In this document: positions 1-11,556 of the stretch, in pieces
How the letters are laid out: each line of letters opens with the position of its first letter
How positions within the stretch are numbered: position 1 is the first letter of the stretch
Notes under the pieces: generated by a model
The model's input: only the letters and a program-made list of their open reading frames with translations
The model's database searches: none
Told to the model about the DNA's origin: nothing
Made by a program: the position numbers and the translations under genes
Virus record (IMG/VR): IMGVR_UViG_2713897055_000008
Span: 1-11,556 of that record
Direction: 5' to 3' (one strand)
DNA: 11,556 bases
From: a virus
Lineage: Duplodnaviria > Heunggongvirae > Uroviricota > Caudoviricetes

Positions 1-2
1 CG

Positions 3-491
<489 letters not shown>

Positions 492-920
492 GATGGGCGT
501 GATGCCACTGCACTGGAAATACTCCCTGCCATTGACGATCAAAAATCCTTTCCCCGGGGCACGTATGCCACACACCAGGGCGGACTCTGGCGGGCGTATG
601 AAAAAACGCACGGGATGCGGGGATGGGAATGCCTGGTTGACGGGGTGGCGGATATTGACGTCAGCATGACGGGTGAACGGTTGTTCTCTGTGGTGGTCCG
701 GCAGAGCAGTGGCCAGCGTACGGAAAAAACATTTTCCCTGCCGGTGATGCTCTACCGCGGTGTGTTCAGAGCCGGTGAAACCTACCACCCCGGCGATACG
801 GTGACGTGGGGGGGGCTCGCTGTGGCACTGCAACAGTATGACCGGTGATAAACCCGGAGAAGCTCATTCATCAGGCTGGACCCTGGCTGCAAAACGTGGG
901 CGGGATGCAGGAGGCGGAAA

Positions 921-1247
921 ATGACGGCATTACTGACGCTGGAAGAGATCAAGGCACATCTGCGTGTCGACCATGACGCGGATGATGACATGCTGATGGA
1001 CAAGGTTCGTCAGGCTACCGCCGTGCTGCTGGCCTACATTCAGGGCAGCCGGGATAAGGTGATTCGTGAGGACGGTGAACTGATCCCGGGCGAGGCATTA
1101 ACCCGGATGAAGGGGGCTGCCATGCGACTGACCGGGATGCTGTACCGGAATCCGGATCTTGCGGAGCGGGAAGAACTGCTTCAGGGGGAGCTGCCGTTTT
1201 CTGTTTCCGTGCTGATTTACGATTTGCGTTGTCCGACGGTGTTATGA
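921..1247 (+). CDS. Head-tail connector protein, phage gp6-like family
   Basis: ATG 921 with AGGAGG 7 nt upstream. The 108-aa product MTALLTLEEIKAHLRVD..DDDMLMDK...YRNPD matches the pattern I recall for gp6-like connector proteins; position just upstream of head-closure and tail genes fits. Confidence 0.65.
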   Translation: MTALLTLEEIKAHLRVDHDADDDMLMDKVRQATAVLLAYIQGSRDKVIREDGELIPGEALTRMKGAAMRLTGMLYRNPDLAEREELLQGELPFSVSVLIYDLRCPTVL

Positions 1248-1256
1248 GGAGGGGGA

Positions 1257-1607
1257 ATGGCAATATCTGCAGGTCGTCTGACACAGATGATAAGTGTTCT
1301 GAACCCGGTGTTAACCCGTAATGCTGCCGGAGAAATGACGGAAGAATGGGTGTCATGCGGGAAAATTCATGCGGATATCCGTGGCAGGAGCAGCCGGGAG
1401 CGGATGCAGTCCGGTGCGGAAATGGCGCAGGCGGAAATCCGCATCTGGGTGCGCGGTCAGTCCGGTCGGGAAATCACGGCAGCGTCACGACTTCATGTGC
1501 TGAGTGGTCCATGGCGTGACCGGATCCTGAACGTTGTCGGGCTGCCCGTGCCGGATGCGACCGGCGGGCGTCTGGAAATTCTCTGTCGGCTGGGAGGGGA
1601 AAAATGA
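1257..1607 (+). CDS. Head closure / head-tail adaptor protein (SPP1 gp16-like, Phage_H_T_join-type)
   Basis: ATG 1257 preceded by GAGGAGGGGG; 116 aa; the EW..CGKIHADIRGRSSRERMQSGAEMAQAEIRIWVR segment fits the head-closure pattern. Its stop overlaps the next start (ATGA at 1604-1607). Confidence 0.6.
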   Translation: MAISAGRLTQMISVLNPVLTRNAAGEMTEEWVSCGKIHADIRGRSSRERMQSGAEMAQAEIRIWVRGQSGREITAASRLHVLSGPWRDRILNVVGLPVPDATGGRLEILCRLGGEK

Positions 1608-2050
1608 TCGAAACCCTGCTGGATTTTTCGGGGCTGGAGGACATCAGCCGCGATTTGCAGCTTCTGAGTGGTGCGGAAAATAACCGGGTGCTGCGTGAGG
1701 CAACCCGTGCGGGTGCGAATGTGCTGAAAGAAGAAGTGGTGTCACGGGCACCGGTGCGCAGGGGAAAACTGCGCCGCAATGTGGTGGTCCTTTCCCGGCG
1801 CTCCCGCGATGGCGGTATGGAATCCGGTGTCCATATCCGTGGTGTTAATCCGGACACCGGTAACAGCGATAACACCATGAAGGCGGATAACCCGCGCAAT
1901 GCTTTCTACTGGCGGTTTGTGGAAATGGGGACCGTGAATATGCCACCGCACCCGTTTGTACGCCCGGCGTTTGATGTGCGCAGTGAACAGGCAGCGCAGG
2001 TGGCGATTGCGCGGATGAACCGGGCCATTGATGAGGTACTGAGACGATGA
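1604..2050 (+). CDS. HK97 gp10-family tail component / tail completion protein
   Basis: 148 aa, translationally coupled at both ends (ATGA overlaps at 1604 and 2047). The motif FYWRFVEMGTVNMPPHPFVRPAFD is characteristic of the HK97 gp10-like family as I recall it. Confidence 0.65.
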   Translation: MIETLLDFSGLEDISRDLQLLSGAENNRVLREATRAGANVLKEEVVSRAPVRRGKLRRNVVVLSRRSRDGGMESGVHIRGVNPDTGNSDNTMKADNPRNAFYWRFVEMGTVNMPPHPFVRPAFDVRSEQAAQVAIARMNRAIDEVLRR

Positions 2051-2391
2051 CGGAGGCGGATTTGTATCCTCATCTGGCGCATCTTGCCGGCGGGCAGGTG
2101 TACCCGTATGTGGTCCCCCTGCTGGATGGCAGGCCGTCGGTGGCGCTTCCGTGGGTGGTTTTCAGCCTGATTTCATCGGTGTCAGCGGACGTGATGGGCG
2201 GGCAGGCGGAGTCCTCAGTGTCGGTGCAGATAGACGTTTATGCCGGGACTGTGACGCAGGCGCGTCAGATACGTCAGGACGCCCGTGAAGCCATAATGCT
2301 GCTGGCCCCGGGATCCGTCAGTGAAATGCAGGACTATATTCCGGAAAACCGCTGTTACCGTGCAACCCTGGAGTTTCAGGTCACGGTGTGA
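2047..2391 (+). CDS. DUF3168-like tail terminator / tail completion protein
   Basis: 114 aa coupled to the upstream gene; hydrophobic beta-rich pattern (YPYVVPLLDGRPSVALPWVVFSL...VQIDVYAG) and position immediately before the major tail gene. Confidence 0.5.
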   Translation: MTEADLYPHLAHLAGGQVYPYVVPLLDGRPSVALPWVVFSLISSVSADVMGGQAESSVSVQIDVYAGTVTQARQIRQDAREAIMLLAPGSVSEMQDYIPENRCYRATLEFQVTV

Positions 2392-2419
2392 CTTTTTCTT
2401 TTTTCTACAAAACCCATAC

Positions 2420-2440
2420 CCCGCCGCGTGCGGGTTTTTT
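2420..2440 (+). terminator. Intrinsic-terminator-like hairpin between tail terminator gene and major tail gene
   Basis: CCCGC (2420-2424), 5-nt loop, GCGGG (2430-2434), then TTTTTT (2435-2440). Confidence 0.45.
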
Positions 2441-2456
2441 ATTATCAGGAGGCAGA

Positions 2457-3173
2457 ATGTCTGCTTTGTATGAACGCTCACAGCTGACGCAGGTGATGAT
2501 TTCATCTGCCCCGGCGACTGCTGAAACTATGGATAAGGCGGAATATCTGCGCCTGGACTGCACCATCAAGGAAGTCCAGTTCACCGCCGGTCAGAAACAG
2601 GATATTGATGTGACCACGCTCTGCTCCACAGAGCAGGAGAACATCAATGGTCTGGGGGCGTCGTCCGAGATTTCCATGTCGGGTAATTTTTATCTGAATC
2701 AGGCCCAGAACGCCCTGCGTGATGCTTATGACAATGACGCGTTGTATGCGTTTAAGGTGCTGTTTCCGTCCGGTAAGGGCTTTAAATTCCTGGCGGAAGT
2801 GCGCCAGCACACCTGGTCATCCGGTACCAACGGCGTGGTGGCTGCAACGTTCTCACTGCGTCTGAAAGGCAAACCGGTGTCCTTTGTGGTACCGCTGGCG
2901 TTTGTGAAAAATCTGGATAAGACACTTACCGTGAATACCGGTGTGCTGCTGACACTGTCAGTCAGTGCCAACGGGGGAACGCCGCCGTATAAATACGCCT
3001 GGAAGAAGGATGGTCAGCCGGTTGACGGGCAGACGACAGACACCTTCAGTAAGCCCGGTGCGCAGTCCGCTGATGCGGGGAAATATACCTGCGTGGTGAC
3101 CGATTCGGCAGAGAAAGCACAGAGTGTGACGTCTGTTGAATGCACCGTGACAGTGAGCGCAGCCGCCGGATAA
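2457..3173 (+). CDS. Major tail (tube) protein with C-terminal Ig-like domain
   Basis: ATG 2457 with CAGGAGG 5-7 nt upstream; the track's start at 2388 would run through the terminator hairpin. 238 aa. C-terminal ~80 aa (TLTVNTGVLLTLSVSANGGTPPYKYAWKKDGQPV...GKYTCVVTD...VECTVTV) looks like an Ig-like decoration domain. Position before the G/GT chaperone pair. Confidence 0.75.
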   Translation: MSALYERSQLTQVMISSAPATAETMDKAEYLRLDCTIKEVQFTAGQKQDIDVTTLCSTEQENINGLGASSEISMSGNFYLNQAQNALRDAYDNDALYAFKVLFPSGKGFKFLAEVRQHTWSSGTNGVVAATFSLRLKGKPVSFVVPLAFVKNLDKTLTVNTGVLLTLSVSANGGTPPYKYAWKKDGQPVDGQTTDTFSKPGAQSADAGKYTCVVTDSAEKAQSVTSVECTVTVSAAAG

Positions 3174-3187
3174 GGGGATGGGGCATC

Positions 3188-3562
3188 ATGAAAAAGGATC
3201 TGAAAACGCTGGCGCTGGCCAGACTGTCAGGGTTTCGTCATAAAACGGTGAAGGTGCCGGAATGGGGTAATGTCAGCGTGGTGCTGCGGGAGCCTTCGGC
3301 AGAGGCCTGGTATCTGTGGCAGGACGTGCTCAATGGTGATGGAGAGGATGACGATACCCTGTCGGTGGTGGCGAAAACCCGCCGTAACCTGGAAGCGGAT
3401 GTGACGCTGTTCTGCGATGTCCTGTGTGATACGGACCTGCAGCGGGTGTTCACTCCGGACGACCGTGAGCAGGTGCTGGCCGTCTATGGTCCGGTACATG
3501 CCCGGTTGCTGCGTCAGGCACTGGAACTGATCGCTGATGCAGAGTCGGCCAGAAAAAAGTAG
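3188..3562 (+). CDS. Tail assembly chaperone (lambda gpG analogue)
   Basis: ATG 3188 (MKKDLKTL...) with a G-rich Shine-Dalgarno; acidic ~124-aa protein placed between major tail and tape measure genes; ends AAA AAG TAG on a slippery heptamer. Confidence 0.7.
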   Translation: MKKDLKTLALARLSGFRHKTVKVPEWGNVSVVLREPSAEAWYLWQDVLNGDGEDDDTLSVVAKTRRNLEADVTLFCDVLCDTDLQRVFTPDDREQVLAVYGPVHARLLRQALELIADAESARKK

Positions 3563-3867
3563 CCCGCCCGGAAATTCGCTTTCTGATGCGACTTGCGCTC
3601 CGTCTGGGGCGCACCTTATCCGAACTGCGGCACAGCCTGAGTGCGAGCGAGGCGATGATGTGGATGGAGTTCGACAGGATATCCCCGCTGGGTGATGAGC
3701 GCGGGGATATCCGTAATGCACAGATCGTGAAAGCGGTTTTCGGGGCACAGGGGATGAATGTTGCACTGAAGGACGCCATGCTCTGCTGGGGCGAGGATGA
3801 GGATAAGCCGGAGGTGGATCCGTTTGCGGCGCTGGAAGACGCGCTGAGCTTTGCAGCACAGTCATGA
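3188..3867 (+). CDS. Tail assembly chaperone fusion (gpGT analogue) made by a -1 programmed frameshift at 3553-3559
   Basis: The -1 frame is open from the slippery site A AAA AAG (3553-3559) to TGA 3865-3867 with no stops; the frame relationship (2 to 1) matches the conserved G/GT arrangement of siphovirus tail chaperones. Coordinates span both frames. Confidence 0.6.
3553..3559 (+). promoter_or_regulatory. -1 ribosomal frameshift slippery heptamer A AAA AAG
   Basis: Read directly: aga aaa aag tag in the G frame; the heptamer is the last two sense codons before the G stop. Confidence 0.6.
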
Positions 3868-3876
3868 ATGATGAGA

Positions 3877-3896
3877 ACCGCTGAGGCGGTTTTTTT
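3877..3896 (+). terminator. Weak intrinsic-terminator-like hairpin between GT and tape-measure gene
   Basis: ACCGC (3877-3881), loop TGAG, GCGGT (3886-3890), then a run of six T (3891-3896). Confidence 0.35.
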
Positions 3897-3914
3897 ACGC
3901 CCGGAGAAAGGTGA

Positions 3915-5831
3915 ATGGCGACGTTACGTGAACTGATTATCAAAATTTCGGCAAATTCACAGTCATTCCAGTCGGAGATCCAGCGGGCGTCCCGTATGGG
4001 CAGTGAATATTACCGGACCCTGCAGAATGGCGGACGTCAGGCTGCTGCGGCAGCCAGGGAGCAGCGCCGGGCTCTGGCTGAGCTGAACAGCCAGTTGATG
4101 GAAATCCGCGCTTCGGCTGTCGGAATGACCGGTGCGGTTGCCGGTGCCTTTGCCACCGGACACCTGATTTCGCTGGCGGATGAATGGAGCTCCGTGAACG
4201 CCCGTCTGAAACAGGCGTCGCAGTCATCGGATGAATTTGCGTCATCACAGAAAGTACTGATGGATATCAGCCAGCGGACAGGCACCGCATTTTCGGATAA
4301 TGCGGCCCTGTTTGCCCGTTCGGCTGCCTCGATGCGTGAATATGGTTACAGTGCTGATGATGTGCTGAAGGTGACAGAGGCCATTTCGACAGGGCTGAAA
4401 ATTTCCGGTGCCAGTACGGCAGAGGCGGGGTCGGTGATCACCCAGTTCAGCCAGGCGCTGGCACAGGGTGTGTTACGCGGTGAGGAATTTAATTCGGTCA
4501 ATGAAAGTGGGGACCGGATCATTCGCGCACTGGCTGCAGGCATGGGCGTGGCCCGTAAAGATCTGAAGGCGATGGCGGACGATGGTCAACTGACGGCGGA
4601 TAAAGTCGTTCCCGCGTTAATCAGCCAGCTGGGGATATTGCGTGATGAATATGCAGCCATGCCGGAAACGGTGGCTGACGGGATCACGAAGGTGGAAAAC
4701 GCCTTTATGGCCTGGGTGGGTGGCGCGAATGAGGCCAGCGGAGCGACGAAAACGCTCTCCGGCGTGCTGAACGGTGTGGCCGGAAATATCGATACCGTGG
4801 CAACAGCTGCGGGTGTGCTGGTTGCTGTCGGGGTGGCCCGGTACTTTGGCAATATGGCATCCGGTGTGGGAAAGGCCACGACAGAACTGCTTGCTGCGAA
4901 GTCTGGCACTGTTGCCCTGGCAGCGGCGCAGGCAGATGCTGCGGTTCAGGTGCAACGTAAGGCGGCGGCTGACGCTCTGGCGGCAGAACGTGCCTGGCAA
5001 CTGGCACAGGCAGAACTCGCCGTGGCCAGAAATACCAGTGCGGAGGCGCTGGTCACACAGAATGCCGTCGCAAAACGTCGGGCCATGATTGTGGCCAATG
5101 CTGCACTGGTGCAGTCGAATCATGCAGTGGCGGCCTCGGGGAAGGCGCTGGAGAATGCCACGTCGGTTACGGGAATGCTGAAAAGTGGCGCTGCATCCCT
5201 GCTTTCTCTGGTCGGCGGGATACCCGGTTTACTGATGCTTGGGGCCGGTGCCTGGTACACGGTGTACCAGCGTCAGGAACAGGCCAGGGAGTCCGCGCGC
5301 CAGTATGCATCGACGATTGATGAAATCCGGGCAAAGCTGCCAGGAATGACCCTTCCGGAACTGGCTGATAATGAGGGTAAAACCCGCGAAGCACTGGAAG
5401 AGCAGAATCGTCTGATTGCTGAGCAGGAAAGTAAAGTCCGGGGACTGAAAACACAGATTGCTGACTATCAGCGCTGGCTGCAGGAAAATCCACAGGGTGG
5501 TTCAGGTGCGGAGATTATAACCCACGGCCTTGCTGAGGCAACCGGCAGGCTGGCGGTTGAACAGTCACGACTGACACAGATGCAGGAAAGGGCGAGGTCT
5601 GTACAGGAAACGCTGGCGTCACTGGAGTACAACCGTGTAGCGAGGATACGTGAGGAGGCGGCAGAGCAGAACAGGGCATACCAGGCATTACTGCAGATGA
5701 ATGTTCAGCATACGGAATTCAACCGCCTGCTGGGGCTGGGTAATGAACTGCTGCAACAGCGTCAGGGACTGGCGAGTGTACCGCTGCGACTGCCACAGGC
5801 CACTCTGGATGATAAACAGCAGGCGCCCTGA
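3915..5831 (+). CDS. H: Tail tape measure protein, N-terminal segment (frame 3)
   Basis: ATG 3915 with GGAG 8 nt upstream; 638 aa, Ala/Gln-rich and largely helical, with an N-terminal region typical of lambda-family tape measure proteins; ends at TGA 5829-5831 straight after a CCC run. Confidence 0.85.
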   Translation: MATLRELIIKISANSQSFQSEIQRASRMGSEYYRTLQNGGRQAAAAAREQRRALAELNSQLMEIRASAVGMTGAVAGAFATGHLISLADEWSSVNARLKQASQSSDEFASSQKVLMDISQRTGTAFSDNAALFARSAASMREYGYSADDVLKVTEAISTGLKISGASTAEAGSVITQFSQALAQGVLRGEEFNSVNESGDRIIRALAAGMGVARKDLKAMADDGQLTADKVVPALISQLGILRDEYAAMPETVADGITKVENAFMAWVGGANEASGATKTLSGVLNGVAGNIDTVATAAGVLVAVGVARYFGNMASGVGKATTELLAAKSGTVALAAAQADAAVQVQRKAAADALAAERAWQLAQAELAVARNTSAEALVTQNAVAKRRAMIVANAALVQSNHAVAASGKALENATSVTGMLKSGAASLLSLVGGIPGLLMLGAGAWYTVYQRQEQARESARQYASTIDEIRAKLPGMTLPELADNEGKTREALEEQNRLIAEQESKVRGLKTQIADYQRWLQENPQGGSGAEIITHGLAEATGRLAVEQSRLTQMQERARSVQETLASLEYNRVARIREEAAEQNRAYQALLQMNVQHTEFNRLLGLGNELLQQRQGLASVPLRLPQATLDDKQQAP

Positions 5832-7180
5832 ATAACACAGAGCGTCAACTTGCCCTGTCCCGGCTGAAAGGGGAAGAAAAAGAGCGTGCCCGGCTGGGGT
5901 ATGCGGCGGATGACCTTGGTCTGGTGGGGGATACGTATCAGGAGGCGAGGCAGCGTTACATCCGTAATTCGATGGAAGCCTGGCGCAATAATGAGGCGAA
6001 TAAACCCAAATCCCGGGCCGGAAAATCAGGGGCGGAAAAAGCGGAAGACAGTTTTTCCCGTCTGCTGAAGCAGCAGAAGGAACAACTGGCACTGGCCGGG
6101 AAGAATACAGAACTGGCGAAGCTGAAGTACCAGACCTCGCAGGGCGAGCTGAAAACCCTGACGGAGATTCAGAAGCAGGAGCTGCTGCGCAATGCTGCCC
6201 TGATTGACCAGAAGAAAATCCGGGAGCAGTTACGGGCCCGGGAGGAGACCCTGAAAAATGATAATGCAGACGCAAGGGCATCAAATGACGCAGAGCTGCT
6301 GGGATACGGGCAGGGTGAGCGGATCCGAGAACGGATGCGGGAGCTGCAGCAGATTCGTGACGGCTACCGCCAGAAGGATGCGGACCTGCAGTCTCAGTAT
6401 CAGACAGGGGATATCAGTGAGGATTTTTACAGACAGGCGCTGGCGCAGAATGCGCAGTATCTGAGAGAGCGTCTGAAAGACCAGGAGGCTTTTTATGCCG
6501 AATCGGATGCGCAGCGTGCTGACTGGCAGAAAGGGCTGCAGGAAGGGCTAAGTAACTGGGTGGACAGCGCATCAGATTACGCTTCACAGGCAGCACAGCT
6601 TGCGACAGACGGTATCTCAGGGATGGTAAATAACATCACGGATATGCTGAACGGAAATAAAGTGGAATGGCGCAGCTGGGCAGCATCAATCCTGCAGGAA
6701 ATATCAAAAGTCCTTATGAATGCGGCCATTGTCAACGGCATTAAGATGGCGGCAAACAGTATGTCCGGTGCAGGAGGATTTTTCGGCAGTATAGGCAACT
6801 GGCTGGGTGGCGCGGTGGCAAATGCAAAAGGCGGCGTTTATACCTCGGCAAACCTGAGTGCATACAGTAACAGTATTGTGGACACGCCCACGTACTTTGC
6901 CTTTGCAAAAGGGGCAGGGCTGATGGGGGAGGCCGGACCTGAAGCCATAATGCCCCTGACCCGGGCAGCGGATGGTTCACTCGGCGTGCGTGCGGTGGGC
7001 AGTATGAACGGCAGTGCGGGTCTGGTGTATTCTCCGGTGTACCACATCGCCATTCAGAATGACGGCGCTAACGGGCAGATAGGGCCGGAAGCGGCGGGCA
7101 CCCTTGTGCAACTGATTGACCAGCGGGTACAGGCGGTGATGTTATCCATGCGTCGTGACGGAGGAATGCTGAGTGGATGA
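5816..7180 (+). CDS. H: Tail tape measure protein, C-terminal segment (frame 2; no credible independent start)
   Basis: Frame 2 is open from 5816, overlapping the end of the frame-3 segment; first in-frame start is a GTG at 5924 with no Shine-Dalgarno. The C-terminal part (GGVYTSANLSAYSNSIVDTPTYFAFAKGAGLMGEAGPEAIMPL...) resembles the lambda gpH C-terminal region as I recall it. TGA 7178-7180 overlaps the M start. Confidence 0.8.
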   Translation, partial: TAGALNNTERQLALSRLKGEEKERARLGYAADDLGLVGDTYQEARQRYIRNSMEAWRNNEANKPKSRAGKSGAEKAEDSFSRLLKQQKEQLALAGKNTELAKLKYQTSQGELKTLTEIQKQELLRNAALIDQKKIREQLRAREETLKNDNADARASNDAELLGYGQGERIRERMRELQQIRDGYRQKDADLQSQYQTGDISEDFYRQALAQNAQYLRERLKDQEAFYAESDAQRADWQKGLQEGLSNWVDSASDYASQAAQLATDGISGMVNNITDMLNGNKVEWRSWAASILQEISKVLMNAAIVNGIKMAANSMSGAGGFFGSIGNWLGGAVANAKGGVYTSANLSAYSNSIVDTPTYFAFAKGAGLMGEAGPEAIMPLTRAADGSLGVRAVGSMNGSAGLVYSPVYHIAIQNDGANGQIGPEAAGTLVQLIDQRVQAVMLSMRRDGGMLSG

Positions 7181-7514
7181 GATTAAGACCCTTCACTGGT
7201 GTCCCCGGGAAGGGATGCAGGTGACGGAGAAACCGTCGGTGGTGACGGTGAAGTTTGGCGACGGTTATCAGCAGCGTCGTCCGGCAGGACTGAATGCGCA
7301 ACTGAAGACCTTTCAGGTGGTTTTTCGGGTGACAACGGATGCTGAGCGGGAGGCACTGTCCGCGTTTCTGTCATGGCATGGTGGTTACCGGGCTTTTTTG
7401 TGGAAGCCCCCGAAACATAACCGGACGGTCAGGGTGGTGTGCCGGGAGTGGAGTATTACGGATAACGCCCGGTACAGTGATTTCAGTTGCACGATAGAGC
7501 AGGTGGTGAACTGA
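7173..7514 (+). CDS. M: Minor tail protein M (tail tip)
   Basis: GTG 7173 with GGAGGAA 8 nt upstream; 113 aa closely resembling lambda gpM as recalled (...RFGDGYQQRRPAGLNAQLKT...FLWKPP...EQVVN); stop overlaps the L start (TGATG). Confidence 0.88.
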   Translation: MDEIKTLHWCPREGMQVTEKPSVVTVKFGDGYQQRRPAGLNAQLKTFQVVFRVTTDAEREALSAFLSWHGGYRAFLWKPPKHNRTVRVVCREWSITDNARYSDFSCTIEQVVN

Positions 7515-8212
7515 TGCAGGATATTCACGAAGAAAGCCTGAACGAGTCGGTTAAGTCAGAGCAGTCACCGCGGGTGGTGCTCTGGGAAATCGACCTGACG
7601 GTGCAGGGCGGTGAGCGGTATTTTTTCTGCAATGAGCTGAATGAAAAAGGGGAGCCGGTGACCTGGCAGGGGCGTGAATATCAGGCGTACCCGATTGAGG
7701 GGAGTGGCTTTGAGATGAACGGAAAGGGCAGCAGTGCCCGCCCGTCGCTGACGGTGTCCAATCTTTTCGGCTTTGTCACCGGGATGGCGGAGGATTTGCA
7801 GAGCCTGGTGGGGGCCACGGTGGTCCGCCGCCGGGTGTATGCGCGTTTTCTGGATGCGGTGAACTTTGTGGCAGGCAATCCTGAGGCCGACCCGGAGCAG
7901 GAGCTGACGGACCGGTGGGTGGTGGAGCAGATGTCAGCGCTGACGGCCATGACGGCCTCGTTTGTGCTGGCGACACCGACGGAGACGGACGGTGCGCTGT
8001 TTCCCGGTCGCATCATGCTGGCGAACACCTGTATGTGGGATTACCGGGGCGATGAATGCGGGTATAACGGTCCGGCAGTGGCGGATGAGTTCGACAACCC
8101 CACCACGGATATCCGGAATGACAGATGCAGTAAATGCATGCGCGGGTGTGAGATGCGCGGCATGGTGGCTAATTTCGGCGGTTTCCTTTCCATTAATAAA
8201 CTTTCGCAGTAA
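7514..8212 (+). CDS. L: Minor tail protein L (tail tip, Fe-S cluster protein)
   Basis: ATG 7514 (MQDIHEESLNE...), 232 aa, strongly resembling lambda gpL as recalled, including the C-terminal Cys cluster and FGGFLSINKLSQ ending; the track's alternative start at 7487 is rejected. Confidence 0.9.
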   Translation: MQDIHEESLNESVKSEQSPRVVLWEIDLTVQGGERYFFCNELNEKGEPVTWQGREYQAYPIEGSGFEMNGKGSSARPSLTVSNLFGFVTGMAEDLQSLVGATVVRRRVYARFLDAVNFVAGNPEADPEQELTDRWVVEQMSALTAMTASFVLATPTETDGALFPGRIMLANTCMWDYRGDECGYNGPAVADEFDNPTTDIRNDRCSKCMRGCEMRGMVANFGGFLSINKLSQ

Positions 8213-8222
8213 ATCCCGTTTT

Positions 8223-8966
8223 ATGACACAGACTGAATCAGCGATTCTGGCGCATGCCCGGCGGTGTGCGCCAGCGGAGTCGTGCGGCTTCGTGATAAGC
8301 ACCCCGGAGGGGGAGCGGTACCAGCCCTGCGTGAATATCTCCGCAGAGCCGGAGGCGTATTTTCGTATTGCGCCGGAGGACTGGCTGCAGGCACAGATGC
8401 AGGGGGAGATTGTGGCGCTGGTCCACAGTCATCCCGGTGGTCTGCCCTGGCTGAGCGAGGCGGACCGGCGGCTGCAGATAAAGAGTGCCCTGCCCTGGTG
8501 GCTGGTCTGTCGGGGTGAAATTCACCGGTTCCGCTGTGTGCCGCACCTGACCGGACGGCGCTTTGAACACGGTGTGACGGACTGTTACACCCTGTTCCGG
8601 GATGCATACCATCTGGCGGGGATAACGCTGCCGGATTTTGTGCGTGAGGATGACTGGTGGCGCAACGGCCAGAACCTGTACCTGGACAACCTGGCGGACA
8701 ATGGATTTTACCGGGTGTCTCCGTCCTGTGCACAGGCAGGCGATATCCTGCTGTGCTGCTTTGGCGCATCGGTGCCGAATCATGCCGCCATTTACTGTGG
8801 CAACGGTGAACTGCTTCACCATATACCTGAACAACTGAGTAAACGGGAGAGGTATTCTGAAAAATGGCAACGACGAACGCATTCTGTCTGGCGTCACCGC
8901 CACTGGTCCACATCTGCCTTCACGGGGATTTACAACGATTTGGTCGCCGCATCAGTCTGTATGTGA
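8223..8966 (+). CDS. K: Tail tip assembly protein K (JAMM/MPN plus NlpC/P60 domains)
   Basis: ATG 8223 (MTQTESAILAHARR...); JAMM motif HSHPGGLPWLSEAD at 8424-8465; NlpC/P60 catalytic Cys (GVTDCYTLF) at 8583-8585 with downstream His. The frame stays open to TGA 8964-8966, overlapping I by 103 nt. Confidence 0.85.
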   Translation: MTQTESAILAHARRCAPAESCGFVISTPEGERYQPCVNISAEPEAYFRIAPEDWLQAQMQGEIVALVHSHPGGLPWLSEADRRLQIKSALPWWLVCRGEIHRFRCVPHLTGRRFEHGVTDCYTLFRDAYHLAGITLPDFVREDDWWRNGQNLYLDNLADNGFYRVSPSCAQAGDILLCCFGASVPNHAAIYCGNGELLHHIPEQLSKRERYSEKWQRRTHSVWRHRHWSTSAFTGIYNDLVAASVCM

Positions 8967-9508
8967 ACACGGCAGCGGAGGCCATCCGTGCCCTGTCGCA
9001 GCAGGTGCCGGGATTCCGCTGTCAGATGAACGAAGGCTGGTACCAGATACGTATTGCCGGTGAGGATACCGCGCCGGACCAGATATCGCCCCGACTGCAT
9101 GAGCCACTGAACCCGGGGGATGTCATTCATCTGGTTCCCCGGGCAGAAGGTGCCAAAAGTGGCGGAGTGTTTCAGGCCGTGCTTGGCGTTGCGCTGGTTG
9201 CGGCAGCTATCTGGATGCCGGGTATCGGTATTGCAGCCAGCAACATCATGTTTTCCATGGGCTCTGCAATGGCACTGGGTGGTGTGGCCCAGATGCTGGC
9301 CCCGAAGGCAAAGACGCCGGAGTACAAAAGCACGGATAACGGCAGACAGAACACGTATTTTTCGTCACTGGACAACATGATTGCTCAGGGGAATCCGGTG
9401 CCGGTGCCTTACGGTGAAATGCTGGTTGGTTCACGACGGATATCCCAGGACATCAGCACCCGTGATGAGGGCGGTGACGGGAAAGTGGTGGTTATCGGGC
9501 GGGGATGA
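8864..9508 (+). CDS. I: Tail tip assembly protein I
   Basis: ATG 8864 is the first start after in-frame stops; 214 aa; N-terminus (...ICLHGDLQRFGRRI...AEAIRAL...) and C-terminal region (KSGGVFQ...NTYFSSLDNM...VVVIGRG) resemble lambda gpI as recalled. Confidence 0.88.
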   Translation: MATTNAFCLASPPLVHICLHGDLQRFGRRISLYVNTAAEAIRALSQQVPGFRCQMNEGWYQIRIAGEDTAPDQISPRLHEPLNPGDVIHLVPRAEGAKSGGVFQAVLGVALVAAAIWMPGIGIAASNIMFSMGSAMALGGVAQMLAPKAKTPEYKSTDNGRQNTYFSSLDNMIAQGNPVPVPYGEMLVGSRRISQDISTRDEGGDGKVVVIGRG

Positions 9509-9512
9509 AAAT

Positions 9513-9547
9513 AAAAAAAAATCCCGCAGTGCTCTGTAGCTGCGGGA
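9513..9547 (-). terminator. Intrinsic-terminator-like element, minus-strand orientation (unit 1)
   Basis: Stem TCCCGCAG (9522-9529) / CTGCGGGA (9540-9547), 10-nt loop; on the minus strand it is followed by nine T (9513-9521). Confidence 0.55.
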
Positions 9548-9644
9548 AGAGATACGAAGATTAACTTTAAGGAATTTTTCATTATTCTGGCAGATGAACT
9601 GTAACGCAGCGTGATTATGAGCACTACAGTCAGTGTGCGGAAAT

Positions 9645-9671
9645 GTGAATAAACTCAGAATTTTTATTCAC
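9645..9671. repeat. Perfect 9-bp inverted repeat GTGAATAAA-N9-TTTATTCAC (unit 1)
   Basis: Read directly; degenerate in units 2 and 4. Confidence 0.5.
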
Positions 9672-9734
9672 GGGAAGGGAGGGGCCGGATATCGGTGGCA
9701 GAGGACAGAAGGCATCATGCCGGGTTCAGGGGAT

Positions 9735-9767
9735 AAAAAAAATCCCGCAGTACTCCGTGCTGCGGGA
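9735..9767 (-). terminator. Intrinsic-terminator-like element, minus-strand orientation (unit 2)
   Basis: Stem 9743-9750 / 9760-9767 (same 8-bp sequence as unit 1), 9-nt loop; eight T on the minus strand (9735-9742). Confidence 0.55.
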
Positions 9768-9958
9768 AGAGAACGATGTTGACTAACCTGTTGGCGTTTT
9801 ATTTTTATTGACCCGAAGAAACTGTAACCTGCCGGAATGCACTCTGCCACGGAGAATGACGGAAAATGTGAAGAAAATCAGAGTTTTTATTTATCCCGTA
9901 CATTCGTCTCTGGCGACAGAGTGGCGTCAGTAATGTCCGTGATACTGAGGGGGGAATT

Positions 9959-9997
9959 AAAAAATCTCCCGTAATACACCTGGATATTGACGGGAGA
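9959..9997 (-). terminator. Terminator-like hairpin, minus-strand orientation (unit 3, variant stem)
   Basis: Stem TCTCCCGT (9965-9972) / ACGGGAGA (9990-9997) with an inner AATA/TATT extension; six T on the minus strand (9959-9964). Different stem sequence from the other units but same fold. Confidence 0.4.
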
Positions 9998-10099
9998 AAC
10001 GAATAGTCACCTTAAGGAGTAGTTTTGATTATTGCCTGTAATCAGCGGGCGAATTGTAACGTATGGTGATTATGAGTGCCACAGGTAATTTGCAGAAAT

Positions 10100-10126
10100 G
10101 TGAATAAATTCAGAATTTTTATTCAC
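10100..10126. repeat. Perfect 9-bp inverted repeat GTGAATAAA-N9-TTTATTCAC (unit 3)
   Basis: Read directly; identical arms and spacing to the unit-1 copy. Confidence 0.5.
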
Positions 10127-10188
10127 AGGAAGGGGCTGCGGGATATCGGTGGCAGAGGACAGAAAATATCAGGCCGGGTTTAAGGGAT

Positions 10189-10222
10189 AAAAAAATCCCG
10201 CAGAGTCAGCGGAGCTGCGGGA
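10189..10222 (-). terminator. Intrinsic-terminator-like element, minus-strand orientation (unit 4)
   Basis: Stem 10196-10203 / 10215-10222 (TCCCGCAG/CTGCGGGA), 11-nt loop; seven T on the minus strand (10189-10195). Confidence 0.55.
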
Positions 10223-10395
10223 GAGAACGATGAAGATTAACGTTATGGAGTTATTTTTCAGGCATCAAAAAAGTAACGCAGCGTCATTATTGCGGCTACA
10301 GGCAATTTGCAGAAATGTGAAGAATTTCAGAAATTTTATTCCGTCATGACACAGGCACCTCCGGGGTGCCTGTTGTTTTTGGGCATAAACAGATT

Positions 10396-10422
10396 CAGAC
10401 ATCAGACATCAGACATCAGACA
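10396..10422 (+). repeat. Heptanucleotide microsatellite (CAGACAT) x ~3.9 just upstream of the J ribosome-binding site
   Basis: Read directly: cagacat cagacat cagacat cagaca, followed by GGAGAGGGGG and the GTG start at 10438. Confidence 0.8.
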
Positions 10423-10437
10423 GGAGAGGGGGACAGA

Positions 10438-11556
10438 GTGGGTAAAGGGGGCGGCAAGGGGCACACACCGCGTGAGGCGAAGGACAATCTCAAATCCACG
10501 CAGATGATGAGCGTGATTGATGCCATTGGTGAGGGACCGGTGGAAGGCCCGGTGAAGGGACTGCAGAGTATTCTGGTGAACAAAACCCCGCTGACGGACA
10601 CGGACGGTAATCCCGTGATACACGGTGTGACCGCCGTCTGGCGTGCCGGGGAGCAGGAGCAGACACCGCCGGAAGGCTTTGAGTCCTCCGGGGCAGAAAC
10701 CGCACTGGGCGTGGAGGTGTCGAAGGCAAAGCCGGTGACGCGCACCATCACGTCAGCGAACATTGACCGTCTGCGGGTCACCTTCGGGGTGCAGTCACTG
10801 GTGGAGACCACCTCAAAGGGTGACCGTAATCCCTCTTCTGTCCGCCTGCTGATTCAGCTTGAGCGTAACGGTAACTGGGTGACGGAGAAGGATGTCACCA
10901 TTAACGGCAAGACCACCTCGCAGTACCTGACGTCGGTGATTCTGAATAATCTCCCTGAGCGCCCCTTTAACATCCGGATGGTCAGGGAGACGGCGGACAG
11001 CACCACGGACCAGCTGCAGAACAGAACGCTGTGGTCGTCATACACCGAAATCATCGATGTGAAACAGTGCTACCCGAACACGGCCATTGTGGGGCTGCAG
11101 GTGGATGCGGAGCAGTTCGGTGGCCAGCAGCTGACGGTGAACTACCATATCCGTGGTCGCATCATTCAGGTGCCGTCAAACTATGACCCGGAAAAACGCA
11201 CCTACAGCGGTATCTGGGACGGCAGCCTGAAACCGGCATACAGCAATAACCCGGCCTGGTGCCTGTGGGACATGCTGACCCACCCGCGCTACGGGATGGG
11301 AAAACGCCTGGGGGCCGCGGATGTGGACAAGTGGGCACTGTATGCCATCGGGCAGTACTGCGACCAGACGGTCCCGGATGGTTTCGGGGGCACAGAGCCG
11401 CGGATGACCTTTAATGCGTACCTGTCACAGCAGCGTAAGGTGTGGGATGTCCTGGGGGATTTCTGCTCGGCGATGCGCTGTATGCCGGTATGGAACGGTC
11501 AGACGCTGACGTTCGTTCAGGACCGTCCGTCGGATGTGGTGTGGCCGTACACGAAC
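10438..11556 (+). CDS. J: Tail tip / host specificity protein J, N-terminal 373 codons (continues past window end)
   Basis: GTG 10438 preceded by GGAGAGGGGG. Translation (M)GKGGGKGHTPREAKDNLKSTQMMSVIDAIGEGPVEGPV...WCLWDMLTHPRYGMGKRLG... is near-identical to the lambda J N-terminus as recalled. Absent from the ORF track because there is no stop inside the window. Confidence 0.93.
   Translation, partial: MGKGGGKGHTPREAKDNLKSTQMMSVIDAIGEGPVEGPVKGLQSILVNKTPLTDTDGNPVIHGVTAVWRAGEQEQTPPEGFESSGAETALGVEVSKAKPVTRTITSANIDRLRVTFGVQSLVETTSKGDRNPSSVRLLIQLERNGNWVTEKDVTINGKTTSQYLTSVILNNLPERPFNIRMVRETADSTTDQLQNRTLWSSYTEIIDVKQCYPNTAIVGLQVDAEQFGGQQLTVNYHIRGRIIQVPSNYDPEKRTYSGIWDGSLKPAYSNNPAWCLWDMLTHPRYGMGKRLGAADVDKWALYAIGQYCDQTVPDGFGGTEPRMTFNAYLSQQRKVWDVLGDFCSAMRCMPVWNGQTLTFVQDRPSDVVWPYTN

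What the first reader, a model, noticed from the sequence alone, without database searches (positions are those of the whole stretch)
3553..3867. G/GT programmed -1 frameshift with an A AAA AAG slippery site directly before the G stop
The chaperone ORF ends AGA AAA AAG TAG. A AAA AAG is among the most efficient -1 slippery heptamers in E. coli (the dnaX type, from established knowledge), and the -1 frame is open from it for ~100 further codons to 3867. This matches the conserved G/GT frameshift of long-tailed phage chaperones, but with a different heptamer from the G GGA AAG I recall for lambda.
Basis: partly seen in the sequence, partly recalled or inferred. Interest (0 to 1): 0.45.

Follow-up and report, generated by a model that had tools for sequence, protein, structure and literature searches.

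The report
Known phage tail-chaperone G/GT frameshift site
This is the ordinary, already documented -1 ribosomal frameshift that lets a long-tailed E. coli prophage make a short tail-assembly chaperone and a rarer extended version from one message; a published reporter assay measured about 7% shifting on an insert whose printed 75 bases are identical to this site.

Summary
The chaperone ORF (3188-3562, 124 aa) ends AGA AAA AAG TAG. The heptamer A_AAA_AAG lies at 3553-3559. The -1 frame is open from 3538 to the TGA at 3865-3867, which predicts a 226-aa fusion.

The G part belongs to Pfam Phage_TAC_1, the family of HK97 gp13 (PDB 2OB9). The -1 part belongs to Phage_tail_T, the family of lambda T. 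The pair sits between the major tail gene and the tape measure gene of a lambdoid, Stx-phage-type E. coli prophage.

Across 11 diverged phages and 80 viral contigs, every distinct junction keeps an in-frame A_AAG slip site with a -1 T extension. Most carry A_AAA_AAG.

The case is already published. Antonov et al. 2013 cloned an insert whose printed 75 nt are identical to window 3533-3607 and measured 7% -1 frameshifting in E. coli. Sharma et al. 2014 list the orthologous Sakai gene ECs1801 as a known A_AAA_AAG case.

I found no dnaX-like stimulators. The different heptamer from lambda is normal variation: the two heptamers perform alike in E. coli reporters.

Verdict: real, correctly interpreted, already known, low interest.

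The parts
3188..3562 (+). Gene G analogue: tail assembly chaperone, 124 aa, the zero-frame product (orthologue of HK97 gp13 and Sakai ECs1801)
   Evidence: Translation. Pfam PF06222 Phage_TAC_1, E 1.6e-61, full length. phrog_344 tail assembly chaperone, E 1.5e-46. PDB 2OB9 'Tail assembly chaperone', E 1.1e-45. 62% identical to HK97 gp13. About 98% nt identity to Sakai ECs_1801/1802. A G-rich Shine-Dalgarno-like stretch (AAGGGGATGGGG) precedes the ATG.
3553..3559 (+). Slippery heptamer A_AAA_AAG (zero-frame codons AAA 3554-3556 and AAG 3557-3559)
   Evidence: Sequence. Kept in 18 of the 23 distinct junction sequences of relatives; the A_AAG part is kept in all 23. Lies inside the published insert that gave 7% -1 frameshifting.
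3560..3562 (+). G stop codon TAG (followed by C), directly after the heptamer; a possible but unproven contributor to slippage
   Evidence: Sequence. The stop is 0 nt from the heptamer in all E. coli-type junctions and in Proteus phage Pm34, but 3 to 33 nt away in other family members.
3559..3867 (+). T segment: -1 frame extension, 102 codons plus TGA 3865-3867, made only as the C-terminal part of the 226-aa GT fusion
   Evidence: Translation. Pfam PF06223 Phage_tail_T, E 2.6e-19. phrog_337. phrog_14766, a 224-position profile, matches G at profile positions 2-122 and T at 125-224, so G and T are contiguous in it. P128 (invariant), F132 (nearly invariant) and L133 (9 of 11 sequences) lie upstream of the ATG at 3586.
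3538..3559 (+). Overlap window in which both the zero frame and the -1 frame are open (22 nt); the slip must occur here
   Evidence: a -1 frame stop TGA at 3535-3537, and the G stop at 3560.
3586..3588 (+). ATG in the -1 frame (Met134 of GT), used by database annotation as the start of a separate 'T' gene; more likely an internal Met
   Evidence: No Shine-Dalgarno-like sequence in the 25 nt upstream (agcccgcccggaaattcgctttctg), unlike five of the six other gene starts examined, the one at 2047 being the exception. The Met is invariant in the family as part of the motif FLMxLALRxGRT.
2457..3173 (+). Major tail subunit gene (V analogue, with an Ig-like domain), upstream neighbour and presumed binding partner of the T domain
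   Evidence: Annotation transferred from phage 2851 and E. coli STEC1588.
3915..7180 (+). Tape measure gene (H analogue), downstream neighbour and presumed client of G and GT; split in this window into ORFs 3915-5831 and 5924-7180
   Evidence: Annotation transfer. ORF list. A 1-nt deletion after 5822 relative to STEC1588.

Best explanation
This is the G/GT programmed -1 ribosomal frameshift of a long-tailed (siphovirus, HK97/lambda-type) E. coli prophage.

Most ribosomes translate the chaperone gene to TAG 3560-3562 and release the 124-aa protein G. A minority slip back one base on A_AAA_AAG (3553-3559). The tRNA-Lys pair re-pairs from AAA-AAG to AAA-AAA, decoding resumes at GTA (3559), and the ribosome runs on to TGA 3865-3867. 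The product is a 226-aa GT protein.

By analogy with lambda, G and the G part of GT coat the tape measure protein. The T domain recruits the major tail subunit. Neither protein ends up in the virion.

What is shown and what is inferred:
- Shown here: the sequence anatomy, the family membership of both halves, the gene order and the conservation of the slip site.
- Shown in the literature: about 7% -1 shifting in E. coli on an insert whose printed 75 nt are identical to the window.
- Inferred: the tRNA-level mechanism, the resulting G:GT ratio of roughly 13:1, and the assembly role, which was tested in lambda and not in this phage.
For: 1. Anatomy: zero frame ...AGA AAA AAG TAG, -1 frame open 3538-3867.
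2. Both halves are the expected families: PF06222 (E 1.6e-61) and PF06223 (E 2.6e-19). A PHROG profile of 224 positions covers G and T contiguously. PDB 2OB9 'Tail assembly chaperone' matches at E 1.1e-45.
3. Gene order is major tail, G, T, tape measure, in a prophage 99.5% identical to Stx phages 2851 and YYZ-2008.
4. HK97 gp13/gp14, 62% identical, is annotated in GenBank as 'translated due to a -1 frameshift'. Bcep176 gp69/gp69' (36% identical) is annotated as a joined frameshift CDS and has the same A_AAA_AAG.
5. In 11 diverged phages and 80 IMG/VR loci, all 23 distinct junctions keep an in-frame A_AAG with a -1 T extension of 92-103 codons beyond the G stop. Eighteen have A_AAA_AAG. The slip codon is always AAG, never the synonymous AAA.
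6. The -1 frame codons between the slip site and ATG 3586 encode conserved residues (P128 invariant, F132 nearly invariant). That ATG has no Shine-Dalgarno sequence.
7. Antonov et al. 2013 (PMC3711429, Table S2, cluster Phage_TAC, frameshift ID 15618692): the printed 75-nt insert is identical to window 3533-3607 and gave 7% +/-0.79 -1 frameshifting in a GST-MBP reporter in E. coli. A G_GGA_AAG relative gave 6%. This cluster is not among those the paper lists as showing internal initiation.
8. Sharma et al. 2014 (PMC4066793, Tables S4, S7 and S8): cluster A_AAA_AAG_25, represented by ECs1801 'tail assembly chaperone; [true]'. Sakai ECs_1801/1802 is about 98% identical to the window, with an identical junction.
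9. The role of G and GT in lambda is reviewed in PMC5009743.
Against: - No protein-level evidence exists for this particular prophage. The published figure comes from a reporter whose full insert also carried 18 nt upstream and 45 nt downstream that I could not compare with the window.
- The measured 7% is far above the 0.29% found for a bare A_AAA_AAG in a different reporter, so something in the context may stimulate slippage. I found no stimulator. There is no SD-like element upstream. Folding z-scores are -1.54 and +0.39. The one conserved hairpin starts 35 nt downstream and shows no covariation.
- Databases annotate T as a separate gene.
- The tape measure gene is split in this window, so the system may no longer build tails in this host.
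Confidence: 0.95

Rival explanations
1. T is a separate gene translated independently from ATG 3586 (93 aa), as RefSeq and GenBank annotate it, with no frameshift needed.
For: An in-frame ATG exists at 3586 and is invariant across the family. PGAP and submitters annotate 'phage tail assembly protein T' or 'tail protein' as its own CDS. Sakai ECs_1802 is annotated from an even later start.
Against: - There is no Shine-Dalgarno-like sequence in the 25 nt upstream, whereas five of the six other gene starts examined have a purine-rich one.
- The -1 frame codons upstream of the ATG encode conserved residues (P128 invariant, F132 nearly invariant).
- A slip site in the right frame is conserved in all 23 distinct junctions.
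- Lambda T has no Met at the corresponding place.
- A GST-containing fusion product was measured for the identical printed insert, and the Phage_TAC cluster is not among those reported to show internal initiation.
Confidence: 0.03
2. The fusion arises by transcriptional slippage: RNA polymerase adds one A in the A6 run (3553-3558), so a fraction of mRNAs encode GT in a single frame.
For: A-runs support transcriptional realignment. The phi467-type relatives carry 8 consecutive A. Antonov et al. note that poly-A sites can act at the transcription level.
Against: - The run here is only 6 A. Per Antonov et al., runs of more than 7 A or more than 8 T are the ones implicated in transcriptional realignment.
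- Relatives with G_GGA_AAG, G_GAA_AAG or A_GCA_AAG have only 3-4 A yet keep the same arrangement.
- The register of the motif relative to the zero frame, and the use of AAG rather than AAA, are conserved. These matter for ribosomal slippage but not for polymerase slippage.
- The direction is uniformly -1.
Confidence: 0.02

Closest known systems
HK97 gp13/gp14 tail assembly chaperone frameshift (GenBank AF069529; gp13 structure PDB 2OB9)
   Same: Same protein families in both halves (PF06222 and PF06223). G parts are 62% identical. Same gene order, same -1 direction, same A-site slip codon A_AAG, and the same T-segment start (V-x-x-P-x-x-x-F-L-M-x-L-A-L-R).
   Different: In the zero frame HK97 reads G_GAA_AAG, which is not a canonical X_XXY_YYZ heptamer, and its G stop lies 15 nt downstream. 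The window reads A_AAA_AAG with the stop adjacent. HK97 has a moron gene (gp15) between gp14 and the tape measure gene, and the window has none.
E. coli O157:H7 Sakai prophage Sp9 ECs1801/ECs1802 (cluster A_AAA_AAG_25 of Sharma et al. 2014; Phage_TAC cluster of Antonov et al. 2013)
   Same: About 98% nt identity over G and T, and an identical slip-site region. The printed 75 nt of the published reporter insert are identical to window 3533-3607.
   Different: A few substitutions, mostly near the 5' end of G and the 3' end of T. It sits in a different host genome and a different prophage copy.
Bacteriophage lambda G/GT frameshift (Levin, Hendrix and Casjens 1993; Xu, Hendrix and Duda 2004, 2013, 2014)
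   Same: Same logic and gene position. The T domain belongs to the same Pfam family, PF06223. Both are low-level -1 shifts on an N_NNA_AAG heptamer with no known strong stimulator. The two heptamers have the same intrinsic efficiency in E. coli reporters.
   Different: Lambda uses G_GGA_AAG with the G stop 15 nt downstream. Lambda G belongs to a different Pfam family (PF06894), with no BLASTP similarity to the window's G. The T segments are also not alignable by BLASTP. The lambda molar ratio is given as 30:1, against about 13:1 inferred here from the 7% reporter value.
E. coli dnaX gamma/tau frameshift signal
   Same: Identical heptamer A_AAA_AAG, relying on the single E. coli tRNA-Lys that pairs weakly with AAG (Tsuchihashi and Brown 1992, cited in PMC4066793).
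   Different: dnaX has an upstream SD-like stimulator and a downstream hairpin and shifts at about 50%. Here there is no SD, no supported hairpin at the right distance, and about 7%. In dnaX the shifted product is the shorter one; here it is the longer one.

Membership tests
Tail assembly chaperone G/GT -1 programmed frameshift of long-tailed phages (Xu, Hendrix and Duda 2004) | Two overlapping ORFs located between the major tail protein gene and the tape measure gene | tested here: met
   V analogue 2457-3173, G 3188-3562, T frame 3538-3867, tape measure from 3915.
Tail assembly chaperone G/GT -1 programmed frameshift of long-tailed phages (Xu, Hendrix and Duda 2004) | A slippery sequence in the zero-frame register inside the overlap, so that a -1 shift joins the two ORFs | tested here: met
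   A_AAA_AAG at 3553-3559 within the 22-nt overlap 3538-3559.
Tail assembly chaperone G/GT -1 programmed frameshift of long-tailed phages (Xu, Hendrix and Duda 2004) | The arrangement and slip site are conserved in diverged relatives | tested here: met
   All 23 distinct junctions from 11 phages and 80 IMG/VR loci keep an in-frame A_AAG and a -1 extension of 92-103 codons beyond the G stop.
Tail assembly chaperone G/GT -1 programmed frameshift of long-tailed phages (Xu, Hendrix and Duda 2004) | The downstream ORF has no translation start signals of its own and is expressed only as a fusion | tested here: inconclusive
   There is no SD before ATG 3586, and residues upstream of it are conserved. 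An invariant ATG is present, however, and independent initiation cannot be excluded by sequence alone.
Tail assembly chaperone G/GT -1 programmed frameshift of long-tailed phages (Xu, Hendrix and Duda 2004) | The frameshift fusion product is actually made at a low, fixed proportion | not testable with these tools
   Literature: an insert whose printed 75 nt are identical to window 3533-3607 gave 7% +/-0.79 in a GST-MBP reporter in E. coli (PMC3711429 Table S2). Not measured for the native prophage.
Pfam PF06222 Phage_TAC_1 (HK97 gp13-like chaperones) | Full-length match above the gathering score | tested here: met
   206.1 bits against a cut-off of 25, residues 1-124 on profile positions 1-124. 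HK97 gp13 hits the same family. PDB 2OB9, E 1.1e-45.
Pfam PF06223 Phage_tail_T (lambda T-like domain) | Match of the -1 frame segment above the gathering score | tested here: met
   69.9 bits against a cut-off of 25.9, residues 28-98 of the T segment. Lambda T hits the same family at 54.1 bits.
Pfam PF06894 Phage_TAC_2 (lambda G family) | Sequence membership of the G part | tested here: not met
   Only PF06222 is hit. Lambda G hits PF06894. BLASTP of window G against lambda G gives E 3.3. The window works like lambda G but is not a member of its sequence family.
dnaX-type frameshift signal | Heptamer A_AAA_AAG | tested here: met
   Positions 3553-3559.
dnaX-type frameshift signal | SD-like stimulator about 10 nt upstream of the heptamer | tested here: not met
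   The upstream sequence GCTGATGCAGAGTCGGCC has no GGAG/AGGA-type element. Sharma et al. Table S8 lists no SD for cluster A_AAA_AAG_25.
dnaX-type frameshift signal | Stable hairpin 5-6 nt downstream of the heptamer | tested here: not met
   Folding z-scores are -1.54 (3560-3640) and +0.39 (3520-3680). The only conserved helix begins 35 nt downstream and has no compensatory changes. Sharma et al. give ddG 0.020 +/- 0.023 for the predicted hairpin. Rfam finds nothing.

The most novel reading that the evidence does not exclude
The natural site shifts at about 7%. A bare A_AAA_AAG gave 0.29% in a different E. coli reporter, and no RNA stimulator is detectable. So the in-frame stop codon directly after the heptamer (UAG followed by C) may itself be the stimulator in this clade. 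While termination is slow, the P-site tRNA-Lys would slip from AAG to AAA: a 'shifty stop', single-tRNA route rather than the tandem slip. The invariance of only the A_AAG tetramer across the family fits this. The 6% measured for a relative whose stop is one codon further away, and family members with stops 15-33 nt away, argue against it. Differences between the two reporter systems could explain the whole discrepancy.
Probability: 0.15. Interest if true: 0.25.

Novelty: already known. Interest (0 to 1): 0.08.

Why it matters
It has little importance as a discovery. The G/GT frameshift is a textbook feature of long-tailed phages, and this allele has been catalogued (Sharma et al. 2014) and measured (Antonov et al. 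2013).

Its practical value is for annotation. RefSeq and GenBank records of this very common E. coli prophage family still list T as an independent 93-aa or 69-aa gene. They should carry a joined CDS with ribosomal slippage encoding a 226-aa GT protein.

A small open point remains: what raises slippage from the bare-heptamer level to several percent when no recognisable stimulator is present.

Tried and rejected
- Downstream stimulatory RNA structure. Single-sequence folds are not better than shuffles. The alignment fold of 11 homologues gives only a helix 35 nt downstream. It is made of invariant codons for ALRxGR and has no compensatory changes. Rejected as unsupported.
- Known RNA families. 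The Rfam gathering scan of the whole window found nothing.
- Homology to lambda G and T by BLASTP. None was found. The link to lambda T exists only at profile level.
- A scan of one genome per species (genome contigs) with the single GT protein found no relatives. I used the phage collection and IMG/VR instead.
- NCBIfam has no model that hits GT.
- My automatic junction script misplaced the overlap for Bcep176 (L005), because its -1 frame is open far upstream. The analysis, which starts from the annotated G start, is the one used for that phage.
- The consensus terminator scan did not call the hairpin after T, although a fold shows one.
- I did not run the large protein searches, structure prediction or fold search. 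The family assignment and a solved homologue (2OB9) already settle identity.

Full report
**1. Observation**

The ORF that starts at ATG 3188 ends ...GCC AGA AAA AAG TAG, with the stop at 3560-3562. It encodes 124 aa. The heptamer A_AAA_AAG occupies 3553-3559 in the X_XXY_YYZ register of that frame.

The -1 frame has a TGA at 3535-3537 and is then open to TGA 3865-3867. Both frames are therefore open together only in a 22-nt stretch that contains the heptamer. A slip on the heptamer, with G3559 read again, adds 102 codons and gives a 226-aa product. ATG 3586 lies in the -1 frame.

A heptamer alone is at chance level. AAAAAAG occurs 4 times on both strands against 1.06 expected, and 8 of 200 shuffles do as well. 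The window's genes hold 10 in-frame canonical heptamers in 2940 codons. Only the one at 3553 sits in the last codons of its gene, and only its -1 frame runs on past the zero-frame stop; that 102-codon extension carries a protein domain.

**2. What the two frames encode, and where**

The 124-aa product is a full-length member of Pfam PF06222, Phage_TAC_1 (206 bits, E 1.6e-61). The -1 segment contains PF06223, Phage_tail_T (69.9 bits, E 2.6e-19).

In PHROGs the two halves hit phrog_344 (tail assembly chaperone) and phrog_337. Both also hit phrog_14766, a profile of 224 positions: G on positions 2-122 and T on positions 125-224. That profile is therefore one of fused G-T proteins. The solved structure 2OB9, 'Tail assembly chaperone', matches G at E 1.1e-45.

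The window is 99.5% identical to long-tailed Stx and lambdoid phages of E. coli (phage 2851, YYZ-2008 and many Stx1a/Stx2 phages). It is 98.6% identical to a prophage of E. coli STEC1588.

Transferred annotation gives the gene order: portal, head-tail connectors, tail terminator, major tail subunit (2457-3173), G, T, tape measure (from 3915), then the M, L, K, I and J analogues. This is the canonical position of the G/GT pair.

**3. Comparative evidence**

tblastn with G finds 199 phage records, down to 32% identity, in Escherichia, Klebsiella, Cronobacter, Proteus, Serratia, Salmonella, Bordetella and Burkholderia phages.

HK97 gp13 is 62% identical. In GenBank, HK97 gp14 is a joined CDS 'translated due to a -1 frameshift'. 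Burkholderia phage Bcep176 gp69/gp69' is likewise annotated as the lambda G and T equivalents with an alternative C-terminus.

I located the G stop, the -1 frame window and the in-frame slip motifs in ten relatives and in lambda:

| Zero-frame motif | Where found |
|---|---|
| A_AAA_AAG | window, phi467, Pm34, OS31, Bcep176, PHB09, phi644-2 |
| G_GGA_AAG | mEp390, lambda |
| G_GAA_AAG | HK97, ENT39118 |
| A_GCA_AAG | Klebsiella phage 1 LV-2017 |

A profile-guided scan of IMG/VR added 80 loci. Together the data give 23 distinct junction sequences in which the automatic analysis placed the overlap correctly. All 23 have an in-frame A_AAG, and 18 have A_AAA_AAG (for Bcep176). The bases on either side vary.

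The slip codon is always AAG and never the synonymous AAA. That is expected if slippage of tRNA-Lys from AAG to AAA is the selected property.

The fused proteins align throughout. Between the slip site and Met134 (the ATG at 3586), P128 is invariant, F132 is nearly invariant and L133 is present in 9 of 11 sequences. The -1 frame is therefore read as protein upstream of that ATG.

The ATG has no Shine-Dalgarno-like sequence in the 25 nt before it. Five of the six other gene starts examined in the window do have one, the exception being the start at 2047.

**4. Published experimental evidence on this sequence**

Antonov et al. 2013 (PMC3711429) report a 'phage tail assembly chaperone' cluster of 41 predicted frameshift genes similar to an HK97 protein. 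Two of them tested in E. coli gave 6% and 7%.

Their Table S2 prints the inserts. [quoted passage not shown] This 75-mer matches window 3533-3607 exactly. The real insert also carried 18 nt upstream and 45 nt downstream, which are not printed.

The cluster is not in the paper's list of clusters that showed internal initiation or translational coupling.

Sharma et al. 2014 (PMC4066793) list the prophage cluster A_AAA_AAG_25 (53 genes, representative ECs1801, 'tail assembly chaperone; [true]'), that is, an expected known case. It corresponds to GeneTack cluster #10.

I fetched Sakai prophage Sp9. ECs_1801/ECs_1802 are about 98% identical to window 3188-3867, and the junction is identical.

**5. 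Mechanism**

The best-supported mechanism is ribosomal -1 slippage on A_AAA_AAG. E. coli has a single tRNA-Lys (anticodon mnm5s2UUU) that pairs weakly with AAG. This is established knowledge for dnaX (Tsuchihashi and Brown 1992, cited; figure legend).

The resemblance to dnaX ends at the heptamer:
- There is no SD-like element upstream (Sharma Table S8).
- Folds of 3560-3640 and 3520-3680 are not better than shuffles (z -1.54 and +0.39).
- The consensus fold of 11 homologues keeps only a hairpin that begins 35 nt after the heptamer. It is built from invariant codons for A-L-R-x-G-R and has no compensatory changes.
- Sharma et al. found the predicted hairpin of this cluster no more stable than the local average (ddG 0.020 +/- 0.023).
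- Rfam finds nothing.

In Sharma's lacZ reporter, A_AAA_AAG and lambda's G_GGA_AAG behave alike. They give 0.29 and 0.28% without a stimulator, 4.3 and 3.8% with the IS911 stimulator, and 39 and 43% with the IS3 pseudoknot.

The gap between 0.29% (bare motif, lacZ reporter) and 7% (natural context, GST-MBP reporter) is unexplained. It may reflect the different assays, or a contribution of the adjacent stop codon. I rate the stop-codon idea as possible but weak. The relative whose stop lies one codon further away gave 6%, and other family members have the stop 15-33 nt away.

The biological role follows lambda. G and the G part of GT bind the tape measure protein, the T domain binds the major tail subunit, the G:GT ratio (30:1 in lambda) matters, and neither protein is in the virion (review PMC5009743). 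This role is inferred by homology of T and by analogy for G. It was not tested in this phage.

**6. Rivals**

- Independent translation of T from ATG 3586 is what the databases annotate. It is contradicted by the missing SD, the conserved upstream residues, the conserved slip site and the measured fusion product.
- Transcriptional slippage is unlikely. The run is only six A, and relatives with three or four A keep the arrangement, the register and the AAG codon.
- A chance arrangement or a pseudogene frameshift is excluded by the conservation.

**7. Comparison and novelty**

The site is a member of the HK97 gp13/gp14-type G/GT frameshift. It works like lambda G/GT. Its T domain is in lambda T's Pfam family, but its G part is not in lambda G's family (PF06894).

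The exact allele is in the literature, both as a catalogued case and as a measured one. Novelty: already known. Interest is low. The residual value is the correction of annotation and the minor question of what sets the several-percent efficiency.

**8. Other things seen**

Relative to STEC1588 the window carries several single-base indels. One, after 5822, splits the tape measure gene into 3915-5831 and 5924-7180. Others lie in homopolymers (G8 at about 808, A8 at 9735). This copy is therefore either a decaying prophage or an assembly with indel errors. G and T themselves are intact. Further minor items are listed under things noticed in passing.

Noticed in passing
window 3915-7180 (break near 5822-5831): The tape measure gene is split into two ORFs (3915-5831, 638 aa; 5924-7180, 418 aa). 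Relative to the intact 3267-nt gene of E. coli STEC1588, the window lacks one A after 5822 (CAGCAG-GCGCCC against CAGCAGAGCGCCC). It is either a real inactivating frameshift (defective prophage) or a sequencing error. It is not at a slippery site.
   Followed up: partly
window ~808, 2404, 9735, 10357: Further 1-nt indels against STEC1588: G8 against G7 at about 808, which shortens the 3' end of the portal-like gene (ORF ends at 848); a missing C at 2404 (intergenic); A8 against A7 at 9735; and a missing C at 10357. At least two are plain homopolymer-length differences.
   Followed up: partly
window 162-454: A 162-nt tandem repeat of 1.8 copies at 93% identity, inside the C-terminal part of the large portal-like gene. 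Related repeat copies also occur in phage 2851 and STEC1588.
   Followed up: no
window 10395-10422: A perfect heptanucleotide repeat, TCAGACA x4, just upstream of the start of the tail tip gene J. STEC1588 has five copies (a 7-nt length difference). It is a variable-number repeat in a leader region.
   Followed up: no
window 3873-3897: A hairpin (AGAACCGCU / GGCGGUUUU stem, dG -10.8 kcal/mol, z -1.57) followed by a U run lies between the T stop and the tape measure start, like an intrinsic terminator or attenuator. HK97 has an annotated terminator just upstream of its tape measure gene, after the gp15 moron. The consensus scan did not call the window hairpin.
   Followed up: partly
window 9509-10440: About 930 nt between the tail assembly protein I analogue (ends 9508) and gene J have no ORF of 100 aa or more, and the corresponding stretch of the STEC1588 RefSeq record has no annotated feature. 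The stretch contains a GC-rich hairpin followed by a T-rich stretch near 10353-10380.
   Followed up: no
L004 1063-1069 (HK97); L009 1066-1072; L010 1090-1096: In the zero frame HK97 and Cronobacter phage ENT39118 read G_GAA_AAG, and Klebsiella phage 1 LV-2017 reads A_GCA_AAG. None is a canonical X_XXY_YYZ heptamer. Only the A_AAG tetramer is invariant across the family, which suggests the A-site or single-tRNA slip is the essential part.
   Followed up: partly
window 3586-3867; L001 6487-6768; L003 3925-4206; L095 30472-30681: Public records annotate T as a free-standing gene (93 aa, or 69 aa for Sakai ECs_1802) and not as a ribosomal-slippage CDS. Of the records inspected here, only HK97 and Bcep176 carry the joined feature.
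   Followed up: yes
window 4868-4874: An in-frame G_GGA_AAG heptamer (lambda's slip sequence) lies inside the tape measure gene. Its -1 frame closes after 28 codons, well before the zero-frame stop, so it is probably a chance occurrence.
   Followed up: no

What the first reader, a model, noticed from the sequence alone, without database searches (positions are those of the whole stretch)
5810..5831. Tape measure gene split across two frames at a CCC run
The tape measure reading frame ends at TGA 5829-5831, while the continuation is open in the -1 frame from 5816 and encodes lambda-H-like C-terminal sequence with no credible start of its own. Inserting one nucleotide anywhere in 5816-5828 (for example CCC to CCCC at 5826-5828) restores a single ~1088-aa ORF. 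This is either a homopolymer sequencing error, an inactivating mutation marking a defective prophage, or unusual recoding. The tape measure protein is essential for tail assembly, so the distinction matters for whether the prophage can make infectious particles.
Basis: seen in the sequence. Interest (0 to 1): 0.55.

Follow-up and report, generated by a model that had tools for sequence, protein, structure and literature searches.

The report
One-base gap splitting tape measure gene
The phage tail tape measure gene really is broken into two reading frames here, but the cause is one missing G in a short G run that no related genome shares, and the same window holds five other run-length slips and a chimeric join, so it is most likely a sequencing or assembly error, not biology.

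Summary
ORF 3915-5831 (638 aa, TGA at 5829-5831) continues in the -1 frame from 5816 to 7180. The two pieces total 3266 nt, against 3267 nt in intact homologues.

The cause is not the CCC run. The window has GG at 5822-5823 where its nearest relatives have GGG (more distant ones have GAG). Restoring one G gives a 1088-aa protein identical at every residue to a known E. coli tape measure protein recorded on 84 contigs.

The deletion is private. It is absent from all 643 matching complete E. coli genomes and from the GTDB, metagenome and viral collections.

From 162 to about 10,700 the window differs from its closest relative only by run or repeat length:
- G7 to G8, which breaks the portal gene
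- GGG to GG (the finding)
- A8 to A9
- A7 to A8
- CCC to CC
- one fewer 7-nt repeat unit

There are no substitutions in that span. Bases 1-161 are a fragment of the ribosomal gene rpsD, which has its own GG-to-G loss and is joined bluntly to the middle of the portal gene.

The overlap has no slippery heptamer and no conserved two-frame layout, so recoding is rejected.

Verdict: most likely a homopolymer sequencing or assembly artefact (about 0.8). A real, very recent inactivating mutation is the main rival (about 0.17). Interest is low.

The parts
3915..5831 (+). N-terminal 638-aa piece of the tail tape measure gene, ending at the premature TGA 5829-5831
   Evidence: Pfam TMP_3 and Phage_HK97_TLTM, the latter cut at profile position 233/295.
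5822..5823 (+). The lesion: GG where the closest relatives have GGG (and more distant ones GAG). One base is missing, which shifts the frame by -1.
   Evidence: Alignments. No complete E. coli genome matches an 80-mer across the site without a gap. Exact junction pattern absent from GTDB representatives, metagenome and viral contigs.
5816..7180 (+). C-terminal continuation of the tape measure gene in the -1 frame. It has no start of its own before GTG 5924.
   Evidence: Pfam Tape_meas_lam_C. With one G restored, the whole 1088-aa product is identical to the TMP of L009, L010, L013 and L017 and to EEC7810896.1, which is on 84 contigs.
1..161 (+). 3' fragment of rpsD (ribosomal protein S4). It has a single G at 89 where rpsD has GG, and it stops 15 nt short of the rpsD stop codon, joined bluntly to phage DNA.
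   Evidence: All 5426 genomes match it; the listed best hits (99.4%) differ only by this one-base gap, so none shares the deletion.
162..924 (+). 3' part of the phage portal gene. A G8 run at 808-815 (relatives have G7) shifts the frame and gives a premature TGA at 846-848.
9513..9521 (+). A9 run, intergenic. It is A8 in the four relatives that cover this site (L009-L012).
9735..9742 (+). A8 run, intergenic. It is A7 in all nine relatives compared.
10358..10359 (+). CC in a hairpin-like intergenic sequence. It is CCC in all relatives compared.
10395..10422 (+). (TCAGACA)x4 tandem repeat just upstream of the gpJ start (GTG 10438). L001 and L009-L012 have one more unit; L005, L007 and L008 appear to have fewer (about two), judged from truncated local alignments.

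Best explanation
The tape measure gene of an HK97/lambda-type E. coli prophage tail module is interrupted by the loss of one G from a GGG run (window GG 5822-5823). This most likely did not happen in the cell. It looks like a homopolymer-length error of the sequencing or consensus step in a low-quality, probably chimeric, assembly. The real gene would then be the intact 1088-aa tape measure found in closely related E. coli genomes. Shown here: the position and nature of the indel, that it is private to this sequence, that the restored protein is identical to a known one, the other run-length changes, and the foreign rpsD fragment. Inferred: that the cause is technical and not mutational. No reads are available to confirm it.
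For: (1) Closest relatives were found through exact copies of the window's L and major tail proteins. They are draft E. coli genomes, and all have an intact 1088-aa TMP.
(2) Window 162-9397 against L013, L017, L014 and L018 shows 0 mismatches and exactly 2 one-base gaps, at portal 808 and TMP 5822.
(3) From 162 to about 10,700 every difference from L010 is a run or repeat-length change: G7 to G8, GGG to GG, A8 to A9, A7 to A8, CCC to CC, and one fewer TCAGACA unit. There are no substitutions.
(4) The 161-nt rpsD fragment has no substitutions, but one GG-to-G deletion that none of 5426 complete genomes shares.
(5) Three of the five runs that are 7 nt or longer in the relatives are altered.
(6) Even in mismatch-repair-defective E. 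coli mutation-accumulation lines, substitutions outnumber small indels about 7 to 1 in coding sequence (6.02 against 0.85 per CDS, PMC8510543). Seven length changes with no substitution would have probability about 4e-7 under that spectrum.
(7) The rpsD/portal junction at 161/162 has at most 1 nt of microhomology and is found in no collection. That fits a chimeric join.
(8) The restored TMP is residue-for-residue a known protein on 84 contigs, while the 638-aa truncated product is on record nowhere.
(9) Substitutions that separate this lineage from the relatives at about 98.6% identity are all at third codon positions of the restored frame downstream of the break (8 of 8, 6 of them synonymous). 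The C-terminal part was therefore under selection as one ORF until, at most, very recently.
Against: No reads or quality values are available, so an authentic mutation cannot be excluded. Frameshifts in prophage structural genes do occur. The closest relatives share an inherited G6-to-G5 break in the portal gene, and RefSeq marks the TMP of strain S19-651 as frameshifted at a different site. Long A or G runs also vary between the relatives themselves (L011 has G6; L009 has a different A-run layout), so some of the long-run changes could be natural polymorphism. The source record was not identified, so its sequencing platform is unknown.
Confidence: 0.8

Rival explanations
1. A real, very recent one-base deletion (replication slippage in GGG) that inactivates the tape measure gene of a prophage which is already defective or decaying. 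The 638-aa product would lack the C-terminal lambda-H-like part, and no tail could be assembled.
For: The frame break is unambiguous in the sequence. Related prophages carry real or annotated frameshifts in the portal and TMP genes. The window's own portal fragment is also frame-broken and truncated. A prophage remnant is under no selection to stay intact.
Against: The change is private: 0 of 643 matching complete genomes and 0 hits in three large collections. It comes with no substitutions against the closest relatives over about 10.5 kb but five other length changes, a spectrum unlike natural mutation even in mutators. The essential gene rpsD shows the same kind of lesion in its fragment. 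Two- and three-base runs are very poor slippage targets, because indel rates rise exponentially with run length (PMC8510543).
Confidence: 0.17
2. Programmed -1 ribosomal frameshifting, or another recoding event, joins the two frames to make a full-length tape measure protein from the sequence as written.
For: The downstream frame is -1 relative to the upstream one, and the two overlap by 13-16 nt. A genuine -1 frameshift site exists about 2.3 kb upstream in the G/GT chaperone genes (A AAA AAG at 3553-3559), so recoding does occur in this module.
Against: There is no X XXY YYZ heptamer in or near the overlap. The only one in the TMP frame is GGGAAAG at 4868, about 950 nt upstream. The downstream RNA folds no better than shuffled sequence (z = -1.18). 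Every homologue examined encodes this position in one continuous frame, with otherwise identical flanking sequence. There is thus no conservation of a two-frame layout.
Confidence: 0.01
3. Two independently initiated genes: a short tape measure and a separate C-terminal protein.
For: The mechanical ORF list gives 5924-7180 with a GTG start.
Against: No Shine-Dalgarno-like sequence precedes GTG 5924. The Phage_HK97_TLTM domain is cut mid-profile at the break. All relatives have one 1088-aa (or 1080-aa) gene.
Confidence: 0.01

Closest known systems
Intact E. coli prophage tail tape measure protein, 1088 aa (EEC7810896.1 and identical entries; also WP_097452029.1 in strain STEC1588)
   Same: With one G restored, the window's product is identical over all 1088 residues to EEC7810896.1. 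It has the same Pfam architecture, TMP_3 + Phage_HK97_TLTM + Tape_meas_lam_C. It has the same neighbours: G and T chaperones upstream, and M-, L-, K-, I- and J-like genes downstream.
   Different: The window lacks one G (GG against GGG at 5822-5823), so the gene reads as a 638-aa ORF plus a start-less -1 frame continuation.
Bacteriophage lambda gpH / HK97 tail length tape measure protein (own knowledge for lambda biology)
   Same: It has the Tape_meas_lam_C and Phage_HK97_TLTM domains. Gene order follows lambda: V, G, T, H, M, L, K, I, J.
   Different: It is not lambda itself. The best matches in the phage collection are about 91-92% identical over 85-87% of the window. Head genes are HK97-like, with a fused protease-capsid gene.
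G/GT programmed -1 frameshift of tail assembly chaperones (Xu, Hendrix and Duda 2004; own knowledge)
   Same: Both are two overlapping frames in a tail gene. The genuine site is present in this window, at A AAA AAG 3553-3559.
   Different: The TMP break has no slippery heptamer, no conservation and no two-frame homologues. It is not a member of this class.
Homopolymer-length consensus errors of long-read, 454 or Ion Torrent assemblies, which create spurious 'frameshifted' pseudogenes (own knowledge)
   Same: There are only run or repeat-length differences from near-identical genomes, with no substitutions. Both long runs (+1) and short runs (-1) are affected. Frame breaks fall in essential and structural genes alike.
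   Different: The platform and reads are unknown here, so the match is by error signature only.

Membership tests
Phage tail tape measure protein (lambda gpH / HK97 TLTM type) | Pfam TMP_3, Phage_HK97_TLTM and Tape_meas_lam_C domains | tested here: met
   E-values 6.9e-58, 1.7e-60 and 7.4e-19, spread over the two pieces. The same three families hit the relatives' 1088-aa protein.
Phage tail tape measure protein (lambda gpH / HK97 TLTM type) | Position between the G/T tail assembly chaperones and the M/L/K/I/J tail tip genes | tested here: met
   ORF order in the window and the annotation of collinear relatives.
Phage tail tape measure protein (lambda gpH / HK97 TLTM type) | One continuous ORF | tested here: not met
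   The window has 638 aa plus a -1 frame continuation. All close relatives are continuous at this site.
Programmed -1 ribosomal frameshift | Slippery heptamer X XXY YYZ in the zero frame inside the overlap | tested here: not met
   none within 5816-5831. The nearest in-frame heptamer is at 4868.
Programmed -1 ribosomal frameshift | Two-frame arrangement conserved in homologues | tested here: not met
   every homologue has an extra base and a single frame here.
Programmed -1 ribosomal frameshift | Stimulatory downstream RNA structure | tested here: not met
   MFE -31.1 kcal/mol, z = -1.18, and 20 of 200 shuffles fold at least as well. Pseudoknots were not modelled.
Sequencing or assembly artefact (homopolymer-length error) | The change is private to this one sequence | tested here: met
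   (best match among 643 genomes is 98.8%, i.e. the one-base gap). (no exact hits). (truncated protein not on record).
Sequencing or assembly artefact (homopolymer-length error) | Differences from near-identical genomes are run-length changes only, at several independent sites | tested here: met
   no substitutions, and six length changes between 162 and about 10,700. GG to G in the rpsD fragment.
Sequencing or assembly artefact (homopolymer-length error) | Lesions also hit genes that cannot be lost, and there are signs of misassembly | tested here: met
   a frame-broken rpsD fragment is joined bluntly to the middle of a portal gene.
Sequencing or assembly artefact (homopolymer-length error) | Raw reads disagree with the consensus at the site | not testable with these tools
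   No reads or quality values are available, and the source record was not identified.
Authentic prophage pseudogene | The lesion is inherited, i.e. shared by related genomes | tested here: not met
   By contrast, the G6-to-G5 portal break of the relatives is shared by five assemblies.
Authentic prophage pseudogene | Signs of relaxed selection around the lesion | tested here: not met
   The restored protein is identical to a known one. Lineage-specific substitutions downstream of the break are all at third codon positions of the restored frame.

The most novel reading that the evidence does not exclude
The GG allele, the G8 portal run, the rpsD fragment and its junction are all real. The window would then come from a strain, for example a strong frameshift mutator or a heavily rearranged lineage, in which a prophage remnant sits next to a duplicated and decaying piece of the alpha ribosomal operon and accumulates almost only slippage mutations. 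A still more exotic version is non-canonical recoding across 5816-5828, which rescues a full-length tape measure.
Probability: 0.03. Interest if true: 0.4.

Novelty: not a real feature. Interest (0 to 1): 0.08.

Why it matters
It matters mainly as a quality flag. If the break is taken at face value, an annotator would call the tape measure a pseudogene and the prophage tail-defective. The evidence says the underlying gene is most likely the ordinary intact 1088-aa tape measure, and that the whole window carries run-length errors and a chimeric join. Other 'frameshifts' from the same source should therefore be distrusted. If the deletion were real, it would be one more inactivated prophage gene. 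That is a common and well understood event, and it would leave the prophage unable to build tails.

Tried and rejected
Alignment puts the lost base in the G run at 5821-5823, not at 5826-5828.

(b) I first read the lesion as loss of a non-homopolymer A, because relatives at about 98.6% identity have GAG. I revised this when closer relatives showed GGG.

(c) The search for the source record failed:
- The exact 638-aa product is not on record.
- The TMP junction pattern is absent from GTDB representatives, metagenome contigs and viral contigs.
- The rpsD/portal junction pattern is absent from GTDB and metagenome contigs.
- No near-identical record exists in the phage or plasmid collections.
- The best complete E. 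coli genome is only 98.6% identical.

(d) I tested whether the window also has substitution errors. It does not. From 162 to about 10,700 there are none against L010. The roughly 15 differences in gpJ are mostly synonymous third-position changes, so they are a natural J allele.

(e) The recoding checks were negative: slippery heptamer scan, downstream fold and Rfam scan.

(f) I looked for microhomology that could explain the rpsD/portal junction by recombination. There is at most 1 nt.

Full report
**Observation.** The window encodes the tail module of an HK97/lambda-type E. coli prophage. In order it holds:
- the 3' part of the portal gene
- the connector, head closure, gp10-like and gp17-like genes
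- the major tail protein
- the G and T chaperones
- the tape measure gene
- the M-, L-, K- and I-like genes
- the start of J

This order comes from the ORF list and the annotation of collinear relatives. The tape measure ORF runs 3915-5831 (638 aa) and stops at TGA 5829-5831. The -1 frame is open from 5816, after TAA 5813-5815, to 7180. Its first possible start is GTG 5924, with no ribosome binding site. Pfam places TMP_3 and Phage_HK97_TLTM on the first piece. The HK97_TLTM match is cut at profile position 233 of 295, at the frame break. Tape_meas_lam_C is on the second piece.

**Where the lesion is.** The two pieces total 3266 nt, and intact homologues have 3267 nt. Against complete genomes at about 98.6% identity, the window lacks the A of CAGCAGAGCGCC. 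Much closer relatives were found by exact look-up of the window's L and major tail proteins. These are draft E. coli genomes, loci L009 to L020. They read CAGCAGGGCGCC, so the window has GG (5822-5823) in place of GGG. Inserting one G gives a 1088-aa protein identical at every residue to the tape measure of L009, L010, L013 and L017. It is also identical to EEC7810896.1, which is recorded on 84 contigs.

**Is it shared?** No.
- An 80-mer across the site matches 643 complete E. coli genomes, and the best matches are 98.8%, which is the one-base gap.
- The exact junction is absent from 185,579 GTDB species representatives, from JGI metagenome contigs and from IMG/VR.
- The 638-aa product is not on record.

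**Context that decides the interpretation.** Window 162-9397 against L013, L017, L014 and L018 has 0 mismatches and exactly two one-base gaps. In a multiple alignment, every difference from L010 between 162 and about 10,700 is a run or repeat-length change:
- G7 to G8 at 808-815. This shifts the portal frame and gives a stop at 846-848.
- GGG to GG at 5821-5823 (the finding).
- A8 to A9 at 9513-9521.
- A7 to A8 at 9735-9742.
- CCC to CC at 10358-10359.
- One fewer TCAGACA unit at 10395-10422.

Three of the five runs that are 7 nt or longer are altered.

Beyond about 10,700, in gpJ, roughly 15 substitutions appear. Ten of them are synonymous third-position changes, so they represent a different natural J allele.

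Bases 1-161 are not phage DNA. They are the 3' part of rpsD (ribosomal protein S4), identical to E. coli rpsD except for a single G at 89 where the gene has GG. None of 5426 complete genomes shares that deletion. The fragment stops 15 nt before the rpsD stop codon and is joined, with at most 1 nt of microhomology, to the middle of the portal gene. The junction is found in no collection.

**Mechanism.** The window shows seven length changes, no substitutions, a frame-broken piece of an essential gene and a blunt foreign join. That is the signature of homopolymer-length errors and a chimeric join in a low-quality assembly, not of mutation.

In mismatch-repair-defective E. coli mutation-accumulation lines, substitutions still outnumber small indels about 7 to 1 in coding sequence, and indel rates rise exponentially with run length (PMC8510543). 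Under that spectrum, seven of seven events being indels has probability about 4e-7. Runs of two or three bases are also poor slippage targets.

Substitutions that separate this lineage from the relatives at about 98.6% identity are biased to third codon positions. All eight that lie downstream of the break fall at third positions of the restored frame. The C-terminal half was therefore maintained as part of one ORF until, at most, very recently.

I put about 0.8 on a technical artefact. The step from 'error-like signature' to 'error' is an inference, because no reads are available.

**Rivals.**
- A real private deletion in a decaying prophage remains possible, at about 0.17. Prophage genes of this family do break. 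Five of the closest relatives share a G6-to-G5 frameshift in the portal gene upstream of the part held in the window. RefSeq also marks the tape measure of strain S19-651 as frameshifted at another site.
- Recoding is rejected. There is no X XXY YYZ heptamer in the overlap, the downstream fold is unremarkable, there is no Rfam hit, and no homologue has a two-frame layout.
- Two separately initiated genes are also rejected. There is no start signal, a Pfam domain is cut at the break, and all homologues are continuous.

**Comparison with known systems.** The gene belongs to the lambda gpH / HK97 tape measure family by domain content and position. Only the 'single ORF' feature fails, and it fails by one base. 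The window's genuine recoding site is elsewhere: A AAA AAG at 3553-3559, just before the G stop codon, with the T frame in -1. This is the conserved G/GT chaperone frameshift (own knowledge: Xu, Hendrix and Duda 2004).

**Novelty and verdict.** Nothing here is new. The feature is real in the text of the sequence but is most probably not real in the organism. If it were real, it would be an ordinary inactivating frameshift in a prophage whose portal gene is already compromised. Interest is low (0.08).

Noticed in passing
window 1-161, junction at 161/162: A 3' fragment of the essential ribosomal protein gene rpsD. It has a single G at 89 where rpsD has GG, and it lacks the last 15 nt of the gene. 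It is joined bluntly to the middle of a phage portal gene. It is probably a chimeric assembly join, and the junction was not found in any collection searched.
   Followed up: yes
window 808-815 (portal fragment 162-924): A G8 run where relatives have G7 (one draft, L011, has G6). It shifts the portal frame and gives a premature TGA at 846-848. This is a second frame break in the window.
   Followed up: yes
L010 ~2170 (also L009, L012, L013, L017); outside the window: The five closest relatives share a G6-to-G5 change that splits the portal gene into two frames (stop-to-stop ORFs 811-2190 and 2151-3410 in L010), and no portal protein is called there. Being shared by independent assemblies, it looks like a real inherited lesion, so this prophage lineage may already be defective. 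A conserved recoding site was not excluded.
   Followed up: partly
L010 2352-2941; window 162-454 is the last part: The 3' half of the portal gene contains a 162-nt tandem repeat, 3.6 copies at 92% identity (54-aa units).
   Followed up: partly
window 3553-3562: A canonical slippery heptamer, A AAA AAG, lies immediately before the stop codon (TAG 3560-3562) of the G-like tail assembly chaperone. The T-like ORF (3586-3867) is in the -1 frame. This is the expected G/GT programmed frameshift.
   Followed up: partly
window 10395-10422: A heptamer tandem repeat, (TCAGACA)x4, lies just upstream of the gpJ start (GTG 10438). Copy number differs between relatives: one more unit in L001 and L009-L012, and apparently about two units in L005, L007 and L008 (from truncated local alignments).
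   Followed up: partly
window 9509-10437: About 920 nt between the I-like and J genes have no called gene in any relative. The stretch contains two copies of an A-run followed by a TCCCGCAGT-type motif (at 9513 and 9735) and a GC-rich hairpin at 10352-10372. There is no Rfam match.
   Followed up: partly
L002 5415-6509; L005 9053-10216: Some related prophages carry an ompC-like porin gene (a moron) inserted between the M-like gene and L. The window and its closest relatives lack it.
   Followed up: no
L002 1617-4882 (strain S19-651), equivalent to window ~5298: The tape measure gene of this RefSeq complete genome is annotated 'frameshifted' because of a missing C at a different site. Portal genes of strains 89-3156 and RM7190 are also annotated frameshifted. 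Single-base frame breaks are thus common in this prophage family's records.
   Followed up: partly
window 10650-11556: The start of gpJ differs from the otherwise identical relatives by about 15 mostly synonymous substitutions. The best complete-genome match is 99.1%. This indicates a recombinant or mosaic J allele.
   Followed up: partly

What the first reader, a model, noticed from the sequence alone, without database searches (positions are those of the whole stretch)
9509..10437. Roughly 930-bp AT-rich array of four tandem hairpin-bearing units between tail-tip genes I and J
In lambda, as I recall, I and J are essentially adjacent; here they are separated by ~930 bp of non-coding DNA that is visibly more AT-rich than the flanking genes. 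It consists of four diverged ~220-230-bp units. Each unit ends in a GC-rich hairpin that, on the minus strand, is followed by a 6-9-nt T-tract, which is the form of a rho-independent terminator. Four same-orientation antisense terminators each preceded by ~190 bp of conserved sequence could be a tandem family of minus-strand small RNAs, an insulator against antisense transcription into the tail operon, or a structured RNA decoy array. I cannot identify promoters by eye, and the hairpins lack a downstream U-tract on the plus strand.
Basis: partly seen in the sequence, partly recalled or inferred. Interest (0 to 1): 0.8.

Follow-up and report, generated by a model that had tools for sequence, protein, structure and literature searches.

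The report
Four stacked prophage small-RNA genes
The 930-bp gap between phage tail genes I and J holds four diverged copies of a known but poorly studied prophage small-RNA gene (PasB/EcOnc22 family), each with its own promoter and terminator; such stacking has not been described for this family.

Summary
Window 9509-10437 is a GC-poor spacer between tail assembly gene I (ends 9508) and tail-tip gene J (starts 10438). It is built of four diverged ~220-230-bp direct repeats, each ending in a minus-strand intrinsic terminator.

The units are not a new kind of element. Each is a homologue of the single I-J spacer of EPEC E2348/69, which encodes PasB, an 83-nt Hfq-dependent sRNA validated by Northern blot and RIL-seq. 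The same spacer in EHEC Sakai prophages Sp11, Sp14 and Sp15 gives the Hfq-bound RNAs EcOnc22/23/24 (~85 nt).

A covariance model built only from single-copy loci hits the window exactly four times, all on the minus strand (79.6, 78.7, 46.8 and 26.0 bits).

Every unit keeps three features:
- a CRP-like site (9 of 10 matches to TGTGA-N6-TCACA) at a fixed 48 nt from a TAnnnT -10 hexamer;
- a U-rich, anti-Shine-Dalgarno-like body;
- a terminator followed by 6-9 U.

The family and its location are known. The tandem stacking is new: 2-, 3- and 4-gene arrays occur in about 160 of 5,426 complete E. coli genomes, whereas a 2026 preprint reports no tandem Pas copies. The inferred CRP control is also new. 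Expression of units A-C is untested.

The parts
8864..9508 (+). Tail assembly protein I gene (214 aa); left boundary of the array
   Evidence: ORF. Annotated 'tail assembly protein' in near-identical genomes. Used as query.
9513..9592 (-). Predicted sRNA A (~80 nt): 5' body with AAUUCCUUAAAGUUAAUCUUCGU, terminator CCCGCAG..CUGCGGG, then 9 U
   Evidence: Covariance-model hit 9591-9515, 78.7 bits, E 3e-14. Coordinates, fold. The 5' end is inferred from the mapped PasB 5' end.
9598..9659 (-). Promoter block of unit A: CRP-like site 9644-9659 (TCTGA-N6-TCACA) and -10 hexamer TACAGT 9598-9603
9684..9741 (.). Connector between units A and B, repeated at 10138-10195 (88% identity). On the + strand it reads ..RISVAEDRRHHAGFRG*, possibly a relic of the 3' end of an I gene
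   Evidence: Repeat D3. Translation and recurrence in other arrays. No phage match.
9736..9815 (-). Predicted sRNA B (~80 nt), the most diverged body (AACGCCAACAGGUUAGUCAACAUCGU), then 8 U
   Evidence: Covariance-model hit 9816-9736, 46.8 bits, E 7e-8..
9821..9882 (-). Promoter block of unit B: CRP-like site 9867-9882 and -10 hexamer TACAGT 9821-9826
9960..10047 (-). Predicted sRNA C (~88 nt): body ACUCCUUAAGGUGACUAUUCGU and a different, longer terminator stem (CCCGUCAAUAU..GUAUUACGGG), then 6 U
   Evidence: Covariance-model hit 10038-9960, 26.0 bits, E 9e-4, from a model that excluded C-type sequences..
10053..10114 (-). Promoter block of unit C: CRP-like site 10099-10114 and -10 hexamer TACAAT 10053-10058
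10138..10195 (.). Connector between units C and D; second copy of the 9684-9741 element (+ strand reads ..GISVAEDRKYQAGFKG*)
10190..10264 (-). Predicted sRNA D (~75 nt). It differs by one terminator-loop base from the sRNA of Sakai prophages Sp15 and Sp14 (EcOnc22/23)
   Evidence: Covariance-model hit 10268-10189, 79.6 bits, E 2e-14..
10270..10331 (-). Promoter block of unit D: CRP-like site 10316-10331 and -10 hexamer TACTTT 10270-10275
10351..10383 (+). Plus-strand intrinsic terminator between the array and J. It is conserved in most I-J spacers and shows a compensatory stem variant
10395..10422 (+). 7-nt tandem repeat TCAGACA x4 directly before the J ribosome-binding site; copy number is 2-4 elsewhere
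10438..11556 (+). 5' part of tail-tip/host-specificity gene J (GTG start; MGKGGGKGHTPREAKDNLKSTQ...); right boundary

Best explanation
The spacer is a head-to-tail stack of four separate small-RNA genes of the PasB/EcOnc22 family, all transcribed antisense to the phage late tail operon.

Reading each unit on the minus strand:
1. A CRP-like site, T(C/A)TGA-N6-TCACA.
2. Exactly 48 nt after the centre of that site, a TAnnnT -10 hexamer with only a weak -35. This is the layout of a class I activator-dependent promoter.
3. A transcript of about 75-90 nt. Its largely unstructured 5' body carries a conserved CUCCUU / GUUAAUCUUC block that is anti-Shine-Dalgarno-like. A U-rich stretch, a GC-rich terminator hairpin and a 6-9 U tail follow, which together form the standard Hfq-binding module.

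Inferred mode of action. In the lysogen the RNAs bind Hfq and base-pair in trans with host and prophage mRNAs, as PasB does in RIL-seq. Because the four bodies differ (52-71% identity), the array probably supplies four partly non-redundant seeds under one shared signal. That signal is probably cAMP-CRP, meaning carbon limitation or stationary phase.

Origin. The array was assembled by recombination between diverged alleles from different prophages, not by recent in-place duplication.

What is shown and what is inferred. Shown here: homology, architecture, genomic context and copy-number variation. Taken from papers: expression and Hfq dependence of the E2348-type and D-type RNAs. Inferred: expression of units A-C, CRP control, trans targets, and non-redundancy of the four RNAs.
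For: Homology to validated sRNAs.
- PasB is 83 nt, runs 1466343-1466261 on the minus strand of NC_011601, is Hfq-dependent, was confirmed by Northern blot and has 37 RIL-seq partners. It lies exactly between I (ends 1466255) and gpJ (starts 1466496).
- All four window units align to that whole spacer.
- In EHEC Sakai, EcOnc22/23/24 are Hfq-CRAC peaks. EcOnc22 gave a ~85-nt Northern band and was destabilised in the hfq deletion strain. The peaks lie in the I-J spacers of Sp15, Sp14 and Sp11, antisense to the tail genes.
- After correcting a coordinate offset of about 128 nt between genome versions, calibrated on AgvB, the EcOnc22 peak covers the predicted sRNA body. That RNA differs from window sRNA D by 1 nt.

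Membership of each unit. A covariance model built from 21 sRNAs of single-unit loci gives exactly four significant window hits, all on the minus strand and all full length.

Conserved gene architecture.
- Among the 66 distinct units found beside I-protein homologues (loci not selected by the motif), all 66 match the CRP core at 9 of 10 positions, and all have TAnnnT 48 nt (rarely 49 nt) downstream of the site centre.
- The only matches to the CRP core with at most 1 mismatch in the 11.5-kb window are these four (0.38 expected).
- All four RNAs fold with a terminator hairpin and a mostly open 5' body.

Expression pattern. PasB is higher in overnight static LB than in exponential DMEM, while the sRNA Spf (Spot 42) shows the opposite pattern. 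Spf is known from earlier work, not from these calls, to be CRP-repressed.

Recurrent arrays. In I-anchored loci the copy number is 1 in 48 loci, 2 in 8, 3 in 1 and 4 in 8. Among 5,426 complete genomes, 79 hold the 4-unit array, 34 a 2-unit array and 46 a 3-unit array.

Origin. Each unit is closer to a standalone gene in another prophage than to its array siblings.
Against: - There are no transcript data for this array, or for the A, B and C unit types. Only the E2348 type and the D type have Northern or Hfq evidence.
- Unit C scores only 26 bits, and unit B has lost much of the conserved body motif.
- The -35 regions are poor, so the promoters depend on an activator that I have only inferred.
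- With the RNA-seq-mapped PasB 5' end, the CRP-like site centre falls at about -59.5 to -60.5, which is 1-2 bp off the canonical -61.5. Its left half is TCTGA, not TGTGA.
- The LB-versus-DMEM contrast also differs in growth phase and oxygen, so it is equally compatible with other regulators.
- No Rfam family exists for cross-checking.
- RNAalifold on an ordinary MAFFT alignment found no consensus structure, because the terminator arms are misaligned between subtypes.
- High conservation of the CRP-like motif in the first sample is partly due to how that sample was found (searched for the motif itself).
Confidence: 0.8

Rival explanations
1. Only one gene works. [quoted passage not shown] Units A-C are decaying leftovers of recombination between prophage I-J junctions and make little or no RNA.
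For: The array looks like a product of recombination: a conserved connector that resembles the end of an I gene, and each unit closest to a standalone allele elsewhere. B and C score much lower against the family model. Only unit D keeps the upstream plus-strand terminator context seen at single-copy loci.
Against: All four units keep the CRP-like site, the exact 48-nt spacing, a TAnnnT hexamer, an intact terminator stem and at least 6 U. Neutral relics at 52-81% identity would be expected to lose some of these. B-like and C-like genes exist as the sole gene in other prophages. The same four-unit array is kept at 97.6-99.5% identity in the 30 listed of the 79 genomes, and sits next to two different I alleles.
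Confidence: 0.15
2. The array acts in cis on the phage. The four convergent promoter-terminator units, or their antisense RNAs, modulate the late I-J transcript, for example by RNase III processing of sense-antisense duplexes, by transcriptional interference, or by insulation against antisense read-through into the tail operon.
For: The RNAs are perfectly complementary to the I-J intergenic part of the late transcript. The terminators face the tail operon. The position is strictly conserved between I and J.
Against: The sRNAs overlap neither the I coding sequence nor the J ribosome-binding site; sRNA D ends about 170 nt upstream of the J start. PasB has 37 trans partners on Hfq in an uninduced lysogen. 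The same slot holds an unrelated cargo gene (sodC) in other phages, which points to a cargo site rather than a tail-operon control element. Lambda-type tail operons work with a short I-J gap (from memory).
Confidence: 0.1
3. The array is a sponge or anti-sRNA set. Like AgvB and AsxR, the variable 5' parts mimic mRNA targets and titrate core sRNAs rather than regulating mRNAs directly.
For: Prophage-encoded anti-sRNAs exist in the same phage group. The 5' ends are hypervariable, A-rich and CA-rich. One PasB-sRNA-region chimera is listed in RIL-seq.
Against: There is no sequence or Rfam relationship to AgvB or AsxR. The genomic slot is different: PR' versus I-J. The most conserved body segment is anti-SD-like, which is typical of mRNA-targeting seeds. 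I found no GcvB-PasB pair, although that search was crude.
Confidence: 0.07
4. The units are generic host intergenic repeats, small protein-coding cargo genes, or plus-strand structured RNA.
For: The DNA is repetitive, hairpin-bearing and AT-rich. Mechanical ORFs of 52-71 aa overlap the region.
Against: The units are found only next to J in tail modules. A scan of one genome per species found none outside two tiny contigs. The ORFs have no Pfam match, and indels between family members are not in multiples of three. The hairpins lack a plus-strand U-tract, and plus-strand covariance-model hits are not significant.
Confidence: 0.02

Closest known systems
PasB sRNA of EPEC O127:H6 E2348/69 (Pearl Mizrahi et al. 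2021, PMC8550237; Zhu, Shabalina and Storz 2026 preprint, doi 10.64898/2026.05.13.724894)
   Same: Same slot (I-J spacer, antisense to the tail operon) and same upstream motif. The -10 and the TSS are predicted from sequence, and the TSS fits the mapped PasB 5' end. Same body motif and same terminator. The whole spacer aligns to each window unit, and PasB-type sequences were part of the covariance model that hits all four units.
   Different: PasB is a single gene in a 240-bp spacer; here four diverged paralogues fill 930 bp. [quoted passage not shown] The window sRNAs share only about 60-75% identity with PasB in the body.
EcOnc22/EcOnc23/EcOnc24 of EHEC O157:H7 Sakai (Tree et al. 2014, PMC4104026, Table S2)
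   Same: Hfq-crosslinked RNA of about 85 nt, destabilised without Hfq, in the I-J spacers of Sp15, Sp14 and Sp11. The sequence differs from window sRNA D by one base.
   Different: One copy per prophage. Targets are unknown. Neither Pas paper links them to PasB: the 2021 table lists no EHEC homologue for PasB and the 2026 preprint does not mention EcOnc. My equation of the two rests on position, sequence and an inferred coordinate offset of about 128 nt.
Tandem 'sibling' sRNA genes: OmrA/OmrB (E. coli), PrrF1/PrrF2 (Pseudomonas), LhrC1-4 (Listeria)
   Same: Head-to-tail paralogous Hfq-type sRNA genes, each with its own promoter and terminator, with similar regulatory regions and partly different seeds. 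(This comparison is from general knowledge; OmrA/B and PrrF1/2 are cited as such.)
   Different: Those are chromosomal core-genome loci thought to have arisen by local duplication. Here the array sits inside a prophage late operon, and each member is closer to a standalone allele in another phage than to its neighbours.
Prophage anti-sRNAs AgvB and AsxR
   Same: Short Hfq-binding RNAs carried as cargo by lambdoid and Stx prophages, with a conserved 3' part and a variable 5' part.
   Different: Different locus (downstream of PR', not I-J), shorter (51-60 nt), and no sequence or Rfam match in the window.
sodC cargo gene ('moron') in the I-J spacer of other lambdoid prophages
   Same: Same insertion slot, same antisense orientation and its own terminator. 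In those loci sodC replaced the upstream half of a PasB-like unit but left the sRNA body and terminator.
   Different: It is protein-coding cargo, not an sRNA array.

Membership tests
PasB/EcOnc22 prophage sRNA family | Sequence and structure similarity of the ~80-nt RNA to family members | tested here: met
   Covariance model R1, built from 21 sRNAs of single-unit loci, hits D at 79.6 bits, A at 78.7, B at 46.8 and C at 26.0 (E 2e-14 to 9e-4). There are no other significant hits in the window.
PasB/EcOnc22 prophage sRNA family | Located between tail genes I and J, antisense to them, with the terminator abutting the I stop codon | tested here: met
   In the motif-ascertained sample, 106 of 121 loci are flanked by both genes.
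PasB/EcOnc22 prophage sRNA family | Expressed as a discrete ~80-nt Hfq-dependent RNA | not testable with these tools
   Shown in papers only for the E2348 type and the D type. There are no data for the A, B or C types, or for this array.
PasB/EcOnc22 prophage sRNA family | One copy per prophage (a property described in the 2026 preprint, not a strict definition) | tested here: not met
   Four copies here. Arrays of 2, 3 and 4 occur in 34, 46 and 79 complete genomes, against a reported minimum copy distance of 28,355 bp.
Hfq-dependent trans-acting sRNA (canonical module) | Rho-independent terminator hairpin, a tail of at least 6 U, and a U-rich stretch just upstream | tested here: met
   U tails are 9, 8, 6 and 7 nt. 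Upstream stretches are UCUUCGUAUCUCUU, CAUCGUUCUCUU, AUUCGUUUCU and CUUCAUCGUUCUCU.
Hfq-dependent trans-acting sRNA (canonical module) | Base-pairs with trans mRNAs through an accessible seed | not tested
   The conserved CUCCUU/GUUAAUCUUC block is mostly unpaired in centroid folds. PasB has 37 RIL-seq partners. No target prediction was done for the window RNAs.
Class I CRP-dependent promoter | Match to TGTGA-N6-TCACA | tested here: met
   9 of 10 positions in all four units, and these are the only such sites in the window. 66 of 66 distinct units in the I-anchored sample also match.
Class I CRP-dependent promoter | Site centred near -61.5 (or -71.5 and so on) with a weak -35 | tested here: inconclusive
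   The centre is 48 nt upstream of the TAnnnT hexamer. That gives about -60.5 with a standard hexamer position, or -59.5 with the RNA-seq-mapped PasB 5' end. The true TSS has not been mapped precisely.
Class I CRP-dependent promoter | CRP binding and cAMP dependence | not testable with these tools
   There is only a compatible expression pattern: PasB up in overnight LB, Spf down.
Any Rfam family (including AgvB, AsxR, STnc100, IsrG, Esr41) | Score at or above the gathering threshold | tested here: not met
   No hits at gathering thresholds. Only chance-level hits at E of at least 1.4. As a positive control, AgvB and STnc100 were found in Sakai.
Generic host intergenic repeats (REP/ERIC-like) | Dispersed at many unrelated chromosomal sites | tested here: not met
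   Always adjacent to J in a tail module. Absent from species-representative genomes apart from two tiny contigs.

The most novel reading that the evidence does not exclude
The I-J junction of lambdoid prophages is an expandable sRNA cassette site. Recombination between co-resident prophages, using a conserved ~55-nt connector that may derive from the 3' end of an I gene, stacks up to four anciently diverged PasB-family genes. All four keep one shared cAMP-CRP-responsive promoter design but carry different seeds. The prophage would thereby plug a multi-seed, carbon-status-controlled regulatory module into the host Hfq network, and array length (1-4) would be a strain-variable trait in STEC and other E. 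coli.
Probability: 0.3. Interest if true: 0.6.

Novelty: new variant of a known kind. Interest (0 to 1): 0.42.

Why it matters
PasB/EcOnc22 is among the more abundant Hfq-bound prophage RNAs in EPEC and EHEC, yet its function is unknown and it has no Rfam family. Genome annotation therefore leaves this spacer blank.

If the analysis holds, it matters in four ways:
- Some E. coli, many of them STEC from cattle and patients, carry two to four diverged paralogues in tandem. That changes the picture of how prophage sRNA repertoires grow: by stacking within one prophage as well as by acquiring more prophages.
- It unifies PasB with EcOnc22-24.
- It gives a concrete, testable regulatory hypothesis (CRP) and a set of natural seed variants for mapping targets.
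- It marks the I-J junction as a cargo slot shared by sRNA genes and sodC.

Tried and rejected
- Rfam at gathering and at permissive thresholds: nothing meaningful.
- AgvB/AsxR lead, recalled from memory: rejected. Those genes lie downstream of PR', are 51-60 nt, and do not match the window.
- Tandem Repeats Finder and the simple terminator and promoter scans under-call the array.
- RNAalifold on a plain MAFFT alignment of 75 family members gave no consensus structure, because the terminator arms of the subtypes misalign. I used single-sequence folds and a hand-given terminator structure for the covariance model instead.
- Alternative promoter using the TATAAT-like box 20 nt further upstream: rejected. 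The box is absent in the B, S001 and S007 types, it would give an RNA of about 105 nt rather than the observed 83-85 nt, and it would put the CRP-like site at a non-canonical -44.5.
- Palindrome GTGAATAAA..TTTATTCAC as an operator: present only in units A and C, not family-wide.
- Junction peptides as relics of an I C-terminus: tblastn against 50,697 phage records found nothing, so this remains a weak inference.
- Exact-motif scan of one genome per species: only two tiny contigs in unrelated taxa, probably contamination.
- Attempt to pull PasB-GcvB pairs or PasB targets from the RIL-seq tables by phrase search: no result.
- ORFs inside the spacer: no Pfam match.
Full report
**1. The observation**

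Window 8864-9508 (+) is a 214-aa ORF, and a GTG at 10438 opens a reading frame beginning MGKGGGKGHTPREAKDNLKSTQ. In E. coli genomes that match this stretch at 97.6-99.5% identity, the two genes are annotated 'tail assembly protein' and 'gpJ: phage attachment tail tip protein J'.

The 929 bp between them has GC 0.41-0.50, against 0.55-0.63 on both sides. Repeat finding gives a 47-nt core present four times with spacings of 223, 232 and 217 nt, plus longer A-C and B-D pairs. The four units align at 63% mean column identity. Tandem Repeats Finder misses them because identity is below its limit.

Each unit ends on the minus strand in a GC-rich hairpin followed by 9, 8, 6 or 7 T. A 28-nt motif shared by the units occurs 4 times where shuffles give 0.00.

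**2. What the units are**

Rfam has no family for them. My first lead, the prophage anti-sRNA AgvB, was wrong: AgvB and AsxR lie downstream of PR' and are unrelated in sequence.

The literature gave the answer. Pearl Mizrahi et al. (PMC8550237, Table S6) describe PasB, an 83-nt sRNA of EPEC E2348/69 at NC_011601 1466343-1466261 on the minus strand. It was validated by Northern blot, was strongly reduced in the hfq deletion strain, and has 37 RIL-seq partners. In the RefSeq record that interval lies exactly between the tail assembly protein (ends 1466255) and gpJ (starts 1466496). The 240-bp E2348 spacer aligns along its whole length with each of the four window units.

Tree et al. (PMC4104026, Table S2) list EcOnc22, EcOnc23 and EcOnc24 in Sakai prophages Sp15, Sp14 and Sp11. 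EcOnc22 gave a Northern band of about 85 nt and was destabilised without Hfq. All three Hfq peaks fall in the I-J spacers, on the strand opposite the tail genes.

The published coordinates refer to an older genome version. The Rfam AgvB hit in NC_002695.2 lies 128-140 nt to the right of the published AgvB peak. With a +128 shift the EcOnc22 peak covers the predicted sRNA body. That RNA differs from window sRNA D by a single loop base. PasB and EcOnc22-24 therefore appear to be one family, a link neither Pas paper makes.

**3. Formal membership**

I collected 121 loci from IMG/VR by the shared motif and 80 more by homology to the I protein, the latter independent of the motif. From these I extracted 75 distinct predicted sRNAs of 75-93 nt.

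A covariance model was built from 21 of them. All came from loci with a single unit, and C-type sequences were excluded. With filters off, the model finds exactly four significant matches in the 11.5-kb window, all on the minus strand and all full length:

| Unit | Window coordinates | Bits | E-value |
|---|---|---|---|
| D | 10268-10189 | 79.6 | 2e-14 |
| A | 9591-9515 | 78.7 | 3e-14 |
| B | 9816-9736 | 46.8 | 7e-8 |
| C | 10038-9960 | 26.0 | 9e-4 |

**4. Anatomy of a unit (minus strand)**

In all 66 distinct units of the I-anchored sample there is a T(C/A)TGA-N6-TCACA element, a 9-of-10 match to the CRP core TGTGA-N6-TCACA with the 3' flank TTT. A TAnnnT hexamer begins 48 nt (rarely 49 nt) after the centre of this element. 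The four window copies are the only matches to the CRP core with at most 1 mismatch in the window (0.38 expected).

The mapped PasB 5' end lies 5-6 nt after the hexamer. This supports the hexamer as the -10 and puts the CRP-like centre at about -59.5 to -60.5. The -35 region is poor. Together this is the design of a class I activator-dependent promoter (established knowledge: class I CRP sites centre at -61.5, -71.5 and so on).

A TATAAT-like box further upstream is not conserved. It would also predict an RNA of about 105 nt rather than the observed 83-85 nt.

The transcript has four parts:
- a hypervariable A-rich 5' end;
- a conserved block (AACUCCUUAAnGUUAAUCUUCnU) whose CUCCUU is complementary to a Shine-Dalgarno sequence;
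- a U-rich stretch;
- a terminator with 6-9 U.

Terminator stems vary between subtypes while still pairing: CCCGCAG/CUGCGGG, CCCACAG/CUGUGGG, and the longer CCCGUCAAUAU../..GUAUUACGGG of unit C.

Predicted window coordinates are:

| Unit | CRP-like site | -10 hexamer | sRNA (5' to 3', minus strand) |
|---|---|---|---|
| A | 9659-9644 | 9603-9598 | about 9592 to 9513 |
| B | 9882-9867 | 9826-9821 | about 9815 to 9736 |
| C | 10114-10099 | 10058-10053 | about 10047 to 9960 |
| D | 10331-10316 | 10275-10270 | about 10264 to 10190 |

**5. Copy number and origin**

In the I-anchored sample, 72 loci include both I and J:

| Units in spacer | Loci | Spacer length |
|---|---|---|
| 1 | 48 | 242-351 bp (most 242-269) |
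| 2 | 8 | 424-492 bp |
| 3 | 1 | 718 bp |
| 4 | 8 | 910-923 bp |
| 0 complete units | 7 | 860 bp |

The 860-bp spacers carry a minus-strand sodC gene. It replaced the upstream half of a unit but left a -10-like element, the sRNA body and the terminator.

The two- and three-unit arrays have at least five different unit compositions. The four-unit array occurs next to two I alleles that are 99% and 77% identical to the window's.

Among 5,426 complete E. coli genomes, 79 hold the four-unit array, 34 one two-unit array and 46 one three-unit array. None of 50,697 phage records holds the four-unit array, although 93 hold a unit.

Each window unit is closer to a standalone gene in another prophage than to its array neighbours:

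| Unit | Best match in a single-unit locus | Best match among array siblings |
|---|---|---|
| A | 81% over 163 nt | 76% over 141 nt |
| B | 79% over 160 nt | partial matches only |
| C | 78% over 171 nt | 76% over 141 nt |
| D | 99% | 74% |

The array is therefore a stack of old alleles, not a recent duplication.

The A/B and C/D junctions share a 55-58-nt connector at 88-89% identity. The same connector recurs in other arrays. It translates to a peptide ending ..G(F)(R/K)G*, loosely like the C-terminus of I, but a tblastn search found no source.

The units are never found away from J in a tail module. A scan of one genome per species found essentially nothing outside E. coli-type prophages. 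This agrees with the Escherichia/Shigella restriction reported by Zhu et al..

**6. Likely mechanism and rivals**

Best supported: four independent sRNA genes expressed from the lysogen. Their RNAs bind Hfq and pair in trans with host and prophage mRNAs through the conserved, largely unpaired block and its variable surroundings.

Pairwise identity among the four units is 64-81% in the promoter block, 52-71% in the sRNA body and 63-85% in the terminator. This fits shared regulation with partly different target specificity.

CRP control is an inference. It is compatible with PasB being higher in overnight static LB than in exponential DMEM, while Spf (Spot 42), which is known to be CRP-repressed, shows the opposite pattern. 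Those two conditions also differ in growth phase and oxygen.

Rivals:
- Only D is functional and A-C are relics. Against this, every promoter and terminator feature is retained in all four units.
- A cis role on the late I-J transcript. Against this, the RNAs overlap neither the I coding sequence nor the J ribosome-binding site, PasB has trans partners on Hfq, and the slot also holds sodC in other phages.
- A sponge role like AgvB. There is no similarity to AgvB.
- Generic repeats, small ORFs or plus-strand RNA. These are refuted.

**7. Comparison with what is known, and novelty**

The family (PasB; EcOnc22-24) and its position are already published, so this is not a new kind of element. What I did not find in the papers read:
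- Tandem arrays. The 2026 preprint reports a minimum of 28,355 bp between pasB copies, finds Pas genes typically in single copy per prophage, and contrasts Pas genes with tandem pairs such as OmrA/B and PrrF1/2.
- The equivalence of PasB with EcOnc22-24.
- Any promoter or CRP analysis.
- The shared use of the I-J slot by sodC and the sRNA.

I rate this a new variant of a known kind, of moderate interest.

Noticed in passing
window 10351-10383 (+): A plus-strand intrinsic terminator (ACAGGCACC-TCCGG-GGTGCCTGT, then TGTTTTTGGG) sits between the sRNA array and J, inside the late operon. It is conserved in most I-J spacers and has a compensatory stem variant (CACC/GGTG versus CATC/GATG). Its role is unknown; it may block read-through into J in lysogens.
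   Followed up: partly
window 10395-10422 (+): A perfect 7-nt tandem repeat, TCAGACA x4, lies directly upstream of the J ribosome-binding site GGAGAGG. In other loci the copy number is 2 (35 distinct contexts), 3 (3) or 4 (2), so it is a small variable-number repeat in the J 5' leader.
   Followed up: partly
L161 3150-4050 (also L160, L180, L196, L199, L200, L202): An 860-bp I-J spacer carries a minus-strand Cu/Zn superoxide dismutase (sodC) gene with its own terminator. It replaced the CRP-like and upstream half of a PasB-like unit but kept a -10-like element, the sRNA body and the terminator. The I-J junction is therefore a shared cargo slot.
   Followed up: partly
window 9684-9741 and 10138-10195: The connector between units (88% identical copies) reads ..RISVAEDRRHHAGFRG* and ..GISVAEDRKYQAGFKG* on the plus strand. 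This loosely resembles the I C-terminus ..RRISQDISTRDEGGDGKVVVIGRG*. It also occurs in 2- and 3-unit arrays elsewhere. No phage record encodes such a peptide.
   Followed up: partly
L035 ~600-1100: In one IMG/VR contig an IS3-family insertion sequence is inserted into the unit a few bases after the CRP-like site, separating promoter from sRNA.
   Followed up: no
window 162-454 (+): A 162-bp tandem repeat (1.8 copies, 93% identical) lies inside a coding region near the start of the window, presumably a duplicated protein domain in a head or tail gene.
   Followed up: no
L002 (Asaia platycodi, 546-bp contig) and L003 (Parendozoicomonas haliclonae, 460-bp contig): The only exact motif hits among the species-representative genomes are on tiny contigs of unrelated bacteria. 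This looks like E. coli or prophage contamination of those assemblies.
   Followed up: no
NC_002695.2 versus Tree et al. 2014 Table S2: Published Sakai sRNA coordinates are about 128-140 nt lower than positions in the current RefSeq version. AgvB is at 1941920-1941981, against the published peak at 1941783-1941835. Anyone mapping EcOnc RNAs onto NC_002695.2 needs this offset.
   Followed up: partly

What the first reader, a model, noticed from the sequence alone, without database searches (positions are those of the whole stretch)
9645..9671. Perfect 9-bp inverted repeat GTGAATAAA-N9-TTTATTCAC conserved in units 1 and 3
The same perfect palindrome with identical 9-nt spacing occurs at 9645-9671 and 10100-10126, and is degenerate in units 2 and 4. 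It could be a dimeric DNA-binding-protein site or an AU-rich RNA hairpin inside the putative small RNA. It contains TGTGA and TCAC half-sites, but the spacing is far too long for a CRP site.
Basis: seen in the sequence. Interest (0 to 1): 0.4.

Follow-up and report, generated by a model that had tools for sequence, protein, structure and literature searches.

The report
CRP-like box of prophage PasB sRNA promoters
The palindrome is real, but its conserved part is a probable CRP (catabolite regulator) binding site just upstream of the promoter of a known prophage small RNA (PasB/EcOnc22), which is present here as four tandem gene copies; it is not an RNA hairpin.

Summary
Observation confirmed: GTGAATAAA-N9-TTTATTCAC is perfect at 9645-9671 and 10100-10126 and degenerate in the other two units. 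Units 1 and 3 are copies from one 455-bp duplication, so this is one event, not two.

The region is the gap between lambdoid tail genes I and J. Each ~225-bp unit is a minus-strand gene for an ~80-nt Hfq-dependent sRNA already published as PasB (EPEC) and EcOnc22-24 (EHEC).

The palindrome lies upstream of the sRNA 5' end (about -54 to -80), so it is not inside the sRNA.

Across 62-66 distinct homologous units the 9-bp arms do not covary: 69.7% of cells pair, against 69.2% in shuffles. The outer pair forms in 4 of 26 motif variants.

What is nearly invariant is AAATGTGA-N6-TCAGA, formed by the left arm plus the loop. This is 9 of 10 core positions of the CRP consensus, and these four sites are the best CRP-like sites in the window. 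A TAnnnT -10 hexamer sits at a fixed 48.5 bp from it, which puts the site at about -60.5 (Class I geometry).

CRP binding is inferred, not shown. Modest interest.

The parts
9645..9671 (.). Perfect 9-N9-9 palindrome, unit 1 (the finding)
   Evidence: It could fold (-7.1 kcal/mol as RNA), but it lies upstream of the sRNA 5' end.
10100..10126 (.). Perfect palindrome, unit 3 (paralogue of unit 1)
9641..9662 (-). CRP-like 22-mer of unit 1 (TGTGA 9644-9648, N6, TCAGA 9655-9659; centre 9651.5)
   Evidence: 15.0-17.0 bits; half-sites conserved
9864..9885 (-). CRP-like 22-mer of unit 2
   Evidence: 16.2-16.6 bits
10096..10117 (-). CRP-like 22-mer of unit 3
   Evidence: 15.3-17.4 bits
10313..10334 (-). 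CRP-like 22-mer of unit 4
   Evidence: 15.0-16.7 bits
9598..9603 (-). Candidate -10 hexamer TACAGT of unit 1. Equivalents: 9821-9826 TACAGT, 10053-10058 TACAAT, 10270-10275 TACTTT.
   Evidence: A TAnnnT hexamer sits 48.5 bp from the CRP-like centre in 58 of 62 variants. T, A and final T are invariant. It predicts the published PasB 5' end.
9614..9619 (-). Alternative upstream -10 (CATAAT). Equivalents: 10069-10074 CATAAT, 10286-10291 AATAAT. It reads TATAAT in most homologues.
   Evidence: It would put the CRP-like centre at -44.5 and give an RNA about 15 nt longer.
9513..9591 (-). Predicted PasB-like sRNA 1 (~79 nt), ending in an intrinsic terminator (stem 9523-9546, U-run 9513-9521)
9735..9814 (-). 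Predicted PasB-like sRNA 2 (~80 nt)
9959..10046 (-). Predicted PasB-like sRNA 3 (~88 nt; different terminator stem)
10189..10263 (-). Predicted sRNA 4 (~75 nt), 74/75 identical to the Sakai Sp15 EcOnc22 locus
10351..10380 (+). Plus-strand intrinsic terminator just before J. Lambda-type I-J gaps carry an analogous hairpin.
8864..9508 (+). Tail assembly gene I (left flank)
10438..11556 (+). 5' part of tail tip/host specificity gene J (right flank)

Best explanation
The 930-bp gap between tail genes I and J holds four tandem, diverged copies of a gene for a small Hfq-dependent RNA. It is transcribed on the minus strand, antisense to the tail operon, and is already known as PasB (EPEC) and EcOnc22/23/24 (EHEC).

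Each copy reads, on the sRNA strand: A/T tract, TCTGA-N6-TCACA, about 40 bp, a TAnnnT -10 hexamer, a ~75-88-nt RNA, then a GC hairpin and U-run abutting the preceding unit or the stop codon of I.

Its left arm and loop are a near-consensus CRP-type site, AAATGTGA-N6-TCAGA. Its right arm is a conserved T-tract (TTTAT) plus three lineage-specific bases (CAC) that happen to complete the dyad in units 1 and 3.

The most likely mechanism is that cAMP-CRP binds this box, centred about 60.5 bp upstream of the start, and activates the sRNA promoter in Class I fashion, as at lac P1. That would tie the sRNA(s) to glucose exhaustion.

Shown here: the anatomy, the identity with PasB/EcOnc22, the conservation pattern and the lack of covariation. 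Inferred: CRP binding, activation and the exact start site.
For: (1) Identity of the sRNA.
- The Tree 2014 Table S2 Hfq-CRAC peaks EcOnc22/23/24 all fall in I-J gaps of Sakai Sp15/Sp14/Sp11, on the strand opposite to I and J.
- Those coordinates were corrected for a +128 to +146 shift between genome versions, calibrated on AgvB and STnc100.
- PasB of E2348/69 is 83 nt, minus strand, 1466343->1466261. It lies between 'tail assembly protein' and gpJ, and its Northern probe is the reverse complement of the unit's terminator.
- Unit 4's predicted RNA is 74/75 identical to the Sakai locus.

(2) The box.
- The only four TGTGA-N6-TCACA matches with at most 1 mismatch in the 11.5-kb window are the four units, against 0.38 expected.
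- On a weight matrix they are the top-scoring 22-mers of the window at 15-17.4 bits. Recalled genuine sites score a median of about 11 bits when left out, and the background mean is -15.

(3) Conservation.
- In 60 full-length distinct units this block is the best conserved part of the whole unit.
- In 26 distinct motif variants AATGTGA, TCA and TTTT.T are invariant, while four of the six spacer positions vary freely.

(4) Geometry.
- A TAnnnT hexamer lies 48.5 bp from the centre in 58 of 62 variants.
- With the published PasB 5' end the centre sits at -59.5 to -60.5.

(5) Physiology (circumstantial).
- PasB is higher in overnight LB than in exponential DMEM. Spot 42, which is CRP-repressed (my own knowledge), behaves the opposite way in the same data.
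Against: - No binding or genetic data exist. None of the papers searched mentions a PasB promoter or CRP.
- The second half-site is TCAGA in nearly all variants and never drifts to the consensus TCACA. That could mean another constraint or another protein.
- The centre is about 1 bp off the canonical -61.5.
- The 5' end comes from RNA-seq coverage and Northern size, not from 5'-triphosphate mapping.
- A second, near-consensus promoter (TTCACA-16-TATAAT in about half of the variants) lies 16 bp upstream. Relative to it the box sits at -44.5, a poor position for activation.
- The growth-condition contrast is confounded by growth phase and oxygen.
- My weight matrix was built from CRP sites recalled from memory, not taken from a database.
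Confidence: 0.6

Rival explanations
1. The conserved block is a promoter-upstream element, but not for CRP. It could be an UP-element-like A/T tract for the RNA polymerase alpha subunit, or a site for another host or phage regulator that recognises TGTGA...TCAGA.
For: The block is A/T-rich, and conservation extends 5 nt beyond the 22-mer (TTTAT). TCAGA is invariant rather than TCACA. In many variants a strong promoter, TTCACA-16-TATAAT, lies immediately downstream.
Against: The left half is an 8/8 match to AAATGTGA. Conserved half-sites around a variable 6-bp spacer is a dyad-site signature, not an A-tract signature. The PWM score equals or exceeds those of genuine sites.
Confidence: 0.22
2. 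The full 27-bp palindrome (9-bp arms, 9-bp spacer) is itself the binding site of a dimeric protein specific to the unit 1/3 lineage.
For: It is perfect in both diverged copies, which differ only by a loop base. An 8/9 version exists in another single-unit lineage (L067 and L034).
Against: The arms are disrupted in most homologues: 5 of 64 have 9/9 and the mode is 4-6/9. The outer G-C pair is present in 4 of 26 variants. The arm centres are 18 bp apart, so they lie on different helix faces (inference). The perfect form is confined to one array lineage.
Confidence: 0.05
3. The palindrome acts as an RNA hairpin. It could do so in the plus-strand late I-J transcript, in a longer minus-strand precursor of the sRNA, or as part of a plus-strand Hfq-binding module ending at the terminator before J.
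For: It folds at -7 to -9 kcal/mol with z of about -3. In single-unit loci the block is followed within about 12 nt by a plus-strand terminator.
Against: There is no covariation: paired cells are 69.7% against 69.2% in shuffles, and the register slid by -2 does as well. Units 1-3 keep the block without any plus-strand terminator. Hfq-CRAC and RIL-seq report only the antisense sRNA. The palindrome lies upstream of the mapped 5' end.
Confidence: 0.06
4. The palindrome has no function of its own. It arose when three flanking bases (CAC) happened to extend the partial self-complementarity of an A/T-rich promoter region, and it was then copied once by the 455-bp duplication.
For. This is fully compatible with, and is part of, the best explanation.
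Against: None specific. It does not explain why the inner block is so conserved, which the CRP-box reading does.
Confidence: 0.85

Closest known systems
PasB (Pearl Mizrahi et al. 2021, PMC8550237; Zhu, Shabalina & Storz 2026 preprint) = EcOnc22/23/24 (Tree et al. 2014, PMC4104026)
   Same: Same locus type: the I-J gap of lambdoid prophages, antisense to the tail genes. Same terminator sequence as the probe. About 75-88 nt. Hfq-dependent according to those papers. Unit 4 is 99% identical to the Sakai copy.
   Different: Here there are four tandem copies with 57-74% identical RNAs and different single-stranded bodies. The preprint reports a minimum distance of 28 kb between pasB copies, so tandem arrays are not described there. 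No promoter or regulator has been described.
Class I CRP-dependent promoters (lac P1, CRP site centred at -61.5)
   Same: A 22-bp dyad with a TGTGA-N6-TCAnA core, centred about six helical turns upstream of the start. The -35 is weak. An overlapping upstream promoter recalls lac P2.
   Different: The centre is at about -60.5 (start not precisely mapped). The second half-site is fixed as TCAGA. No experimental evidence of binding exists.
CRP-controlled core sRNAs (CyaR and McaS activated, Spot 42 repressed; from my own knowledge)
   Same: Hfq-binding sRNAs whose transcription reports cAMP-CRP status.
   Different: Those are core-genome genes. This one is prophage cargo and multicopy.
Tandem or multicopy sRNA families (OmrA/B, PrrF1/2, Qrr1-5)
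   Same: Adjacent paralogous sRNA genes share promoter architecture and terminator but have diverged bodies.
   Different: This array lies inside a phage structural operon. It was probably built by recombination between I-J gaps of different prophages, since remnants of the 3' end of I precede units 2 and 4.
AgvB/AsxR anti-sRNAs and HnrS (other EHEC prophage sRNAs)
   Same: Prophage 'moron' sRNAs that bind Hfq.
   Different: Different loci (PR' moron site, other late-gene positions) and different sequences. There is no Rfam match here.

Membership tests
CRP (cAMP receptor protein) binding site | 22-bp dyad with core TGTGA-N6-TCACA and A/T flanks | tested here: met
   9/10 core positions and an 8/8 left half (AAATGTGA) in all four units. 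These are the top PWM scores of the window at 15-17.4 bits (matrix built from recalled sites).
CRP (cAMP receptor protein) binding site | Half-sites conserved and spacer free to vary among homologues | tested here: met
   AATGTGA and TCA are invariant in 26 distinct variants, while spacer columns vary. TGTGA is present in 62 of 64 units and TCAGA in 57 of 64 (some of the exceptions are anchoring errors).
CRP (cAMP receptor protein) binding site | Binding by CRP-cAMP, and crp/cya dependence of the promoter | not testable with these tools
   Only circumstantial expression data are available: higher in LB overnight than in DMEM.
Class I CRP-dependent promoter | Site centred near -61.5 (or -71.5, -82.5, -92.5) from the transcription start | tested here: inconclusive
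   The centre is 48.5 bp from a conserved TAnnnT hexamer, which puts it at -60.5, and at -59.5 to -60.5 from the published PasB 5' end. The start has not been mapped as a primary end, and an alternative upstream -10 would give -44.5.
PasB / EcOnc22-24 sRNA gene | Located between tail genes I and J, on the opposite strand | tested here: met
PasB / EcOnc22-24 sRNA gene | Sequence match to the published RNA or probe | tested here: met
   The reverse complement of the probe is present in the E2348/69 unit and in the family consensus. Unit 4 is 74/75 identical to the Sakai locus, and units 1-3 are 57-74%.
PasB / EcOnc22-24 sRNA gene | Intrinsic terminator with U-tail (Hfq module) | tested here: met
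   All four predicted RNAs end in a GC hairpin plus 6-9 U. Hfq dependence is taken from the literature.
Conserved RNA hairpin | Base pairs maintained, with compensatory changes, among homologues | tested here: not met
   69.7% of cells pair against 69.2% in shuffles. One pair shows changes on both sides (3 cells), no more than the shuffled expectation, and the terminal pair forms in 4 of 26 variants.
Rfam sRNA families (AgvB, AsxR, STnc100, Esr41 and others) | Covariance-model match | tested here: not met
   No relevant hit at E<=1 in 9300-10600. The same tool finds AgvB and STnc100 in control loci.

The most novel reading that the evidence does not exclude
The window carries a battery of four tandem PasB paralogues with diverged target-pairing bodies. 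Each has its own CRP box, so one catabolite signal would switch on four different prophage regulators at once. Being fully complementary to the I-J stretch of the late transcript, they might also modulate expression of the tail-tip gene J in cis during lytic growth.
Probability: 0.2. Interest if true: 0.55.

Novelty: new member of a known kind. Interest (0 to 1): 0.3.

Why it matters
PasB/EcOnc22 is one of the most widespread prophage sRNAs of pathogenic E. coli: 1,158 hits in the 2026 survey, and 782 of 5,426 complete genomes. Neither its regulation nor its function is known.

A conserved CRP-type box at a fixed distance from its -10 gives a concrete, cheap-to-test hypothesis for when it is made.

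The 4-copy array is present in 67 complete E. coli genomes. It shows that this family also expands in tandem with diverged bodies, which copy-number surveys based on one query sequence would miss.

For the scan itself, the lesson is that the eye-catching palindrome is not the functional unit.

Tried and rejected
- **Rfam scan of the gap:** nothing relevant.
- **AgvB/AsxR:** these sit at the PR' moron site, not the I-J gap.
- **PasA, PasC and PasD:** these lie near the Q and holin genes.
- **HnrS (EcOnc10-12):** a different multicopy prophage sRNA.
- **Taking Tree's coordinates at face value:** this put the CRAC peak on the plus-strand terminator region. The cause was a +128 to +146 offset between Sakai genome versions, calibrated with AgvB1 and STnc100. 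The exact offset remains uncertain.
- **Small-ORF reading of the AAGGAG-like motif on the plus strand:** not conserved in frame (sequence inspection).
- **Sigma-54, lambda CII (TTGC-N6-TTGC), IHF and FNR consensus matches around the box:** none convincing (inspection).
- **Consensus promoter scan:** only one weak hit, no better than shuffles.
- **Published TSS tables (Sy et al. 2020):** no supplement is held.
- **More distant lambdoid I-J junctions (Citrobacter, Edwardsiella, Pantoea, lambda-type):** these have no PasB unit, only a ~60-nt gap with a plus-strand hairpin. They gave no deeper phylogenetic test.
- **Table S2 of the EPEC paper:** it turned out to compare the hfq deletion mutant with wild type, not growth conditions.

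Full report
**1. The observation**

GTGAATAAA-N9-TTTATTCAC occurs without mismatch at 9645-9671 and 10100-10126. There is a 3-mismatch copy at 9868-9894, and 0.01 matches are expected by chance. Unit 4 has a more degenerate copy at about 10317-10343.

The two perfect copies are not independent. Repeat analysis shows a 455-bp duplication that makes units 1+2 and 3+4 paralogous blocks of 83-88% identity.

**2. Context**

The window is a lambdoid, Stx-phage-like tail module. Gene I ends at 9508 and gene J starts at 10438, both on the plus strand.

The 930-bp gap holds four repeat units of about 220-250 bp. On the plus strand each unit begins with an A-run followed by a GC hairpin. Read on the minus strand, that is an intrinsic terminator. 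One plus-strand terminator (10351-10380) precedes J.

Most related phages carry a single unit in a ~240-bp gap, for example VT1-Sakai. The unit occurs in 782 of 5,426 complete E. coli genomes, with a median of 3 and up to 9 places per genome. The full 4-unit arrangement occurs in 67 genomes.

Lambda-type I-J junctions have only a ~60-nt gap with a plus-strand hairpin. The unit is therefore inserted cargo.

**3. What the unit encodes**

Rfam has no match. Two experimental papers do.

- **Tree et al. 2014, Table S2.** It lists Hfq-crosslinking peaks EcOnc22 (Sp15; Northern ~85 nt; destabilised without Hfq), EcOnc23 (Sp14) and EcOnc24 (Sp11). In the current Sakai record all three fall in I-J gaps, on the strand opposite to I and J.
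- **Coordinate offset.** The table uses an older genome version. Locating AgvB1 and STnc100 with Rfam shows an offset of about +128 to +146. After correction the peak covers the body and terminator of the minus-strand RNA.
- **Pearl Mizrahi et al. 2021, Table S6.** It defines PasB in EPEC E2348/69 as an 83-nt minus-strand RNA, 1466343->1466261. That interval lies between 'tail assembly protein' and gpJ. The Northern probe is the reverse complement of the unit's terminator.
- **Match to this window.** Unit 4's predicted RNA is 74/75 identical to the Sakai locus. Units 1-3 are 57-74% identical to it, to PasB and to each other.
- **Structure.** All four fold as an unstructured A/U-rich body plus terminator hairpin and U-tail.
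[quoted passage not shown] It reports no copies closer than 28 kb, so tandem arrays seem undescribed.

**4. Where the palindrome sits**

In E2348/69 the PasB 5' end is at L138 position 444, and the motif centre is at 503.5. By homology the unit 1 palindrome spans about -54 to -80 from the predicted start near 9591. It is promoter-upstream DNA, not part of the mature sRNA.

**5. Is the palindrome conserved?**

I harvested I-J gaps through the J protein from IMG/VR and GTDB genomes. A profile search then extracted 98 units, of which 66 are distinct.

- Only 5 of 64 distinct units have 9/9 complementary positions. Most have 4-6/9.
- On 26 distinct motif variants, 69.7% of cells pair, against 69.2% in shuffles.
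- The register slid by -2 does as well (70.9%).
- The terminal G-C pair forms in 4 of 26 variants, and pair 12-28 forms in 8 of 26.
- The left-arm bases that vary (AGATA, AGAGT, AGAAT, ATAAA) face an almost constant TTTAT.
- The perfect form is confined to the array lineage: 12 IMG/VR stretches, against more than 120 for the core.

**6. What is conserved**

The best conserved block of the whole unit is AATAAAA.TTCTGA-N6-TCACATTT on the sRNA strand.

On the plus strand it reads AAATGTGA-N6-TCAGA. AATGTGA and TCA are invariant, and the spacer varies. This matches 9 of 10 core positions of the CRP consensus TGTGA-N6-TCACA, with a perfect AAATGTGA half.

- The four units are the only matches with at most 1 mismatch in the window, against 0.38 expected.
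- With a weight matrix built from 16 classical CRP sites that I recalled from memory, they are the eight top-scoring 22-mers of the window (four sites, each on both strands) at 15-17.4 bits.
- The recalled sites themselves score about 11 bits (median) when left out. The best site in shuffled windows averages 11.2 bits.

**7. Geometry**

A TAnnnT hexamer lies exactly 48.5 bp from the motif centre in 58 of 62 variants. Its T, A and final T are invariant.

That puts the centre at -60.5. The same hexamer predicts a start at the published PasB 5' end. Class I CRP promoters have the site near -61.5 (established knowledge, lac P1).

A second -10 lies 16 bp further upstream. It reads TATAAT in 23 variants, AATAAT in 17 and CATAAT in 5, and 32 variants have a TTCACA -35. 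Relative to that promoter the box would sit at -44.5, and the RNA would be about 98 nt rather than 83 nt. I cannot exclude that this is the primary start followed by processing.

**8. Physiology**

PasB is more abundant in overnight static LB than in exponential DMEM. Spot 42, which CRP represses, is about 5-fold higher in DMEM. This fits CRP activation, but growth phase and oxygen differ as well.

No paper I could search mentions a PasB promoter or CRP.

**9. Verdict**

The palindrome is real but incidental. Its inner two-thirds are a conserved, probably CRP-type, activator site of PasB-family sRNA promoters. Its outer three bases are lineage-specific.

My confidence that it is promoter-upstream DNA rather than a hairpin or a 27-bp operator is about 0.9. 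My confidence that the protein is CRP is about 0.6.

The sRNA family is already known. The CRP box and the 4-gene tandem array with diverged bodies are small new points.

Noticed in passing
window 10395-10422: Four perfect tandem copies of TCAGACA lie just upstream of the J start codon. The VT1-Sakai homologue has two fewer copies, so this is a small variable-number repeat in the J leader.
   Followed up: partly
window 10351-10380; L097, L100, L125, L133 about 1440-1500: A plus-strand intrinsic terminator sits immediately before J. Lambda-type I-J gaps (~60 nt) consist of an analogous hairpin (AACCGCCTCCGGGCGGTTTT). A terminator inside the late operon therefore seems to be a general feature, and the PasB unit is inserted between the I stop codon and that hairpin.
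   Followed up: partly
window 9692-9734 and 10146-10188: The ~40 nt before the terminators of units 2 and 4 are closely similar to each other, and the stretch before unit 4's terminator is a degenerate copy (78%, family D8) of the 3' end of gene I. This suggests the array arose by recombination between I-J gaps rather than by simple slippage.
   Followed up: partly
window 9513-10263 (four predicted sRNAs): The single-stranded bodies differ between the four paralogues. Units 3 and 4 carry a CUCC/CUCCUU anti-Shine-Dalgarno-like stretch, and unit 1 a weaker UUCCUU, while unit 2 has none. They may have different targets.
   Followed up: no
window 8802-8823: Another CRP-like 22-mer (TATGGTGAAGCAGTTCACCGTT, 14.0 bits) lies inside coding DNA upstream of gene I.
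   Followed up: no
L108 787-1500 (Citrobacter meridianamericanus): The I-J gap is 714 nt and carries unrelated cargo, possibly a gene on the opposite strand. The I-J junction seems to be a recurrent insertion site.
   Followed up: no
L087, L091, L092, L094-L096, L101, L106, L109, L112, L115, L120, L121 and others: Lambda-like or Stx-phage-like J genes appear in assemblies labelled Streptomyces, Neobacillus, Paenibacillus, Bradyrhizobium, Pseudomonas and others. Several of the contig titles give about 1x coverage. This is almost certainly lambda or E. coli DNA contamination of those assemblies.
   Followed up: no
NC_002695.2 versus Table S2 of PMC4104026: Coordinates in the 2014 EcOnc table are offset by about +128 to +146 from the current RefSeq Sakai record, at least between 1.94 and 3.49 Mb. 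Anyone mapping those sRNAs onto the current record will misplace them.
   Followed up: yes

Follow-up and report, generated by a model that had tools for sequence, protein, structure and literature searches.

Positions 9959-9997 of the window (the whole stretch of 11,556 nucleotides analyzed here) can fold into a hairpin that resembles three neighboring hairpins in form and differs from them in part of its stem, which raises the question of what this element is and whether its pairing is maintained by selection. The sequence comes from the tail module of a lambdoid E. coli prophage and is 99.5% identical to prophages in the chromosomes of many Shiga-toxin-producing E. coli. The annotation of these chromosomes runs through tape measure, M, L, K (C40 peptidase), and tail assembly protein I, followed by a 930-bp unannotated gap and by gpJ, whose start codon in the window is the GTG at 10438 (encoding MGKGGGKGHTPREAKDNLKST).

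The gap contains four tandem units of ~222-232 bp each, with their genes on the minus strand (Table 1). Read on that strand, each unit has a conserved promoter block, a variable stretch of ~45-60 nt, and a hairpin with a U tract behind it, which together make up the layout of a small autonomous gene opposing the late operon. Two minus-strand open reading frames (9409-9624, 71 aa, and 9668-9850, 60 aa) were considered as genes and rejected, as the ATG and the frame differ between units and the frames traverse the putative terminators.

Anatomy of the four units

In the plus-strand letters, unit 3 has A6 at 9959-9964, TCTCCCGT at 9965-9972, a 17-nt spacer at 9973-9989, and ACGGGAGA at 9990-9997, exactly where the sequence-only reading had placed an A/T tract and a perfect stem, here of 8 bp. 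The same reading had units 1, 2, and 4 sharing another stem, and TCCCGCAG/CTGCGGGA is indeed present in each (arms at 9522-9529/9540-9547, 9743-9750/9760-9767, and 10196-10203/10215-10222, respectively), with a plus-strand A tract before the stem (A9, A8, and A7) and 9-11 nt between the arms. Hairpins with the stem CCCGCAG/CUGCGGG are referred to as type A, and those of the unit 3 type as type B.

The minus-strand RNA of unit 3 folds at -15.2 kcal/mol (z = -3.70, none of 200 dinucleotide shuffles being equal or better) into a hairpin of 13 pairs followed by U6. The foot of the stem has 8 bp, five of them G-C, and five upper pairs stand above it. These upper pairs, AAUAU/GUAUU, lie above a one-base bulge within the apparent 17-nt loop, which leaves a real loop of 6 nt. 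Hence, the longer loop attributed to unit 3 holds for the spacer between the arms but not for the folded RNA. Folding the minus-strand RNA of each unit, as had been proposed, gives strong hairpins in all four (-13.9 to -15.2 kcal/mol, z -3.3 to -4.7).

The stem of unit 3 had been described as different in sequence, and this is true of part of it. In a MAFFT alignment of 28 distinct terminators, TCCCG/CGGGA, which makes up five of its eight stem pairs, is in register between types A and B and is shared with the other units of the window. The two outer pairs are new: two letters, GA, were inserted in the 3′ arm and pair with an upstream UC that unit 4 also has. The upper stem alone was truly replaced, CAG/CUG giving way to U(C)AAUAU/GUAUUA.

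In unit 3, a G+C-rich stem stands directly before the U tract on the transcribed strand. A consensus terminator scan of the minus strand (loop of 3-8 nt, uninterrupted stem) listed the hairpin of unit 4 alone. Units 1-3 were missed because of loops of 9-10 nt (units 1 and 2) and of the bulge or the 17-nt loop (unit 3); these misses are limits of the scan and no argument against function. Judging from their sequence, all four units are predicted to have the hairpin and U-tract architecture expected of transcripts of ~80-90 nt. The predicted sRNAs are 75-88 nt long across the four units, with 5′ ends good to ~15 nt.

Table 1. Features at the I-J junction, in window positions; promoter blocks, terminators, and sRNAs are predicted.
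Feature	Position	Strand	Description
Tail assembly protein I gene	8864-9508	+	ORF; annotated "tail assembly protein" in 99.5% identical chromosome; upstream array boundary
Unit 1 terminator	9513-9547	-	type A, UCCCGCAG...CUGCGGGA then U9; -14.3 kcal/mol, z -4.7
sRNA 1	9513-9591	-	~79 nt; 5′ end by alignment to PasB 5′ end, +/-15 nt
Unit 1 promoter block	9598-9668	-	-10-like TACAGT 9603-9598, CATAAT 9619-9614; A/T-rich block 9641-9668
Unit 2 terminator	9735-9767	-	type A then U8; -14.9 kcal/mol, z -3.6
sRNA 2	9735-9814	-	~80 nt, 5′ end predicted; PasB unit match E = 2.2e-12
Unit 2 promoter block	9821-9891	-	
Unit 3 terminator	9959-9997	-	type B, UCUCCCGU(C)AAUAU-CCAGGU-GUAUUACGGGAGA then U6; -15.2 kcal/mol, z -3.7
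sRNA 3	9959-10046	-	~88 nt, type B, 5′ end predicted; PasB unit match 9960-10124, E = 1.1e-8
Unit 3 promoter block	10053-10123	-	TACAAT 10058-10053, CATAAT 10074-10069; conserved block 10096-10123
Unit 4 terminator	10189-10222	-	type A then U7; -13.9 kcal/mol, z -3.3
sRNA 4	10189-10263	-	~75 nt (~90 nt from upstream -10); EcOnc22 ortholog
Unit 4 promoter block	10270-10340	-	
gpJ start (tail tip, host specificity protein)	10438-11556	+	annotated gpJ; downstream array boundary

In 74 distinct copies of the unit, conservation is highest in the promoter block, where an A/T-rich stretch and TTCACATTT are found together with two -10-like hexamers 15 nt apart. The block of unit 3 is 80-83% identical to that of unit 1, and the candidate -35 elements of unit 3 are poor. 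A 10-bp inverted repeat, TGTGAATAAA-N9-TTTATTCACA, is found at 10099-10127 in unit 3, with an imperfect copy at 9644-9672 in unit 1, in the most conserved A/T-rich part of both promoters. This repeat is a candidate, and could be an UP element or the binding site of a regulator. A CRP site was considered for the TGTGA...TCACA palindrome and rejected, as its spacing is 19 bp and CRP needs 6 bp.

Homologous RNAs in EHEC and EPEC

EcOnc22, EcOnc23, and EcOnc24 are homologous Hfq-CRAC peaks on the chromosomal plus strand in the prophages Sp15, Sp14, and Sp11 of EHEC Sakai (Tree et al. 2014; PMC4104026, Table S2), and EcOnc22 gives a Northern band of ~85 nt and is destabilized in an hfq deletion (PMC4104026). 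All three lie between I and J of their prophages, in which both tail genes are read from the minus strand. Table S2 of PMC4104026 uses an older genome version, and a shift of about +135 to +146 bp separates its coordinates from those of NC_002695.2 (loci L003-L007); it was calibrated by the Rfam matches to AgvB and AsxR in NC_002695.2. Once corrected, the EcOnc22 peak spans the predicted sRNA body and reaches over the 5′ half of the terminator; the uncorrected coordinates, which indicate the hairpin beside J, the wrong element for EcOnc22-24, were rejected after this calibration.

The I-J regions of Sp15, Sp14, and Sp11 have one unit each, nearly identical to unit 4 of the window. The Sp15 unit (EcOnc22) and unit 4 are in the same I-J slot and on the same strand, and with 100% identity in the body, 97% in the terminator, and 94% in the promoter they are essentially one gene. 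The predicted length of sRNA 4 (~75 or ~90 nt) equals that of the EcOnc22 Northern band exactly in neither case.

An Hfq-dependent RNA of 83 nt, PasB, is known from EPEC E2348/69, where its minus-strand gene covers 1466343-1466261 (Pearl Mizrahi et al. 2021; PMC8550237, Table S6) and where RIL-seq found 37 interactions for it (PMC8550237). The flanking tail genes are read from the plus strand there, with the end of gene I at 1466255 and the start of gpJ at 1466496, and PasB is antisense to them, 6 nt past the I stop. PasB thus resembles the units of the window in lying between the I stop and gpJ in antisense orientation, and its promoter block, AAUCUUC motif, and CCCGCAG/CUGCGGG terminator with U tract are homologous to theirs; it is, however, a single gene at its locus, in contrast to the four in tandem here. 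The PasB sequence ends in ...CCCCGCAGCUCCGCGAUCACUGCGGGAUUUUUUU, and its mapped 3′ end is the final U of seven (U7) downstream of the CCCGCAG/CUGCGGG hairpin, which has the same stem as units 1, 2, and 4. The published Northern probe for PasB is complementary to this hairpin.

When the 181-nt PasB unit is used alone as query, nhmmer matches all four units on the minus strand and near full length, with E = 3.5e-24 for unit 4, 4e-22 for unit 1 (9509-9669), and higher values for units 2 and 3 (Table 1). Unit 3 is the weakest match and is carried mostly by the promoter block; its body and terminator are 42% and 47% identical to those of PasB. An HMM made from type-A units only, leaving out the window and the near-identical locus L001, matched unit 3 at 2e-21. 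Because of their position, the 3′ end of PasB, and this homology, we read the four units as paralogs of PasB and EcOnc22-24 and their hairpins as intrinsic terminators. Positions 9959-9997 would then, with high probability, serve as Rho-independent terminator for sRNA gene 3 in a tandem of four that belong to the PasB/EcOnc22-24 family, unit 3 being a diverged type-B paralog.

As judged by sequence comparison, EcOnc22-24 of EHEC and PasB of EPEC are one family at one phage locus. The connection between EcOnc22 and PasB is absent from PMC4104026 and from PMC8550237, whose Table S6 gives EHEC homologs for PasA and PasD and none for PasB. A preprint on the Pas RNAs (Zhu, Shabalina and Storz 2026, 10.64898/2026.05.13.724894) used BLAST with a word size of 28, and describes PasB variants that differ by few nucleotides, typically one variant per genome; it uses the word "tandem" three times, for other sRNAs only, and states that the PasA and PasD copies are non-tandem. 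A full-text literature search, with most subscription journals outside its coverage, found no description of a four-gene array or of the type-B form. No targets or function are reported for EcOnc22-24, and the targets given for the family in the literature are RIL-seq lists only.

Binding to Hfq and Hfq-dependent stability are probably properties of the RNAs of the window too, as predicted from EcOnc22 and PasB, the RNAs of the family that have been detected experimentally, both of which are type A. By analogy with Hfq-dependent sRNAs, RNA polymerase would start at the promoter of unit 3, from either of its -10 candidates (Table 1), and transcription would end ~88-103 nt downstream at the U6 tract (9964-9959). 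The hairpin and the 3′ oligo-U would bind the proximal face of Hfq and shield the RNA, and the single-stranded variable body (~75-90 nt) would carry a seed that pairs with target mRNAs of its own. Since the bodies differ between units, the targets probably differ as well. Selection for termination and for RNA stability would keep the stem of unit 3 paired.

AgvB and AsxR (RF02702, RF02703) are likewise Hfq-binding sRNAs of lambdoid prophages with a conserved 3′ terminator module and a variable 5′ region, but they have another sequence and another locus, downstream of the Q-dependent PR′ and near stx and lysis genes. The presence of AgvB at the I-J junction was considered and rejected, as AgvB and AsxR are downstream of PR′ beside STnc100 and Rfam finds neither in the window. 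At its gathering thresholds, Rfam 15 gives zero matches for the window and for the I-J loci of Sakai, and with E up to 10 the window has chance-level matches only. PasA, PasC, and PasD were likewise rejected, their loci being near Q and the lysis genes.

Adjacent duplicated genes for Hfq-dependent sRNAs, with common promoter and terminator modules and diverged sequence between them, are known in OmrA/OmrB of E. coli and PrrF1/PrrF2 of Pseudomonas. These are chromosomal pairs, whereas the units here come in up to four mosaic copies in a phage structural operon, in a number that varies between prophages; both pairs are cited in the Pas preprint (10.64898/2026.05.13.724894). Phage "morons" (Juhala et al. 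2000, cited in PMC4104026) are likewise autonomous units of promoter, gene, and terminator between genes of the late operon. The units of the window differ from them in that the cargo is a noncoding RNA, antisense to the operon, and in multiple copies.

Conservation of pairing and alternative explanations

According to the sequence-only reading, pairing that is preserved in spite of sequence change argues for selection on the structure; homologous arrays should then have covarying base pairs, and random unpaired substitutions in the stems of homologs would speak against it. The promoter-block scan of viral contigs, together with the loci of complete genomes, provides 164 units in 118 loci, with 28 distinct terminators. 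Over the eight pairs common to these terminators, 98.2% of the stem cells are paired, and three of the eight pairs have changed on both sides (GC to AU at 8-28 and at 12-25, CG to UA at 10-27). In 500 column shuffles, a control that ignores relatedness, neither the observed covariation score nor the observed percentage paired is attained, and pairing falls to 27-67% when the 3′ partner is slid by 1-3 columns. Among type-A hairpins (22 distinct segments with 17 different loops), none of the 14 stem columns is variable, against 11 of the 12 loop columns (Fisher p = 1.6e-6). In type B, 12 of 12 pairs are kept in six sequences, where three pairs changed one-sidedly (U-A/U-G or A-U/G-U). Random unpaired substitutions in the stem are found in none of the 164 copies. 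The alignment thus bears out the expectation and supports selection on stem pairing, through independent events that are few and with five of the eight pairs of unit 3 simply common to other units. Such selection would be explained by the stem being an intrinsic terminator and probably an Hfq-binding 3′ end.

Type B has four or five sequence variants, and the hairpin and U tract are intact in all, every stem being fully paired, with wobble changes as the only differences between stems. Besides the form of the window (UCUCCCGU(C)AAUAU...GUAUUACGGGAGA), there is one in which a U-A pair became U-G and the outermost pair is lost, one with the upper stem AGUAUC/GAUAUU, one that is bulge-free with a perfect 14-bp stem, and one with a one-base deletion in the loop. 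The motif CCUUAAGGUGACUAUUCGU is found just before the stem in most copies, and the L022/L169 lineage keeps its AAGGUGACUAUUC core only. Type-B units are third in four-unit arrays, last (beside J) in two- and three-unit arrays, or alone, and 116 of 5426 complete E. coli genomes carry them. Their occurrence alone or next to J in other prophages, and in that many genomes, indicates a lineage that is being maintained, rather than a single copy that decayed. A third type, C (CCCACAG/CUGUGGG), occurs at one locus (L013, ~1149-1330), in a single divergent unit whose body is nearest to EcOnc22 (66%), and differs from type A by a clean compensatory double change from G-C to A-U. By sequence, at least three types of terminator and some eight to ten types of body can be told apart in the family, a diversity that exceeds the reach of a BLAST survey with word size 28.

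It may be asked whether unit 3 is instead a silent, decaying duplicate, whose hairpin is kept by youth or by hitch-hiking with active units. Its poor -35 candidates and the five stem pairs identical to those of other units agree with such a history, as does the fact that type B is known from sequence alone. Yet unit 3 is unlike a recent copy, being ~40-50% identical to its neighbors in body and terminator and 80% identical to unit 1 in the promoter. The intact type-B variants, of which one has the perfect stem and some are the sole unit at their locus, and the conservation of CCUUAAGGUGACUAUUCGU or its core also argue against decay, which we regard as very unlikely.

The hairpins might also act in the plus-strand late mRNA, processing, stabilizing, or attenuating it between I and J, given that stems of G-C and A-U pairs fold on either strand and that the late transcript has to cross the array. 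Type-A hairpins even gain 0.8-4.7 kcal/mol in stability when folded as late mRNA. The wobbles of type B, on the contrary, become A-C mismatches on the plus strand, where type-B hairpins are 1.4-3.4 kcal/mol weaker. As the two types favor opposite strands, folding energy alone cannot assign the strand, and the assignment follows mainly from the one-sidedness of the U tract and from the published transcripts. The U tract comes after the hairpin on the minus strand only, the plus strand having an A tract before it; EcOnc22 and PasB are antisense to I and J, and PasB ends at the U tract; and a conserved promoter block precedes every hairpin in the minus-strand direction. A function in the late mRNA is, in view of this, very improbable. 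Finally, an inverted repeat acting at the DNA level (protein-binding palindrome, recombination site, or cruciform) to build or rearrange the array would fit the invariance of the type-A stem, where the constraint could be on sequence, and the mosaic arrays of one to four units, but is extremely improbable because types B and C alter the stem letters yet keep the pairing, every hairpin comes with a U tract on one side only and with a promoter upstream, and the transcript end of the homologous PasB maps at the hairpin.

Distribution and probable modular history of the array

Most loci, including those of Sakai and E2348/69, have a single unit, and we know of no such unit between I and J of phage lambda. 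The four-unit array is found, at a coverage of at least 80%, in 67 genomes. The multicopy prophages, which have two to four diverged tandem copies, are mainly in cattle- and human-derived STEC, non-O157 where the serotype is recorded. A scan of viral contigs with a 14-base type-B motif gave mostly chance matches and one new unit. The promoter-block scan of one genome per species gave three matches only, all in improbable hosts, and no support for the family outside E. coli phages. Two of these matches are on short contigs, of 546 bp in an assembly labeled Asaia platycodi and of 460 bp in one labeled Parendozoicomonas haliclonae, and the third is on an 8.5-kb contig of a Flavobacteriales MAG (L116-L118 together); L117 is a full-length unit with an nhmmer score of 166. 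They are probably contamination by E. coli phage or mis-binning.

Body and terminator types travel together. Identity among type-B bodies is 62-81% (63-74% when unit 3 is one of the two), against 38-54% with the bodies of types A and C (39-49% for unit 3). Promoter blocks, on the other hand, are shuffled independently: the type-B unit of L048 has an EcOnc22-like promoter (91-92% identical). Within the window there is a super-period of 454-455 bp, with 9596-9804 matching 10051-10258, the spacer 9684-9741 being 88% identical to 10138-10195 and the body of unit 2 75% identical to that of unit 4. This suggests that a block of two units was duplicated and that the body and terminator of unit 3 were then replaced by a type-B cassette. 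As read from these similarities, the history of the array is one of modular recombination among prophages sharing I and J, beyond simple in-place drift of a duplicate.

The spacers between units (9669-9734, 9892-9958, and 10124-10188) resemble the 3′ end of gene I weakly and locally, as in ACGGGAA..GG.TATCGG..GGC.G.GGA. This may be a trace of unit copying, and the alignment scores are low. The view that the spacers are remnants of the 3′ end of gene I is left unclaimed, the local alignments being weak.

The hairpin itself is ordinary, and the tandem array and the link between EcOnc22 and PasB are modest additions. More tentatively, one could view the I-J junction as a recombination hot spot where promoter, body, and terminator modules are shuffled and up to four units are stacked. 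The array might then provide some STEC lysogens with a cassette of different seeds, including a type-B sRNA with its own terminator design and targets, and the RNAs, being perfectly antisense to the I-J leader in the late transcript of the resident phage and of related incoming phages, might also modulate J expression. The alignment of the family is a concrete basis for an Rfam model, and its natural seed variants offer a way of asking what these abundant and functionally uncharacterized prophage sRNAs regulate.

Two further elements are found just upstream of J. A terminator-like hairpin in the direction of the late operon, ACAGGCACCTCCGGGGTGCCTGT then TGTTTTTGGG, is at 10351-10383 (+), between the promoter of the J-proximal sRNA and the J start. 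It forms in 112 of the 112 loci examined, with a few stem variants; there is one double change from C-G to U-A, and the one-sided stem changes favor either strand. In the J leader, just upstream of the ribosome-binding site of J, there is a perfect tandem heptamer, (TCAGACA)x4, at 10395-10422, whose copy number ranges from 0 to 5 across the 112 homologous loci, the commonest being 2.

Follow-up and report, generated by a model that had tools for sequence, protein, structure and literature searches.

Bacterial surface genes offer well-known examples of simple-sequence repeats (SSRs) that tune expression, whereas such repeats have seldom been reported from the untranslated leaders of phage structural genes. 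Among the bacterial cases, the (ATCTTTC)n repeat of hmw1A/hmw2A was reportedly described by Dawid et al. in 1999. VNTRs employed for MLVA of E. coli O157/STEC are of a related kind: they are short-unit (6–7 bp) intergenic repeats whose copy number varies between lineages and is stable within clones. The hmw1A/hmw2A (ATCTTTC)n array of H. influenzae is an SSR of the 5′-UTR (Rapun-Araiz et al. 2025, PMC12721329). Translation is enhanced by ACA trinucleotides located just upstream of the Shine-Dalgarno (SD) sequence, whose effects are additive and whose position is flexible (Yang et al. 2014, PMC3879156). Lastly, the Hfq-dependent sRNA PasB is encoded in the I–J spacer of lambdoid prophages (Pearl Mizrahi et al. 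2021, PMC8550237; Zhu, Shabalina & Storz 2026 preprint), and maps to the minus strand at NC_011601 1466343..1466261 (PMC8550237 supplementary table).

Here we describe a tandem array located directly upstream of gene J in a stretch of 11,556 nt of tailed-phage DNA (IMG/VR record IMGVR_UViG_2713897055_000008), referred to below as the window. The array is a VNTR with a heptanucleotide unit, lies in the untranslated J leader, and characterizes one family of leader/J-start alleles found in lambdoid, mostly STEC, prophages. As an intergenic SSR/VNTR of a 5′ leader it is apparently undescribed; a literature search with the doubled heptamer TCAGACATCAGACA found no paper containing it, a topical search on tandem repeats upstream of J gave nothing relevant, and no record of the array as an MLVA marker was found.

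Results

The window is a lambda-like prophage tail region

Comparison to PHROG profiles identified the window as a lambda-like prophage tail region, carrying a portal-like ORF, the major tail protein gene V, the chaperone G, the tape measure gene H, M, L, K, I and the 5′ part of J. The tape measure gene (3915–7180) is split into two ORFs (3915–5831 and 5924–7180) that match positions 3–623 and 655–1116 of the same PHROG. The split is consistent with a 1-nt deletion in a C-run (5826–5831), the region measuring 551 nt in the window versus 552 nt in the 12 best-matching relatives listed. Either the prophage is defective or the deletion is a sequencing error in a homopolymer.

Two observations concern other parts of the window. 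A 162-bp tandem repeat (162–454; 1.8 copies, 93% identity) lies within an ORF (195–848) whose match is to the C-terminal portion of PHROG ‘portal protein’ profiles; duplication of a protein domain probably accounts for it. Between the G/T chaperone ORFs and the tape measure gene, a match resembling isrK, an Hfq-binding prophage sRNA (Rfam), was detected at 3829–3896 (+). It ends in a hairpin and a U-run and is sub-threshold (27.1 bits versus a gathering score of 50, E = 0.014).

A perfect heptamer array adjoins the J ribosome-binding site

Tandem Repeats Finder (TRF) identified a perfect (TCAGACA)x4.0 array at 10395–10422 (+ strand; period 7, 100% matches, score 56). An earlier note on this DNA had reported about four tandem copies of a 7-bp unit upstream of J, read as CAGACAT at 10396–10422; this is the same array in another register, and the copy number is borne out. 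The 21-nt three-unit pattern occurs at a single site in the window, with 0 occurrences expected from 200 dinucleotide shuffles, and a pattern search found no complementary copy of the array elsewhere in the window. The array is thus a perfect tandem repeat with a unit in the 1–9 bp range of SSRs, located within a 5′ leader. It had also been described as ending about 16 nt before the SD, which proved incorrect: the array ends at 10422 and abuts the SD tract GGAGAGGGGG, which starts at 10423, and it is the GTG at 10438 that lies 15 nt from the array end.

The J ribosome-binding region (10423–10437, +) consists of GGAGAGGGGG (10423–10432) followed by the spacer ACAGA, and is identical in all copy-number variants. 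The 5′ part of gene J, encoding the central tail fibre/host-specificity protein, follows at 10438–11556 (+); it opens with GTG and runs off the window, which contains its first 1.1 kb (PHROG 31 ‘central tail fiber J’, E = 1.7e-235; PGAP annotation of relatives). The GTG at 10438 is the true J start, since the N-terminus MGKGGGKGHTPREAKDNLKS parallels that of lambda J, the same start is annotated by PGAP in relatives, and the PHROG match agrees. Within the J coding region, an imperfect 12-nt repeat of low score (10528–10558; 2.7 copies, 80% matches) encodes a GPVEGPVKG-like motif, and probably reflects a repeated peptide motif.

The proposal that the array is non-coding holds, since natural alleles differ by 7, 14, 21 and 28 nt, a series of length differences that is intolerable to any reading frame. 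ORFs do run across the array (10307–10507, +; 10265–10402, −), and a coding role was rejected because neither could survive the natural 7-nt length changes.

On the 5′ side, a terminator scan and folding located an intrinsic terminator on the tail-operon strand (10351–10380, +), with a 10-bp stem including six G-C pairs, a 3-nt loop and the tail TGTTTTTGGG. The stem spans 10351–10373 and the T-run reaches 10380; the fold has an energy of −21.7 kcal/mol (z = −3.2), and an equivalent hairpin is found in E2348/69 and lambda. The leader segment GGGCATAAACAGAT (10381–10394, +) connects the T-run to the array and ends in ACAGAT, a degenerate partial unit. It is kept as CATAAACAGAT in all retrieved loci, CATAAACAGAT being itself part of the search pattern.

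In lambda (NC_001416), the 60-bp I–J gap (15445–15504) contains a terminator-like hairpin (AAACCGCCTGCGGGCGGTTTTGT), and a hairpin just before the J ribosome-binding site (RBS) thus seems to be a conserved design, even without sRNA module or repeat. Regarding the terminator loop of the window (10358–10360), the sequence reads CACCTCC versus CACCCTCC in every close relative fetched, which is a single-C deletion in a C-run. As this deletion and that in the tape measure gene are both located in C-runs, they could be sequencing errors.

The suggestion that the repeat is an SSR of a promoter or a 5′ leader stands for the leader and fails for the promoter: the array lies inside the late operon, 3′ of the terminator, and a promoter scan predicted no sigma-70 promoter in or beside it, so that a promoter-spacer SSR is rejected. 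We infer that the array is transcribed only within the late operon or by read-through from upstream. An Rfam scan of the whole window (E ≤ 1) returned no match at the array or in the I–J spacer, its only matches being the isrK-like one and a spurious one to RNase P. The heptamer fits none of the motifs that we take to represent the Pho box, NarL heptamers, IHF, the DnaA box, Hfq ARN and CsrA GGA.

The I–J spacer carries four PasB-like modules

Gene I, which encodes a tail assembly protein, lies 5′ of the I–J spacer (8864–9508, +; PHROG 32, E = 1.1e-79; annotation of relatives). The spacer measures 929 bp in the window, versus 60 bp in lambda and ~240 bp in VT1-Sakai and E2348/69. Repeat families D1–D6 resolve it (9509–10394) into four tandem modules of ~220 bp, each of which carries on the minus strand a hairpin and U-run, CCCGCAG...CUGCGGGAUUUUUUU (elsewhere given as CCCGCAG..CTGCGGGATTTTTTT). 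The CCCGCAG...CUGCGGGAUUUUUUU form agrees with the northern probe and with the published coordinates of PasB of EPEC E2348/69, where PasB sits between I (ending at 1466255) and J (starting at 1466496), antisense to both.

The four modules were aligned with E2348/69 PasB and the VT1-Sakai spacer. This alignment and the repeat families place PasB-like modules on the minus strand at 9509–9595 (M1), 9733–9815 (M2, more diverged), 9960–10045 (M3, more diverged and with a different terminator stem) and 10188–10272 (M4). The last of these, antisense to the tail operon and with the CCCGCAG...CUGCGGGAUUUUUUU terminator, is identified by its alignment with E2348/69 PasB, the mapping in PMC8550237 and its fold (z = −2.66), and is the orthologue of the single VT1-Sakai module. 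By sequence and position the four modules are putative sRNA genes of the PasB class, that is, ~83-nt Hfq-dependent RNAs antisense to the tail operon. The array does not belong to this class: it lies outside the modules (9509–10272), from which the convergent + strand terminator separates it.

A single module is present in most relatives, VT1-Sakai and E2348/69 among them, and others carry two or three (I–J gaps of ~470 and ~730 bp in loci L140, L143 and L146). Tandem amplification of PasB-like genes may be undescribed, and for those who study sRNAs the spacer, with its one to four tandem PasB-like modules, probably holds more of interest than the array. Some module junctions look like relics of the I 3′ end (9684–9741, 10138–10195) and of the J start (9912–9924, similar to 10429–10441), which suggests unequal recombination between prophages. 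The AgvB/AsxR anti-sRNA and svsR were considered as context and set aside, being sited at the PR′ moron site and the cI 3′ end, respectively, and not between I and J.

At the PasB type locus (E2348/69 PP6), J is preceded by a different leader, devoid of the repeat. Indeed, E2348/69 and 02E060 show the same sRNA-plus-terminator layout with another J leader and no repeat, and the repeat is also missing from lambda; it is thus a trait of one family of leader/J-start alleles.

Related prophages differ in copy number

The earlier note had proposed comparing copy number (n) across related prophages, and this comparison revealed a variable array. Representatives of every class (n = 2, 3, 4, 5, 6 and 8) were fetched, and in all of them the arrays were perfect and the immediate flanks identical. 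An IMG/VR scan, in which the flanks were fixed and the sequence between them was left free, yielded 94 loci; when these are taken with four heptamer-bearing E. coli/phage loci, 90 have n = 2, five n = 3, two n = 4, and one has n = 2 with an extra G. A second IMG/VR scan added three further n = 4 alleles, which belong to a different haplotype. Metagenome contigs gave n = 2 in 27/27 cases. A J leader of the array family is present in 1,422 of the 5,426 complete E. coli genomes, at 4,627 places (median of 2 prophage places per genome carrying it), nearly all with n = 2. Across IMG/VR, metagenome contigs and complete E. coli genomes, >95% of loci are at n = 2. A collection of contigs with one genome per species showed no match with two patterns, and thus provides no evidence for the array outside E. 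coli-type prophages.

The ground state is a 14-nt doublet, (TCAGACA)2, at nearly every locus of the leader family, and arrays of 3–8 perfect units occur in few backgrounds; the window allele has four units. Among the 60 records closest to the window, 29 have n = 2, 12 have n = 3, eight each have n = 4 and n = 5, one has n = 6 and two have n = 8, these values being derived from match lengths, with nine loci verified base by base. The expanded range (2, 3, 4, 5, 6 and 8 perfect copies) occurs in one group of non-O157 STEC prophages. A synthetic 10-unit query of complete E. coli genomes, with which long alleles come first in the ranking, found no allele with n = 7 or n > 8.

At the lower end, no n = 1 allele was seen in the IMG/VR and metagenome scans, nor among the listed matches to a one-unit query. 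That query gave 25 records in identity bands of at least 95%; the 15 listed were all two-piece matches to alleles with n of at least 4, and known alleles of this type account for the count of 25. The doublet is kept in diverged alleles, L134 and L135 having exactly two units each while being ~80–85% identical in the surrounding spacer. Together with the absence of n = 1, this would be a weak hint that at least two units are needed. The absence of n = 1 could be due to chance, since the thousands of loci are far from independent, and a recent shared ancestor may be enough to explain why the doublet is conserved; moreover, the flanks were fixed in the search patterns.

Array length changes on identical flanks

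For 17 loci, selected to cover a range of n, the flanks were compared over 200 nt on the 5′ side and 1,100 nt on the 3′ side, leaving out the array. JNE151685 (n = 8, Japan) and FWSEC0008 (O91:H21, n = 5, Germany) have 0 SNPs in the 1,300 nt of flank, and there are 26 SNPs between two n = 8 alleles and 20 between two n = 5 alleles. Copy number therefore differs among otherwise near-identical alleles, as in a contingency locus. When mapped on a neighbour-joining flank tree, n requires 12 Fitch steps versus a permutation mean of 10.7, and thus carries no phylogenetic signal, a result that overstates the mutation rate since the loci were picked for different n and prophage tail regions recombine.

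Independent expansions are found on three flank haplotypes: TTGTTTTTGGG, with n = 2–8; TCGTTTTTGGGG with the right flank ...gacaga, in O157:H7 Z1835 (n = 4); and TCGTTTTTGGGG with the right flank ...gaccga, in IMG/VR loci L147–149 (n = 4). The view that the array is a slipped-strand mispairing site is supported by the variation in n, by the lack of SNPs over 1,300 nt between an n = 5 and an n = 8 allele, and by the recurrence of expansions on three haplotypes; from this pattern we infer that slipped-strand mispairing drives the length change.

Copy number is the same within clonal or re-sequenced sets (94-3024 and its ATCC deposit; Z1835/Z1836; UC4224/UC4315/UC4316; OkiPb01694/OkiPb01697). The evidence on rate from clonal populations, which consists of these four isolate sets and of the predominance of n = 2, is drawn from assemblies, and argues against very high rates of length change. 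As judged from the alleles compared, the doublet rarely expands, and once at least three units are present n changes faster than point mutations accumulate in the flanks. Because clonal isolates share n, the mutation rate looks VNTR-like, and not like that of a classical high-frequency phase-variation switch.

The leader is predicted to be open at all copy numbers

The leader (10381–10445) folds with an energy of only −0.5 kcal/mol (z = +2.29) and is less folded than 200/200 shuffles. Folding was also performed on a series of constructs with n = 0–10, extending from the terminator to codon ~28. Mean unpaired probabilities ranged from 0.39 to 0.53 for the SD and from 0.44 to 0.63 for the start codon, with no trend; thus, no structural switch is predicted. 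No stable pairing partner for the array appeared in the folds at any n. The expectation that copy number alters leader length or structure hence holds for length, with 2–8 units in relatives, and not for structure, predicted accessibility being flat over n = 0–10.

Each unit contains one ACA, the last of which ends at the SD, and the tract is predicted to be unstructured, as in ACA enhancers. With one ACA per unit and the enhancer precedent, a graded positive effect of n on J translation is plausible. Pairing of the leader with GcvB, E2348/69 PasB and the four PasB-like RNAs of the window was evaluated with RNAduplex, in a crude test involving mononucleotide shuffles and long duplexes; none performed better than with shuffled leaders (z from −0.01 to +2.7), the z values for the GcvB–leader duplex being 0.07 and 1.07 versus shuffled controls.

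Discussion

We consider it reasonably probable, given the sequence comparisons, that the array is a VNTR of largely neutral character, located in a J leader that is open and rich in ACA, with at most a graded and modest effect on J translation. Copy number would change by replication slippage or by unequal exchange between identical units. In the RNA, the tract would act as an unstructured A/C-rich spacer between the I–J terminator hairpin and the SD, keeping the RBS open, and would supply one ACA motif per unit; differences in n may then cause a graded, modest change in J translation at most, not an on/off response. Most of the observed copy-number polymorphism is probably neutral, and an enhancer or spacer role of the tract is what its composition and one precedent suggest. 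The window prophage may itself be defective due to the tape-measure frameshift, in which case J expression would be moot for the window copy.

A different reading of the same polymorphism is that of a contingency locus, in which slippage changes leader length and the number of ACA motifs and thereby heritably tunes J translation, with selection favouring variation in tail-tip supply or infectivity. The position of the SSR directly 5′ of the RBS of a host-interaction gene fits this reading, as do a copy number that is polymorphic (2–8), homoplasic and changes on identical flanks, the recurrence of expansions on three haplotypes, the absence of n = 1, the additivity of ACA motifs, and the precedent of a 7-bp 5′-UTR SSR controlling an adhesin, the (ATCTTTC)n repeat of hmw1A (PMC12721329). 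We nevertheless regard it as unlikely, since >95% of loci are fixed at n = 2, arrays are short (≤8 units), clonal isolates share n, no structural change is predicted with n, and the leader has no hairpin partner comparable to the G-rich arm of hmw. In addition, J would be made only in lytic growth and at fixed stoichiometry, which makes a benefit of variable dosage doubtful. Its fullest form appears more doubtful still, namely that of a phage-borne contingency locus where slippage would add or remove ACA enhancer units at the J RBS, so that STEC prophage sub-lineages would differ heritably in J output and hence in phage yield or infectivity, including those of Stx-converting phages, with fewer than two units being selected against.

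Alternatively, J translation or mRNA fate might be controlled by a trans-acting factor, either a host or prophage sRNA (GcvB, PasB-like) or an RNA- or DNA-binding protein, with the array as its multivalent site. A C/A-rich single strand beside the SD is indeed the classic type of GcvB target, and sRNA genes are present in the same I–J spacer; but the duplex energies of GcvB, PasB and the PasB-like RNAs are no better than those of shuffled leaders, the unit as read from the sequence has neither an ARN triplet run for Hfq nor a GGA for CsrA, neighbouring sites, given a 7-bp period, would not share a face of the DNA helix, and the window has no complementary copy of the array. This makes such a role improbable. 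That the array is an artefact, either an assembly error or a coincidental short repeat without biological variability, is scarcely credible. The two single-C deletions in C-runs of the window, versus all relatives, do suggest homopolymer error in the source assembly, but such errors do not make 7-nt units, and the chance expectation for the repeat is 0. Perfect arrays of 2–8 units are, moreover, present in >40 independent complete genomes and in IMG/VR contigs, and the long alleles are thus unlikely to be assembly artefacts.

If n does affect J output, the array would be a cheap heritable dial on the supply of virion tail tips in Shiga-toxin-related prophages, and would bear on the efficiency with which Shiga-toxin-related phages spread. 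Even if neutral, it is a lineage-informative VNTR within a multi-copy prophage region, and calls for caution with short-read assemblies of STEC prophages.

When compared to known systems, the mostly neutral VNTR that we favour resembles the VNTRs of MLVA in its short unit, its intergenic position, and a copy number that differs between lineages and is stable in clones; its presence at several prophage places per genome would complicate typing. In kind, the closest counterpart is the (ATCTTTC)n 5′-UTR repeat of hmw1A, which is also a perfect 7-bp tandem array in the transcribed leader of a host-attachment gene, with n polymorphic between isolates. However, hmw arrays have at least 11 units in nature, versus 2–8, mostly 2, in the J leader; hmw repeats pair with a G-rich arm to form a hairpin cleaved by RNase III, whereas the J leader has no predicted partner; and hmw switches at high frequency within populations, whereas clonal isolates share the n of the J array. 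Unlike hmw, J belongs to a phage late operon. The ACA or C/A-rich enhancers of yifK and dppA (Yang, Figueroa-Bossi & Bossi 2014, PMC3879156) also present repeated ACA motifs in an unstructured tract directly 5′ of the SD. In yifK and dppA these motifs do not form an exact tandem repeat, and GcvB silences them, whereas in the J leader GcvB pairing is not predicted and the number of motifs would vary by slippage.
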